Source of the DNA: an uncultured delta proteobacterium
GTDB lineage: Bacteria > Myxococcota > Myxococcia > Myxococcales > Myxococcaceae
Length of the DNA: 64,000 bases
Assembly: GCA_963771175.1 (NCBI GenBank)
Contig: CAVYSY010000026.1
Coordinates: 1-64,000, forward strand
Reading direction: 5' to 3'
In this document: piece after piece, positions 1-64,000 of the stretch
Layout of the letters: each line of letters opens with the position of its first letter
Numbering within the stretch: position 1 is the first letter of the stretch
Program-made: the position numbers and the translations under genes
Notes under the pieces: generated by a model
The model's database searches: none
What the model saw: only the letters and a program-made list of their open reading frames with translations
What the model was told of the DNA's origin: nothing

Positions 1-102
1 CGTGAGTTTCGTCACATCCGCCCACGGCCCGCTCCTTCAAAGGCGAAACGCGCGGCGACTCGGATTCCCGAGGAACCGCCACACCCCCACGAGGAGAACC
101 CC

Positions 103-261
103 ATGAAGGAGAAGCGTACCCGTCTGCGGATGACCGACCTCCAGGAGACCCCGAAGCGCCTGGGAGAGCGCGAGCTCGATGAGGTGGAGCTGAAGATCGT
201 CTCTGGCGGGCTGGCCAGCCAGGGAGGGACTTGTTCCGACTGTGGTGACTGCGATCAGTAG
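103..261 (+). CDS. RiPP precursor peptide, 52 aa, double-glycine leader (putative ATP-grasp target)
   Basis: Manual translation: MKEKRTRLRMTDLQETPKRLGERELDEVELKIVSGG-LASQGGTCSDCGDCDQ*. RBS GAGGAG at 91-96, ELxxxELxxVSGG leader motif, directly upstream of an ATP-grasp gene. Not in the ORF track. Confidence 0.85.
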   Translation: MKEKRTRLRMTDLQETPKRLGERELDEVELKIVSGGLASQGGTCSDCGDCDQ

Positions 262-386
262 TCCCAGGCCCATGGTCTGCTCCCCGGCCGCCAGGAGAGG
301 GGCCGGGAGAGCAGACACCCTCGCGACGTGGAGGTCTCCGCTCGCACGCGAAGACCCGCGCCGCTCCCCCAGTCCCCAGACAAACC

Positions 387-1415
387 ATGATCCTCATCCT
401 GACCGAGCCCGATGACGTGCATGCGAACGCCGTCGAGGCCAGGCTGTGCCACCGAGGCGCCAGCGTGTGCCGCTTCGATTGGAGTGAATTCCCCAGCACC
501 GCGTCGCTGTCGATCGACTCCCTCGGCGGTCGCAAGCGCGTCCGACTGAAGCGAGGCGGCGAGGAGCTCGACCTGAGTGAGTGCACCTCGGGTTGGCTGC
601 GCCGCCCGCGCAAACCCCGGCTCTCCGAGCGGATTGCCGATCCGCTGCTGCGAAGCTACGCGGAGGAGGAGTGCCTCCAGACCCTCCAGGACACCTGGAA
701 CGCGCTGGACATCCCCTGGCTGCCCGGGCCGATCCACGCCATCCGGCTCGCCGACAACAAGCAACTCCAGCTCCAGCTCGCCACCGCGCTCGGATTCGAG
801 ATTCCGCCCACGCTCATCACCAATGATCCGGACGAGTTCCTGGAGTTCTACCGCCAGCACGGGGGACAGCTCATCGACAAGTTCCCCACCGTCACCATGG
901 CCGCCAGCCAGCGCACGGGCCGGGAGCTGATGCGCTACACGCAGGCCGTCACCACCCGCGACGTGGGGTACGCGCGGCGCCTTCGCCATGCTCCCATGCT
1001 GTTCCAGGCCCAGGTGCCCAAACGCTTCGAGCTGCGCATCACCGTGGTCGGTCAGGAGGTGCTCGCCGCGGAGATCCACTCCCAGGCGACCCGGCGCACC
1101 CAGCTCGACTGGCGCCACTATGACTGGGGCCATACCCCGTACCGCGTGCATCACCTGCCGGACGCCATCCGCCGCGCCTGCCTGGAGCTGGTCGCGCGGC
1201 TGGGGCTGCGGTTCGGAGCCATCGACATGATCGTCACCCCCGACGACCGCTACGTCTTCCTGGAGATCAACCCCAACGGCCAGTGGCTGTGGATCGAGGA
1301 GGAGACCGGCCTGCCGATCGCCGAGGCGATCTGCACCACGCTCCTGGACCCCACTGGCACTTCCCTCGCTCCGCGCGCACGGCCCACGCTCGCGCCCCTG
1401 GAGGCCTGTCCATGA
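387..1415 (+). CDS. ATP-grasp ribosomal peptide maturase (MvdC/MvdD-like graspetide ligase)
   Basis: MILILTEPDDVHA N-terminus, WLRRP, ADNKQLQL, PPTLITND, FQAQVPKRFELRITVVG, DWR, FGAIDMI, FLEINPNGQWLWIE motifs. Confidence 0.92.
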   Translation: MILILTEPDDVHANAVEARLCHRGASVCRFDWSEFPSTASLSIDSLGGRKRVRLKRGGEELDLSECTSGWLRRPRKPRLSERIADPLLRSYAEEECLQTLQDTWNALDIPWLPGPIHAIRLADNKQLQLQLATALGFEIPPTLITNDPDEFLEFYRQHGGQLIDKFPTVTMAASQRTGRELMRYTQAVTTRDVGYARRLRHAPMLFQAQVPKRFELRITVVGQEVLAAEIHSQATRRTQLDWRHYDWGHTPYRVHHLPDAIRRACLELVARLGLRFGAIDMIVTPDDRYVFLEINPNGQWLWIEEETGLPIAEAICTTLLDPTGTSLAPRARPTLAPLEACP

Positions 1416-2473
1416 TGAATGAGTCCCTTCTCGCGGCGGTTCGTGACGCGCTCGCATCGCTGGTGAGGTGGCGAGAGGAGCGCCTGCCCCCCGAACAGGC
1501 CCAGGAGTCGTTCCAGTCCCTGAAGGCGCGCCACCCGGACCATTGGATGAACATGATCTGGGAGCAGGAGACCTACGGGAACACGGTCCACTACGACATC
1601 CTCCTCGCCAACGAGGGGGGCACCTGGTCCCTGAGCCACTGCGCGGACGAGGAGGTCCCCTGGCCGGCCAGAGGGCTCCAGCGCATCAACGAGTCGCTGG
1701 TGCTGCGCGTCAACGATGACCCGGTGCGCATCAACCAGGTCATCACCAGCCTGGACCACGCGTGGTCCACCCTGCATATCGGCCGGCACCTCATCAACAT
1801 GAGCCTGATCGAACAGGCGCTCCGTGACAGCGACCTGGAGGTGACGGACGAGGAGCTCGCCGCGGCGCTGGTCGACTTCCGCAAGCGGCGGCGGCTGTTC
1901 TCCGTGGAGCAGGTCGAGCGCTGGATGGTCGAGCACGGCACCACCCAGGTGCAGCTCGAGAAGAACCTGCGCGAGGACGTGGCGCGCGAGAAGCTGCGGC
2001 GGCGGGTGGCCGCGGGCCGCGAGGAGGCATGGTTCGAGCGCCACCGCGCCGACTTCGAGCGCATCCAGGTCGCGCGGCTGTACGTCCAGGACCGGGCCGA
2101 GGCCCTGCGGTTGTACGAGCGGCTCCGTGACTCGCCCGAGCAGTTCCTGGAAGTCGCGCAGGTGAGCTTCCTGGAGCGGGGAGGCACGGGCGACCTGTTC
2201 GCCACGTTGCGGCGCGGAGAGCTGGAGCCCGAGCAGGCCGCGCTCCTGTTCTCGACCGAGCCGGGACAGGTGGCCGAGCCCATTCCCAGCGGAGCAGGCT
2301 ACGAGCTGGTGCGGGTGCTGCGCTTCCACCCCGCACGGCTCGACGAGGCCACCCGCGAGAAGGTCCGGGAGCGCCTGTTCGAGGAGTGGCTCGCCGAGGG
2401 ACGGCGCCGCGCCCGCGTGGAGTGGTTCTGGGGTGCCGCCGAGGCCGAGGAGCTGCCCGCCGTGTCCCCGTGA
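1412..2473 (+). CDS. Putative peptide maturation protein with SurA/PpiC-like C-terminal region (TIGR04500-like)
   Basis: ATGA overlap with the ATP-grasp stop; HYDILL..SLS..PWP.RGLQR N-terminal block; SurA-like helical part; PpiC-like GQVAEPI..GYELVRV; ends VEWFWG. Confidence 0.75.
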   Translation: MMNESLLAAVRDALASLVRWREERLPPEQAQESFQSLKARHPDHWMNMIWEQETYGNTVHYDILLANEGGTWSLSHCADEEVPWPARGLQRINESLVLRVNDDPVRINQVITSLDHAWSTLHIGRHLINMSLIEQALRDSDLEVTDEELAAALVDFRKRRRLFSVEQVERWMVEHGTTQVQLEKNLREDVAREKLRRRVAAGREEAWFERHRADFERIQVARLYVQDRAEALRLYERLRDSPEQFLEVAQVSFLERGGTGDLFATLRRGELEPEQAALLFSTEPGQVAEPIPSGAGYELVRVLRFHPARLDEATREKVRERLFEEWLAEGRRRARVEWFWGAAEAEELPAVSP

Positions 2474-2664
2474 ATCACTTCCGTGAAGCGCTGCTAGCCT
2501 CTCCAGCGGGAGAGGAGTGGTATGCACGGTGGCGCCGTGAATCTGATCCTCCTCCAAGACTCCGATTTCCTCCCCGACGGCACCGTCCAGATGACCGGCC
2601 GCCGGGCCCAGCACGCCCGTGAGGTGCTCCGCGCCGAGCCCGGCGAGACACTCCGCGTGGGCCG
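2448..2664 (+). repeat. 217 bp direct repeat, copy 1 (rsmE upstream region and 5' end)
   Basis: Matches 7211-7427 at offset 4763 with about 4 mismatches by eye. Confidence 0.95.
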
Positions 2665-2671
2665 ACCATGA
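2537..2671 (+). pseudogene. Truncated 5' duplicate of rsmE (44 codons)
   Basis: GTG-NLILLQDSDFLPDGTVQMTGRRAQHAREVLRAEPGETLRVGRP-TGA, near-identical to the RsmE N-terminus at 7300. Confidence 0.85.
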
Positions 2672-3312
2672 ACAATCAATACAAAGATTTCAAATGGCCC
2701 GGGCCAACAAAATTCGAAAACAAAGATTTCGTTGAATTTGATTTTTCCAATTCAAATTTTGACGGCGTGTATTTTGTGGATTGCAGCTTCCACGGGTGCA
2801 TTTTCCACAAAGGCACACCAGGAAACCTCGCATTTTTTGGGTGTAATTTTAAAAAATGCAACTTCAAGAACTTTGACTTCCGAAGAATCAGTGTTGGAGC
2901 CAACGGCGGGACCTACGATGAATGTGTTTTTTCAAAATGCAACTTCACTGGCCGACAATTTGAATACCCACATTTCGCTTCCTGCACATTCGACCAATGC
3001 AAGCTAAAGAATGTGAATTTCAATGATGCATCCTTTTGTGCAACAAAATTCATTGGGAAAATTGAAGACACCACCTTCAACGGCCTGTACCACAAAAAAT
3101 CCACCGGGTTCAAAATATTAGACTCCGTGGACTTCTCGGATGCAGTTTTCGGCGATTTTGTAACCTTTGAAGACTGCGACCTCTCCACATGCATCCCTCC
3201 TAAAGGGAACGCTTTCAGCGAATTGCTGTACGCCATTTATGCCGGCAATTCAAAAATACTCAGCACAGGAAACAAAGACCGGATCGTTTTAACTACACCA
3301 CCTGGCAACTGA
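2668..3312 (+). CDS. Pentapeptide-repeat protein, AT-rich, probably foreign
   Basis: Repeated FxxCxF pentads (FVDCSFHGCIF, FKKCNFKNFDF, FDQCKLKNVNF); composition much more AT-rich than the flanks. Confidence 0.85.
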   Translation: MNNQYKDFKWPGPTKFENKDFVEFDFSNSNFDGVYFVDCSFHGCIFHKGTPGNLAFFGCNFKKCNFKNFDFRRISVGANGGTYDECVFSKCNFTGRQFEYPHFASCTFDQCKLKNVNFNDASFCATKFIGKIEDTTFNGLYHKKSTGFKILDSVDFSDAVFGDFVTFEDCDLSTCIPPKGNAFSELLYAIYAGNSKILSTGNKDRIVLTTPPGN

Positions 3313-3379
3313 ACTGCTTGGCTAAAGCCATCAAGCCCAGAAAAACGCTTGTGAGACGGCATCGCGATGATCTGACCTG

Positions 3380-3560
3380 TTGAAGCGCATCCCCTGGAAA
3401 GAAAACGCCGTGTTGAGCTTTCGACTCAGCGACGATCTGTTCACCTTGGCGCAAATGCGCACCAACTCCCTGATGGAGTTTTTCGATGTCTTTCGGAGCA
3501 GCCCGGATTGGGCCGGCACCGACCTGAACAAGGCCCCCATCATTTTCTGCGCCTTCGCTG
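3380..3560 (+). pseudogene. 5' fragment of an immunity-protein-like gene, truncated at a junction with GC-rich DNA
   Basis: KRIPWKENAVLSFRLSDDLFTLAQM resembles Imm26-type N-termini; composition changes abruptly near 3560. Confidence 0.35.
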
Positions 3561-3745
3561 GTGACGGTGCAGGAGACGGTGGACCTGCCCACGCTCCAGC
3601 TCCACGCGTCCGGTGTGACGGCGGACGCGCACCCGCTGTCACGGGCCCAGGCGAAGCTCGTCACCCTGCGCCCGGTTGCTACCAGCCGACGGGCCCCGTA
3701 GGGCGAACCACCTGACCTCCAGCGTAGTCCTCGGGTCCAAAGGCC

Positions 3746-3841
3746 CGCTGATCACGATGGCCGATCCCGGTGATCACGATGCGCCGATCTCGCTGATCAC
3801 GATGCTCCGATCCTGGTGATCACGATGGGCCGCCGCGCGCA
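3746..3841. mobile_element. Orphan IS21-family-like terminal end with iterated subterminal repeats
   Basis: TGATCACGATG at 3749, 3771, 3794, 3817 (22-23 bp period), ending in ...CGCGCGCA (TG/CA terminus). Confidence 0.6.
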
Positions 3842-3920
3842 GGTAGGACTTCGGAGCGCAGGATGACGCCGCAGCCGAGTCCGTGGTAGCTGGTGCCCGG
3901 GCAAGTGCCCAAGTCGTATG

Positions 3921-3996
3921 TCGGTTGGATGCCATGTTTCAGACAATGAAGAGGAATATCGGTTGGATGCCATGTTCCAGACAATGAAGAGGAATA
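3921..3996 (+). repeat. 38 bp tandem duplication covering the start of the lipoprotein gene
   Basis: TCGGTTGGATGCCATGTT(T/C)CAGACAATGAAGAGGAATA at 3921-3958 and 3959-3996. Confidence 0.9.
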
Positions 3997-4571
3997 GAGG
4001 CAGCATCGGGGTGGCCCTGGTCACGCTTTCGATGCTTGGGACCTGTGGTTGTGGTGACGAGCTGCCGGACTCCGAGCTCCCAGGGAATCCCCCGGACTCC
4101 GAGCTCCCAGTCAACCTTCAAGGCGTCTGGTTGGATCGCTGGAGCACCTCCATGGGATACCAGCTCGCCACGGAAATGTACGACTTCGACACGGGCGTGT
4201 GGTTCAAGGGGTATTACGACCCTTGGGAAATGGCGCCCTATCAGGGATTCGGCATCTCCTTCGGTCCCAATGGAGCCTTCACGTGGGTGATGGGCTCGAA
4301 TAATGCGGACGCGGGCTGCAAGTCCTACTCCATCGACTTCATGAAGGGCTCCGCGACCGTCCAGGACGCGAACACCATCCGATTTCGCGAAACCCAGAGA
4401 TGGCAGCGCTACCACAGCACCTGCGACCCGAGCTTGAACTACGACCGGGACGCCTCGGGCGGAGACTTCACCATGGACTATGTGCTGGGCGCGACGCAGG
4501 ACACGGGCCTTCCCACCTTGCGCCTCTACACTCCCTCGGATGGCACGGGCTTCGACTACTTCAAGGGGTAG
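3984..4571 (+). CDS. Hypothetical exported protein/lipoprotein
   Basis: MKRNRGSIGVALVTLSMLGTCGCG signal with Cys; duplicated PDSELP; aromatic beta-rich body. Confidence 0.65.
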   Translation: MKRNRGSIGVALVTLSMLGTCGCGDELPDSELPGNPPDSELPVNLQGVWLDRWSTSMGYQLATEMYDFDTGVWFKGYYDPWEMAPYQGFGISFGPNGAFTWVMGSNNADAGCKSYSIDFMKGSATVQDANTIRFRETQRWQRYHSTCDPSLNYDRDASGGDFTMDYVLGATQDTGLPTLRLYTPSDGTGFDYFKG

Positions 4572-4587
4572 GGCCACTCCTCGAGGC

Positions 4588-4773
4588 TCACCGCCCCGCG
4601 GAGCCAATCCTGGCCAGCGTGGGCACGCTGGGCACCATGGAGCCCCGCTCGACCCGGCCGTAGACGCCGGACTTCAGGCGCACCTTCTTGGCCACCTCCG
4701 CCTGCGTGAGGCCCAGCCGCAGGCGAGCAGCTCGGGCCGCGTCTCCCAGCGCGTGTCTCAGCTTCTCGTCCAT
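4588..4773 (-). pseudogene. XRE-family HTH regulator, probably C-terminally truncated
   Basis: LGDAARAARLRLGLTQAEVA...YGRVERG.MVPSVPTL is a typical myxobacterial XRE HTH; stops early. Confidence 0.7.
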
Positions 4774-4856
4774 GGTGTGCGTCTACCGCAATAGGAAGGG
4801 GACCGCGATGATCAACATCGACACGTGACGGGGACCTACTGATGGAGGCTGCGCCC

Positions 4857-5094
4857 TGCGTATTCCGGCGATGTGGAACACTCGTTCCGGACGAAGTGGA
4901 ACGCCCGTTCCGGAGCAAGCGGAACAGTCGGAGCGTCAGCGACGCTGGCCGGGGTTCACTTCGCCCCCTTCTTGGACCGGGTCAAATTCCTTTCCGGGTC
5001 GCGCATCGAGTCGCCCGTGAGCTTGAGCCGATGGGCGTTGTGCACCAGCCGGTCGAGGATGGCGTCAGCAAGGGTGGGCTCGCCAATCACCGCG
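4857..5094 (-). mobile_element. istB: IS21-family remnant: istB 3' end plus terminal repeat region
   Basis: [30 protein letters not shown] (IstB C-terminus, 4956-5094); end TGCGTATTCCGGCGATGTGGAACA... with iterated GGAAC/GTTCCGG repeats from 4857. Confidence 0.85.
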
Positions 5095-5385
5095 TTCTGG
5101 CCCGTCCACGAGGAGGCGTTGCCCGCCATCCCCGAGAAGTACCAGGGCATCATGCAAGCGGCGGAGTACCACCTGCGCGAAGGGGCGACGCCAGCGCTCA
5201 TCGACCGGGTCAATCGCATGCTGCGGGTCAATTACGCGCAGCGCAGGCGAGGCACGGTGACCCGGGGCTGGCCGCGGCGCGGTGGCGTCGAGGCCTGGCG
5301 AGCCGAGGTGCTCGCTTCCCGCCGGGGCAATCCCTTTCAGGCGGATGCCCGGGACTGGGACTGGTTCGTGTCCTTCCGGGAGTGA
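5095..5385 (+). pseudogene. 3' remnant of a hypothetical gene cut by the IS21 fragment
   Basis: Protein-like frame [27 protein letters not shown]...DWDWFVSFRE* starting at the IS junction. Confidence 0.4.
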
Positions 5386-5396
5386 GAAAGGAGCGG

Positions 5397-6848
5397 CTAT
5401 CCCTCGTGAGCGGGCTGGCGCGGACGGCGGCGCAACACGACCGGCACGAGCAGGGACAGGAAGATGGCGGCGAGGCCGGGGCTGGTACTGCAGCCGCCCT
5501 TGGGCTCCTCATTCACGGGGCTCGGCCCGCCGCCCGTGCCCGCATCGGAGCCTCCGTCCGTTCCGCCCCCGGTGCCACCGTCAGTTCCCGTGCCCGCATC
5601 CGCTGGCGTCCCGCCGTCCGTGGGCGTGCCGGTGCCAGTGCCGCAGTCGCCCAGCGAATGCTCCAGCGCGCCGAGCGTGTAGGCCCCCGATGACGGACGT
5701 GGACGGGCGCAATGGTCGTCCGTCACCGCGGAGCGCGCGGCGGCTCCGCCGATGAGTGAGGAGATGTTGCCCTCGACGCGCAGGTCTCCGGCCAGCGGCG
5801 CCACGTACCAGGAATCCCAGGTGGTCGAGGCCACGTTCATCAGGTTCGTGCCGGCGGTGAAGGTGCCGCTGTCACGGGTGCGGATGACGGAGGACAACAC
5901 GTTGCCGTGCGCCTCGCCGGTGGTGGAGGCGAAGCGGAAGTCCACGCCGGTGGTCGCGATGAGGGTGTTGAACAGCACCTTCGTGTTGGCGGCCTTGTTC
6001 AGGTAGATGCCCACGTCCGAGCAGTTGATGATGACGTTGTTGCGCAGGATTCCATCCGAGTGCTCGGGATCGCAGGGAACGTTCGCGTCGAAGGCCGGCG
6101 CGCAGTAGGCGTTCCCCGTGCCTCCACCTCCAAAGGACAGGCCGATGCGCGTGTTTCCAGCGGGGGCATCCAGGGTGCAGATGACGCGATTGCGCTCGAA
6201 GACGCCGCGCTTGCCACCGCTCTTCATGAACGCGCCGTAGGAGATGCCGTTGTTGGCCTTCGAGAAGTCGTGGATGGAGTTGCCGCGGACGACCCAATCG
6301 TCACCGGTGTCGATGTTGAGCTTGGTGACGGGCGTCGTCGTGTTCCGGACGCGCGTGTCGTAGACCTCATTGTTCTCGATGAGCCCCCGGTGAGGGATTT
6401 CGTAGACGCCGCTGGCGTTCTGCGCCGCATTCACCTTGAGCTGGGCGTTGAAGTCGCGGACGCGGCTGTTGCGCAGGACGAAGTTCTCCGCGTGGCCCGT
6501 GACATGGAACGCGTGCTCGCAATTCACGTCCTGGGCGCAGACCCCCTCGATGGTCAGGCCGTCGAAGACCCAGTACCGGCCTGACACCTTGAAGCCCTCG
6601 GTCGCGTTGAACCGGATGAGGGCCGCGTGCCGGTTCGCGGCCCTGACGATGATGGGCTGGGACGCGGTGCCCTCCGCCGCGCAGCTCAGGTTCGCGTTGA
6701 CGGCGTACGTGCCGTCCGCGAGGACGACCTCGTCGCCGGCCTGGGCAGAGGCGAGCGCTGACTGCAACTGGGTGACGGTGGAGACGTTCTTCACTGCGGC
6801 GAAGCTGGTGCTGGACAGCAGGAGCAGCGCCAGTGACGGGATTCGCAT
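5397..6848 (-). CDS. Secreted right-handed beta-helix (chondroitinase B/polysaccharide lyase-like) protein with MYXO-CTERM-like anchor
   Basis: Signal peptide; AQAGDEVVLADGTY; parallel beta-helix repeats; G/T/D-rich linker; GGCS-hydrophobic-RRR C-terminus. Confidence 0.8.
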   Translation of the reverse strand: MRIPSLALLLLSSTSFAAVKNVSTVTQLQSALASAQAGDEVVLADGTYAVNANLSCAAEGTASQPIIVRAANRHAALIRFNATEGFKVSGRYWVFDGLTIEGVCAQDVNCEHAFHVTGHAENFVLRNSRVRDFNAQLKVNAAQNASGVYEIPHRGLIENNEVYDTRVRNTTTPVTKLNIDTGDDWVVRGNSIHDFSKANNGISYGAFMKSGGKRGVFERNRVICTLDAPAGNTRIGLSFGGGGTGNAYCAPAFDANVPCDPEHSDGILRNNVIINCSDVGIYLNKAANTKVLFNTLIATTGVDFRFASTTGEAHGNVLSSVIRTRDSGTFTAGTNLMNVASTTWDSWYVAPLAGDLRVEGNISSLIGGAAARSAVTDDHCARPRPSSGAYTLGALEHSLGDCGTGTGTPTDGGTPADAGTGTDGGTGGGTDGGSDAGTGGGPSPVNEEPKGGCSTSPGLAAIFLSLLVPVVLRRRPRQPAHEG

Positions 6849-7210
6849 GGTGGCTTTTCCTCCGAAGCGGGTTGGGAGGTGCCAGTCTGACTCGGATCCG
6901 TCGCGCGAGGGCCACTCGCTTCCGAGCCTCAGGTCTCGCAGAGGCGCTCGACGTTGGCGCCGGGTCCCTTGCCGCTCAGGTGCTCGAGGTAGGCCTGGGC
7001 GACGCGGGCGCGGAAGCGCTGGGCATAGCCATCACAGAAGTTCTTGTAGGGAGTGCCGCTGGCGCCCTCGGCGAGCACCGCGCGGCCTCCGCCACACGAG
7101 GTCTCTGCACCGGCCGGGCTCACAACTCGGGCGGCCTCCATCAGCGGCCCTCCTCGGCCCCTCGGCTCCTGCCCTCCTCCCTCAACAGTCCTTCAATCCG
7201 TCCTATGCTC

Positions 7211-7427
7211 AGGAGCTGCCCGCCGTGTCCCCGTGAATCACTTCCGTGAAGCGCGGGTAGCCTCTCCAGCGGGAGAGGAGTGGTATGCACGGTGGCGCCG
7301 TGAATCTGCTCCTCCTCCAAGACTCCGATTTCCTCCCCGACGGCACCGTCCAGATGACCGGCCGCCGGGCCCAGCACGCCCGTGAGGTGCTCCGCGCCGA
7401 GCCCGGGGAGACACTCCGCGTGGGCCG
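7211..7427 (+). repeat. 217 bp direct repeat, copy 2 (continues into intact rsmE)
   Basis: Matches 2448-2664. Confidence 0.95.
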
Positions 7428-8049
7428 GCTCGGTGGGCTCGTGGGCACCGGCGAGGTGCTGGAGAACACCCCCGGCCTGCTCCGCCTGCGCGTCTCCCTC
7501 ACCGATCCGCCCCCTCCCCGCGCCGGGGTGGACCTGCTGCTCGCCATTCCCCGCCCCAAGGCCCTCAAGCGCGTGCTGCCCGCCGTGGCCCAGCTCGGCG
7601 TGGACCGCGTGGTGCTCGTCAACGCCGCCCGGGTGGAGAAGAGCTACTTCGACTCCAAGGTGCTCGCCCCCGACTTCGTCGAGGAGCTGCTCCTCCAGGG
7701 CCTCGAGCAGGCCCGAGACACCCGACTGCCCGAGGTGCTCGTCCGCGAGCGCTTCCGCCCCTTCGTCGAGGACGAGCTGGACGCCGTCTTCGGCACCGAG
7801 GCCGTCCGGCTCCTCCCCCACCCTCCCGCGCAGCAGCCGCTCACCCAGGTGGGTGCGCGGACCGCCCCGCGCGTGGTGCTGGCCATCGGGCCCGACGGGG
7901 GCTGGGTGCCCTTCGAGGCGGAATTGTTGGAGGCCCACGGCTTCCGGCCCTTCTCGCTGGGCCCCCGCATCCTCCGGGTGGAGACGGCGGTGCCCGTCCT
8001 CCTGGGACAATTGGAACTCCTCCGGGCGGACACCGCGCGCACGACGTAG
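7300..8049 (+). CDS. rsmE: 16S rRNA m3U1498 methyltransferase RsmE
   Basis: HAREVLR, LLLAIPRPK, GLEQARDT, SPOUT motifs IGPDGGW and SLGPRILRVETA; GTG start assumed. Confidence 0.9.
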   Translation: MNLLLLQDSDFLPDGTVQMTGRRAQHAREVLRAEPGETLRVGRLGGLVGTGEVLENTPGLLRLRVSLTDPPPPRAGVDLLLAIPRPKALKRVLPAVAQLGVDRVVLVNAARVEKSYFDSKVLAPDFVEELLLQGLEQARDTRLPEVLVRERFRPFVEDELDAVFGTEAVRLLPHPPAQQPLTQVGARTAPRVVLAIGPDGGWVPFEAELLEAHGFRPFSLGPRILRVETAVPVLLGQLELLRADTARTT

Positions 8050-8098
8050 CGCATCGGGCTTGAAGGGGCGGGATGGGTTGTTCAAGAGTCTGACCCCT

Positions 8099-9628
8099 AT
8101 GGCGAAGACGACCCGATCCCGAGCCCAAGCCGCAGCAACCACCGCGCCGCAGCAAGACCAGGCGCCGGAGCAGCAGCCCCTCGTCACTCCCGAGTCGGAG
8201 GCGAAGCCGGCCAGCCACGACACGGCGCCGCCCCCCGCGCTGCTCGACTTCATGATGAAGGGGTGGAAGCCCCAGACCGGCAAGCCGCCGCCGAAGATGA
8301 AGAACGCCGAGGCCTTCGAGGCCCGTCGCCGTGAGCTCTCCAAGCTCTTCCCGGGCGAGACGCTCGTCATCCCCACCGGCCACGAGAAGGTGCGCGCCAA
8401 CGACACCTACTACCGCTTCCGGCCGGGCACCGACTTCTACTACCTGACGGGCAACATGGAGCCCGACTGCGTGCTCGTGCTGCGTCCCAACCAGGGCGGC
8501 GGCCACACGGACATCCTCTTCGTGGAGCCGAACCCGGGCCGCGGCGACTCCACCTTCTTCACGGACCGCGTGAAGGGCGAGCTGTGGGTAGGCCCTCGGC
8601 TGGGCGTGAAGGAGAGCCAGGCGCGCTACGGCGTCCACGAGGCGCGCGGCCTGCCGGAGCTGCAGAACTTCCTGGAGGGCCTGCGGGGGGCGATGGTGGT
8701 GCCCACGCGCGTGCTGCGCGGCCACTCCGCGAAGGTGGAGGGCGCGGTGCCCGAGCACGCCGAGCGCGACAAGCAGCTCGCCACGGTCCTGTCCGAGATG
8801 CGGCTCATCAAGGACAAGCTGGAGGTGCGTGAGCTGGAGACGGCCATCGACTCCACGCACCGGGGCTTCGAGGACGTCATCCGCCGGCTGAAGGCGGCCC
8901 AGAGCGAGCGCGAGGTGGAGGGAGTCTTCAACCTGCGCGCGCGGGTGGAGGGCAACGACGTGGGCTACGGCACCATCGCCGCGGCCGGCCACCATGCGTG
9001 CGTGCTGCACTGGACGCGCAACGACGGCGACATCAAGAAGGGCGAGCTGCTGCTGCTGGACGCGGGCGTGGAGGGCAACAGCCTCTACACGGCGGACATC
9101 ACGCGCACGCTGCCCATCTCCGGCAGGTTCTCCAAGGAGCAGCGGGAGATCTACGAGCTGGTGCTGGAGGCGCAGAACCAGGCCATCGAGGCGGTGAAGC
9201 CGGGCAACGACTTCATGGAGCCGAACCGGGTGGCCATGCGCGTGCTGGCCGAGGGCCTGTACCGGCTGGGCATCCTGAAGACGAAGCCGGAGGAGGCGCT
9301 GAAGGACGAGAACCAGTTCTACAAGCGCTACTCGCTGCACAACGTCAGCCACATGCTGGGCCTGGACGTGCATGACTGCGCGCAGGCGCGGCAGGAGGCC
9401 TACAAGTTCGGCAAGCTGAAGGCGGGCATGGTGCTGACGGTGGAGCCGGGCCTGTACTTCCAGAAGGACGACCTGACGGTGCCGGCGAAGTACCGGGGCA
9501 TCGGCGTGCGCATCGAGGACGACGTGCTGGTGACGAAGACGGGCTGCCGCGTCCTGTCCGAGGACATCCCGCGCGAGGCGAAGGATGTCGAGGCCTGGAT
9601 GAAGCAGATCTGGAGCGAGAAGCGCTAA
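8099..9628 (+). CDS. pepP: Xaa-Pro aminopeptidase (M24B)
   Basis: YRFRPGTDFYYLTG, LLLLDAG, YTADITRT, HMLGLDVHD, TVEPGLYF, GIGVRIEDD. Confidence 0.93.
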   Translation: MAKTTRSRAQAAATTAPQQDQAPEQQPLVTPESEAKPASHDTAPPPALLDFMMKGWKPQTGKPPPKMKNAEAFEARRRELSKLFPGETLVIPTGHEKVRANDTYYRFRPGTDFYYLTGNMEPDCVLVLRPNQGGGHTDILFVEPNPGRGDSTFFTDRVKGELWVGPRLGVKESQARYGVHEARGLPELQNFLEGLRGAMVVPTRVLRGHSAKVEGAVPEHAERDKQLATVLSEMRLIKDKLEVRELETAIDSTHRGFEDVIRRLKAAQSEREVEGVFNLRARVEGNDVGYGTIAAAGHHACVLHWTRNDGDIKKGELLLLDAGVEGNSLYTADITRTLPISGRFSKEQREIYELVLEAQNQAIEAVKPGNDFMEPNRVAMRVLAEGLYRLGILKTKPEEALKDENQFYKRYSLHNVSHMLGLDVHDCAQARQEAYKFGKLKAGMVLTVEPGLYFQKDDLTVPAKYRGIGVRIEDDVLVTKTGCRVLSEDIPREAKDVEAWMKQIWSEKR

Positions 9629-9634
9629 TCCCCT

Positions 9635-9670
9635 GGGAGGGTGCTCGGGCTCCGGGCACCCTCCCCCTTT
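9635..9670 (+). terminator. Intrinsic terminator after pepP
   Basis: GGGAGGGTGCTCGG-GCT-CCGGGCACCCTCCC stem followed by CCTTT. Confidence 0.65.
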
Positions 9671-9696
9671 GTCCGCCCCCAACCTCAACGCTCGGA

Positions 9697-10131
9697 GTGA
9701 TGATGCGACACGGATTCCCTCTCGCGATCCTCTTCACACTCCTGCTCCTGAGCCCATCCAGAGCCCTGGCACAACCCGGCCCCGGTGGGTGCCAGAACAC
9801 AGTCGAATGCTGCTGTATCGAGGGTCAGAAGAGTTGCTGCGAAACCCTCAAGGAGACCAACCCCGAGCGAGCCAGGCATCTTGAGGAACTCGCGAACGCG
9901 CGGAAGGCCGCCAGCCCCAACCAGTTGAATCAGCAGGTTCGACAGGGAAAGGCCCCCAAGGATGTCAAAAGAGTCGATGCCGGAAAGGTTCCCGGAGAGC
10001 AGTCTCACGTGCATTTCAAGGACGGAGCCGCGCTCAACAAGGACGGTACCTGGAAGCATGGTCATCGAGCGCTCACCGAAGCCGAGAAGCAGTGGCTACA
10101 AGAGAACGGCTGGAGCCTCCCCTCTCCTTAG
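9697..10131 (+). CDS. Small secreted protein: Cys-rich N-domain plus putative polymorphic-toxin C-terminal domain
   Basis: Sec signal ending ALA-Q; CQNTVECCCIEGQKSCC; basic C-domain SPNQLNQQVRQGKAP..RVD....GEQSHVHF.DGAALNKDGTWKHG resembling Rhs-type toxin tips. Confidence 0.6.
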   Translation: MMMRHGFPLAILFTLLLLSPSRALAQPGPGGCQNTVECCCIEGQKSCCETLKETNPERARHLEELANARKAASPNQLNQQVRQGKAPKDVKRVDAGKVPGEQSHVHFKDGAALNKDGTWKHGHRALTEAEKQWLQENGWSLPSP

Positions 10132-10161
10132 ACCAAGCCCGTCCGAAGACGGTGAGGAAGC

Positions 10162-10665
10162 ATGGAACTCTCGAAGTCAAAACTACGGGTCTGGCTCGAT
10201 GAGGCGCTGCGGCATGTCGACCCCAAGGCGCCTCAGCATATCCACATCGATCAACTCGGAGCGGAAGGTGCAAGTGGAGAAGTCGCCCTCCTTCTCGCGA
10301 ACGAAGCCTATGGATTCGTCCTGGAGCACTTGGAAGGAAAAGCTTTAGAGGTCAAGGCGGCGCTCTTCCTGCCGCTCCGAGACACAGAGATCTTCGTTCT
10401 TCAGGCGCCGTCACGAGAGCAACTCATCGGGGAACTGGAGCAAGAGCGAGAACCCCCCAGCGTGTACCTGTTGTCACGCGAGGTGGACAAGCACCTGTAC
10501 GTCCACGAAGAGTATCGAGTTCCCTACGCGCTGAACCTCCCTGTGGCATCCCGCCCCGATGTCATCACCTGGTATCGCGTTCATCGCGATGAAGCGGCTT
10601 ACACGCAAGGCTGGGAGTATTCGCGACACATCCTGCTCGAGCACTACCCGGCAGCTCTCAGATGA
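10162..10665 (+). CDS. Hypothetical acidic cytoplasmic protein, candidate immunity protein
   Basis: RBS GAGGA; directly downstream of the toxin-like gene; same atypical codon usage; Glu-rich. Confidence 0.55.
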   Translation: MELSKSKLRVWLDEALRHVDPKAPQHIHIDQLGAEGASGEVALLLANEAYGFVLEHLEGKALEVKAALFLPLRDTEIFVLQAPSREQLIGELEQEREPPSVYLLSREVDKHLYVHEEYRVPYALNLPVASRPDVITWYRVHRDEAAYTQGWEYSRHILLEHYPAALR

Positions 10666-10692
10666 CCCCCGACTGCGTCCGTGTACCCTGTC

Positions 10693-11190
10693 CTACTTCT
10701 GGGGAACGGAGGCCCGGTCGTAGCACCCGAGCAGCAGCCGCGTGCGCTCGGGTCCTGGTTGATGGCCCCACTGCACCACGGGCGCGCCCAGGAGATAGGA
10801 CTGGAGCTCCACGACCTGCGCGCGCGACACGAGCCCCCGTCGCTTCAGCAGTTGGAGGGACCAGCAGTCCGCGCGCTCCTCGTTGACGTCCTTCGCGAGC
10901 ACCTCGTGCGCGCACGCATGGCCGAACCAGAAGAGCTGCACCGGCGGAGGCAGCCGCGCCAGCAACGCGGGGTTGTACTCGATGTGCGCCGGCACATCGG
11001 GCCATGCGGGGAACCACAGCCCGACATCCGCGAGCGAGGAGTTCGGCACGAAGGCCACCGGCACGCCCTGCGAGGACATGCAGGACATGGGCACACCCGC
11101 GATCCGGGGGTTGTACGGGGTCACGGGTTGGGCTCGCGCGAGGCCAGGAAGGCCCACGAACACCGTGAGTGCCAGGAAGAAGGCGCGCAT
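10693..11190 (-). CDS. Hypothetical secreted protein with degenerate zincin motif
   Basis: Signal peptide; LFWFGHACAHEVL...NEERADCW. Confidence 0.65.
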   Translation of the reverse strand: MRAFFLALTVFVGLPGLARAQPVTPYNPRIAGVPMSCMSSQGVPVAFVPNSSLADVGLWFPAWPDVPAHIEYNPALLARLPPPVQLFWFGHACAHEVLAKDVNEERADCWSLQLLKRRGLVSRAQVVELQSYLLGAPVVQWGHQPGPERTRLLLGCYDRASVPQK

Positions 11191-11201
11191 GCCGCGAGAC
11201 T

Positions 11202-12494
11202 CTACCCCGCGTCCACCTTGAACTCGCGGGGCGCCGTGGAGTCGTCGGGCGTCACGGTGAAGGACAGGCGGCCAATCTCCCGCCCGTCCTCGGTCTCCAT
11301 GGAGACGCGCCAGTCACCAGCCCGGGGGTTCGTCACGTACGCGAAGGTGCGGTAACCCCGCTCCCGCCCTCCCTGCTCCAGGTACAGGTCGTCGTAGGCG
11401 TGGTACTCGGTCCAGCCCTTCTCCGGGTCGTCGTAGGACCAGCGGATGACGAGCCTCGTGCCCCTGTCTCCCGCGGACAGGGGTTTGAAGCTGCCAGGCG
11501 CGAAGACGCTCGCGAAGAAGTAGACCTTGTCGCCGGGACGCGCGCGGAAGTCCTGGTCCCCGCGCTCCCACGGCGTCCACTCGGGGCGCTCGTGGAGCAG
11601 CCGGTAGTCCTTGCCCCTCGGCCCCTTCACCACCTCCACCCCGTGGTAGATGCCGCTGGACAGCATGGACAGCGGCACCGGGGGGATCGCCTTCACCGCG
11701 TACAGCCCGAGCAGCAGCACCTGCACACCGAGGCCCGGCAGGGCCACGTGCCGCAGCGTGCGCCGCCTGTCCCCGCTCCACCAGCGCACCAGCAGGGTGA
11801 GGAACAGGGTGGCGAGGCAGGACAGGCCCGCCGCGGCCACGAACAGACTCCCGCTGAAGTAGCCGAGGAGCACCGGCAGCAGGTACGCGAAGTACGAGGT
11901 GACGCAGAAGCTGTAGAGCCCCACGCGCACCACGGGACCCCGCGCCCGAAAGCGCGGCAGCTCGTTGACCACCAGCAGCCCGAAGAGGCCCGCGAGGAAC
12001 AGGAACGCCGTCAGCCCGGACGCGCTCTTGAAATAGAAGAGCGTGTAGGGACTCAGCAGGCCGCCGAGGAAGAAGTGCAACGCGCCCTCGCGGAAGCGCC
12101 ACACCCGGGCGAGCCAGCGCGGCGGCTCCACGTCCCAGCTCCAGCGCAGCTCCACCAGCAGCAGCAGGCCCAGCACGCCCAGGTACGTGCCCTGCTTGGT
12201 GAGCAGGAACCGACTGTCGATGCGCGGGAGCGTGAGGATGTCGTAGGCGAAGCCCGCGAAGAAGAAGAGCGCCAATTCCCACTTCGCGTAGCGGGCCCGG
12301 AAGTCCCGTACCCGCTCCCTCAGCCGGGACGTCTTCTCCGTGGGAAACCCGTCCTCGGGCGGGAGGGAAGCGACAATGGGCGCCTCGGTGAGGGGCGCCT
12401 CGGAGACAGCGACGAGCGTCTCCGGCTCCGGGCTCGGGGCGAGCTCAGGAGTAACGGTCGTCTCGCCAGGGGTGCGCGGTGTTGCTGTAGCCAC
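11202..12494 (-). CDS. DUF2914-like membrane protein
   Basis: FFFAGFAYDILTL, multiple TM segments, IPPVPLS, VYFFASVFAP, GGRERGYRTF, GDWRVSMETEDGREIGRL; start uncertain. Confidence 0.8.
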   Translation of the reverse strand: MATATPRTPGETTVTPELAPSPEPETLVAVSEAPLTEAPIVASLPPEDGFPTEKTSRLRERVRDFRARYAKWELALFFFAGFAYDILTLPRIDSRFLLTKQGTYLGVLGLLLLVELRWSWDVEPPRWLARVWRFREGALHFFLGGLLSPYTLFYFKSASGLTAFLFLAGLFGLLVVNELPRFRARGPVVRVGLYSFCVTSYFAYLLPVLLGYFSGSLFVAAAGLSCLATLFLTLLVRWWSGDRRRTLRHVALPGLGVQVLLLGLYAVKAIPPVPLSMLSSGIYHGVEVVKGPRGKDYRLLHERPEWTPWERGDQDFRARPGDKVYFFASVFAPGSFKPLSAGDRGTRLVIRWSYDDPEKGWTEYHAYDDLYLEQGGRERGYRTFAYVTNPRAGDWRVSMETEDGREIGRLSFTVTPDDSTAPREFKVDAG

Positions 12495-12600
12495 GAATTT
12501 CCCAGAAGCCTGGCGCATCCTGCCGGAGGAACTCGATGCGGCCGCTGCCCATTGTACGTGTGCACCAGCGGCACGTCGTCCTCGAGGCGCCTCCTCGATC
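12445..12600 (-). pseudogene. Remnant of a sulfite-oxidase-like molybdopterin oxidoreductase (YuiH type)
   Basis: RIEFLRQDAPGFWEIRGYSNTAHPWRDDRYS* plus out-of-frame LEDDVPLVHTYNGQ upstream. Confidence 0.7.
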
Positions 12601-12783
12601 GCCGGGCATGGGGCCTGCCTCAAGCGCCACCGGTTAACAACCGTTCGCCCCTCCGCGGGAATGGGTGTTCGGTTCACGACGGGGCGGCGGGTTCCGTGCA
12701 CCCAGGGGAAGCGGGTTGGGTGTCAGACCAGGGCTAGCATTCGTCTTGCCTCGCGAATCCTGACTTCGGAAAGAGGAGCCCCC

Positions 12784-13431
12784 ATGAGCACGGCACCTGG
12801 CGCCATCTTGACCTTCGACGACGGTCCGATCGACGACAAGGGAAAGGACGTGGGGCTGAAGACGATCCTGGACATCCTCGATGCCAACCGCATCACGGGA
12901 GTGTTCTTCGTGCTGGGCGAGGAGGTGCGGAAGCAGCCGGCCCTGGCCCGGCTCATCGCCGAGCGTGGCCACATCATCCAGAGCCACGCCTGGAGCCACG
13001 TGCAGCTCCCCAAGCTTCCCGAGCAACAGCTCCGGCAGGAGCTGCAGAAGACGCAGGACGTCGTCTTCCAGGCGGCGGGGGTGCGCCCCAACCGACTGCG
13101 CCCTCCCTTCGGCGCCGGTTGGGTGGGCACCAAGAGCCCGCTGCTGCAGAAGGTGGCGACGGAGCTGGGCCTCCAGCTCACGGGGTGGGACGTGGACACC
13201 AACGACTGGAAGGCCCCCCGGGGCCTGCTGGCCGATCAGAAGTTCTACCCGGCCCGCAAGGGCTGGAAGGACCTCAGCCTCAAGCGCGGCCGGGCGGTGG
13301 ATCTCCTCATGCACGTGAATCAGGACACGGCGAAGGACCTGAAGGCCTTCATTCACGGCCTCCAGGCGGACGGGTGGGAGTTCCGGACGTACGGGGATGC
13401 ACCCCAGAAACCCTCCGTGTCGGTGGCCTGA
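12784..13431 (+). CDS. Polysaccharide deacetylase (CE4/NodB)
   Basis: LTFDDGP, HAWSH, RPPFG, WDVDTNDW, LLMH motifs; RBS GAGGAG. Confidence 0.9.
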   Translation: MSTAPGAILTFDDGPIDDKGKDVGLKTILDILDANRITGVFFVLGEEVRKQPALARLIAERGHIIQSHAWSHVQLPKLPEQQLRQELQKTQDVVFQAAGVRPNRLRPPFGAGWVGTKSPLLQKVATELGLQLTGWDVDTNDWKAPRGLLADQKFYPARKGWKDLSLKRGRAVDLLMHVNQDTAKDLKAFIHGLQADGWEFRTYGDAPQKPSVSVA

Positions 13432-13473
13432 GGCTCCATCAACCCATCACCTCTTTCCTGCTCGAGGCACTCC

Positions 13474-14322
13474 ATGTCCACCGCGCTCCCCGCGCTGTCT
13501 CCTTCCCCTGCCCCCTTCCGCAATGCACGCTTCGCTGGCCCGTCGGACCTGGTGGAGGTACTCGCCGGCAAGACCACGCTCGGTCGTGGCAGCCGGGGAG
13601 ACGGCCTGAAGGCCGTGCAGCAGGCCCTCATCGACATGGGCTTCAGCCTGCACGGGGGCGCGGACGGCGCCTACGGCCGGCAGTCGGCCAAGGCGGTGCG
13701 GAACTTCCAGGTGCATGCCCGCTCCGCCTTCCCCGAGGTGCAGCCCTCGGGCGTGGTGGATGCCCCCACCCTGCGCGCCCTCGACGTGCTCGCCCCGGCG
13801 CCCAAGCAGCGCGGCCAGACGGACAACCTCCCGGTGCCGCTCTATGACGGAAGGCCGGTGCGCGTGGTCGTGGTGAAGGACGAGCACCGCACGTTCCTCT
13901 TCGACGCCCAGGGAAGGCTTCAGTCCATCTTCGGCAACGCCGTGGGCGCGCGTGCCACCCAGACGGACACCGGCTTGAAGAAGATCAACAAGAAGCTGGG
14001 CTTCGCGGACGCACGCGCCCTGGGGCAGAAACTGTGGGGAGGCCCTGTCTTCGGGCCTCGCCTCATCGACCTGTCCTGGTCGGATGGCTCGCGCTCGGGC
14101 GAGGAACTCCACGGAACCAACGCGCCCACCCAGTTGGGCGAGGACGTCTCCCACGGGTGCATCCGCCACGACAACGTGGCCATCATCGCCCTCTACGAGG
14201 CCCTCCAGGTGGGGGACTGGGTCGCCGTCGTCAACACCGTGCGAGCTCCCCACTTGGGGCCGCCGGCATCCTCTCCCGGCAACACGCTCGACCTCACGGG
14301 AGCGGTGGCCTCGCGCGAATAG
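13474..14322 (+). CDS. Peptidoglycan-binding domain plus L,D-transpeptidase (YkuD) protein
   Basis: LGRGSRGDGLKAVQQAL..GADGAYG...AVRNFQ; ELHGT...SHGCIR. Confidence 0.85.
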   Translation: MSTALPALSPSPAPFRNARFAGPSDLVEVLAGKTTLGRGSRGDGLKAVQQALIDMGFSLHGGADGAYGRQSAKAVRNFQVHARSAFPEVQPSGVVDAPTLRALDVLAPAPKQRGQTDNLPVPLYDGRPVRVVVVKDEHRTFLFDAQGRLQSIFGNAVGARATQTDTGLKKINKKLGFADARALGQKLWGGPVFGPRLIDLSWSDGSRSGEELHGTNAPTQLGEDVSHGCIRHDNVAIIALYEALQVGDWVAVVNTVRAPHLGPPASSPGNTLDLTGAVASRE

Positions 14323-14331
14323 AGGGCACTT

Positions 14332-14355
14332 CGCCCTCCCCTCCAGGGGAGGGCG
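14332..14355. terminator. Hairpin between convergent genes
   Basis: CGCCCTCCCC-TCCA-GGGGAGGGCG. Confidence 0.5.
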
Positions 14356-14364
14356 TGGGCACGG

Positions 14365-14688
14365 TCAGGCCGGAGCCTTGCCTGCCACCATGTCGGCCAG
14401 CTCGCCCCGCTCCTCCAGCTCCATGAGGATGTCCGAGCCCCCGACGAACTTCCCGTTGATGAACACCTGGGGAATCGTGGGCCAGTTGCTGTACTCCTTG
14501 ATGCCCTGGCGCACCTCGGGATCGGCCAGCACGTCCACCGTGTGCACCTGCCCGTGCTGCTGGAGGATCTGCAGCGCCCGCGCGGAGAAGCCGCACTGCG
14601 GGAACAGCGCGTTGCCCTTCATGAAGAGGACGATCTTGTGATTGCGGATCTCCTCGTCGAAGCGAGCCTTCAGGTTCGGATTCATCAT
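14365..14688 (-). CDS. grxD: Monothiol glutaredoxin
   Basis: LFMKG..FPQCGFS, WPTIPQVFINGKFVGGSDI. Confidence 0.95.
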   Translation of the reverse strand: MMNPNLKARFDEEIRNHKIVLFMKGNALFPQCGFSARALQILQQHGQVHTVDVLADPEVRQGIKEYSNWPTIPQVFINGKFVGGSDILMELEERGELADMVAGKAPA

Positions 14689-14698
14689 TGCTTCCTCG

Positions 14699-14956
14699 TC
14701 AGCGAGAGCCGAGCTTCTTCCATTGCTCGGGCGAATAGGTCTTGAGGGCGAGCGCGTGCAGCTCGCCGGTCTTCAGCCAGTCCTGGAGCGGCGCGTACAC
14801 CAGCTGGTGCTGCTCCACCATGGACTTCCCCGCGAAGGAGGGGCTCACCACGCGCGCCTCGAAGTGGTCTCCGGTGCCGGTGGTGTCGTTCACGTCCACT
14901 TCCGAGCCGGGCAGCGCGCCGAGAATCCTCTGGCGGATGGCATTCGGGTCAAGCAT
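14699..14956 (-). CDS. BolA family protein
   Basis: GDHFEARVVSPSFAGKSMVEQHQLVY..L..GELHALAL. Confidence 0.9.
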   Translation of the reverse strand: MLDPNAIRQRILGALPGSEVDVNDTTGTGDHFEARVVSPSFAGKSMVEQHQLVYAPLQDWLKTGELHALALKTYSPEQWKKLGSR

Positions 14957-15501
14957 CAGTTCAGTCCCTTTCCCTTCATGAGCATGGCGGGATCCACCCC
15001 CATGCTCTTCAAGGTGCTGTCCCATAGCAGACCCGGGTCCCCTTCGAGCACGGGACGAGCGGACGCCTCGACATACAGCCAGGAGCCCGAGGCGAGCTCG
15101 CTCTCGAGCTGCCCGGCGCCCCAGCCGGCGTAGCCCAGGCAGAAGCGCAGGTGCCGCGAGGGATCCATCAGCAGCGGGCCCAACGTGTCCAGGGTGAGGC
15201 TGAGGTAGAGACCGGGCACCACCTCGTGCTTCTCCGTCACACGCTCGTCGTCGTGGAGGACGAAGCCGCGATGGGGCTCCACGGGGCCGCCCATGAAGAC
15301 GGGCTGGCTCACCCGCTCGGGGGAGATGCCAATGGACTGGTTCTTCGCCAACTCGCCCAACGTCAACGAAGCGCCCCGGTTGATGATCAACCCCATGGAG
15401 CCGTTCTCGCCATGCTCGAGCATGAGGATGACCGAGCGCCGGAAGCTCGATTCCCCCAACTGGGGCATGGCCACTAAAAAGCCGGGAGCAAGTGTCTGCA
15501 C
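14956..15501 (-). CDS. YqgE/AlgH family protein
   Basis: FLVAMPQL...FRRSVI, GSMGLIIN, MGGPVE, LGYAGWGAGQLESE. Confidence 0.9.
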   Translation of the reverse strand: MQTLAPGFLVAMPQLGESSFRRSVILMLEHGENGSMGLIINRGASLTLGELAKNQSIGISPERVSQPVFMGGPVEPHRGFVLHDDERVTEKHEVVPGLYLSLTLDTLGPLLMDPSRHLRFCLGYAGWGAGQLESELASGSWLYVEASARPVLEGDPGLLWDSTLKSMGVDPAMLMKGKGLN

Positions 15502-15559
15502 AGAGGGAAGTGTCCGCCCTTCCCACCCTCCGCGCAACCGATTCGTACCCGCTCGGACG

Positions 15560-16015
15560 TCAGTGCCAGCTCGTGTGCCGGGACTGCAGCGCCTGCGCCA
15601 GTTTCTCCGGCGCCAGCGGCTTGCCGATGAACAGATCCGCCCCCAGACCCTTGCACTTGCGAGCCATGGACGCGTCGCTCATGGCACTCACGCCGATGAG
15701 GATGGACTGGGGGAACTTCTCGCGCAGACGGGCCATGAGGTTGGTGCCACTGCGGCCCGGGAGGAAGACGTCCACGATGGCCGCGTCCATGCGCTTGTTG
15801 CGCACGGCGAACTCGGCCTCCTCGGCACTGCCCACCGGTAGCGGCTCGTAGCCCCACTGGGTCAGCAGCTCCACCAGCAACTCGCGGTGCGCCGGGTCGT
15901 CCTCGACGATGAGCACCGAGCCCCTGACCGGCTCCAGCTTCAGGTTGTCATCGGCCTGCTTCTCGGAGCGGGCATGGCCCGTGGCAATGGGAAGATCCTC
16001 GTTGACGATGGACAT
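15560..16015 (-). CDS. Single-domain response regulator
   Basis: LIVEDD, AIVDVFLPG, FIGKP receiver motifs. Confidence 0.85.
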   Translation of the reverse strand: MSIVNEDLPIATGHARSEKQADDNLKLEPVRGSVLIVEDDPAHRELLVELLTQWGYEPLPVGSAEEAEFAVRNKRMDAAIVDVFLPGRSGTNLMARLREKFPQSILIGVSAMSDASMARKCKGLGADLFIGKPLAPEKLAQALQSRHTSWH

Positions 16016-16114
16016 GGCGGCTCCCAGGGCAAGGGGTTTCGTGTGGTGGAAACGGCCACCTCCATGCACGGAATTCCACACTCGCAACGTCCGCCAGGGA
16101 GGGCCGCTGCCCCC

Positions 16115-16931
16115 TCAGGCGCGGCGCGGCCCGGCCCCGAGCGCCTGGGAAGCAAGCGAGGCACCGAGCACCAGCAGAACCAGCAGCCCCCAGGCGGGCA
16201 GCACCACGCGCGCGCCACCCTCGTAGATGAGGGCCGCGTAGCTGGTGCCCAGGTAGCGGCCAAGCGACATGGGCTCCATCCGGGCGATGCCGAAGAAGCT
16301 GACGGTGGACTCGGTGAGGATGGCGGTCGGCAGGCGGCTGAGGAAGACGGCGAGCACGAAGGGGCGCAGCGCGGGCCACAGGTGGACGCGCAGCAGGTGC
16401 CACCGGCCGGCGCCCAGGGCACGCGAGGCGGCGATGAACTCCTGGCCCTCCAGCGTGGCGAGGCGGTTGCGGAACATGCGCGCCGGGCCCGCCCAGCCCA
16501 CCAGGGCCAGGGACACCACCATGAGCCCGAAGGGCCCCAGTCCCCCGGCCTGGCCCGCGTCCAGCATCGACTGGCCGGCGAGCTGGAGCACCATCACCAC
16601 CAGCACGTCCGGCAGCGCGAAGACGGCGTCCACCGCACGCAGCACCCAATGCTCCACCGTGCCTCCGGCGGCTCGGGCGACCATGGCCACGGAGAGCCCC
16701 AGCACGGTGGACAGGGCACCGGCGGTCAGGCCGATGGCCAGGGAGACCCAGAGGCCACCGAAGGCCAGCTCGCACACGGTGCGATCGGGCCGCATGGGGT
16801 CCATGCCCAGGGGGCAGGTGCTGGCGAGCAGCCTCGGGGAAGACGCGGGCGGCGAGCCAGCTCGCGAGGCCCAGGCCCACGAGCAGCACGAGGCCCACCC
16901 AGGCCCGCGTGGGCACCCGGTTCGCGCTCAT
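16115..16931 (-). CDS. Peptide ABC transporter permease (OppC-like), apparent frameshift near 16825
   Basis: EFIAASRALGA EAA loop, TESTVSFFG; N-terminus MSANRVP in another frame. Confidence 0.8.
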
Positions 16932-17812
16932 GACCGGGCCTCCCGAGCCCTCGGGTCCACGAGGAGGCGCACGAGCTCCACCCCCATGCCGACGACGACG
17001 AGCAACGAGGCGAAGACGGTGGTGGCCACCACCACCACGGCCACCTGCTTCTGCAGCACGGCGAGCACGTAGAGCTGGCCGAAGTACGGCAGGCCGAAGA
17101 CGCGCTCGGCGGCGAAGGAGCCGGCGAGGAGCGCGGTGGCCACGGGCCCCACGGCGTCCAGCAGCGCGGGGAGCACGTTGGGCAGCACGTGGCGCCACAG
17201 CACGGTGCGGGGAGGGAGGCCCTTGCTGAGCGCGGTGCGCACGTAGTCCCGGGCCAGCTCCGTCTCCAGCGCATCCGCCACCAGCGTGCCGAGGAAGACA
17301 CCCGGCCAGACGGAGATGACGAGCGCGGCGCACAACTCGGGCAGCAGGTGTCCGCGCTCCACCACGGCGGGCGCGAGCAGCAGCGCGGGGATGAAGACGG
17401 GAGTCCCGAAGGCCGCGGCGGGAATCGCATCCCCGAGCACGGAGAGCCGGCTGCGTCGCCAGCGGGCCCGCAGCAGCGCGAAGGCCAGGGCCCACCCGAG
17501 CGCGAGCGCCAGGGCCACCAGTCCCACGCCCACGCTGCCGGAGAGCTTGAGGAGCAATTCGTCGCCGGTGACGCCCTGGGCACTGGTGCCCAGCCGCTGG
17601 CCCGCGAAGAGCTTCTCCCACGGGCGGAGGAAGCCGAGCGGCTGCCCCAGGCCGAGGTCCTTCCGGTACGAGGCGAGCACCTCGGGGGACACCTGTCGCT
17701 TGGAGTCGTCCTCGGTCGTCAGCGGCAGCGCGGCCATGAGGAAGTAGGACGCGAGCGCGACGATCGGCACGAGCACCAGTTGCCGGCCGATGCGGACGAG
17801 CGCGGGAGACAT
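16928..17812 (-). CDS. Peptide ABC transporter permease (OppB-like)
   Basis: DYVRTALSKGL, RHVLPN, ERVFGLPYFG. Confidence 0.88.
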   Translation of the reverse strand: MSPALVRIGRQLVLVPIVALASYFLMAALPLTTEDDSKRQVSPEVLASYRKDLGLGQPLGFLRPWEKLFAGQRLGTSAQGVTGDELLLKLSGSVGVGLVALALALGWALAFALLRARWRRSRLSVLGDAIPAAAFGTPVFIPALLLAPAVVERGHLLPELCAALVISVWPGVFLGTLVADALETELARDYVRTALSKGLPPRTVLWRHVLPNVLPALLDAVGPVATALLAGSFAAERVFGLPYFGQLYVLAVLQKQVAVVVVATTVFASLLVVVGMGVELVRLLVDPRAREARS

Positions 17813-17815
17813 GGC

Positions 17816-19511
17816 TCAGCGCACCTCCGCCGGAGGCCCCAGGCGCAGCTCGCGCAGGGAGAGGAAGTTGAAGGGGTCCACGTCCACGCCGTGCAGGGAG
17901 GCCCGAGTCCGGAAGTAGCGATCGGGGTGGTACAGCGGCGCGATGACGGCCATCTCGTCGAGGAGCACCGCCTGCGCCTGCGCGTAGAGGGCGCGCGAGC
18001 GGGCCTCGTCGGGCTCGGCGTCCGCCTCGTCCAGCAGCTTCTCGAAGCGGTCCATGGGCTCGCCGCCCCGCTGCGTCTCCCAGCCCGTCTGGTGGAGCCC
18101 GTTGCGCTCGAAGAGGGTGAAGAAGGTATTCGGGTGCGCGTAGTCCGCGCCCAGACGGCGCAGGTAGAGATCGTAGGCCCGAGGGCCCTCGGGCGTGCGT
18201 CGGGCCACCTCGGCGGAGAAGTCCGAGCGGGCATCCACCGTCACCTGTATGCCCACGGCGGCGAGCTGCGCGACCAGGCGCTCGGCGATGGCCACCTCGG
18301 GCACGAAGGAGTCTCCCGAGCGGTAGACGAGCCGCAGCGGCCGCTCCAGGCCGGGCACTCCGGCCAGCTCCTCACGGGCGCGCTGGGGAGCGAAGTGGGG
18401 CAGGCGCGCGGCGTCCTCGGGAGTAGCGGCACCGGGCAGCTCGGGCGGCAGGAGGACGTGGGTGGGGCGCGCGGCGGGCAGGAGGCCCTTCATGCAGCGC
18501 CTCGCGGTCGATGGCCCGCGCGAGGGCCCGGCGCACCTCGGGCCGGTCGAGCGGGGGACGCTCGGTGTTGAAGGCGAGGAAGTAGGTGGAGAGCAGCGGC
18601 TCGCGCTGGAGGTCGTCCGGGCGACGGCCCTGGAGGGCCACGGCGCTGTCCACGAAGACGAAGTCCACCCGGCCGCGCTCGTAGAGGGCGGGGCCGATCT
18701 CGGACTTCAGGAGGGTGAGGACGGGCGCGGGGCGCTCACCGGCCTCGAGCTCCGGCTGGAAGGCGGAGTGCGGGTTGTGGACGAGCCGCACGCGCTCGCC
18801 AGCGCGGTCCCAGCGCTCCACGCGGTACGGGCCGAGCGCGAGGGGCCGGCCATCCCGGGGCCGGTCGAAGTAGTCCTGCACCGCGTCCTCGGACCTGCCG
18901 GCGAGGTCGGCGGAGGGCGTGGGGAAGAAGAGGTAGACGTTGGCGAGGCGCGCGAGGAAGTAGCTGCGAGGCCTCACGAGGGTGACGCGCAGGGTGTGTG
19001 AGTCCACCGCCTCGACGCCCACGCGGGCGAGGGCTGCCTTCACCTGCTCGGCGGGGGCCCCCTGGTCCTGGAGGGCGAGCACCTCGTCGGCACCAAGGAG
19101 GTCGCCCATCTCCCCGCGCTCGCGGCCCTGGAGGGCGCGGTGCCAGCCGAGGACGAAGTCCTGCGCGGAGAGGGGAGTCACCCCATCGGACCAGCGCACG
19201 TCCTGGCGGAGGTGGAAGGTGTAGACCTCGTGGCCCTCGGCGGTGCGGGAGCGCTCCCAGCGCCCGGCGAGCCCGGGCCGGACGGAGTGGTCGGGCCCAA
19301 GCGTGGTGAGCCCGCGCTGGGTGGCGAGCATGACGGGGTAGTTGGCCCAGCTATTGGGGTCGGAGTAGCTCCAGTCGAGCGTGGTGGGCATCGCGGGGAC
19401 GACGACCTTCACTCCCGGGTCGGGCTGGAAGCCGCACGGGCCGCAGGCCCCGGCCGCGAGCACCAGGGCGAGCACGAGGGCGAGTCGGAGGAAGCGAGCG
19501 CGAGGAGCCAC
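17816..19511 (-). CDS. Peptide ABC transporter substrate-binding protein, frameshift near 18495
   Basis: YTFHLRQDVRWSDG, GPYRVERW, FLAFNTERPPLDRPEVRRAL; continues in 17816-18493. Confidence 0.85.
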
Positions 19512-19625
19512 CGGGACGGGTTGTATCGCGTCGACCGGGGCCCGTGGGGTCCCGAGTGCGCACCCCTCCCCTCGCCCCCTGGAAGAGGAACGGGGCGAGG
19601 GTGCCTCGCCTCCCAGGTCGCCCCC

Positions 19626-19665
19626 AAAGAAAACGGGCCCCGGGGAGCTCTCCCCGGGACCCGTG
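19626..19665 (-). terminator. Intrinsic terminator after lon
   Basis: Minus strand ACGGGTCCCGGGGAG..CTCCCCGGGGCCCGT then TTTCTTT. Confidence 0.75.
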
Positions 19666-19693
19666 AATCACTTCAGCGCTCGACCCGAGACCG

Positions 19694-22142
<2,449 letters not shown>

Positions 22143-22338
22143 GTATTCGCCACCTACCTGCTTGCCCCGAGGTCGCAAGCCCCAGGAATGTTGCCCGCCC
22201 GCGCTCCCAGAGTGCGTACGGGTGAAGACGGTCTCTATAACACGGCCCCTCCGGCCGCCGTTCCCCGCGTGAAAGATGGGGAACGTTGGCCTGCAAGCAA
22301 GGGAACACCTGGGGGCCATCGGGTGTCCGGCCGGTGCT

Positions 22339-24436
22339 TTAGCGGCCCCGGCTTACGTTCGCAGAGGATGGATGCATGTCCGCCTGGACGCCTAGCGCCA
22401 GGAAGAGGAAGGCGTACAGGTCCGCGATGGACTCGATGGCCTTGGCCACCTGATCCGCCCCGCCGTGGCCCGCGTTGGCCTCGATGCGCAGCAGCGCGGG
22501 CGCATCATGACTCGCGTTCTGCACCGCGGCCATGAACTTGCGCGCGTGCAGGGGGTCGACCCGGTCGTCGTGGTCGGCCGACATCATCAGGAGGGCCGGG
22601 TAGCGCACGCCCGCCCGCACGTGGTGGTAGGGCGAGTAGGCGTGGAGCACCCGGAAGTCCTCCGGGTTCTCCGCGGTGCCGTACTCCGGAATCCAGGTCT
22701 TGCCGCTGCCGAACAGGTGGTAGCGCACCATGTCGAGCAGCGGCACCGAGCACACCACCGCGCCGAACAGCTCCGGGCGCTGCGTCATCGCCGCGCCCAC
22801 CAGCAGGCCGCCGTTGCTGCCGCCCGAGATGGCCAGCTTCTCCGGCCGGGTGTAGCCCTCGCGCACCAGGAACTCGGCCGCCGCGAGGAAGTCGTCGAAG
22901 ACGTTCTGCTTGCGGTGCAGGCGCCCGGCCTCGTGCCACTCCTTGCCGTACTCGCCGCCGCCGCGCAGGTTGGCGCACCGCGTACACGCCCCCGGCGTCC
23001 AGCCAGGGGTAGATGCTCGAGCGGAACGACGGCAGCATGCTGACGTTGAAGCCGCCGTAGCCGTAGAGCAGCACCGGGTTGTTGCCGTCCTTCTTCAGGT
23101 CCTTGCGGTGGACGAGGAACATGGATACCCGCGTGCCGTCCTTGGAGCGGTAGAAGACCTGCTCGACGCGCGTAGCGCTCCGGATCGATGGGCAGGTCCA
23201 CCTTGGCCCACAGCGTCCACCCGCCCGGTGGCCACGGACGTCTTGTAGACCTGCGGCGGGGTGCGTGAAGGAGCTGAAGACGAACTAGGCCTCGTCCCCG
23301 TCCTCCAGGCCGACGAGGTTGCTCGCCGCGCCCACGCCCGGCAGCGCCACGTCGCGCACCGGCTGGCCGTCGAGCGTCGACCAGCCGCACCTCGGTGGTG
23401 GCGTCCTTGAGGTAGGCGAGCGCCAGGTGGCCGCCCACGATGTTGATGCCCTCGAGCGCGGCCGTCGGGTCCTCGGGGACGAGCTCCTTCCAGGCCGAGC
23501 GCTCGGGCTTCTTCGGGGACACCTTGAAGACGCGCTCCTTCGGCGCGCCCTCGTCGGTGAGGACGTAGAACCAGTCCTTCCACACATCGACCGAGTACTT
23601 CGCCCCCTGGCCCTTCACCAGCAGGCGGAAGTCCTTGTCCCCCAGCCGCTTCCACCAGACGTCGTTCTCGCTCCAGCCGCGGGTGACGTAGACGAAGAGG
23701 TACTTGCCGTCGCGGCTGACGCCGCCGTCGAGGAACGTCTTCGGGTCCCCGGTGCGCTCGTGCACCACGGCGTCCGACTTGGGGTCCGAGCCCAGCCGGT
23801 GCAGGCGCAGCTCGGTGTAGCCGGGCCGCTCGGCCACGGGGATGGACGGGTCCATGGGCAGCCACTCGTAGTAGAAGGCCTGGTTGTCCGGCGTCCAGCT
23901 CGGGGAGGCGTACTTGGCGCCCTCGATGACGTCCACCTCCGACCACTCGCCGGTGTCCACGTCCAGCACGTGGAGGATGGCCTCGTCCGCGGCGTTGGGC
24001 TTGTGGGCGAAGGCCAGCTTCCGGCCGTCCCACGAGGGCACCCACACGCCCAGCGACACGGTGCCGTCCTCCGAGTTCCAGGTGTTGGGGTCGAGCAGCA
24101 CCCGCTCCTCGCCCTGCTCCCCCTCGCGCCAGTAGAGGATGGCCTTCTCCTTGTCCTTGTGGGTGCGGACGTAGAAGTAGCGCTCGCCGCGCTCCGCCGG
24201 CGCGGAGACGGACTCCACGTAGAAGAGCTCGGCGAAGCGCTGCTCGAGCGCCTCGCGCCCGGGAAGCGCGCGAGGTGCTCGCGGGTGAAGGCGTCCTGGG
24301 CCTTCATCCACGCCTGCACCTCGGGGGACTTCTCGTCCTCGAGCCAGCGGTAGGGGTCCGCCACCTCCACCCCGTGCAGCGTGTCCACCACCGCCTCGGC
24401 GCGCGTGGCTGGTTGGTTCATCCGCTTCGTCTCCAT
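22339..24436 (-). CDS. Prolyl oligopeptidase (S9A), several frameshifts
   Basis: [39 protein letters not shown] across frames. Confidence 0.9.
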
Positions 24437-24537
24437 AGGTGTGAGAGCAGATAAAGCAACGCCCCCGGCCGTCCCACGAAAAAAGCGGGACAGCGCGGGG
24501 CGGCGCCGTTGCAGCCGGCTCAGCCGAACGCGGAGAG

Positions 24538-25819
<1,282 letters not shown>

Positions 25820-26026
25820 GTATGCCCTCGCTGCGACTGCCTGGAGGTGCGCTCCCCAACCGGCCCGCCCCCCTGCCTACAGCCAATCTAGTCAGCCCCG
25901 TCCGGGGGCGTCCACGCGCCTACGGGGTACTTAACACCCCAAAACAGCCGGCGCAGAAAGCAGAAGCCGGAGACGCGGTACAGCATCCCCGCGGCTCCGG
26001 CCCGTATGCCCCGCCAGCGGGGCGTC

Positions 26027-26648
26027 CTACTTCCGCTCGCCCGGCGGCGAGGCCCCGGCTTCCGGGGAATCTGCGACCTCGTCGATGAGGCCGTACTCCT
26101 TCGCCTCGGCGGCGCCCATGAAGTAGTCGCGATCGGTGTCCTTCTCGACGCGCTCGATGCGTCTGGCCGGTGTGCTTGACGATGATCTCGTTGAGCTTGG
26201 CCCGCATCCGCAGGATTTCCTTGGCCTGGATCTCGATGTCGGTGGCCTGGCCGCGCGCCCCGCCCAGCGGCTGGTGGATCATGATGCGCGAGTTGGGCAG
26301 GGCGTAGCGCTTGCCCTTGGCCCCGGCCAGCAGCAGCACGGCCCCCATGGAGGCCGCCTGCCCCACGCAGATGGTGGACACCTGGGGCTTCACGTACTGC
26401 ATGGTGTCGTAGATGGCGAGGCCCGCCGTCACCGACCCGCCCGGCGAGTTGATGTAGAGGTTGATGTCCTTGTCCGGGTCCTCGGACTCCAGGAAGAGCA
26501 GCTGGGCGACGATGACGTTGGCCACGTCGTCGTCGATCTCCGTGCCCAACATGACGATCCGGTCCTTCAGGAGCCGGCTGTAGATGTCGTACGAGCGCTC
26601 GCCGCGGTGGGTCTGCTCGATGACGTAGGGAACGGGCATGAAGGGCAT
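26027..26648 (-). CDS. clpP: ClpP protease, frameshift near 26160
   Basis: [38 protein letters not shown] in shifted frame. Confidence 0.95.
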
Positions 26649-26683
26649 GAGTACCTCTCGGGGGTCCGAAGGAGAAAAACGCC

Positions 26684-27964
26684 TTAGGAATACTTCGCCT
26701 GAGCCTTCAGGAATTCAATCGTCTTTTCTTCGCGGAGTCGGAGGCTCAACCCCTGGCGCTCCTCCGGATCCTTGAAGTACTTGCGGACGACGGCGACGGC
26801 CTGGTTGGCCTCCTTGGCCAGCTCCTCGATCTTCTTCTCCAGGTCCTCGTCGGAGGCCTGGATGTTCTCCTTCTGGGCAATGGCCTCGAAGAGGAGCGTG
26901 CCCTTCACCTCCTGGGTGGCCTCCTCACGCATCTCCTCGCGCAGCCGGTTGAAGTCGAGGTTGAGCTGACGCGGGTCCATGCCCATGCGGGCCATGGCGC
27001 GCAGCCGGTTCTCCAGCATGTTGTCGATGGTGCGCTCCACCATGGACCTGGGCACGTCGAAGGCGTTGCGCTCGATGAGGGCCTTGATGAGCGCGTCGCG
27101 CTCCTCGCCCTGGGCCTTGTTGCGCTTGCCCTTCTCCAGGTCCGTACGGACCTTCCCGCGCAGCTCCTCGAGCGTCTGGGCCTCGCCCGTCTCCTTGGCG
27201 AAGTCGTCGTTCAGCTCGGGGACGACCTTCTTCTTCAGGCCCTTGACGTCGAACTTGAAGCGGGCCGTCTTGCCCTTCACGTCCTCCACCCGGTAGTCGG
27301 CCGGGAAGGTGTAGTCGATCTCCTTGGCCTCGCCCACCTTGGCGCCCTCGAGGGCGGCCACGTTGGACTCCACCAGCTCACCGGCGGTGATCTCCACGGT
27401 GACGCCGTCGGCCTTGCTGCCGGGGAAGTCCTTGCCGTCCACGGTGGCCACGTAGTCCACGGTGGCGAAGTCACCCGGCTGGGCCACGTCGCGGCCCTCC
27501 ACCGGCTCCAGGCGGGCCATGCTCTGGCGCATCTGCTCCAGGCGGTCCTCCACGTCCTTGTCCGTCACCTGGGTGTCGGTGCGGGTCAGCGGCAGGCCCT
27601 GGTAGTCCTTGGCCTCCACCTTGGGCTTCACCTCGACGCGGGCCTCGAAGGAGAAGGGGCTGTCGGCCTTGAGGCCGGAGTTGTTCGTCACCTGGGGAGG
27701 AGCCACCGCCTCCACGTTGTGCTCCCGGACGGCCTCCGTCCAGGCGCTCTGCACCACGCGCTGGATGACCTCGTCCTCCACCTGCTCCCGGAAGCGCTGC
27801 TCCAGGATGCGGCGGGGCACCTTGCCCTGGCGGAAGCCCGGCAGCTTCACCTGCTTGCCGAGCGCGACGTACGCGCGGGTGAGCTCCTCGGCCACGCGGG
27901 CGTTTTCGACCTCGATGGAGAGCTTCTTCTCGACGGGAGAGAGCTCCTCGACCTGGACCTTCAT
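26684..27964 (-). CDS. tig: Trigger factor
   Basis: PGFRQGKVP signature; position before clpP. Confidence 0.95.
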
Positions 27965-28092
27965 GGGGGGTGCCTCGTTCGCGCCGGGCGCAACGTGGAC
28001 GCCGGCGTGTCGAATGGGTGAAGACAGTGAAGATGTGGGACGTGCGCCTTTAGGAGATAGGTCCGGTCCGGTCAACGCGAAATGGGCCGGAA

Positions 28093-28174
28093 TGGGCGAG
28101 GAGGGACTCGAACCCTCACACCTTTCGGTACCAGATCCTAAGTCTGGCGCGTCTACCAGTTTCGCCACCCGCCC
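28093..28174 (-). tRNA. tRNA-Leu(TAG)
   Basis: GGGCGGGTGGCGAAACTGGTAGACGCG CCAGA-CTTAGGA-TCTGG, long variable arm, GGTTCGAGTCC. Confidence 0.93.
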
Positions 28175-28236
28175 GGGCGCACTCCATGCGTTCTACCGCG
28201 AAAACCGGAGCCCGGCGCACACGAATCCAGGGCCCC

Positions 28237-28279
28237 AAAAAGAAACCGGGGCCCCTTCATTCCTGAAGAGGCCCCGGCG
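28237..28279 (-). terminator. Terminator after tRNA-Lys
   Basis: Minus strand CCGGGGCCTCTTCA..TGAAGGGGCCCCCGG then TTTCTTTT. Confidence 0.65.
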
Positions 28280-28280
28280 A

Positions 28281-28353
28281 TGAGAGCGGAGGGAATCGAA
28301 CCCACAACCTATGGATTAAGAGTCCATTGCTCTGCCAATTGAGCTACGCTCCC
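28281..28353 (-). tRNA. tRNA-Lys(CTT)
   Basis: GGGAGCGTAGCTCAATTGG.. ATGGA-CTCTTAA-TCCAT ..GGTTCGATTCC. Confidence 0.93.
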
Positions 28354-28628
28354 GACTCTTTGCTGCTTGCCGCCGCCGCGGTTCGTCACCGCGCGTCGAC
28401 GGGGACGGCTTGTACGGTTCCTGGCCGCCCACGTCAAATGCTTTTTTTCGAACCGTTCCGCAATCCCCCCGCCACCGGGTGCTGACGCCTGCCTGCCCTC
28501 CGAGCTGGCCTGGACGTCCGTTCAGTAAAGGGGATGCCAAAGCGCTCCGTCCAGGGTTGAATCCGTCCCAAGCTGTGGGCGGACGGTGGTCGTTCGCCCT
28601 TTTCGAAGGCGGAGGCCAGAGCAGCGGC

Positions 28629-29807
28629 ATGGAAGCACACAACAAGGCGGAAACGGCGTCGGGCCAGTGGAGCCCCGAGCGCGTGGAACTCATCAAGCGG
28701 ACCATCTGCCCCCGGGGTATCGGGGAGGACGAGTTCGCCCTCTTCATCGAACAGTGCAAGCGCTCCGGGTTGGACCCGCTGCTGAAGGAGGCCTTCTGCG
28801 TGGCCCGCCGGCAGAACGCGGGCAACCGGGACAAGCCCAACTGGGTGACGCGCTACGAGTTCCAGCCCTCCGAGGCTGGGATGCTGGCGCGCGCGGAGCG
28901 CTTCCCGGACTTCAAGGGCATCCAGGCGAGCGCGGTGTACGCCGAGGATGAGATCATCGTGGACCAGGGCAAGGGCGAGGTGGTGCACCGCTTCAACCCG
29001 GCCAAGCGCAAGGGCAGCCTGGTGGGAGCCTGGTCGCGGGTGGTGCGCGACGGGAAGCTGCCGGTGGTGGTGTGGCTGGACTTCGCGGGCTACGTCCAGC
29101 AGACGCCGCTGTGGGCGAAGATTCCCACGACGATGATCGAGAAGTGCGCCCGCGTGGCGGCGCTGCGCAAGGCGTACCCCGAGGCCTTCGGCGGCCTGTA
29201 CGTGCGCGAGGAGATGCCGGCCGAGGAGTTCGAGCCCGCGGCGGAGCCCGCGCCCTCGACGAGCCACGGTGGCTACGAGGTGCTGGGCGCGCGTCCCGGC
29301 CCCGTGAAGGCGTCCTTCCCTCCCCTGCCCACCACCCCGGTGCAGGTGCAGGCGCCTCTCCAGGTGGAAGCCCCCAAGGAGCCCGTACGTGAGCCAGAGC
29401 CGGCCCCCGCGTCGGCGCCCGTGAAGGCACGCGCCTCCACCTCGGCCAAGGAGTCGAAGCAGGCCAAGGGGAGCAAGGAGCCCACGGCCGCCAAGGAGCC
29501 CGTGGCCGAGAAGGAGACCCCGGAAGCCAAGGAGCCCGCACCGGCCACCGAGCCGGCGTCAGCCACCGAGGCCGCGGCGAAGCTGCGCAGCTCGGCCGTG
29601 GTGGTGGCCTTCGGGACGCACAAGGGCAAGACGGTGTCGGAGCTCAATGACGAGGAGCTGGCCGAGACCATCGACCTGGCGCACGAGAAGCTGATGGAGC
29701 AGCCCAAGGCGAAGTGGGCCCGGGCGATGCGCGAGAACCTCGCGGCGCTCGAGACGGAGGCGGAGCTGCGCTGCCGCGTCCCCACGACGAGCGGCACCGA
29801 CGCCTGA
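28629..29807 (+). CDS. Bet/RecT-family single-strand annealing protein with long low-complexity linker
   Basis: EFALFIEQCKRSGLDPLLKEAFCV, LVGAWSRVVR, WAKIPTTMIEKCARVAALRKAYPEAFGGLYVREEM; C-terminal FGTHKGK module. Confidence 0.85.
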   Translation: MEAHNKAETASGQWSPERVELIKRTICPRGIGEDEFALFIEQCKRSGLDPLLKEAFCVARRQNAGNRDKPNWVTRYEFQPSEAGMLARAERFPDFKGIQASAVYAEDEIIVDQGKGEVVHRFNPAKRKGSLVGAWSRVVRDGKLPVVVWLDFAGYVQQTPLWAKIPTTMIEKCARVAALRKAYPEAFGGLYVREEMPAEEFEPAAEPAPSTSHGGYEVLGARPGPVKASFPPLPTTPVQVQAPLQVEAPKEPVREPEPAPASAPVKARASTSAKESKQAKGSKEPTAAKEPVAEKETPEAKEPAPATEPASATEAAAKLRSSAVVVAFGTHKGKTVSELNDEELAETIDLAHEKLMEQPKAKWARAMRENLAALETEAELRCRVPTTSGTDA

Positions 29808-29874
29808 GCTTCACGGTGAGGTGAGAGGGGCAGAGTCCCCGGCGTGGCGGCACCCTCGAAAGGGGGTGCTGCTG

Positions 29875-29948
29875 CGCGCCCAGAGGGACTTGAACCCCCA
29901 ACCCTCGGCTTCGAAGGCCGATGCTCTATCCAGTTGAGCTATAGGCGC
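29875..29948 (-). tRNA. tRNA-Arg(TCG)
   Basis: GCGCCTATAGCTCAACTGGATAGAGCA TCGGC-CTTCGAA-GCCGA ..GGTTCAAGTCC. Confidence 0.92.
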
Positions 29949-29973
29949 ATAAAAGCGGGGGGAAACTGACGAG

Positions 29974-30048
29974 GGCGGCCAACCGGGATCGAACCGGTAA
30001 CCTCAGGAGTCACAGTCCTGCGCTCTAACCAGTTGAGCTATGGCCGCC
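29974..30048 (-). tRNA. tRNA-His(GTG)
   Basis: G-1, CAGGA-CTGTGAC-TCCTG, C discriminator. Confidence 0.93.
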
Positions 30049-30134
30049 GTTACGTCGAACAACCGTCTTGCAACGTGGCGGCTTCCCTACCGTGGAAACC
30101 GTTACGGTTCAAGCCCTTTGTCACCAAGAAGGGT

Positions 30135-30211
30135 TGGCGCGCCAGGCGGGACTCGAACCCACGACCCTCGGCTTAGAAGGCCGATGCTCTATCCAGCTGA
30201 GCTACTGGCAC
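30135..30211 (-). tRNA. tRNA-Arg(TCT)
   Basis: TCGGC-CTTCTAA-GCCGA; encoded CCA. Confidence 0.93.
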
Positions 30212-30240
30212 CCAGTTCTTCCCGAACAACAGTGCTGCGA

Positions 30241-30316
<76 letters not shown>

Positions 30317-30380
30317 ATGAAGTCCAGCATTGTTGAACCATCCGGAACGGACGTGCAAGGCCAACGTTCCTGACGGCTGA

Positions 30381-30989
30381 TTACTCCCCGACAGGCTGCC
30401 CGCTCGCCCACTTCAGCAAGCGCGGCTTCATCTTCTGGAAGGCCCGGCCCCGGTGCGAGATGGCGGCCTTCTCCTCCGACGTCAGCTCCGCCATCGCCTT
30501 CCCCTGGGGCAGGAGGAAGACGGGGTCATAGCCGAAGCCGTGCGAGCCCCGGGGCTCGTGGCCGATGCGCCCCTCGCAGCGACCCACCTCGATGATGGCG
30601 GGCCCCCGCCCCGGCAGCGCCAGACAGAGCGCGCACATGAAGGCCGCCGTGCGCTTCTCGTCGGGGACCCCGGACAGCTCACCGAGCAGCTTCTCGTAGC
30701 GCGCCTTGTCGCTCCCCTCGGCGTAGCGCGCGGAGTGAACTCCGGGTCGGCCTCCCAGTGCGTCCACGCTCAGCCCCGAGTCATCCGCCAGGGCAGGCAG
30801 GCCGGTGGCCTCGGCGTAGGCGCGGGCCTTCTTCTCGGCGTTCTCCTCGAAGGTGGCTCCGTCCTCCACGGGCTCGGGCACCGGGGGCAGGTCGCTCAGG
30901 GCGAGCACCTCCACGGCGTCCCCCACGAGGCCGCGCAGCTCGCGCAGCTTGCCCGGGTTGGTGGTGGCGAAGAGCAGGCGCGGCTTCAT
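30381..30989 (-). CDS. rdgB: Non-canonical purine NTP pyrophosphatase
   Basis: ATTNPGKLRE, ADDSGL, GFGYDPVF, ISHRGRA. Confidence 0.95.
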   Translation of the reverse strand: MKPRLLFATTNPGKLRELRGLVGDAVEVLALSDLPPVPEPVEDGATFEENAEKKARAYAEATGLPALADDSGLSVDALGGRPGVHSARYAEGSDKARYEKLLGELSGVPDEKRTAAFMCALCLALPGRGPAIIEVGRCEGRIGHEPRGSHGFGYDPVFLLPQGKAMAELTSEEKAAISHRGRAFQKMKPRLLKWASGQPVGE

Positions 30990-30993
30990 GGCA

Positions 30994-31711
30994 TCAGCCT
31001 CCGAGCACCTTCTGCTGGGCCTCGGTGAGCTGGCGGATGGCCGCGAGCCCCGCGTCCAGCATGGCGTCCATCGCCTTGCGGTCGAAGAGCTGGTGCTCGG
31101 CGGTGCCCTGCACCTCGACGATGCGGCCATCGCCGGTGGCCACCAGGTTCAGGTCCACGTCGGCCGTGGAGTCCTCGTCATAGTCCAGGTCCACCCGCAC
31201 CTCGCCCTTCACCACGCCCACGGACACGGCCGCCAGCGGGGTGAGCTTCGGCATGCGCGGCAGCACGCCGTCCTTGTGCAGCTTGCGGATGGCCAGCGCC
31301 AGCGCCACGTAGGCACCGGTGATGGAGGCCGTGCGGGTGCCGCCGTCCGCCTGGAGCACGTCGCAGTCCAGGGTGAAGGTGCGCACGCCCAGGCCCGGCA
31401 GGTCCACCGCCGCGCGCATGGAGCGGCCGATGAGGCGCTGGATTTCGAGCGTGCGCCCGGTCTGCTTGCCCTTGGCCGCCTCACGATGGGTGCGGGTGTG
31501 CGTGGAGCGCGGCAGCATGCCGTACTCGGCCGTCACCCAGCCCGTGCCCTTGCCCATCAGGTGCGGCGGGACCCTGCTCCTCCACCGAGCAGGTGACGAG
31601 CACGCGGGTGTGGCCGAACTCCACCTGGGTGGAGCCCTCGGCGTAGCGGGTGGCCGCGGGGGTGAGGGTGACAGGGCGCAGATCCAGCGCCCCACGGTTG
31701 AAGGACCGCAT
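30994..31711 (-). CDS. rph: Ribonuclease PH, frameshift near 31575
   Basis: [41 protein letters not shown]. Confidence 0.95.
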
Positions 31712-31791
31712 GGGAGGCTCCTCGGGAAGGGAAATGGGCCGCCTCTCTAGCAGACGGACAGCCCGTTGTCCGGGAGGAGTGAGGTCCAGTG

Positions 31792-32601
31792 TCAGGGGGC
31801 CGCGGGAGCCGCCACCTGGGGGGACTTCGGGGCGTCGCGCCTGCGCACCTCGGTGAGGAAGGCCCTCACGCCCTCGGAGATGGCGGTGGCGAGCTGCTCC
31901 TGGTACTCGGCACGGCCCAGGCGCCCCCCCTCCTCCGGGTGGGAGAGGTAGCCCACCTCGATGAGGATGGCGGGCGCCTCCACGCCGTTGAGCACGTAGA
32001 AGGGCGCCTGCAGCACGCCCCGGTTCGAGCCCCCCGTGCTGGCGATGAGCTTCTGGTGGACGGCGTACGCCAGACGCGAGGAGTCCTGGTGCGCCTCGGT
32101 GCGCGCGAGATCCTGGAGGATGAAGGCCAGCGTGGAATCGCCTCTCGCTTCCCGCGCCGTCGGGGCCTCTGCGTTCTCACGGTCCGCGGCGGCTCGCGCC
32201 AGGTCGTTGGAGGCACTGGCCGAGAGGAAGTACGTCTCGATGCCCTGAACGCGCGCGCGCGTGCGCTTCGTGGGCATCGCGTTGCAGTGGATGGACAGGA
32301 AGAGGTCCGGCCGCTGCTTGTTGGCGAACGACACCCGCTCGGGCAGGGGCAGCGACTGGTCCTCGTCCCGGGTCATCAGCACCTGCGCGCCCAGCTCCTT
32401 CTCCAGGTGCTCCCGCACCCGGTGGGCAATCTGGAGCGACACCTCCTTCTCGAGGAGTCCCGTGGGGCTCGTCGCGCCCTCCTGGGCCCCCCCGTGGCCC
32501 GGGTCCACCACGATGCGAGGAGGTCGCTCGGCCGCGAGAGACGACCTGGCCGGGCAGAGAAGAACGAGCACGCTGCTGAGAACAAGGAAGCGGAACGTCA
32601 T
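31792..32601 (-). CDS. N-acetylmuramoyl-L-alanine amidase (Amidase_3)
   Basis: IVVDPGHGG, FLSIHCNA, PAILIEVGYLS. Confidence 0.92.
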   Translation of the reverse strand: MTFRFLVLSSVLVLLCPARSSLAAERPPRIVVDPGHGGAQEGATSPTGLLEKEVSLQIAHRVREHLEKELGAQVLMTRDEDQSLPLPERVSFANKQRPDLFLSIHCNAMPTKRTRARVQGIETYFLSASASNDLARAAADRENAEAPTAREARGDSTLAFILQDLARTEAHQDSSRLAYAVHQKLIASTGGSNRGVLQAPFYVLNGVEAPAILIEVGYLSHPEEGGRLGRAEYQEQLATAISEGVRAFLTEVRRRDAPKSPQVAAPAAP

Positions 32602-32669
32602 GCCAGCGCGGATCGTAGAGGGCCGCACGGCCGACCGCCAGCGGCCGACCGCACGGAGCTGTCCGGCCC

Positions 32670-33887
32670 TCATCGCACCTGGAGCAGGAGCCCGGTCAGG
32701 CCCGCCCCGGCGATGACCAGCGGTACGAGGAATTTCGAGTTCCACCGGAAGAGCACCCCGAGGGCCACGGCGAAGATGGCCACCGTGGGGAGGCCGGTGA
32801 GTCCGGCGCGCAGCAGACCCACCGTGGTCGCGGCGATGAGTCCCACCACGCCCGCCGTCACCCCGTCGAGGAAGAACCGGAAGCGCGGGTGGTGCAGCAC
32901 CCGTTCGAAGAAGTCGTGGCCGAGCAGCGAGAAGGCGAAGGCCGGGAAGAAGATGCCCGCCGTCAGCACCAGCGCCCCGGGCAGCCCCCCGCCCAGGTAG
33001 CCCACGAAGGTGGAGAAGATGATGAGCGGCGCGGGAATGAGCCCCGAGAGCGCGAGCCCATCGAGGAACTGCGCGTTGGTCATCCACGCGCCCGTCACCA
33101 CCGCGTCCCGCTGGATGAAGGGAATGGCGGTATAGGCCCCGCCGAAGGTGAGCAGCCCGCCGCGCAGGCCCGACACCAGCAGGGTCAGGAGCGAGGGGCG
33201 TTCCTGGGCGACGCCCTGCCCCACCTCCGCGCCTCCCGCCCCCATGGGAGCGAAGCCGTGGAGGACCAGGAGGACGACCGCGGCCACCGCGCCAGCCCCG
33301 ATGAGCGCCATGGCGGGCAGCCGCAGACCCTTCTTCGCCAGCATGACGATGAGGCCCGCGGCCACGAGCGAGAAGCCGAAGTGCACCCCCGCCCCCTGCG
33401 CGAGCGCGGCGAGCACGGCCACCGCCCACAACCAGCGGTCCAAAAGGATGTGCTGCCCGATGCGCACCACCGCGCGGACGATGAGCGCCGCCACCGCCGA
33501 CTGGACGGCACCGAACACGGCCACCCACCGTGGCGAGCCCAGACCGTAACGGAGGTAGAGCCACGAGAGGCCGAGCATCAGGACGAAGCCCGGCAGCATG
33601 AACCCGAGCCCCGCCAGCAGGCCGCCCACCCGGCCGCGCGAGAGCATCCCGAAGTAGACGCACAACTCGTGCGCCTCGGGGCCCGGCAGCACCTGGTACA
33701 CCGCGAGCGCCCGGTTGAAGTGCTCGCGCGTCACCCACTTCTCCTTCTCGACCAGGTCGTGGCGGATCATCGCGATCTGCGCCACCGGCCCTCCCCAGGC
33801 GAGCAAGCCGAAGTGGAGGAAGCGCAGGAAGAGACGCCCCAGCGGCTCGCGGGGGACCGCCACCTGCTCGCCACTCTCCGCCGCCAC
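32670..33887 (-). CDS. chrA: Chromate efflux transporter
   Basis: AWGGPVAQIAM, QVLPGPEA, LLTFGGAY, QFLDGLAL. Confidence 0.9.
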   Translation of the reverse strand: MAAESGEQVAVPREPLGRLFLRFLHFGLLAWGGPVAQIAMIRHDLVEKEKWVTREHFNRALAVYQVLPGPEAHELCVYFGMLSRGRVGGLLAGLGFMLPGFVLMLGLSWLYLRYGLGSPRWVAVFGAVQSAVAALIVRAVVRIGQHILLDRWLWAVAVLAALAQGAGVHFGFSLVAAGLIVMLAKKGLRLPAMALIGAGAVAAVVLLVLHGFAPMGAGGAEVGQGVAQERPSLLTLLVSGLRGGLLTFGGAYTAIPFIQRDAVVTGAWMTNAQFLDGLALSGLIPAPLIIFSTFVGYLGGGLPGALVLTAGIFFPAFAFSLLGHDFFERVLHHPRFRFFLDGVTAGVVGLIAATTVGLLRAGLTGLPTVAIFAVALGVLFRWNSKFLVPLVIAGAGLTGLLLQVR

Positions 33888-34016
33888 ACTGCCCTCTCCG
33901 TTCGTCGTCGAGCCCGTCACGGAGGGGACGCAAACACCCGGAGACGTGCCCGGTCCAGCATTTCCGGGCTCCAAATCAACGTGCAGCGCACGGAGGGTCC
34001 GTACTTGGACCTCCCC

Positions 34017-37000
34017 TCAACCGCCCGCGGGCGCCTTCTCGGGTGGCCGGCCGAAGAGCCGGAAGAGCACCGGCACCACCAGCATGTTGAGGAAGGTGGA
34101 GGAGAGCAGCCCGCCCGAGGATGACCACGCCCATGGGCGCCTGGATCTCGTTGCCCGGCTCGTCGCCCGGCGAGCACCAGCGGCACCAGCGCCAGCCCCG
34201 CGCGACAGCGCCGTCATCAGGATGGGCGCGAGCCGCTCCAGCGAGCCCTGCACCACCGCCTCGGGCAGGCTCTTCCCCTCCTGCGCCATCAGGTGCTCGA
34301 AGTGGCTCACCATCATGATGCCGTTGCGCGTGGCGATGCCGAACAGGGTGATGAAGCCCACCAGCGAGGCGACGCTCACCACGCCCGAGGTGAGCGCCAC
34401 CGCCAGCACGCCGCCGATGAGCGCCAGCGGCAGGTTGATGAGCGTGAGCAGCGCGTTGCGCACCGAGCCGAAGGCCACCACCAGCAGCAGGAAGATGCCC
34501 ACCACCACCACCACGCGTGAGCAGCGCGATGGTGCGGGTGGCCTCCTCGGCGCTCTCGAACTGGCCGCCGTAGACGACGTAGTAGCCCTCGGGCAGCGGC
34601 ACCTCGCTGGCCGATGCGCGTCTTCAGGTCCTCCACCACCGCGGACAGGTCCCGCCCCGCCACGTTGGCCTGCACCACCATCTTGCGCTGCACGTCCTCG
34701 CGGCTGATGGTGTTGGGGCCCGTCTCGCGCGACGAGCGTCGCCAGCATCTTCAGCGGGATGCGCGGCCCCGCCGGCGTGTCGATGGGCGTGGACGCGATG
34801 CGCCTCCAGGTCCGCCCGCGAGGCGTCGTCCAGCCGCACCACCAGCTCCACCGTGCGCTGCCCCTCCAGCACCGTGCCCACCGTCTCCCCGGCGAAGGCG
34901 CGCTCCACCGCCTCGGCCACCTCGCCCGTGGTGAGCCCGTAGCGCGCCACCGCGTCCCGGTCCGTGCGGATCTCCAGCTCCGGGATGTCCACCTGCTGCT
35001 CGATGGCCACGTCCACCGCGCCCGGCGTCCCCTCGGCGACCTTCTTCACCTGCTCGGCCAGCGCGCGCAGCTTGTCCAGGTCGTCGCCGAAGAGCTTCAG
35101 CGCGATGTTGGCGCGCGTGCCCGACAGCATGTGGTCGATGCGGTGGCGAGAGCGGCTGGCCGATGGTGACCACCGCGCCCGGGCACCTGCGCCAGCGCCT
35201 GGCGCAGCGCCGCGAGCAGCTCCTCCTTGCTGCGCTCGCCCTTCGAGAAGTCCAGGCCGCACGTCGAGCTCCGCCGCGTTCACGTCCTGGGCGTGCTCGT
35301 CCAGCTCGGCGCGGCCCGTGCGTCGGGAGGTGGACGACCACCTCGGGGAAGGCGAGCAGCGCCTGCTCCACCCGCCGGCCCAGCCGGTCCGACTCCTCCA
35401 GCGAGGTGCCCGGCAGGGTGACGACGTTGAGGGTGAGCGTGCCCTCGTTGAACTCGGGCAGGAAGGAGCGCCCCAGGAACGGGACGACGCGCCAGCGCGC
35501 GCCACCAGCGCCAGCGCCGCGCCCGCCGAGCACCGCCCGCGGCCGCGCCAGCGCCCAGCCGCAGCAGCGGCTCGTAGCGCGCCTTCAGCCAGCGCAGCAG
35601 CCGGCCCCTCCTCCGCGCCCAGCGCCTTGGCCCGCGGCAGCAGGTACGCGCAGAGCGCCGGCGTCAGCGTCACCGCCACGAGCAGCGAGGCGGCGATGGC
35701 CACGATGTAGGCCAGCCCCAGCGGCGCGAGCATCCGCCCCTCCAGCCCCGACAGGAAGAAGAGCGGGAGGAAGACCAGGATGATGATGAGGGTGGCGAAG
35801 ACGATGGAGGTGCGCACCTCCACGCGAGGCCCGGTAGATGACCTCGAGTGGCCGGCAGGCGCTGGTCCTCCGGCAGGTGCGCGTTCTCCCTCAGGCGCCG
35901 GAAGACGTTCTCCACGTCGATGATGGCGTCGTCCACCAGCGCGCCGATGGCGATCGTCAGCCCGCCGATGGTCATCGTGTTGAGCGTGACGCCCGAACGC
36001 CTTGAGCACCAGCACCGCCACCACCAGCGACAGGGGGATGGCCGCCAGCGAGATGAGCGTGGCGCGCAGGTTCATCAGGAAGACGCAGCAGGATGATCGG
36101 CCACGAGGATGGCGCCGTCCCGCAGCGCCACCGACACGTTGCTCACCGCCACCGAGATGAAGTCCGACTGCCGGAAGATGTGCCGGTCGACCGTCAGCCC
36201 CTGCGGGCAGCGTGGGCTGGAGCTCGTCCAGCACCGCGTCCAGCCGCTGCGTGAGCTCCAGCGTGTTGGCGTCCGGCTGCTTCATCACCGCGAGGATGAC
36301 GGCCGGGCTCGCCGTTGGCGCTGCCCTCGCCGCGCTTGAGCTTGCGGCCCCACCCGCACGTCCGCCACCTGCCCCACCGTGATGGGCTGGCCCCCGCGCA
36401 CCGTCACCACCGTGTTGGCCAGGTCCTCCACGCTCCGCGCGCGCCCCACCGCGCGCAGCAGGTACTCCTGGCCCCCCTCCACGTAGAAGCCGCCCGAGGC
36501 GTTCTGGTTCGTCGTCCGCAGCGCGTGCGCCACCTGCTCGAAGCTGACGTCGAGCGCCTGCAGCGCCTCGGGCCGCAGCAGCACCTGGTACTGCTTCACG
36601 CCGCCGCCGATGGGCACCACCTGGGAGACGCCCGGCACGGACAGCAGCCGCTTGCGCAGCACCCAGTCCGCCACGCCGCGCGCCTCCATCATCTGCGCCT
36701 CGCGGCCCGCCGCGTCCGGCGCCAGCGCGCTTCGGTCCCAGGCGACGGAGAGGAAGAGGATCTCCCCCATCACCGAGGAGATGGGCGCCATCGTCGGCGG
36801 CGGCACGTCCGGCGGGAGCTGCGCGGCCACCAGCTGCAGCTTCTCGTTCACGACCTGCCGGGCGACGTAGATGTCCGTGCCCCAGTCGAACTCCACCCAG
36901 ACGATGGAGATGCCCACGCCCGAGGCCGAGCGCACCCGGCGCACGCCGGTGGCGCCGTTCACCGCCGTCTCGATGGGGAAGGTGACGAGCGTCTCCACCT

Positions 37001-37175
37001 CCTCGGGCGCCAGCCCGTGCGCCTCGGTGAGGACGGTGACGGTGGGCGCGGTGAGGTCCGGGAAGACGTCCACCGGCATCTGCCGCGCGGTGTCCAGCCC
37101 GAGCACGAGCAGCAGGAGCGAGGCGGCGACGACCAGCAGTCGGTTGTCGATGGACCAGCGAATGAGGCGGTTCAT
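34017..37175 (-). CDS. Heavy-metal RND efflux permease (CzcA/CusA family), many frameshifts
   Basis: [67 protein letters not shown]. Confidence 0.88.
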
Positions 37176-37193
37176 GCGTGCGTTCCCCCGCCC

Positions 37194-38828
37194 TCAGTGC
37201 GTGTGGCCGTGCTCGGGGATGGCGCCCGTCGCGGTGGACAGCTTGATCTCGTAGGCGCCGCGCGAGACGACGCGCTCGCCCTCCTTCACGCCCTCCAGCA
37301 CCTGCACGTAGCCTCCGGAGCGCACGCCCGTGCGCACGGCCCGCTTGAAGAAGGACTCGCCCCCCTCCATGACGAAGACGGTGGGCTTGCCGTTGTCGTC
37401 CACGAGGGCGGACTCGGGAATGGCCACCCCGCGCACCGTCTCGCCCGGTGAAGAGCGTCACCTTGGCGAACATCCCCGGCTTGAGCGCGCCGTCGGGGTT
37501 GGGCAGCTCGAAGATGACCGGCACGGTGCGCGTGGCCCGGTCCACCACCGCGCCCACCGCGACCCGCCGGCCGCGTCTTCTCGTCCACCGATGAACTCCT
37601 GCTCGAAGCCGGCCACCGTGAAGCTCGCCCCCGGCGAGCGCTCGCACCCGCGGCGCGTCCGCCTCGTACACCTGCGCCTCCAGCCACAGCCGCTCGGCGT
37701 TGACGACCGAGACGAGCCGCGCGCCCGCCTCCACCACCGCGCCCGGGCATCACGTCCGCGAAGGACACCACGCCGTCCACGGGCGAGCGCAGCTCGAAGG
37801 CCGCCCCGCCGCTGCCCTCGCCGCTCCACTCTGGGTGCCGCGGTAGAGTCGCGCGCTGGCGCTCGGCCGCCGACACCCGCGCCGCCGCCACCTCGCGGGC
37901 CACCCGCGCCTCGTCGAGCTGCTTCTCGGGAATGGCCTCGCGCCGCGAGCAGCTCCTCGGCCCGCTTGACCTCGCGCTCGGCCAGCCCCAGCTCGGCCCG
38001 GGCCCGGCTCACCTCCAGCTCCACCGAGGCCAGGTCCGTGCCGCTGCCACCGGTGGTGGGCGACCAGCCGCACGAGCACCTCGCCCTTCTTCACCGGCTG
38101 GCCCAGGTACGGCACCGGGCCCGCCCACGGGGATGCGCCCGGCCACCGGCGCGGACAGCTCCGCGGCCTGCCCGGCCACCGGCTTGAGCTCACCGTTGGC
38201 GCGCGACGCCGCCCTGCAGCACGCGCACCTCGGCCGGCGCCGTCGCGTACCGCGTCTTCCACTGCTGCTCCTTGAGGAAGGGAACGGTGGCCTCGCCCCC
38301 CTCCTCCGGCGGTGCCGCGGCAATGGCCGCCTCCATCGTGGGGTACACGGTGCACCTTGCCCGCCTCCACCGTGCCCGACGACCTGCTCGCCCTCCAGCA
38401 CCAGCGTGAGCGTGGCCTCGCCCGCCCGCGTGGGCGTCACCACCGGCTTGAAGATGCCGTCGCGCAGCAGCTTGTCCGCCACGAAGCGCTCCTCCGTGCC
38501 GTCCGCGTGGCGCAGCGTCGCGGTGACCCGGCCCTTCGTCACCACCTGGAAGCCCTCCGGGTTGCCGCGCATCGGTGAAGTGCGCCACCAGCGGCGAGGG
38601 CTGCCCCACCACGAGCGCGGGGTACTCCATGAAGAGCTCCAGCCCGCTCTGGTAGACGGTGACGGACAGGCCCGGGCGCTCCGGCTCCGCGGAGGCCGAG
38701 CCCCCGTGCTCGTGGCCCTGTTCCTGGCCGTGCGAGTGCGCGCCCTCGCCCTCGTGGGAGGACCCGCGCTGCTTGCAGGCGCCCAGGAGGCACGCGAGGA
38801 CGAGAAGGGAGAGGCAGGAACGGTTCAT
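37194..38828 (-). CDS. RND membrane fusion protein (CzcB-like), His-rich termini, many frameshifts
   Basis: Lipobox LLGAC, His-rich N-terminus, ELFMEYPALVVG, LKPGMF, GERVVSRGAY, C-terminal HGHTH. Confidence 0.8.
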
Positions 38829-40105
38829 CGTGGGGTGCTCCGCGGCTCGACGCCCACCGGGGCGCCCGCGAGAAGAAGGAGATCCGCTTCCGCCTCGATG
38901 GCGGCGACGGAGAGTTCGACGGCCGCCAGCCGCGCCTCACGGGAGGCACGCTCGGCATCCACCAGATCGAGCAGGTCCGCGTTCCCCCCCCGGTAGGCGG
39001 CCTCGGCGACACGGCGCAGTTCCTCGGTGCGCTCGAGCACGGTGGCACGGTGACGTGCCAGTCGCTCCCTGCGTCCCGTCACCTCGTCGTAGGCGGCGGC
39101 GAGGTGGATGCGCGCGGAGTGCAGGAGGGCGGCGCGTCGTGACTCGGCGAGCACGCGGCGCGCCTCCGCCCGGGCCGCCTCGCCCTGACCGTGCTGGAAG
39201 ATGGGCAGGGGCAGCGCGAGCCCCACCACGTAGCCCGCCGCGTCCCGCTGGCCCACATCGATGAGCTTCGCGCCCGCGTTGACGGTGGGCTCGGGAATCC
39301 AGCTCCGCGCCGCCGCCCGGCGGGCCAGCTCCGCGCTCCGCGCCTCCAGCTCCAACGCCCGAACATCCGGCCTGGCTTCGAGCGCAGACAGCACCTCCTC
39401 CCGAGGAGGCAGCGGTCGCTCCGCCCTCGAAGCCCCCTGGAGCGACGGCAGCGGCCCGGAGCCCGGCGGGAGCAGGCGCAGCGCCTCGGCCTTCTGCTTC
39501 CGCTCGTCCAGCGCCGCGCCGAGCAGCAGATCCTCCACCGTCGCCGCCTCGATGGAGACGCGCAAATGATGGTACCCCGCGACCTCGCCCGCCTTCTCCC
39601 GGGCCGCGATGGCCGACTCCAGGCGCCGCAGGGCCGAGAGCGAATCCTCGAGGATGGCCCGGCGAGCCTGGGCCCCGAGCGCCGACGAGAAAGCCCGCGT
39701 CGCCTCGTTCCACAGCTTCAGGCGGGCGAAGTCCCGGCGCGCCTCGGCGGCCCGTGCCCCCTGCCCGGCGGACTCCGCCGCCAGCCGCAGCCGACCGGAG
39801 AGCACCAGCGGCATCGCGGCCGTCACGATGTCCTGCGTCTCTCTCTCGCCACCTTCGAGGCCAACAGTCTCGCGCTGCCACTCGAGGACGGGGTTGGACC
39901 AACGTCCGACCCCCACGGCTTCGGCCCGGCCCAGCGCGGCCTCCCCCTCGGCCACCCGCGCGTCGAGGCCCGCGGCGAGCACCCGCTCCACATACTCCTG
40001 CTCGGTGAGCGCGGGCTGCGCGGAAGCCCCGACGGAGGCCAGCAGCAGGAGGCAGGTACTACTACTGATAGTAGCCAGCGACAGGAGCCGTCCCGGAGCG
40101 CGCAC
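38825..40105 (-). CDS. TolC-family outer membrane factor (CzcC-like)
   Basis: Signal peptide, NPVLEW, LPLPIFQHGQG, AYRGGNADLLDLVDAER. Confidence 0.85.
   Translation of the reverse strand: MRAPGRLLSLATISSSTCLLLLASVGASAQPALTEQEYVERVLAAGLDARVAEGEAALGRAEAVGVGRWSNPVLEWQRETVGLEGGERETQDIVTAAMPLVLSGRLRLAAESAGQGARAAEARRDFARLKLWNEATRAFSSALGAQARRAILEDSLSALRRLESAIAAREKAGEVAGYHHLRVSIEAATVEDLLLGAALDERKQKAEALRLLPPGSGPLPSLQGASRAERPLPPREEVLSALEARPDVRALELEARSAELARRAAARSWIPEPTVNAGAKLIDVGQRDAAGYVVGLALPLPIFQHGQGEAARAEARRVLAESRRAALLHSARIHLAAAYDEVTGRRERLARHRATVLERTEELRRVAEAAYRGGNADLLDLVDAERASREARLAAVELSVAAIEAEADLLLLAGAPVGVEPRSTPR
40057..40074. promoter_or_regulatory. Candidate BlaI-family operator 2 in the 5' end of the czcC-like gene
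   Basis: TACTAC-TACTG-ATAGTAG; same half-sites and 5-nt spacer as 41525-41543. Confidence 0.6.
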
Positions 40106-40119
40106 GAGGGAGCCTCGGT

Positions 40120-41112
40120 TCAGAAGAGTTGGTGGAGGAACGTCTCCACCACATGGTGGAGGAAGTCGGCATGAGCGAGTGCCAGGAAGAGCCCCGCGGC
40201 CCCCGTAATACCGGTGACCACCAGGGCGCGCGCGGAGGCCGAGGCCCGTCCGCCCCCCTCGAGCAGGAGCCGGACGCGGCGCTCCAGGGCCAGCTCGCCA
40301 AAAGCCGGTGCGCCCCCGGTCACATGCACCGCCCGCTGCCGCAGGCGCGCGACCTTGACCAGGGCCTCGGCCACGAGGCCCCCATCCCCCACCCGGCGCG
40401 CGGCCACCGCGTCACAGGCCTCCTCCGCGGCCACCCTCCAGGTCTCGAGGAGGTAGCGGGCCAGGAAGGGCGGCCCCCACAGCCCGGCCACCGCGAGCAG
40501 CATCCCAGCCAGCGGATCCCTCCGGTGGAGGTGGGCCGCCTCGTGAGCCAGGGCCGAGCGCAGCTCCCGCGGGGAGAGCGCCTCGGACAGGCTGGCCGAC
40601 AGGAGGATGCGCCGGCGCAGGAGTCCGGTGGCGTGACACAGGTTCGGCGCGCCGGGGAGGACGATGATGGGGAACTCGCCCGGACGCCGGGTGCCGAGCC
40701 GCTCCAGGGCGGACAGCCGCGCGCCCAGCGTCGCGGAGCTCCAGGCGAGCGCACCCGCCCGGTAGAGGAACAGGGCGAGCCAGACCGCGCCCACCATGGC
40801 CAGCACGGGACGCGGAGCGCCGGCATGCACCACGCACAGGTGGAGGTGTTGCCCATGATGGAAGCAGTGGTCCTCCGCCAGTCCGAGCACTCCGGCGACA
40901 GAGGGAGCCGCCGTGGCGACCAGCACCGCCAGGGAGATGCCCGAGGGCAACATTCCGAGCAGGAAGGTCAGGTCCGCCCGCAGCGCCGGGGAGAGCCTCG
41001 GGACCAGGCTCATCGAGGAGCGGGCGACGAGCACCGTGAGGAGCGAGACCCCTGTCGAGACGAGGGCCCCCACCGCGACCCACTCCAGAAGGAAGGCGAG
41101 GAGGCTCATCAC
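40120..41112 (-). CDS. M56-family (BlaR1-like) membrane metalloprotease without a penicillin-binding domain
   Basis: Three N-terminal TMs, DHCFHHGQHLHLCVVH loop, LAHEAAHL..RD, EEACD, LERRVRLL. Confidence 0.85.
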   Translation of the reverse strand: MMSLLAFLLEWVAVGALVSTGVSLLTVLVARSSMSLVPRLSPALRADLTFLLGMLPSGISLAVLVATAAPSVAGVLGLAEDHCFHHGQHLHLCVVHAGAPRPVLAMVGAVWLALFLYRAGALAWSSATLGARLSALERLGTRRPGEFPIIVLPGAPNLCHATGLLRRRILLSASLSEALSPRELRSALAHEAAHLHRRDPLAGMLLAVAGLWGPPFLARYLLETWRVAAEEACDAVAARRVGDGGLVAEALVKVARLRQRAVHVTGGAPAFGELALERRVRLLLEGGGRASASARALVVTGITGAAGLFLALAHADFLHHVVETFLHQLF

Positions 41113-41501
41113 CCGCGTCCCTTCCGCTGGGCGATGAGCTGGGCCAGCCGGTCGAGCAGCGACTCGTCGACCCGGGCCGCGGCGTCCACGAAGGCCGAGA
41201 GCGCGGCCTCCGTGTGCATCTGGAGGATCTCCTCGGCCAATCCGTCCGCGAGCGCCTTCTCGAACTCGGCCCGGCTCAGGGCGGGCGCATAGCGCCAGGC
41301 GACGCCATCCCGCTGGCGCACGAGCATCCCCTTGCGGTGGAGCCGGTCCATCGTGGTCATGATGGTGGTGTAGGCCCGCTCCTGGACGCCGGTCATCCGG
41401 TCACACACCTCGCGGGCCGTCACCGGAGCGCCCCGCTCCCAGACGACGTCCATCACGGCCGACTCCAGCGTGCCCAGCGGCTCCCACACCCGCTTAGTCA
41501 T
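41109..41501 (-). CDS. BlaI/MecI/CopY-family repressor
   Basis: LGTLESAVMDVVW, AYTTIMTTMDRLHRKGML.R, AFVD. Confidence 0.9.
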   Translation of the reverse strand: MTKRVWEPLGTLESAVMDVVWERGAPVTAREVCDRMTGVQERAYTTIMTTMDRLHRKGMLVRQRDGVAWRYAPALSRAEFEKALADGLAEEILQMHTEAALSAFVDAAARVDESLLDRLAQLIAQRKGRG

Positions 41502-41524
41502 ACTGCAGGTGTACTGTCCGCGCC

Positions 41525-41543
41525 CTACTATCGTCAATAGTAG
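41525..41543. promoter_or_regulatory. Candidate BlaI-family operator 1 in the divergent promoter
   Basis: Perfect inverted repeat CTACTAT-CGTCA-ATAGTAG containing a minus-strand TTGACG (-35-like). Confidence 0.75.
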
Positions 41544-41578
41544 CGAGTCGGCCGTTGCCCTCGCGCGAGGAGTCCACC

Positions 41579-42653
41579 ATGGCCATGCCGGCGGAGGTGA
41601 AGGGAGCGTTGATGGGGTTGGGAGCCGCCACGCTCTTCGGATTGAGCGCACCGCTCTCCAAGCTCCTGCTGCCCACGAGCGGCCCACTGGTGCTCGCCTC
41701 GCTCCTCTACCTGGGAGGAGGGCTCGGCCTGTCCCTCTTCGGTCTCCTGGCGGGGCTGCTGCGAGGGGGAAGCAACCCGTGCGAGAGGCCCGCCTGCGTG
41801 GAGGGGACGTGCCGCTGCTGGCCGGGATCATCCTCTGTGGCGGCATCCTCGGCCCGGTGCTGATGCTGGTGGGGCTCGGCCGGCTGTCGGGGATGGCGGC
41901 CTCCCTGCTGCTCAACCTGGAGGGGCCCTTCACCATCCTCCTGGCGCTGTTCGTCTTCGGCGAGCACCTGGGGCGCTCGGCGGCCCTGGCGGCCGGCCTC
42001 GTCCTCACGGGAGCGATGGTGCTGGGCATCCAGGCAGGCGAGGTGCGCGGGGACGTGCTCGGCGTGCTCTCACTGGCCGGCGCGTGCCTGGCCTGGGCCG
42101 TGGACAACAACCTCACCCAGCGGCTCTCCCTGAAGGATCCGGTCGTCCCTCGTGCGGGTGAAGGGGCTCGGAGCCGGTACGTGTACGCTCGCTCCTCGCG
42201 CTCCTCACCGGCCAGCACTTCCCCGCCCTCCCGGTGCTGGCCGCGGCACTCGTGCTGGGGTGCGCGAGCTACGGGGTGAGCATCGTGCTCGACACGTATG
42301 CCCTGCGCTACCTGGGCGCGGCACGCGAGGCGGCGTACTTCGCCACCGCGCCCTTCATCGGAGCCCTGGCGGCCATTCCCCTGCTGCACGAGCGGCTCGG
42401 GTGGATGGAGTCACTGGCGGGCGGATTGATGATAGCGGGCGTCGTCCTGCTCCTGCGCGAGCGTCATGCCCACGTCCACACCCACGGAGTGATGGAGCAC
42501 GAGCACCTGCACGTCCACGACGCGCACCACCAGCACGCGCACGAGGGCCCGGTCGCCGAGCCCCACAGCCACCCGCACCGGCACGAGCCCCTCACGCACG
42601 AGCACTCGCACGTGTCGGACGCACACCACCGTCACGAGCACGGCGAGGAGTGA
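41579..42653 (+). CDS. DMT/EamA transporter with His-rich C-terminal tail, frameshifts near 41770 and 42150-42230
   Basis: LFGLSAPLSKLLL, ASLLLNLEG, WAVDNNLTQR, GAAREAAYFATAPF, tail HAHVHTH..HEHLHVHDAHHQHAH.. Confidence 0.85.
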
Positions 42654-42656
42654 GCG

Positions 42657-43709
42657 CTAGCCGACAACCTCGATGCCGGGCCGGCCCTCGCCCACCTCGC
42701 CAATGAGGGCAACGAACACACCGGCCCGCTCCAGGGCACGGATGGCCTTGGCCGCGTCACGCGCCGGCACCGAGGCCAGCAGGCCCCCGTTGGTCTGCGC
42801 GTCGGCGAGCACCCACTGGATGTCCTCGGGCAGCCCCTTGGGGAAGCGCACCTTCTTGGCCACGTGGGCGAGGTTGGACTTCGTCCCGCCGGGCACCACG
42901 CCCTGCTGTGCCAGCGTCGGCACCTCCGAGATGATGGGGATGCGCTCCAGGTCCAGGAAGGCCTTCGCCTTGGCGCCCGTCATCATCTCCAGCAGGTGTC
43001 CCAGCAGGCCGTAACCCGTCACGTCCGTGAGGGCGTTCACCTTGAACTTGCCCGAGGCGAACACCTCGCCGGCCCGCTTGTTGAGCGCGGACATCAGCTC
43101 CACCACGCGCTCCGTCAGCTCCTCGGAGGCCAGCCCGCGCTTGATGGCCGTGGTGGCGATGCCCGAGCCCAGCGGCTTGGTCAGCAGCAGCACGTCGCCC
43201 GGCTTCGCCCCGGCGTTGGTCAGCACCTTCTTCGGGTGCACCTGACCCGTCACCGCCAGCCCGTACTTGGGCTCGGGGTCCTGCACCGAGTGCCCGCCCA
43301 GGATGGGGATGCCCGCCTCGTCCGCCTTCGACTGGCCGCCCGCGAGAATCTTCGACAGCACATCCATCGGCTGGTCCTTCGGGAAGCCGACCAGGTTGAG
43401 CGCGAACAGCGGCTTCGCGCCCATGGCGTAGATGTCCGACAGCGCATTCGCCGCCGCGATGGCCCCGAACTGGAACGGGTCGTCCACCACCGGTGGGAAG
43501 AAATCCACCGTGCTCACCAGCGCCATCCCCGGCGCCACGCGATACACGGCCGCATCATCGTTGGTGTTGAAGCCCACCAGCGCCCTCGTGTCCTTCGAAG
43601 TCTTCAATTGGCGCAGAACCTGCGCCAGGTCCGCGGCCCGGATCTTGGCCGCTCAACCCGCACAGTGCGCCAGCTCGGTGAGCCGGCGCGGCTTCTGCTC
43701 TTCGGACAC
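42657..43709 (-). CDS. selD: Selenophosphate synthetase, selenocysteine-containing (in-frame UGA at 43653-43655)
   Basis: RLTELAHCAG-TGA-AAKI continues in frame to DDAAVY, STVDFFPP, ANALSDIYAMG, DVTGYGLLGH, DAQTNGGLL. Confidence 0.93.
43610..43626 (-). promoter_or_regulatory. Putative bacterial SECIS hairpin
   Basis: GGCGCA-GGUUC-UGCGCC starting 26 nt after the UGA; similar to the fdhF SECIS apical GCAGGUCUGC. Confidence 0.65.
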
Positions 43710-43749
43710 GGTAGACCTCATGACTTCGGGTGACGGGTGTTGAAGGGAC

Positions 43750-44703
43750 TCAGATGGAGCGCACGTACTCGCGCTTGAGGAGCTGCAGCACCGCCTCGGC
43801 CGCCTGGACGTCGTCCTGCTCCGAGTGGTCCAGCACCCCACCCAGCGAGCCGTAGTTGTGCACGAGCTGCAGCACGTCCAGCAGCTCCGGCGACAGCTCG
43901 CGCAGCGGCGCCGTCATCGGCATGGCCAGCGTGAGCTGGGTGGCGAACGCCGGCAGGTCCTTCTGGATGCGCTTGTACTCGTCGAGCTGGCGCAGCGCGT
44001 CCATCAGCAGCGCCTCGGTGGACGAGTCCATCTCCACCATGAACTCCTGGGGATCGGCCGGACGCAGCTCGAAGTCGCCCTGCTCCCAGGTGACGATGCG
44101 GTTGAAGCTCTTCTGCGGCCCCAGGTTGTGGTTGTCGTCGATGACCGCGTAGTACACGCGGCCCTGGCGCAGGTAGATGCGTCCCTCGTGCTCGTTGCTC
44201 ACCACCAGCACGCCGTTCTTCTTGGACGTGTGGAAGAGCTGGAGCAGGTCGGGCAGCGGAATCTCCTCGATCTTCCCCGTCATGGACGAGGCCTTCGTCG
44301 AGGTACGTGCCGCCTGGGCCGCCGCCGCCTCCTCCAGCTTCTGCTTGGCCATGGCGTCGTCGACCTCGCCAACGCCGGCGCCCTGCTGGATGAGCTTGAG
44401 GATGGAGGTCCCGATGAGGATGCGGTCCCCTTCCTTCAGCGTCGCCTGCTTCACCTTCTCGCCATTGACGAAGGTGCCGTTGGTCGAGCCCAGGTCCTCG
44501 ATGGAGATCTGACCGGCCCCGTTGACGATGATGCGCGCGTGCTTGCGCGACACCATGTCCTCGACGAGCACCATGTCGAGCTCGCTCGAACGACCGATGA
44601 CGATCTGCCGCTCCGCCTTCAGGGGGAACTCACCACCCTGGTACTTGCCGGAGATGAACTTGAGCGCGTACGCCCTTGCCGCCGATCCGCTCGGAGTGCT
44701 CAC
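43750..44703 (-). CDS. FHA domain plus DUF4388-like protein
   Basis: IGRSS, VSRKHA, DLGSTNGTFVNG; GKIEEIPLPDLLQL..SKKNGVL. Confidence 0.88.
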   Translation of the reverse strand: MSTPSGSAARAYALKFISGKYQGGEFPLKAERQIVIGRSSELDMVLVEDMVSRKHARIIVNGAGQISIEDLGSTNGTFVNGEKVKQATLKEGDRILIGTSILKLIQQGAGVGEVDDAMAKQKLEEAAAAQAARTSTKASSMTGKIEEIPLPDLLQLFHTSKKNGVLVVSNEHEGRIYLRQGRVYYAVIDDNHNLGPQKSFNRIVTWEQGDFELRPADPQEFMVEMDSSTEALLMDALRQLDEYKRIQKDLPAFATQLTLAMPMTAPLRELSPELLDVLQLVHNYGSLGGVLDHSEQDDVQAAEAVLQLLKREYVRSI

Positions 44704-44806
44704 GGTGCTACGACCTCGAGATGATGAGTGTTGCCATGGCGCTCAGCTTCCCCTCGCCACTCCTCCGCCCCACCTCAGCCGAGCCCTGCTGAGAACCGCG
44801 CCTAGC

Positions 44807-45517
44807 CTACATGAGACCGGGCGAAAACAAGAATTCCTCCCCGCTACGAATCAACGAGAGCCGGCGCTGACCCCGATCATCCACGGGCCGGGAGGGAAGA
44901 TCCCCCTCCAACCGCCACTCCTCGGTCGCCACCGCCTCGTCCCGTTCGAGTCGCAGGTACCACGCCTGCGCCTGGTAGCGGCGCCGCTGGAGCGCCAGCA
45001 CCTTGTCCAGCTCCGCCTCCCCTCCCGGGTCGCCCTGCGCCCCCGGAGCCCGAAGCGCCATGAGGGTTTTCCGCTCCCCTGCCTCCAGCGCCCGGCGCCG
45101 GGCCTCCAGCGCGCCCACCACCGCCGCCAGCCGGGGCGCGGCCAGTCCTTCCGGCACCCACTGCCGCCCCCGGAGGACGAAGGGCACCTGCTCCACGCCC
45201 AGGGAGCTGACCTCGGTGCGCCCCAGCCGGCCCGAGAAGTCCAGGGTGGCCGAGGCCACGGCGCGCTGGCCCCCCGGCTCCACGCTGACGGTGATGCGCG
45301 CGAAGTGGTGCTGCTGGGAGATGAGCGGCGCTCCCGCCCCGGGGATGGCCAGCTCCAGCCCGTCCCGCTCGGAGCTCTTGAGCGCGGTGATGATCTCCGC
45401 TTCCGGCCCGGCCGCCATCCCCAACAGGCGTGGCATCAGCACCGTCAGTGCGACCCCGACGGCCAGCAGGGCGATGAGCACACCGCCCAGCCGGCTCCAG
45501 TCCTCGGTGCTCCTCAC
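44807..45517 (-). CDS. Hypothetical membrane-anchored protein
   Basis: N-terminal TM; overlaps the bamD stop. Confidence 0.7.
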   Translation of the reverse strand: MRSTEDWSRLGGVLIALLAVGVALTVLMPRLLGMAAGPEAEIITALKSSERDGLELAIPGAGAPLISQQHHFARITVSVEPGGQRAVASATLDFSGRLGRTEVSSLGVEQVPFVLRGRQWVPEGLAAPRLAAVVGALEARRRALEAGERKTLMALRAPGAQGDPGGEAELDKVLALQRRRYQAQAWYLRLERDEAVATEEWRLEGDLPSRPVDDRGQRRLSLIRSGEEFLFSPGLM

Positions 45518-46290
45518 GAGCCCATCAGACGCCGGGCGCGCTCCGCGGCGGGCGTCCCCGGAAGGCGCTCGATGATCCGCTGCAACGTCTGCCTCGCACG
45601 CTCGGTGTCATTGAGCCGCACATAGGCGTCGTGCAGGTCGAAGAGGGCATCCTCCTCGAGCGAGGTGCCCGGATACTCCTTCAGCAGCCCCTCCAGCCGC
45701 TGCGCCACGGCCTTCCAGCGCTCGCGCTTGGCGTAGAACCTGGCCACGTACATCTCGTGCTCGGCCAGCCGCTGGCGCGTCTCCTCCAACTTCTGCTTCG
45801 CCTCGGGGGTGTACTCGGACTCGGGGTACTGGCGGATGAACTCATTGAGCGAGCGCAACGCGGCCTGCACCTCGGTCTGGTCCTTCTGCGTCGAGGGAGG
45901 CAGGAGGAAGAAGTCCGAGGGGATGTCCTGGAAGTGGCTGAGGGCCATCTGGTACGCGGCGTAGTCCACCCGGGCGTGCGTGGGGTGGAGCTTGATGAAG
46001 GACTGGTACTTCTCGCGCGCCTCGGCGTACTTCTCCTGGGCGAAGTCGAGGTCCGCCAGCTTCAACTCGGCCTCGTTGGCCGCATCGAGGTAGGGGTACT
46101 TGGTCCGGACGTGCTCGAAGTACTTCTCGGCCTGGAAGAAGTCCTTCCGATCCAGGGCCTCGTCGCCCAGGCGGAGGTTGGCCTCGGCATCGGTACCGTA
46201 GTCGGGATCCCCAGGCTGGCCGGCGGAGAGGGCCGCGCAGCCGGCGGCGGACAGGAGGGCAGTCAGGCAGACAGCTCGAAGGAGACGCAT
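45514..46290 (-). CDS. bamD: Outer membrane protein assembly lipoprotein BamD
   Basis: Lipobox AAGC, TPRs, FIKLHPTH, RLAEHEMYVARFY. Confidence 0.9.
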   Translation of the reverse strand: MRLLRAVCLTALLSAAGCAALSAGQPGDPDYGTDAEANLRLGDEALDRKDFFQAEKYFEHVRTKYPYLDAANEAELKLADLDFAQEKYAEAREKYQSFIKLHPTHARVDYAAYQMALSHFQDIPSDFFLLPPSTQKDQTEVQAALRSLNEFIRQYPESEYTPEAKQKLEETRQRLAEHEMYVARFYAKRERWKAVAQRLEGLLKEYPGTSLEEDALFDLHDAYVRLNDTERARQTLQRIIERLPGTPAAERARRLMGS

Positions 46291-46305
46291 GGGTAGGGAA
46301 GCAAG

Positions 46306-46812
46306 CTAATCGTCCGGACCGGAAGGTTCCAGCGTCGCGTCACCAAGTACCCGCTGGATGACGTCTTCGGAGAAGCCCCGGCTGACCAGGAGACGGCCGG
46401 CCCGCGCGTACTCCTTGGGCTCCAGCTTCCGGCCCGACAACCCCCGCTGCTCCAGCACCTGGCGCGCGGCGGCCTCCGCGTCGAACTCCACCGTGTCGCT
46501 GGCCGAGGCCACCGCCGCCTGGGCCTGCTCTCGGCTCAGCCCATGGGCCCGCAGCCGCTGCTGCACCGCCTGGGGGCCGTACCTGCCCCGCTGCAGCAGC
46601 ACCGCCGCCCGCTCCCGGGCGAAGCGCTCGTCGTCCAGGTAGCCCCAGCCCTGGACCTGCGCCAGCGCGGCGGTGCGCACCGGCTCGGAGAAGCCCTTGC
46701 GCTCGAGCGCCGTCAGCAATTCGTGCCGGCTGCGGCCCCGGACGGCCAACAGTCGCAGGCACGCGTCCGTCGCGCGCCTGACTTCCTCGGGGGTGGCATC
46801 CTCGGAGTCCAT
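46306..46812 (-). CDS. recX: Regulatory protein RecX
   Basis: LLAVRGRSRHEL, GYLDDERFA, YGP, LVSRGFS. Confidence 0.88.
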   Translation of the reverse strand: MDSEDATPEEVRRATDACLRLLAVRGRSRHELLTALERKGFSEPVRTAALAQVQGWGYLDDERFARERAAVLLQRGRYGPQAVQQRLRAHGLSREQAQAAVASASDTVEFDAEAAARQVLEQRGLSGRKLEPKEYARAGRLLVSRGFSEDVIQRVLGDATLEPSGPDD

Positions 46813-46846
46813 CGCCTGCTCTCTAGCATGTGGTAACAGGCGCGGC

Positions 46847-47587
46847 ATGCACCCCCTCATCGCCCGCTACCTCAGCCCCGAAGCCGCCCGCGAGACGCTC
46901 CTGAAGGAGAAGAACGGCGAGCCGCTCGAGCCCGAAGAGCGGCTCTTCGCCGAGACCGCCGCCGCCCACCCCGACAAGCGCAATGACCTGCTGGGCGGCA
47001 AGGGCAAGCGCCACCTCTCCTCGGATGCCGAGGCGGCGGTCGTCTTCCTGGCCTCCTACGCCGCCACGCGCGCCATCGCCGAGGACCCGGCGCTCTCCAC
47101 CGCCACCGCCAAGGCCCGGGAGGCCCTCGGTGCCGAGGGGGCCACCCCCGACGAGACGGATGCCTTCATCGCCTCCATCCTCCTGGAGGAGGCCTTCGGC
47201 TACGAGGAGGAGATGGAGGCCTTCGACCGCTCGTACGTGGAGGAGACGCTCGGAGAGGTGCCCGCCCTGGCCGCCCTCACCCGCGAGCAGGTGGACGCCC
47301 TCATCTACGGCTTCGAGAAGGCGAGCAAGGACGAGACCGAGCGGGACGTGCGTGCGCGCATCGCCCGGGCCCTGGTGAACATCGCCTGGGGCGAGGGGCC
47401 CACCCCCATCAACCCCGAGCACATGGAGGCGCTCTTCGAGTCGGAGATCGCCGACAAGCCCGAGGCCGAGATGGAAGCCGGCCTGCGCGCCACCGTGGAG
47501 TTCCTGCAGGTGCTCGCGAAGGAGGGGCTCATCGGGCCCCAGCGGCTCACGCGCCTGCGGGCACAGCTTGGGGACGAGGAGGCGTAG
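46847..47587 (+). CDS. Hypothetical protein
   Basis: Clean acidic helical ORF with host-like codon usage. Confidence 0.75.
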   Translation: MHPLIARYLSPEAARETLLKEKNGEPLEPEERLFAETAAAHPDKRNDLLGGKGKRHLSSDAEAAVVFLASYAATRAIAEDPALSTATAKAREALGAEGATPDETDAFIASILLEEAFGYEEEMEAFDRSYVEETLGEVPALAALTREQVDALIYGFEKASKDETERDVRARIARALVNIAWGEGPTPINPEHMEALFESEIADKPEAEMEAGLRATVEFLQVLAKEGLIGPQRLTRLRAQLGDEEA

Positions 47588-47613
47588 GCTCCCGCCTCCC
47601 CGGGAGAGGGGTG

Positions 47614-49476
47614 CTACGCGGCGTCCTGTCTGGAGCCCGGAGTCTTCCCCTCCCCGCCCTCCGTCGAGGCCACCAGCGCGGCCAGTTCCTCCCCCGACAT
47701 CACCTCCTGGGAGAGCAGCCGCGCCGCCCCGGTCCGGAGCAGCTCGATGCGCTCGCTGAGCACCCGCGTCACCCTCGCGTGCTGCGAGTCCAGGAGTCCT
47801 CGAATCTCCTGGTCGATGCGCCGCGCCAGCTCCTCGCTGTAGTCGCCGCGCGCGCCCGGCAGGCTCCCGTCGTACAGCGGCGAGCGGCGCTCCAGGTCGA
47901 ACGTCACCGGGCCCAGCGAGTCGCTCATCCCGTACCCCTTCACCATGCTCCGGGCGATGTCCGTGGCCTTCAGCAGGTCGTCCTGCGCCCCGGTGGAGAC
48001 TTCCCCGTAGACGAGCTCCTCGGCCACCCGGCCTCCCAGCAGCACGGCGATGCGCGCCTCCAGCTCGCCGCGCGTCATCATGTAGCGGTCCTCCGTGGGC
48101 AGTTGCAGCGTGTACCCCAGCGCGCCAATCCCCCGCGGGATGATGGAGATCTTCTTCACCGTCTGGCCCGACGCGAGCACGGCGCTCGTCAGCGCATGGC
48201 CCATCTCATGGTGCGCCACGCGCTCGCGCTCCAGGGGCGACAGCACGAGGTTGCGCTTCTCCGGGCCCGCCACCACCCGCTCCACCGCCTCCTCCAGCTC
48301 GGCGCGCCCCACCGTCTGCTTCTGCCGACGCACCGCCAGCAGCACCGCCTCGTTGAGGATGTTGGCCAGGTCCGCGCCCACCGCCCCCACCGTCATCGCC
48401 GCCACGAACTCCAGGTCCTTCTCGGCCTCCAGGGGCATCTTGCGCGCGTGCACCTTCAGGATGGCCAGCCGCCCCGCCCGGTCCGGCCGGTCCACCCGCA
48501 CGTGCCGATCGAAGCGCCCGGCGCGCAGCAGCGCCGGGTCCAGTATCTCCGCCCGGTTCGTCGCCGCCATCAGGATGACACCCACGCGCGGGTCGAACCC
48601 GTCCAGCTCCACCAGGAGCTGATTGAGCGTCTGCTCGCGCTCCTCGTGCGCGTTGGGCCCCGTGCCGCGCACCTTCCCGAGCGCGTCCAGCTCGTCGATG
48701 AAGATGATGCACGGCGCCTTCTGGTGCGCCTGGGCGAACAGGTCGCGCACCCGCGCGGCGCCGACGCCCACGAACATCTCCACGAACTCCGAGCCGCTCA
48801 TGCTGAAGAAGGGGACCTTGGCCTCGCCCGCCACCGCCCGCGCCAGCAGCGTCTTGCCCGTGCCCGGCGGGCCCACCAGGAGGATGCCCTTGGGTACCTT
48901 GCCCCCCATCCGGGTGAACTTGTCCGGCGAGCGCAGGAACTCGATGACCTCCTGCAGCTCGCCCTTGGCCTCGTCCACGCCCGCCACGTCGGAGAAGCGC
49001 ACGGGGATGGACTTCTCCACGTACACCTTCGCCTTGCTGCGCCCCACGGACATGTAGCCCCCGGGCCCGCCCGTCCCCGCCGACGACTGCACCCGCATCA
49101 GCAGGAAGACGAGCCCCAGCGGCAGCAGCCACAGCCCGAGGTGCAGCCACGGGTTGCCCGGCACCGACCCCGTCACCTTCACCTTGTGCGCCAGCAGCTC
49201 GCGCGTCAGCTCCGGGTCATCCACCCGGATGACGGAGAAGGCGCGCGGCTCCGCCCCCTCCTTCTCGGGCGTCAGCTTTCCGCTGATTCGCTCGGGAGAG
49301 ACGGTCACCTCTCGCACCTGACCCGTGGCCAGGGCCTCGCGAAACTCGGTGTACGCGAACGAGGGGCGCTCCACGCGCTCCAGCATCTGGTAGCCCAGCG
49401 CCAGCAGCACCACGAACAGCAGCGCGTGCCACCATCGGTTGCGCACCACGGGGGGTTTGGGGGGCTCGGGGGTCAT
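47614..49476 (-). CDS. ftsH: FtsH-family ATP-dependent zinc metalloprotease
   Basis: Two TMs, [44 protein letters not shown]. Confidence 0.93.
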
Positions 49477-49520
49477 CGTCAGGTTCTCTCTGCGGCCTCA
49501 CCGCCGCGGACGCACTGAAG

Positions 49521-49536
49521 AGCAAGCACCGTTCCA
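49521..49536 (-). promoter_or_regulatory. Putative sigma-54 promoter of ftsH
   Basis: TGGAAC-GGTGC-TTGCT against consensus TGGCAC-N5-TTGCW, 45 nt upstream of the ATG. Confidence 0.65.
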
Positions 49537-49744
49537 CCGCCTGCGCCTCCAGCGACCCCCACGAGGGGGCCTGCAAGAGGTGCGGCGCGATACCTGCCGC
49601 CGCAAGGATTGCGGCGATGGAGGCCCGGATATACGCGCCAGGCCTCCCGGTCGCACTGCTCTCGAACTTGTCCACTTACTGTACAAGTTGCCGAAGACCG
49701 TGCCCGACGGCCCCCCCCTCCTGCACGGACTGTCCTCGGACGGC

Positions 49745-51120
49745 TTAGAAGCGCTCGATCTGGAAGTCGTCGTCGCCACTGGGAGGCTTGGCAGCGGGCG
49801 CCGGAGCCGCGGGACGAGGAGCCACCGCCGGAACCCCCGTGCGAGACGCGGACGCCGCCGCGGGAGCACCCGGGCGGGGCGCGGCACCGGGAGCGGGAAT
49901 CCCCGGACGGGGCGCGGCGAGCGCGGGCGCCGCACGAGCCGGAGTCGCGGCGGGAGCCTGGGGCTGCTGGTTCTGGCCGAACTGGTTCGTCCCCGGCACG
50001 GGCTTGGGGCCGCTGCCATCGAAGTCGTCCCACTTCGAGTCCGAGGTGGCGCTGATGCCGGAGAAGCGCAGCGCGAAGTCGTCCGGGTTGGTGGCCTGGC
50101 GGTGGGCCTCCTCGTAGGTGACGAGCCCCTGCCGCACCAGTGACATGAGCGACTGGTCGAAGGTCTGCATCCCGTAGGTGTCGAGGCCCTGGGCGATGGC
50201 GTCCGGGATCTCCTTGGTGCGGTCCTTGTCCTCGATGAGCTCCTTCACGCGGGCGGTGCAGCTTGCAGCATCTCCACCGCGGCCACGCGGCCCTTGCCGT
50301 CGGCGCGCGGCACCAGGCGCTGGCTCACCACCGCCTTGAGCACGCTCGCCCAGCTGGATGCGCACCTGCTTCTGCTGGTACGGCGGGAAGGCCGAGATGA
50401 TGCGGTTGATGGTCTCCGTGGCGTCCAGGGTGTGCAGCGTGGACATCACCAGGTGGCCCGTCTCCGCCGCGGTGAGCGCGGTCTCGATGGTCTCGAGGTC
50501 GCGCATTTCGCCGACGAGGATGACGTCCGGGTCCTGCCGCAGCGCGCTCTTCAGCGCCTGGGCGAAGGACATCGTGTCCACGCCCACCTCGCGCTGGTTC
50601 ACGATGGAGCGCTTGTCGCGGATGAGGAACTCGATCGGGTCCTCGATCGTCATGATGTGGTTGGTCTCGGTGGCGTTGATGTGATCGATCATCGCCGCGA
50701 GCGTGGTGGACTTGCCCGAGCCCGTGGTGCCGGTGACGAGGATGAGGCCGCGCTCCTCCAGGCGATCTTCTCCAGGACTGGCGGCAGCATCAGCTCCTTG
50801 ATGGTCATCACCTTGAAGGGGATGACGCGGAGCACCGCGCCGATGGTGCCGCGCTGCTGGAAGACGTTGACGCGGAAGCGGCCCAGCCCGGGCACGCCGT
50901 AGGCCAGGTCCACCTCGTTGCTCTGCTTGAACTTCTCCTTCTGGAACTCGTTCATGATCCCGAAGGCCATGCGCGCCACCTCCTCGGGCGGCAGGCGCTT
51001 GCCGTCCTTCAGCGGCACCAGCGAGCCGTCCACCCGGAACATGGGCGGCAGGCCCGCCTTCAGGTGGATGTCGGAGGCACCGCCGCGCAGCGCGATCTGG
51101 AGGATCTCGTTGAGTTCCAT
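49745..51120 (-). CDS. pilT: PilT-family ATPase with Pro/Ala-rich tail, frameshifts
   Basis: ASDIHL, RFRVNVF, GTTGSGKST, TIEDPIE, ALRQDPDVILVGEMRD, AETGHLVMSTLH, GMQTFDQSL. Confidence 0.9.
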
Positions 51121-51200
51121 GGATGGCTCGGGATGCTAGCACGTCCAACCGGCCGCGGAGACGAGGCGCCCGTCGAGGCCCGCGCGCCTGCCCTGGCCCG

Positions 51201-51240
51201 CAAAACACAACGGCGGAGGCCCCCGAGAGGACCCCCGCCG
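51201..51240 (-). terminator. Terminator after rpsI
   Basis: Minus strand CGGCGGGGGTCC..GGCCTCCGCCG then TTGTGTTTTG. Confidence 0.65.
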
Positions 51241-51273
51241 TGCGGGTGCTCCAGCGAAGTCCGGAACGACGGA

Positions 51274-51680
51274 TTAGCGCTTGGAGAACTGGAACCGGCG
51301 ACGCGCGCCCGGCTGGCCGTACTTCTTGCGCTCGACCGCGCGGGCGTCGCGGGTGAGGAAGCCGGCCTTCTTCAGCGGCGGGCGGAACTCGGGGTTGAGC
51401 ACGCACAGCGCGCGGGAGAGGCCGTGGCGGATGGCGCCGGCCTGGCCGCGAGAGGCCGCCGCCGCGCACGTTGACCGTCGATGTCGACCTTGCCCATCTG
51501 CTCGAGCACCTGGAGCGGCTGGTTGATGATCATCTTCGAGGTCTCGCGGCCGAAGTACTCGTCCATCGTCGCGGCCGTTGACGAGTCACGACGCCGGTGC
51601 CCGGCTTGATCCACACGCGCGCGGTGGACTCCTTGCGGCGGCCGGTGGCGTAGAAACCCTTGTCAGTGGCAGGTAGCCAT
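51274..51680 (-). CDS. rpsI: 30S ribosomal protein S9, apparent frameshifts
   Basis: [21 protein letters not shown]-terminal [18 protein letters not shown]. Confidence 0.9.
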
Positions 51681-51714
51681 GTCGTCTTTCTCGTGTCTTG
51701 GGAAGGAAGAGCGC

Positions 51715-52163
51715 TTACGCCTCGACCTCGCGCGGCGACCGGCTTCTGCGCCGCGTGCGGGTGCTTGTCGCCGGCGTAGACCTTGAGCTTGGTCATCATC
51801 TGCCGGCCCAGCGCGTTGCGCGGCAGCATGCGGCGCACGGCGTTGAGGATGATGTCCTCGGGGTGCCGCGCGCGCAGCTTGGCGAGGTTGGTGGTCTTCA
51901 GGGCGCCCGGGAAACCGGCGCGCGGGTGCCGGTAGTACATCTTGTCCTGCTCCTTGGTGCCGGTGACCTTCACCTTGTCGGCGTTGATCACGATGACGTG
52001 GTCGCCGGTGTCGATCGACGGGGTGTACATCGGCTTGTGCTTGCCCTTGAGCAGGGTGGCGATCTGGCTGGCGGCGCGGCCGAGCACCTTGTCCGGACAC
52101 GTCGATGACGTGCCACTCGCGCTTGATGTCCGTCGGCTTCGCGCTGTAGGTCCTCTGCGACAT
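51715..52163 (-). CDS. rplM: 50S ribosomal protein L13, apparent frameshifts
   Basis: [45 protein letters not shown]. Confidence 0.92.
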
Positions 52164-52283
52164 TGTTTGAACTCCAGAAATCTTGTGGCGCCCGAAGCGC
52201 CTGTAGCCAGAGAACCGCGGTCCACCCGAGAACTTCCAAGCTGGCCCGGAAAGGGCGACCGTCTTAGAGGCGGGCGGGTCAAG

Positions 52284-54422
52284 TCAAGGCGCTCGGATCG
52301 GCGTACCCCGCGCGATCCGGTGGGAGGCGCCCGGCTGTTGGCGCTCCCACGTCGTCTGGCCGAGGCCGCTCCCCCGCCTGCCTTGGGCCTTGAAGCGCTC
52401 CTTGAGGTTGGCGAAGAAGTTCTTCTCCTCGCTCGGTGGGGGCCCTCGGGCGCGGCGCGTCCAGGTCCACGCAGCTCGCACGAGCTCGGCGGGGATGTCC
52501 TCGAGGAAGCGGGAGGGGGTGCGGGGCAGCTCCTTGCCCCGCTTCACCCGGGTGGCGGCGCGGGTCAGGTACAGCACGCTCCGGGCGCGGGTGATGCCCA
52601 CGTAGCAGAGCCGGCGCTCCTCCTCGAGGTTCTGGGCCTCGCCCTGCATGCCCCCGTGGGGCATCAGGTCCTCCTCCATGCCGATGAGGAAGACCGACCC
52701 GGTACTCCAGCCCCTTGGCGCCGTGCAGGGTCATCAGGGTGACGCGCGCTTCGGCCCGCGGGCGCCTCCTCCTCTTCCTGGCGGGTGTCGAGGGAGAGCC
52801 GGTTCAGGTAGGTGAGCAGGCTGGCCTTCTGCCCCTCGCGCTTCTCGAAGGCCTCCAGCGAGGCGAGGACCTGGTCGACCGACTTGAGCTTCCGGTCGGC
52901 CGCGGCGGCGAGCGCGGTGAGCGATGCGCGCGCGCGTCCTTGAAGCCGATCTCCTCCAGCAGCTCGCGGGTGACCTCGGCGAGGTTCCCGTGCTCGAAGC
53001 CCTGCCGGTAGCGCTCGATCAGCGCGAGGAACTCGCGCCACCTTCTCGGCCGCGCCCTGGGGCAGGTCCTCGCACTCGCTCGGCGCGCTGCCATCGCCTC
53101 CCAGAGCGTGACGCCGTCGCGCTCGCGCGTGCGCGGCGAGCCGCTCCATGGTGACGTCGCCGATGCCGCGCGCCGGCACGTTGACGATGCGCAGCAGCGA
53201 TGATCTCGTCCTGCGGGTTCGCGATCACCTTGAAGTAGGCGATGACGTCCTTCACCTCGCGCCGGTCGAAGAACTCGCTGCCGCCGACCACCTCGTAGCG
53301 GATGCCGCTTCTCGCGCAGCGCCTCCTCGATCGGGCGGGCCTGGCCGTTGGTGCGGTAGAGCACCGCGATCTCGTCCGGCGGGATGCCCGCCGGCCACGT
53401 GCTTGGGGATCTCGTGGGCGACGAAGCGCGCCTCCTCCTCCTCGGTGGGCGCGATCACCACCTGGATGCGCGCGCCGCCCTTGCGGTCGGTCCACATCCG
53501 CTTGGCCTTGCGCTCGGGGTTCTTCGCGATGACCGCGTTGGCCGCGTCGAGGATCACCTGGCGTGCGAGCGGTAGTTCTGCTCGAGCCGCACCTCCTTCG
53601 CCGCCGGGGAAGTAGCGGTCGAAGCTCGAGGATGTTGCTCACCTCCGCGCCGCGCCAGCTGTAGATGCACTGGTCGTCGTCGCCCACCGCGCAGACGTTG
53701 CGCGCTCGCCCGGCGAGCAGCATCAGCAGGTCCAGCTGGGCGCTGGTTGGTGTCCTGGAACTCGTCCACCAGCAGGTAGCGGAAGCGCCGGGTGTACTTC
53801 TCCTGCAGGCCTCGGGGTGCTCGCGGAGCAGCCGCGACGGGCAGGACGATCAGGTCGTCGAAGTCCACCGCCCCCTGCGCCTTGAGCGCGAGCTGGTAGA
53901 GCGGGAAGACCATGTGGGTGATGAGGTCGTAGTCGTCCCCCATCCCCTCCGGCCAGCGGCTCGGGCGTCTTGCCCGCGTTCTTCGCCCGGGAGATGAGGT
54001 CGAGCACCTTGCGCGCGTCGAAGGCGCGGTCGTCGATGCTGCCGCTCGCGCATCGCGCCGCTTGATGAGCGCGAGCTGGTCGCCCATGTCGGCGATGGCG
54101 AACTTCTTCGGCCAGCCCAGCCGGTGGATGTCCTCGCGCAGCACCTCGGCGCCGAAGGCGTGGAAGGTGCAGACCAGCACCCCCTGGGCGCGGGCGCCCG
54201 GCCATGTGCACCACCCGCTCCTTCATCTCCGCGGCGGCCTTGTTGGTGAAGGTCACCGCCAGGATGTTGCGGGCCGGGACGCCCTGGCTGTCGAGCAGGT
54301 GGACGATGCGGTGGGTGATGACGCGGGTCTTGCCCGCAGCCGGCGCCGGCCAGCACCAGCAGCGGCCCCTCGGTGGTGACCACGGCTTCGCGCTGCGGCG
54401 GGTTGAGCTTCGAGAGGTCCAT
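52284..54422 (-). CDS. Rep/UvrD-family SF1 helicase, many frameshifts
   Basis: [74 protein letters not shown]. Confidence 0.9.
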
Positions 54423-54456
54423 TGCGCGCGGGCCGGGGATACCCTTTGATCGCGCC

Positions 54457-55061
54457 GTGCGCGACAATTCCTTTCCGCGGCGGCCTCGCTTCTGCTCGTG
54501 CCTCGTCGCGGGCTCGCGCCTGCACCGCTGGTGGAAAGAGGACGCCGGAGCGCGGCGCCGCCGTCCGCGGAGGCCTCGGCGCGCCGTTCCCCTGCGTCCA
54601 CTTCGAGGAGCTGCGGCCCTTCCTCCCGGAGACGCTGGAGGGCTTCACGCGCGTCCGCGACGAGGGCTCCACCGGCCGGTACGGCGAGGTGTCGGTCAGC
54701 GAGGCGGAGCGCAGCTTCCTCGACGGTGAGGACCGGGAGGTGACGGTGCGCATCGTGGACACCACCCTGGGCGAGCAGGCTGGCGGCAGGCCATCCGCGC
54801 GGCGGCGCAGGAGGGCCGCCGACCGCGCGCAGAGCGATCCCACCGCCCCCATCTTCTGGAAGCGACGCGGTGGGCTTCGTGCGCTACGACGACGACGAAC
54901 GGGCTGGCCGAGGCGAACCTGCTCGTCGGCGACCGCTACGTGGTGGCGGTGAGCAGCCACGGCTTCCCGGGCACCGTGGAGGTGCGCAGGTGGCGCGCGG
55001 CATCGATCTCGACGGGCTGGCGCGACTGAGCCAGGCCTCCGGCGGCGCGGACCGCCAGTGA
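54457..55061 (+). CDS. Hypothetical protein, frameshifted, boundaries uncertain
   Basis: Protein-like pieces [36 protein letters not shown] and [13 protein letters not shown]. Confidence 0.5.
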
Positions 55062-55072
55062 AAGGAGCATCC

Positions 55073-55570
55073 GTGGTGAAGGACAGAGGGTCGCGGCGGA
55101 ACGCACCGGATGTGCTCGAGCAGGAGGCGACGGCACGCCGGCAGGTGACCGCCATGAGCAAGCGCGAGTTCCTCGAGCAGTACCCGAAGCTCGCCAAGCA
55201 CTTCTCGGCGGACGCCGGGCAACCCCGGCTCCTACGCGTGCGAGGGCTGCAAGCGCTGCGCGAACTGCATGTTCTGCCGCGACTGCGACAGCTGCTACCA
55301 GTGCACCCACTGCACCCGCTGCGAGCTGTGCAACAACTGCTCGCACTGCGTGGACTCAAGAGCTGCCACGCCTGCGCCTACTGCGTGCAGAGCGAGAACT
55401 GCACCACCAGCGCCTACCTGGTGCTGTGCCGCAACCTCTCGGACTGCAACTACTGCTTCGGCTGCGTGGGGCTCGTCCAAGAAGGACTTCCACATCCTCA
55501 ACGTGCCCTTCCCCCGCACCGAGTACTTCAAGCAGGTGAAGCGGCTGCGCAAGGAGCTGGGCATCTCTGA
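55073..55570 (+). CDS. Cys-rich CxxC-repeat protein, frameshifted
   Basis: CEGCKRCANCMFCRDCDSCYQCTHCTRCELCNNCSHC...CNYCFGCVGL..KDFHILN. Confidence 0.75.
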   Translation: MVKDRGSRRNAPDVLEQEATARRQVTAMSKREFLEQYPKLAKHFSADAGQPRLLRVRGLQALRELHVLPRLRQLLPVHPLHPLRAVQQLLALRGLKSCHACAYCVQSENCTTSAYLVLCRNLSDCNYCFGCVGLVQEGLPHPQRALPPHRVLQAGEAAAQGAGHL

Positions 55571-55588
55571 GGCCAGCCCCCGCCGCGC

Positions 55589-56784
55589 CTACAGGGCGCG
55601 GAGGACGAGCGCCTTGAGGTACTCGGTCTCCGGCAGGCCCGCCGAGCACCGGGTGGTCGAGCCCCGCGCCGCGCCGCTCGAGGATCTGCACCGGCCGCTT
55701 CGCGTCCGCGGCGGCCGAGAGCACCATCTCCTCGAAGGCCTCGCGCGCCAGCTTGCCGGAGCACGAGCAGGTGACGAGCAGCCCCTCGGGGCGCAGGCAC
55801 TTGAGGGCGCGCAGGTTGAGCTCGTGGTAGGCGCGCAGCGCGGTGGTCAGCCCCTCGCGCCGCTTGGCCAGCCCCGGCGGGTCGAGCACCACCGTGTCGA
55901 AGCGGCGGCCGGCCTCGGTCGAAGCGGCGCAGCACGTCGAAGGCGTTGGCGTTGCTCCACCGTGACGTTGGCGCGCCCGTTGCGCGCGGCGTTCGCCCGG
56001 GCGCGCTCGGCGGCCTTCGCGTCCTGCTCCACCGCGAGCACCGAGTCGCAGCGGCGCGCCGAGCGCCAGCGCGAAGCCCCCGTGGTAGCTGAAGAGGTCG
56101 AGCGCCTCGCCCCGGCGCCAGCTCGCCCGCGCGCAGGTGGTTGTCCACCTGGTCCAGGAAGGCGCCGGTCTTCATGTCCTCGAGCAGGTCCACCTCGAAG
56201 AGGTTCTCCCCCTCGTGGTAGCTGAAGCGGGCGCTCGCCCTGGCCGTGCAGCAGCCGCACCTCGCGCGGCAGGCCCTCGAAGTCGCGGCCCGAGGCGTCG
56301 TCGCGGCACACCACGTGGGTGGCGCCGGTGAGCTCGGCCAGCGTGCGCGCCAGCGCACTCCTTGCGCGCGTCCATGCCCTCGGAGAGCGTCTGCAGCGAT
56401 GAGGCCCGCGCCGTAGCGATCGACGAAGAGGCCCGGGCAGCAGGTCCGCCTCGCCGTGCACCAGCGCGCAGGCCGTCCCGGTCGCGCAGCGGCGCGCGCC
56501 TCGCGAGGGACAGCTCCAGGCGGCGGCGGAAGAAGGCCTCGTCCACCGGCTCCTCGGCGGCGCCCTTGCGGGTGAGCAGGCGCAGCGCGAGCGGCGAGCG
56601 CTGCGCGTAGAAGGCCTGGCCGATGGGGTTGCTCTGCGGGTCCACCACCGGCACCACCGCGCCGCGCTCCTGCGTCGTCGGGCGGCTCCAGCAGCTCGGT
56701 GCGGTACAGCCAGGGGTGGCCGCGGCGCAGGGCCTTGGCCCCCTTGGGAGTCACGCGGGCGGTGGGCTGGGAAGAACGGGCCAT
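55589..56784 (-). CDS. RlmI/RlmK-type SAM-dependent rRNA methyltransferase, frameshifts
   Basis: PUA-like RRGHPWLY, HGEADL, KTGAFLDQ, VLDPPG, LVTCSCS, EYLK. Confidence 0.85.
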
Positions 56785-56795
56785 GGTCTCTTGTG

Positions 56796-57994
56796 TCACT
56801 CCAGCCCGCGGGCGGCCAGCTCGTGGTCGTCCTCGCCGCGCAGGTGCCCCACCTCGTGGAGCAGCGTCACCCGGATCTGCTCGCGCAGCTCCTCCCGGGA
56901 GCGCACCGCGCGGGCGAGGTTGAGCCGGTAGAGGGCCACCGAGCGGCAGGGCGTCTCCGAGCCGTCGCACGGCTCGTCCAGCGGCGGGCCCCGGAAGAGG
57001 CCGAGGATGGCCGGCGACAGCGGCGGCTCGCCGGAGAGCAGGTCTTCGTCCGCGGGCAGCTCCTCGGCGCGCACCGGCACCCCGGCGAGGTCCTCGCGCA
57101 TGTCCGCGGGGAGCGCGAGCCACCGCCTGGGCCACCTCCTCGCGGAACTCCGCCTCGGAGGGCGTGGGCGGCACGGGGAAGTCCTCCGGCGAGAGGCTGC
57201 GCGCCTTGTCGAAGTGCACCTGCGCCTGCTTCCACTTGCCCTCGCGCTCCAGCAGCAGCCCGAGGTGGTAGTGCGCGTGCGCCCCGCGCTCCGGGTCGTT
57301 CACCAGCCCGCTGAAGGCCGCCTTGGCCTCGGCGAAGCGGCACAGCTCGAAGAGGGCCAGGGCCTTCTCGTAGCGCGGCCTCGTGGTTGTTCGGCTCGCG
57401 CGCCAGGACGAGCGAGGCGTGCGAGAGGGCCTCGCTGGCCTGCCCCAGGTCGTTCAGCGCCATGGCGGCCACCAGGGCGAAGCGAGGCAGCATCTCCGGC
57501 GACACGTCGGGCTGGGAGAGCCCGCGCTCGGCATAGAGGGCGCCCAGCTCGTCGTACTCGCGGCTGGAGGGGAGCTGCACGGCGTACAGGTGCGCCGCGC
57601 CCAGCAGCGCGTCCGGGTGGCCCGGGTCGATGGCCAGCGCCCGGGCATAGGCCACCTGCGCCTCCGCCGTGCGGTCGAGGGCGGCCAGCGCCTCGCCGCG
57701 CGCCGCGTGGGCGGCGGCCGAGTCCGGCTCCAGCGCGGAGGCCTGGGCGGCGCAGGAGAGGGCCTCCGGGTACTTGCCCTCGTCGAGGAAGTCCAACGCC
57801 GCGTCGAGCGGGGCGGCCCCCTTCGCCCGGCAGGGAGGAAGGGGCTCGGGCACGGGGGTGGACGCGGTGGCGGGTACGGACGCGGCGGTGGCCGAGGTGC
57901 CCGCGTCGGAGATGGCCGACGTGGACGGAGGAGACGTCCGCTGACAGGCACCGAGGAGGAGGAGACAGAAGGCGAACGAACCGCGCCGGAACAT
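56796..57994 (-). CDS. Lipoprotein with TPRs and C-terminal minimal zincin domain, frameshifts
   Basis: LLGAC lipobox, TPR repeats, ILGLFRG, LYRLNL, TLLHEVGH. Confidence 0.8.
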
Positions 57995-58159
57995 GGGGGG
58001 CGCAGGCTACGGCATCGCTCGGAACACGGGAAGGAGTCTGATGCCTGCCCGTCTGGTGTCCCATTCCGCTTCTTCGAGCCGCGGCCCCTCTGAAAAGCAC
58101 CGAGGCCCGTCGTCGCCGTGCGGCGAGGACAGGCCCCGGGGGTGAAGCTCAACCTTCCG

Positions 58160-61100
58160 TCACATCTCCGAGGGGACGCACGCGTCCGTGTTGCCGTTGA
58201 TTTCGCGCACGTGCCGGCACGAATGCAGGCCCTGCGAGACAGGCAGCTCGTAGATGTACTGCAGCACGTCCATGTCGGCGGAGAGCTGCACCTCGGTGGC
58301 CTGCTGCTTGCCGGGCTCGACGAAGACGGCGCTGTACTTCACCTGACCCGTCTTCGACACCTGGATGGCGACGCCCGGCTCGGGCGGAGGCGCCAGCACC
58401 GCGCGATCCTGGTAACGGGCATACCCGGTCGTCCCGAGGAAGCCCGCCGCGCAGTTGGGAGCGCCGGTGAGGAAGTCCGCCTGATGAAGGCGGGCCAGGT
58501 TGCCGCCGCCGCCGGCGCAGGCCCCTCCCGACGAGGCACCGGGGTACATGGAGTTCCACAGTGCGCAGCTCGCCAGCACCGACGAGCCGCTGGCCGTCTT
58601 GTGGTCCATGGAGTCGTACTCGTAGAACCAACCCATGTCGTCCGTGCCGGCCACCACCTTCTTCGCATCGTTGGGGTTGCCGGGACACACCTTGCCGTCC
58701 GCGCACTTGCAGTTGCCCAGGGCGTCGCACTGCACGTTCGTCACGTCGACGAGGCTGCCCGTGCCCTTGAGCCCTCCGGAGTCGGAGAGCCGCAGCCAGT
58801 CGTAGTGCCTGGCCTTGTTGGTCGGGGTGGACGACGAGCCCTCCTCGAACATGCGGTCCTGGATGCCGCCGTAGACCCAGACACCGAAGTAGCGGTTCTT
58901 GCCGAGCACGGCGGCGGTGGACGTCGGATTGACGTCCAGGTCGTTCATGTTCAGCGTGTTGCCAGGGTCGCGCACGCGGCAGTCGAAGACGCCGTCGGCG
59001 TTCTGCCCGCAGTCCACCTTGGTCCGGGCGAACTCGTAGCCGACCGTCCCCTTCCCGGAGGACGTGGGGCAGGCCAGCGTATTGCGTTCCTCGAACTCGG
59101 CCTTGAGGAAGTCCGTGTCACCCGCCGTGCCGCAGAAGCTGGCGGGCGCGGTGCTGCCCCAGGGGGTGTACTTGCCTTGCTTGTAGGCCAGGTCCCCCCA
59201 CGCGTTGCTCATCCGCTGGTACTCGGTGTCGTTGCGCGTCAGCTTGTAGCCGACGGACGTCGTATCGCACCCCAGCTTGGAGCACGCCTGCGGGTTGTCG
59301 AAGCGGCAGGTGCCCGCGCCCTTCTCCAGCAGCGAGTAGCGGTTGCCCGTCCCGATGAAGGCGCGCAGGGCGGCGTTGTCCTGCTGCATCACCAGCGAGG
59401 GCAGGTAATAGAAGGGCGAGCGGTCGCTGATGCGCAGCGGGTCGGACGAGTCCTGACCGTCCCGATCCATCACGAAGGAGCGCCCGCCGCTCCAGTTCTT
59501 GATGAGCTTCGTGCTGCTGTCGAGCACACCCGGCTCGTAGAAGCGCAGCGTCCAGAGCTGGCCGCCCAGGTCACCCGCCACCGCGGTGTCGAAGAAGCCG
59601 TCGAACCTCGGCTGGCTGTTGGAGCCATAGTCCGCCATGGCCACCGGGGCCGCGAAGCCGTACGTCATGTGCTTGCGCGGCTCGTCGATGTCGCCGGAGG
59701 CGGTCTCCGAGAACTCCCACTTCCACAGCAGGTTGTCGCGGCGGCCGTTCACCGTGCCGTTCCACACGTCCACCATGTAGAGGCCGCGGCCCTTCTCACC
59801 GCCCGGCGACCAGCCGCCCGACAGCATCGCCACCCAGCGCTCGGAGCTCTTGCTCGCGCCCTTGCCATGGCGCTCCTGCCCCGTGAGCGTCGTGCCCGTG
59901 GGCGACTTCACCGTCTCCGGATCCAGCAGCACGGGGCCGATGGGCGGCGGCTTGGGGCTGAGGCTCACGAGCGTCTTGCCGAAGCGCAGCGCCTCGTCCG
60001 AGCACGGCTGCGGGAACATCCAGCGGAAGCCCGGCTGCGGCATCGCGTTCGTCACGTCCACGCCGTTGGAGTCCCAGAGCATCTCCAGGGCGAAGTAGTG
60101 CGTGCCGCCGCGACCCTCGGCCACCAGGGCCACGGTGCGGAACTCGTCCCAGCTCTTCTGCCCGTCGCCATTCTCGTCCGCCCAGATGTCGCGCACCATG
60201 ATGTCGCCGTCGACGTAGTAGGCGTGGCCCTGCAGCATCTCCTGCAGCCGCGACTGCATGTCCGCCGGGATGAAGGCCCACCGCTCCTTCGCCGCCACCC
60301 GTCGCGGCGCTCGGATACGCGATGTCGCACGAGGCGTCCTCCACGCCCTGGCCGTCGCTGAAGGCGTGCAGCATGCCGTCGTTGGCGCCCACCAGGATGA
60401 GGCGCTCGCGCTTGCGGTTGACGTACTGGTAGGCGTCGTACGCATCGCGCTCCAGCGTCTTGGAGATCTTGCACGACGTGCGCAGATCATCGCGCGGGAG
60501 CAGCTTCGTGGACTCCACGCCGGGTGTCCCCGTGGTGTCGTAGAGCGTGCGCACGCACTGGTTGCTGATGCCCAGGTCGCACAGGAACTTGTCCACCGGG
60601 GGATCCACCACCACCGGCGACGAGTGGAAGATGTCGCCCAGGGGGTTCGGCCGGGTGTCGAGGCGGTTGTTGTCCGCGTCCTCGTCGAAGATGTCCTGCC
60701 CGCGCACGTACTGGATGACCAGCGCCGTGCACAGCAGATCATACGCATCCTGCGTCGTCGGAGTGGCCGGCAGCCCCTTGAGGCCCGAGGAGACCATCAA
60801 CGCCGAAGCATCCAGGAGGCTCTGGTTCATGCGCTCCAGGATGAAGCCCGGCTTGAAGGTGGTACCGGAACCACTGGGACACAGCGGCGCCCCGCTCACC
60901 GCCAGGTACTGGCGGAGCTCGGTGATGTTGTCGAGGTGGAACTTGACGAGCGCGTCCTGGTTCGTCAGCAGACCGTCCTTGGTCCCGCCACCGCCCACGT
61001 TCCCGTTGTCCGTCACCGTCCAGATGTTGCGGTTGGCGTGCCCGAGCGTCTCGAGTTCCTTGCTCGCCTCCCAGAAGGGCTCGGCGTCAGCACCGAAGAC

Positions 61101-62753
61101 AGGCGTGCCGCCCGGGCCCCCATTCGGGGACAGCAGCTTGTGGTACTCGTTCATGCCGTCCTCGGCGACGACGCTGCCCGACTTGTCGATGAGGAAGATG
61201 TCGGCGCGGTCCCCGTCCTTGTTCTTGTCCGCGTCCTCGACGAACTCGTTGAACTGCTCGTAGCGGAAGAGCTTGCCCTGCCACGCCCTGCCCTTGGCGG
61301 GCAGCATGCGCGGGACGACCGCCGTCAGGGCCGCGCTCTGCGTCTGCAGCGTGCTGATGGCCGCGGTGGAGAAGGAGGTGTTGCGCGAGTTGATGTCGTC
61401 CAGGATGGTCAACATGACGCGCTTGAGCTCGCTAGTGCTGCGGGCCGGGAAGAACCTGCCGCCCCCCAGCTCCGCCGTCCGCTGCAGCAGCTTGCTGTCG
61501 GACACGTCCTCCGAGAAGCCGATGGTGTAGGTGGCCACGCGCTGCTGGCCCGGCATGTCCGCGCGCAGGTCCTTCTCCCACATGAACTTCGCCACCTTGT
61601 GCAGATAGCTCGAGGAGCAGCCCGTGCAGGTCGCCGGATCGTCCTTGATTTCCTTCGGCAGGGAGACCACGTCGCCCTCGTCGTAGGGCTCGCCGTCCGT
61701 CAGCAGGATGATGGCGTTGAAGCCGCACTCGAAGCAGACGGCGTCCGACGCGGAGAAGTCGCTGCTCGTCGGGAAGCTGGTGAAGTAGTTGGAGAAGGCC
61801 GAGGGACTCTTGGACTGGAAGAGGTAGCCGGCCGCGTAGAGCGCGTCCGCGAGCGGAGTGTTGCAGCTCCCCCAACCCAGGCCGTTGCTGTTGTTGGCGT
61901 TGACGTTGGTGAGCCCGTTGAGCACCGAGTTGCGGTTGTTCTCCACGGCGCTGTTGTCCAGCGGGAAGGACTTGGCGCACGTGGGGCCCATGGGCTGCTG
62001 CATGCAGAGACACTGCGGGCCGCCGGAGCCGCCCTTCGGGCCCCAGCACGTCTTCGCGTCACGGGTCTCGAAGCCCATGACGCCGAAGCGCACCTCGCGC
62101 AGGTCGCGCACCACGTCCGCCAGCACCTTCACGGCGCCCGAGTCACGCGGCGCGTAGTAGTTGAGGAAGTTGCCCTTCACCCGCCGGTTTTTGTCGTTCT
62201 GGATGTAGTAGCCCCGGTCGGCGAGGCAGGACTCGCAGGTGCCCTGGTCCGAGCCGATGCCGGGGATGCTCTTGCACGCGTCGGCCGCGCTCGTCCACGG
62301 AGCGGTCCAGGTCTTCCCGTCGGCCGGATTCTTGCCGAGGTACGGGCTGGCGCCGAAGAGGACGCCATACCCGTCCTTCGGCGCGTCGTAGTACTTCTCG
62401 TTGGCCCACCAGTCGTTGGACTGGGCGTTGAGGCCCGTCCACAGGCGGTCGTACGTCTCGGTCTTGTCGTACCCCAACCCGTTGAGGAAGGAGTCCGAGC
62501 AGCCCTTCGTGCTCGGCCAGGACTTCGGCCAGTTGTGCATCGAGCCGGAGGTGTCGATGACGAAGAGGATGTTGGGAGGCCCGCCTGGGCGCGAGAAGAA
62601 CTTCTCGTCGCTGCCCCGGGTCGGATTCATCAGGGCGTCCAGACGGGACGTGGTGGGCAGGCAGCAGGCCGCCTGATCAATCGCGGAGGCGGTGTCCGCC
62701 TGGAGCAACACCGCGGAGAGAGCAACGAGGCTGAGCGTCAGCTTGCGGAACAT
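58160..62753 (-). CDS. pilY1: PilY1-like type IV pilus tip adhesin with vWA-like domain, frameshift near 60300
   Basis: Signal peptide, ILFVIDTSGSM, IILLTDGEP, LGDIFHSSPVVV, VGANDGMLHAF, ERWAFIP, YYVDG, AGDLGGQLW. Confidence 0.88.
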
Positions 62754-62764
62754 GGCGCCTTTCC

Positions 62765-63262
62765 TCACAGACCGTAACGGAAGAGGAACTCGACCTCGGA
62801 CTCGCGGCCCGAGGAGGCTTCCTGACACTTGACGACGACGCGGTAGTACTGCCCACCCAGGGTGCCACCCCCACTGGCGGCCACGTTGGCGATGTCGCGC
62901 GCCTGCCGGTTGGCCGCGCCCATCAACGCCGGGCTCACCGCCACCACCGTGGCCTCCGCCTCGGTGCCGTAGTGGCCCGTGCGCAGGTGCGAGCGCTCAT
63001 CCGGATTGGGATCATCGATGAGCTTCGTATCGAGGATCTGCAGGTTGGTGGTCGCGCGGAACAGCTTCAGCCGCGACAGCAGGTGACGGCGTGCCGCGTC
63101 CGCGCAGGCGTTGACGCGATCGCCGCGCAGCTTCTCGGCCGTCGCCTCGCGGTTGTAGTTGGTGAACTGGATGGCGCCCCCCACCAAGCCCATCAGCACG
63201 GCGATGGCGATGAGGGTCATCATCAGGGCGTTGCCACGGGGAGCCCGCGTCCTGAGGTACAT
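62765..63262 (-). CDS. PilX-like minor pilin
   Basis: RG-NALMMTLIAIAVLMGLVGGAI prepilin-like N-terminus lacking Glu5; upstream of pilY1. Confidence 0.7.
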   Translation of the reverse strand: MYLRTRAPRGNALMMTLIAIAVLMGLVGGAIQFTNYNREATAEKLRGDRVNACADAARRHLLSRLKLFRATTNLQILDTKLIDDPNPDERSHLRTGHYGTEAEATVVAVSPALMGAANRQARDIANVAASGGGTLGGQYYRVVVKCQEASSGRESEVEFLFRYGL

Positions 63263-63267
63263 GATGT

Positions 63268-64000
63268 TCAACCTCCCCACGCGTTGAGACCAGATTCCTG
63301 GTCGCCAACCGGCGGGTTGAAAGCGGAGCGCGACATCAGGTTCGGCACGCGCACCGTCGTCGTCGTATTGGTCCGATAGAAGCCGTCGGCAGCCGTCGCC
63401 TCGCCCGAGTCCTCCAGACTCACGCGCTCGAAGGCGCGGCGTCCGTTGGGCTCGCGATTGGTGGAGCGCACGCCGATGCTCACGCGCACGGCGCGGATGT
63501 TGGCCGGGTGCCGGTTGTAGCGGGCGGCATTCTCGTAGGGCGTCTTGTAGGTGGGGGCCGGCGAGGCCGTCACATCCGGGAACCGGTCCTGGTCCACGCT
63601 GCCCATGTCCCCCATCACCCAGTTGGGCCCGCTGGAGCTCGCGTCCACGGCGGGCAGCGTCGAGAGCGTACCGGTGGGAGGCGGGCGGTTCATCAAGTAG
63701 GCCACCTGGAAGGACTCCACGTCCGCCACCAGCGGGACCGCGGTGGCCAGGTCCAGCTCGTCGAGGCTCTGGAAGGCCATCAGGAACGGGCGGCCGTCCA
63801 GGTTCATCACGCGGATGCGCACCTCGTGCAGGAGCAGGATGAAGGGCGCCTGCTCTCCCCCCTTGCCCAGGCACGCATCGTCCGTCGCGACCGTGGACAG
63901 GGCCGTGTCCACCGTGAGGCTGGAGGCCTGCGTGGCATCCTTGGCGACCCCGCCCGCTCCGGCCTTCACCACCAGGTAGCTCTCACCGCCCCTGCACGAG
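63268..64000 (-). CDS. PilW-like minor pilin (5' part outside window)
   Basis: LVADVESFQVAY, NIRAVRVSI, TTVRVPNL; position in the pilW-X-Y1 cluster. Confidence 0.7.
   Translation of the reverse strand, partial: SCRGGESYLVVKAGAGGVAKDATQASSLTVDTALSTVATDDACLGKGGEQAPFILLLHEVRIRVMNLDGRPFLMAFQSLDELDLATAVPLVADVESFQVAYLMNRPPPTGTLSTLPAVDASSSGPNWVMGDMGSVDQDRFPDVTASPAPTYKTPYENAARYNRHPANIRAVRVSIGVRSTNREPNGRRAFERVSLEDSGEATAADGFYRTNTTTTVRVPNLMSRSAFNPPVGDQESGLNAWGG

Follow-up and report, generated by a model that had tools for sequence, protein, structure and literature searches.

Among the graspetides, the microviridins (group 1; MdnA/MdnB/MdnC) are made from precursors with a PFFARFL-type leader motif and a TxKxPSD core by two ligases, one forming esters and one amides. 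The prototype of group 21 is rosaritide from Micromonospora rosaria, encoded by MirA/MirB/MirC/MirD (Carter, Ramesh, Saad, Mubarik & Mitchell, ACS Chem Biol 2026, PMC13097080), the group numbering having first been given by Ramesh et al. 2021, as cited in PMC13097080 and PMC9576775. According to the accessible portion of PMC13097080, to which our statements on rosaritide and on the published table of group 21 members are confined, the group combines a precursor, a TIGR04187-type ligase, a TIGR04500 protein and a PCAT; the TIGR04500 protein co-occurs strictly, while a TIGR03796 PCAT is frequent without being a strict rule. Modification of MirA (−54 Da) requires MirB and MirC together, and MirC is an obligatory partner, required for ligation itself, that co-purifies with MirB to give an in vitro active pair. 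The product contains the lactones S8-D22, S9-D26 and T11-D24, both of its Pro residues are trans, and T23 and S25, lying between acceptor Asp residues, do not serve as donors.

The DNA analysed here (the window, 64,000 nucleotides at its full length) carries at its beginning what is very probably a graspetide cassette of group 21, compact and apparently intact, in the order 52-aa precursor, MvdD/MdnB-like ATP-grasp ligase and TIGR04500 SurA/PpiC-like protein, the latter referred to below as the partner. Its features are as follows:

91..96, + strand: Shine-Dalgarno-like GAGGAG, 6 nt 5' of the precursor ATG (direct reading)
103..261, + strand: precursor gene, 52 aa, with a 36-aa double-glycine leader and a 16-aa core (direct reading; kept in relatives; codon-position bias)
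275..316, + strand: GC-rich hairpin directly 3' of the precursor stop (folding of 255-390; same place in relatives)
387..1415, + strand: graspetide synthetase, an ATP-grasp ligase of 342 aa with an MvdD-type pre-ATP-grasp domain (profile matches, solved-chain comparison)
1412..2473, + strand: TIGR04500 partner protein, 353 aa (family profiles, SurA alignment, structure model)
2444..2664, + strand: first copy of a 221-bp direct repeat, overlapping the end of the cassette (repeat comparison)

The 52-aa ORF with its RBS, leader and core, the ATP-grasp gene and the overlapping SurA/PpiC-like gene were all found where the original prediction had placed them. The precursor reading frame extends from the ATG at 103 to a stop at 259-261, and since the window begins at a contig end, 102 nt and no more are visible 5' of this ATG. 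Ligase and partner genes overlap by 4 nt, the partner ATG being set within the ligase stop (ATGA), as read directly from the sequence.

The precursor leader ends in ...ELDEVELKIVSGG and, counted back from the GG, shows V at −4, L at −7, E at −8 and L at −12; the 16-aa core LASQGGTCSDCGDCDQ follows. Conservation of the small ORF beside orthologous ligases, which had been proposed as a test of the prediction, was borne out: it lies 5' of the ligase in 7/8 full-length relatives among the genome loci, in 6/6 same-genus loci (four of them clusters also in the genome-locus set) and in 6/6 metagenome loci with enough upstream DNA, the other 4/10 being cut too short. With the search pattern used, no precursor was detected in locus L016 (partner 53% identical), and L017 holds a 23-residue remnant only; the protein collection contributed nine further proteins related to the precursor. 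Among 8 equal-length copies, differences at codon positions 1/2/3 numbered 141/138/356, and this third-position excess shows that the precursor is under coding constraint. The conservation in relatives, together with the profile matches described below, confirms the proposed RiPP cassette of graspetide type and shows its double-glycine precursor to be genuine. Folding of region 255-390 gave −60.4 kcal/mol (z −2.7), which 0/200 shuffles equalled, and a hairpin occupies the same place after the precursor stop in 8/8 loci examined, its sequence differing from locus to locus; it is likely an attenuator or a transcript-stabilising stem. RNA libraries (two runs of one study) contained contig pieces 90-98% alike over parts of 150-543, 572-843 and 1087-1358; these pieces come from relatives, and DNA carry-over is possible.

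The ligase matched PF21068 (MvdD pre-ATP-grasp domain) with 54.5 bits (cut-off 27), and its top NCBIfam matches were TIGR04187, the best, followed by TIGR04184 and TIGR04185. The score against TIGR04187 (GRASP_SAV_5884), 254.3 bits, falls under the curated cut-off of 350, which places the enzyme outside this family as curated, although it works like TIGR04187 ligases. Its closest solved chains are MdnB 5ig8 (E 1.1e-55), AMdnB 7m4s and MdnC 5ig9, and it has ligase fold and chemistry in common with the microviridin system, including the DWR motif aligned with MdnB; D241-W242-R243 and E293/N295 are invariant across 63 homologues. In contrast to microviridins, the window precursor shows neither the PFFARFL-type leader motif nor the TxKxPSD core, both of which are seen in a separate, classical microviridin cluster on another contig (C3) of the same genome. 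Moreover, the cassette has one ligase gene instead of two, for which an obligatory partner is expected, and its core is devoid of Lys, so that a lactam is impossible. The partner scored 243.4 bits against TIGR04500 (PpiC_rel_mature; cut-off 180) over profile positions 3-340 of 340, and the family assignment suggested in the original prediction was thereby upheld. For TIGR04497, named alongside it, the outcome was mixed: it is indeed a graspetide precursor family (GRASP_targ_2), but the window precursor had no match to it at E <= 1, and a search of the whole genome returned no match at E <= 0.001, as did the control genomes. A predicted ligase-partner complex (alignments A1 and A2) scored 0.31 against a mark of 0.32, a value that bears on binding neither way.

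Measured against the published description of group 21, the locus encodes a small double-glycine precursor with Ser/Thr donors and Asp acceptors and has a TIGR04500 protein beside the ligase, whereas a TIGR03796 PCAT is not seen in the visible DNA, the upstream side being cut by the contig end. The window ligase falls inside a clade with those of loci L009-L012, whose clusters the table of PMC13097080 assigns to group 21; this placement rests on a 15-row ligase tree and not on the published sequence-similarity network, and L059 was omitted from the tree, a full ligase frame not having been detected there with the search pattern. We therefore count the gene set as a member of group 21 and, the group having been described earlier, not as a new system. 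The view of these systems as largely uncharacterised has accordingly been overtaken by the characterisation of rosaritide in 2026 and by the listing, in PMC13097080, of orthologous clusters with the same QGGTCxxCxDCDx core.

Window cassette and rosaritide system share an identical gene set and order, with a double-glycine precursor followed by an MvdD-like ATP-grasp ligase and a TIGR04500 protein. In both cores the acceptor Asp close to the C-terminus are interspersed with small polar residues (DxD), and the donors precede them by a few positions, arranged as x-S/T-x-S/T. By analogy with the homologous MirB and MirC, dependence of the ligase on the partner and lactones in the product would be expected here as well. 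In contrast, the window core is shorter (16 residues vs 27) and has three Cys and no Pro, where rosaritide has no Cys; in place of the DxDxD triad, cores of the window type have two Asp that are invariant; the inner donor-acceptor loop would span 3 residues as proposed below, compared with 12; and no PCAT gene adjoins the window cassette, unlike in the rosaritide system. The window partner is 35% identical to the sole named actinobacterial family member listed (Streptosporangium, P0199).

Closer counterparts appear in the table of PMC13097080, which in its accessible part has at least 6 group 21 rows with a QGGTC core, four of them corresponding to L009-L012 (L009 also by coordinates), whose partners are 78-81% identical to that of the window. 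The entries from Vitiosangium, Archangium, Hyalangium and a Burkholderiales MAG share a QGGTCxxCxDxDx core and a leader of the ...GERELSEVELKxVAGG type. The window core differs from the catalogued QGGTC entries by its Asp at position 10, and its exact sequence is absent among the 7 QGGTC-term rows listed. These entries are sequence listings, for which no structure, mass or activity was found in the literature, and no characterised product or experiment with a QGGTC-type core was found in the literature searched; the accessible part of PMC9576775 covers an Archangium lanthipeptide and no product with such a core. By eye, Cys pairs beside donors and acceptors were counted in 21/63 of the group 21 rows listed, or about one third.

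Comparison of 23 distinct cores, compiled from genome, same-genus and metagenome loci, the protein collection and the table of PMC13097080, revealed G5, G6, T7, S/T9, D13 and D15 in 23/23. The invariant donors are thus T7 and S/T9 and the invariant acceptors D13 and D15 only, so that of the three Asp acceptors originally proposed two stand, while D10 is not conserved. At least three acidic residues are present in 21/23 cores, and in most the third shifts among positions 10, 12 and 16, being D10 in the window; position 3 is S/T in 21/23 cores and Cys in the other 2. Positions 8 and 14 co-vary, with C,C in 19 cores, T,T in 3 and C,S in 1, the last being the Burkholderiales core in which C8 is paired with S14. 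Among the 19 C,C cores a third Cys is found at position 11 in 16 and at position 12 in 2, and one Cys-type core (P0005) has C8 and C14 only. In 3/23 cores the Cys at 8, 11 and 14 are all swapped for Thr/Ser, and the three Cys are therefore dispensable for the family's basic chemistry. The Thr-type locus L014 is sister to the Cys-type L015 in the ligase tree (support 98/99) and a clade of its own (100/100) unites the Thr-type L030 and L032, and these separate positions imply at least 2 independent joint swaps of C8 and C14.

From the conserved donors and acceptors two to three dehydrations are expected, and from the core sequences we predict a product with two or three lactones and a C8-C14 disulfide, the latter being among the originally suggested Cys roles and compatible with the C8/C14 co-variation. 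The calculated [M+H]+ of the core is 1559.54 unmodified, 1523.52 for two lactones and 1505.51 for three, and one disulfide would lower each value by 2.016. A nested register T7-D15 / S9-D13, which would mirror the nested S9-D26 / T11-D24 of rosaritide and place C8 opposite C14 for disulfide formation after export, is the one we prefer, though tentatively and by analogy; a crossed register (T7-D13 / S9-D15) or rings from S3 are not distinguishable from it by sequence. More tentative still is the complete structure this would give, a 16-residue hairpin 'ladder' with the lactones T7-D15 and S9-D13 flanking the C8-C14 disulfide and C11 as a spare thiol at the turn. No graspetide combining ester and disulfide cross-links was found described in the literature searched. 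The odd Cys number of most Cys-type cores is left unexplained by a single disulfide.

The alternative that survives best, though we consider it improbable, is a metal site, in which the three Cys, as reduced thiols, and the neighbouring Asp would bind Cu(I), Zn or an Fe-S-like centre through CxxCxxC, with the lactones pre-organising the ligands. The Cys of the window core are indeed spaced CxxCxxC and Asp occupies positions 10, 13 and 15, the third Cys makes the count odd in most C,C cores as given above, and a Zn-tetracysteine RiPP family, the cysimiditides, exists according to the accessible literature. However, the three cores without Cys 8/11/14, which come from at least 2 lineages and include same-genus species, retain the same ligase and partner; P0005 manages with two Cys; and no metal transporter or chaperone genes adjoin the cassette in the relatives examined.

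A rather less likely possibility is that in this particular genome the cassette is silent or decaying, a remnant without a product. It lies at the contig end and adjoins a 4.5-kb insertion flanked by 221-bp repeats, the copy at 2444-2664 comprising the last ~30 nt of the partner gene, followed by the initial 143 nt of an rsmE-like gene that is truncated at 2664. On contig C2 there is a copy of the site without the three genes, next to a Y2/IS91-type transposase fragment, and contig C27 holds a paralogous cassette with ligase and partner genes split by frame changes; both are signs of decay around this cassette family in the genome, and two same-genus genomes have TIGR04500 as remnants only. 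Nor was an adjacent transporter found: contrary to the suggested C39 transporter, no C39/PCAT peptidase-transporter is encoded 3' of the cassette in the window, whose 5' side is cut by the contig end, and none occurs at a distance of up to about 4 kb in 7 relatives, the flanks of which all differ. Against a remnant speak the three intact ORFs, the presence of all residues invariant in 63 ligase and in 63 partner homologues, near-identical cassette copies (97-99%) in metagenome DNA contigs and the coding constraint on the precursor. Three open frames on other contigs of the genome have TIGR03796 as their best match.

For the intact cassette with a lactone and disulfide product, we propose a biosynthesis modelled on MirB/MirC and on established graspetide chemistry. 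The leader would be bound by the complex of ligase and TIGR04500 partner, and the ligase would use ATP to activate core Asp side chains as acyl phosphates (D13 and D15, in most cores together with the floating third acidic residue, D10 in the window). Attack by Thr/Ser hydroxyls, namely those of T7, S/T9 and probably S/T3, would give omega-ester (lactone) rings, before the leader is removed by cleavage behind the first GG and the product leaves the cell, presumably through one of the three TIGR03796-like peptidase-ABC transporters whose genes lie on other contigs. Thiols can capture acyl phosphates in other ATP-grasp enzymes, and Cys exchanges with Thr/Ser at positions 8, 11 and 14 and at position 3 (Cys in 2/23), as it would if Cys thiols themselves acted as nucleophiles giving side-chain thioesters (thiolactones) with Asp and Thr/Ser elsewhere gave the equivalent esters. 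We regard this as very unlikely, since T7 and S/T9 are invariant hydroxyl donors and two invariant acceptors are too few for extra thioester links; besides, C14 is placed like the rosaritide non-donors T23 and S25 (PMC13097080), and no thioester graspetide was found in the accessible parts of the literature searched.

The partner consists of a conserved N-terminal alpha/beta domain (about 1-118) and, over residues about 120-340, a SurA/PrsA-like chaperone region with a parvulin-like domain (SurA alignment, structure model). The latter part is common to the periplasmic chaperone-parvulins SurA, PrsA and Cj1289, from which the window partner differs by the additional N-terminal domain, about 118 residues long and highly conserved, by a gene that overlaps that of the cytoplasmic ligase, and by the loss of both parvulin His. 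Two conserved His residues are the mark of active parvulins; the TIGR04500 family consensus lacks this feature of catalytically competent PPIases and, according to the SurA alignment, has Arg opposite the ...SHIL... His and Glu opposite the ...GFHIL... His. Given this His-less domain and the Pro-free window core, the partner would appear to act as a scaffold or chaperone and not as a prolyl isomerase. Its model (pLDDT 86.3) has Cj1289 (3rgc) as top structural match, followed by SurA and PrsA, and Cj1289 is also the top match of MirC per PMC13097080, where MirC is nevertheless described as without likeness to PPIase domains, whereas the parvulin domain of the window partner is recognisable by Pfam. 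The N-terminal domain folded alone reached a mean pLDDT of 66.8 and was poor past residue 78; with this low-confidence model, the best Z against 48,161 solved chains was 6.3, a range common for unrelated folds, and no RRE/PqqD-like chain was among the best 50, an RRE-like idea for TIGR04500 proteins having been raised in PMC13097080. That the partner is a true peptidyl-prolyl isomerase tailoring the peptide is the least probable alternative of all, for although Rotamase_2 (E 9e-8) and Rotamase (E 1.1e-6) exceed the Pfam cut-offs and the parvulin fold is recovered, both conserved His are replaced in the family consensus, Pro is missing from the window core and occurs in only 3/23 cores at non-conserved places, and the all-trans Pro of rosaritide and the need for MirC in ligation itself point elsewhere (PMC13097080).

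An unannotated 52-aa gene, recognised from the bare DNA letters, thus encodes a genuine RiPP precursor, and interest now centres on the structure of its very short core with three Cys. Independent sequence support for the chaperone-like, non-isomerase view of TIGR04500 proteins published in PMC13097080 comes from the His-less parvulin domain and from the absence of Pro in the core. The natural Cys-to-Thr swaps at C8/C14 provide a ready substrate pair for the lactone-plus-disulfide question in group 21. If the 'ladder' is correct, the all-Thr versions in sister species would be its disulfide-free counterpart, and the 'ladder' itself would define an unstudied ester-plus-disulfide branch of group 21.

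The three genes of the original prediction were recovered by direct reading and translation of the DNA, with all coordinates and sequences as it had given them, and are listed here together with a hairpin.

103..261, plus strand: precursor ORF, 52 aa, GAGGAG located 6 nt upstream of the start codon ATG
275..316, plus strand: GC-rich hairpin, immediately 3' of the precursor stop codon
387..1415, plus strand: ATP-grasp protein, 342 aa (ORF and profile searches)
1412..2473, plus strand: TIGR04500 partner, 353 aa, its ATG overlapping the ligase stop codon (ATGA)

Translation of the precursor ORF yields a leader of 36 residues with the C-terminal end ...ELDEVELKIVSGG and a core of 16 residues, LASQGGTCSDCGDCDQ. 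The ORF is kept 5' of orthologous ligase genes: in seven of the eight full-length loci from related genomes (it was not found in L016, the most distant of the eight; L017, with a 23-residue remnant as partner gene, stands outside this count), in all six same-genus loci with a TIGR04500 match above cut-off, four of which are clusters already among the related genome loci, and in all six metagenome loci with sufficient upstream DNA, the other four of ten being too short upstream to show a precursor. Named relatives with the same cluster belong to Archangium and Vitiosangium (Archangiaceae, Myxococcota), and the window itself comprises the initial 64 kb of contig C26 in a draft genome of 9.8 Mb in 58 contigs that is 82% complete. 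Nine small proteins related to the precursor were present in a large protein collection, and nucleotide differences among eight equal-length precursor copies amounted to 141, 138 and 356 at codon positions 1, 2 and 3. Judged from these sequence comparisons, the small ORF is indeed to be regarded as a gene. The region 255..390 folds with -60.4 kcal/mol, a value equalled by 0 of 200 shuffles, and a hairpin of different sequence occupies the equivalent place in 8/8 loci examined; this is the typical look of a precursor gene separated from its maturase genes, and the hairpin presumably serves as an attenuator or as a stem that stabilises the transcript.

Matches over cut-off to PF21068, the MvdD pre-ATP-grasp domain (54.5 bits, cut-off 27), for the ligase and to TIGR04500 (243.4 bits, cut-off 180) for the partner, which is hence a family member, bear out the assignment of the locus to graspetide clusters that carry a TIGR04500 partner. 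The top NCBIfam match of the ligase was TIGR04187 with 254 bits, under the family cut-off of 350, followed by the MvdD and MvdC families, and the nearest solved structures were MdnB 5ig8 (E 1.1e-55), AMdnB 7m4s, MdnC 5ig9, CdnC 7mgv, 9bou and PsnB 7drm. All positions invariant across 63 ligase homologues are intact, including E293/N295 and D241-W242-R243, the counterpart of the DFR motif described as critical in the literature. The partner matched the Pfam families Rotamase_2 and Rotamase over cut-off and scored slightly below it for SurA_N_3 (25.0 bits, cut-off 27.2). Its AlphaFold2 model (mean pLDDT 86.3) resembled Cj1289 (3rgc) most closely, followed by SurA and PrsA chains, and reached TM values of 0.5-0.6 for the target against isolated parvulin domains. 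As the TIGR04500 consensus carries Arg and Glu at SurA's two parvulin histidine positions in the profile alignment, and Pro is absent from the window core and occurs in only 3 of 23 related cores, at non-conserved places, proline isomerisation by the partner seems unlikely. Conservation of the partner is highest in its N-terminal domain, roughly the first 118 residues, where 39 columns are invariant across 12 sequences; the structure comparison gave no clear match for this domain.

Two papers found by full-text search already deal with the TIGR04500 family: Makarova et al. 2022 listed it among graspetide-locus-associated proteins (PMC8939145), and Carter et al. 2026 defined the architecture seen here as graspetide group 21 and characterised one member, rosaritide from Micromonospora rosaria (PMC13097080), so that the earlier description of the system as largely uncharacterised no longer holds. 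According to the latter, the precursor MirA lost 54 Da solely when MirB, its ligase, was combined with MirC, its TIGR04500 protein, both MirC domains were required, and MirB and MirC co-purified and were active in vitro. All rosaritide links are lactones (S8-D22, S9-D26, T11-D24), two of the three forming a nested pair in which the donors, like the acceptors, are spaced by two residues, and both Pro have trans configuration (PMC13097080). At least six precursors with a QGGTC core appear as group 21 in its supplementary table, from Vitiosangium, three Archangium, Hyalangium and a Burkholderiales MAG; four of these six entries correspond to our related clusters L009-L012, and for L009 the precursor coordinates also agree with the table record.

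The leader fits the double-glycine pattern, with V at -4, L at -7, E at -8 and L at -12, and gave weak matches to NCBIfam GG-leader families (E 0.018 and 0.048). Within the window, the cassette has neither a peptidase nor a transporter gene next to it, the downstream neighbour being an rsmE-like gene, and no ABC transporter was found within about 4 kb of the cassette in seven relatives, whose flanks differ mutually (M28 or M10 peptidases, TPR, LysR, EamA, kinase, sulfotransferase). In two Archangium relatives, the cassette has a divergent M28-family peptidase gene on its upstream side (L010 802..2595 and L012 896..2563, both minus strand), and in L011 an M10-like metallopeptidase gene takes this place; such neighbours may reflect chance or a tie to leader or N-terminal trimming. 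C39 peptidase domains occur in five places of the window's genome, three of them in long frames with TIGR03796 as top family, at scores under cut-off in frames cut by locus ends. TIGR03796 is also the family of MirD, the PCAT of the rosaritide cluster (PMC13097080); one of these three frames, all elsewhere in the genome, might serve the window peptide.

The window cassette itself is intact, and its surroundings, together with related sites in the same genome (contigs C2, C27 and C3) and in two others, comprise the following features.

2444..2664 and 7211..7431: 221-bp direct repeat holding the partner gene's final ~30 nt and the first 143 nt of the rsmE-like gene
2665..7210: 4.5-kb insert between the repeats, interrupting the first rsmE copy, GC partly low
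2668..3312: low-GC pentapeptide-repeat gene in the insert
3918..4571: ORF in the insert, no Pfam match
5397..6848, minus strand: secreted beta-helix/chondroitinase-B-like protein in the insert
C2 166760..167007 (about 14761..15008 of locus L018): third repeat copy, linked to a stretch 100% identical to window 1..44
C27 about 1800..4200, minus strand (L004, L008, L025-L027): second group-21-like cassette with a different core
C3 about 94400..96700 (L006, L007): classical microviridin-type cluster
G013 C367 28279..28884 (L034): TIGR04500 C-terminal remnant, profile positions 133-340
G004 C1 2642268..2642516 (L035): TIGR04500 C-terminal remnant, profile positions 258-340

In metagenome DNA contigs whose cassette is 97-99% identical, position 2664 leads directly into an rsmE gene that is intact, which makes the insert specific to the window's genome; judged from translations, it also holds apparent IS fragments. 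The C2 site lacks precursor, ligase and partner and is followed by part of a Y2/IS91-type transposase gene (PF04986); deletion, duplication of the site or strain heterogeneity in the assembly could each account for it. The C27 precursor (64 aa, double-glycine, three Cys) is unlike that of the window; the C27 ligase is split across two frames and the TIGR04500 gene falls into three parts, owing to decay or sequencing error. On C3, two ATP-grasp genes, of which the first seems to be split between two frames, come after a precursor whose leader carries a PFFARLL motif and which contains two TxK[YF]PSDSDE cores. Among 61 genomes, TIGR04500 exceeded the cut-off in seven, namely the window's own and 6 of 17 others of the genus (0/43 outside it), and partial remnants were present in two further same-genus genomes; as only C-terminal parts survive in L034 and L035, this suggests repeated cassette loss within the genus.

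Comparison of 23 distinct cores of the window's sub-type, numbered as the window core, revealed G5, G6, T7, S/T9, D13 and D15 as invariant and Q4 in 21, while position 3 is Ser/Thr in 21 and Cys in two. The original prediction had counted three Asp acceptors, a view that was not sustained: D10 is not conserved, and D13 and D15 alone are fixed. With a third acidic residue in 21/23 cores at position 10, 12 or 16, and D13 and D15 the sole acidic residues in the other two, the family offers two fixed and one floating acceptors alongside three conserved hydroxyl donors, a set compatible with two to three lactones.

At positions 8 and 14, 19 cores carry Cys/Cys, three carry Thr/Thr and one carries Cys/Ser, the last being the Burkholderiales core, which has an additional Cys at 16. 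Of the 19, 16 place their third Cys at position 11 and two place it at position 12, whereas one lacks it. In L030 and L032, from two same-genus species, the core equals the window's over T7-Q16 apart from positions 8, 11 and 14, which are Thr. A maximum likelihood tree of 15 ligases (L059 excluded) groups L014, of the Thr type, with its Cys-type sister L015 (support 98/99) and sets L030/L032 apart in a clade of their own (100/100); C8 and C14 have hence changed jointly at least twice. The existence of all-Thr cores shows that Cys is dispensable for the enzymatic steps. Among 63 group 21 rows examined in the PMC13097080 table, counted by eye, at least two Cys occur in 21 predicted cores, one in 11 and none in 31, often adjoining donor Thr and acceptor Asp; no word starting with 'cys' occurs in its main text.

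In the mechanism we propose, the ligase would be active only in complex with its TIGR04500 partner and would activate Asp carboxylates at the expense of ATP, upon which Thr/Ser would close lactones, steps that were shown elsewhere and are presumed here. Arranged in rosaritide-like nesting, T7-x-S9 and D13-x-D15 would be joined as T7-D15 and S9-D13, setting C8 opposite C14, with C11 at the turn and a C8-C14 disulfide forming after export. We advance this register and disulfide tentatively, with confidence well short of even; the core sequences would also allow the two rings to cross, or S3 to close a third ring with the floating acid. The nested register with its disulfide would explain, through facing positions, why C8 and C14 change together.

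Given the group 21 definition and the QGGTC entries in the table of PMC13097080, this kind of system is already known and the QGGTC sub-type already catalogued. No experiment on the sub-type was found in the texts and table rows searched, nor any structure, mass or activity of a peptide with a QGGTC-type core. Fresh interest is confined to two points: the core, which is uncharacterised, very short and rich in Cys, and the co-variation of C8 and C14.
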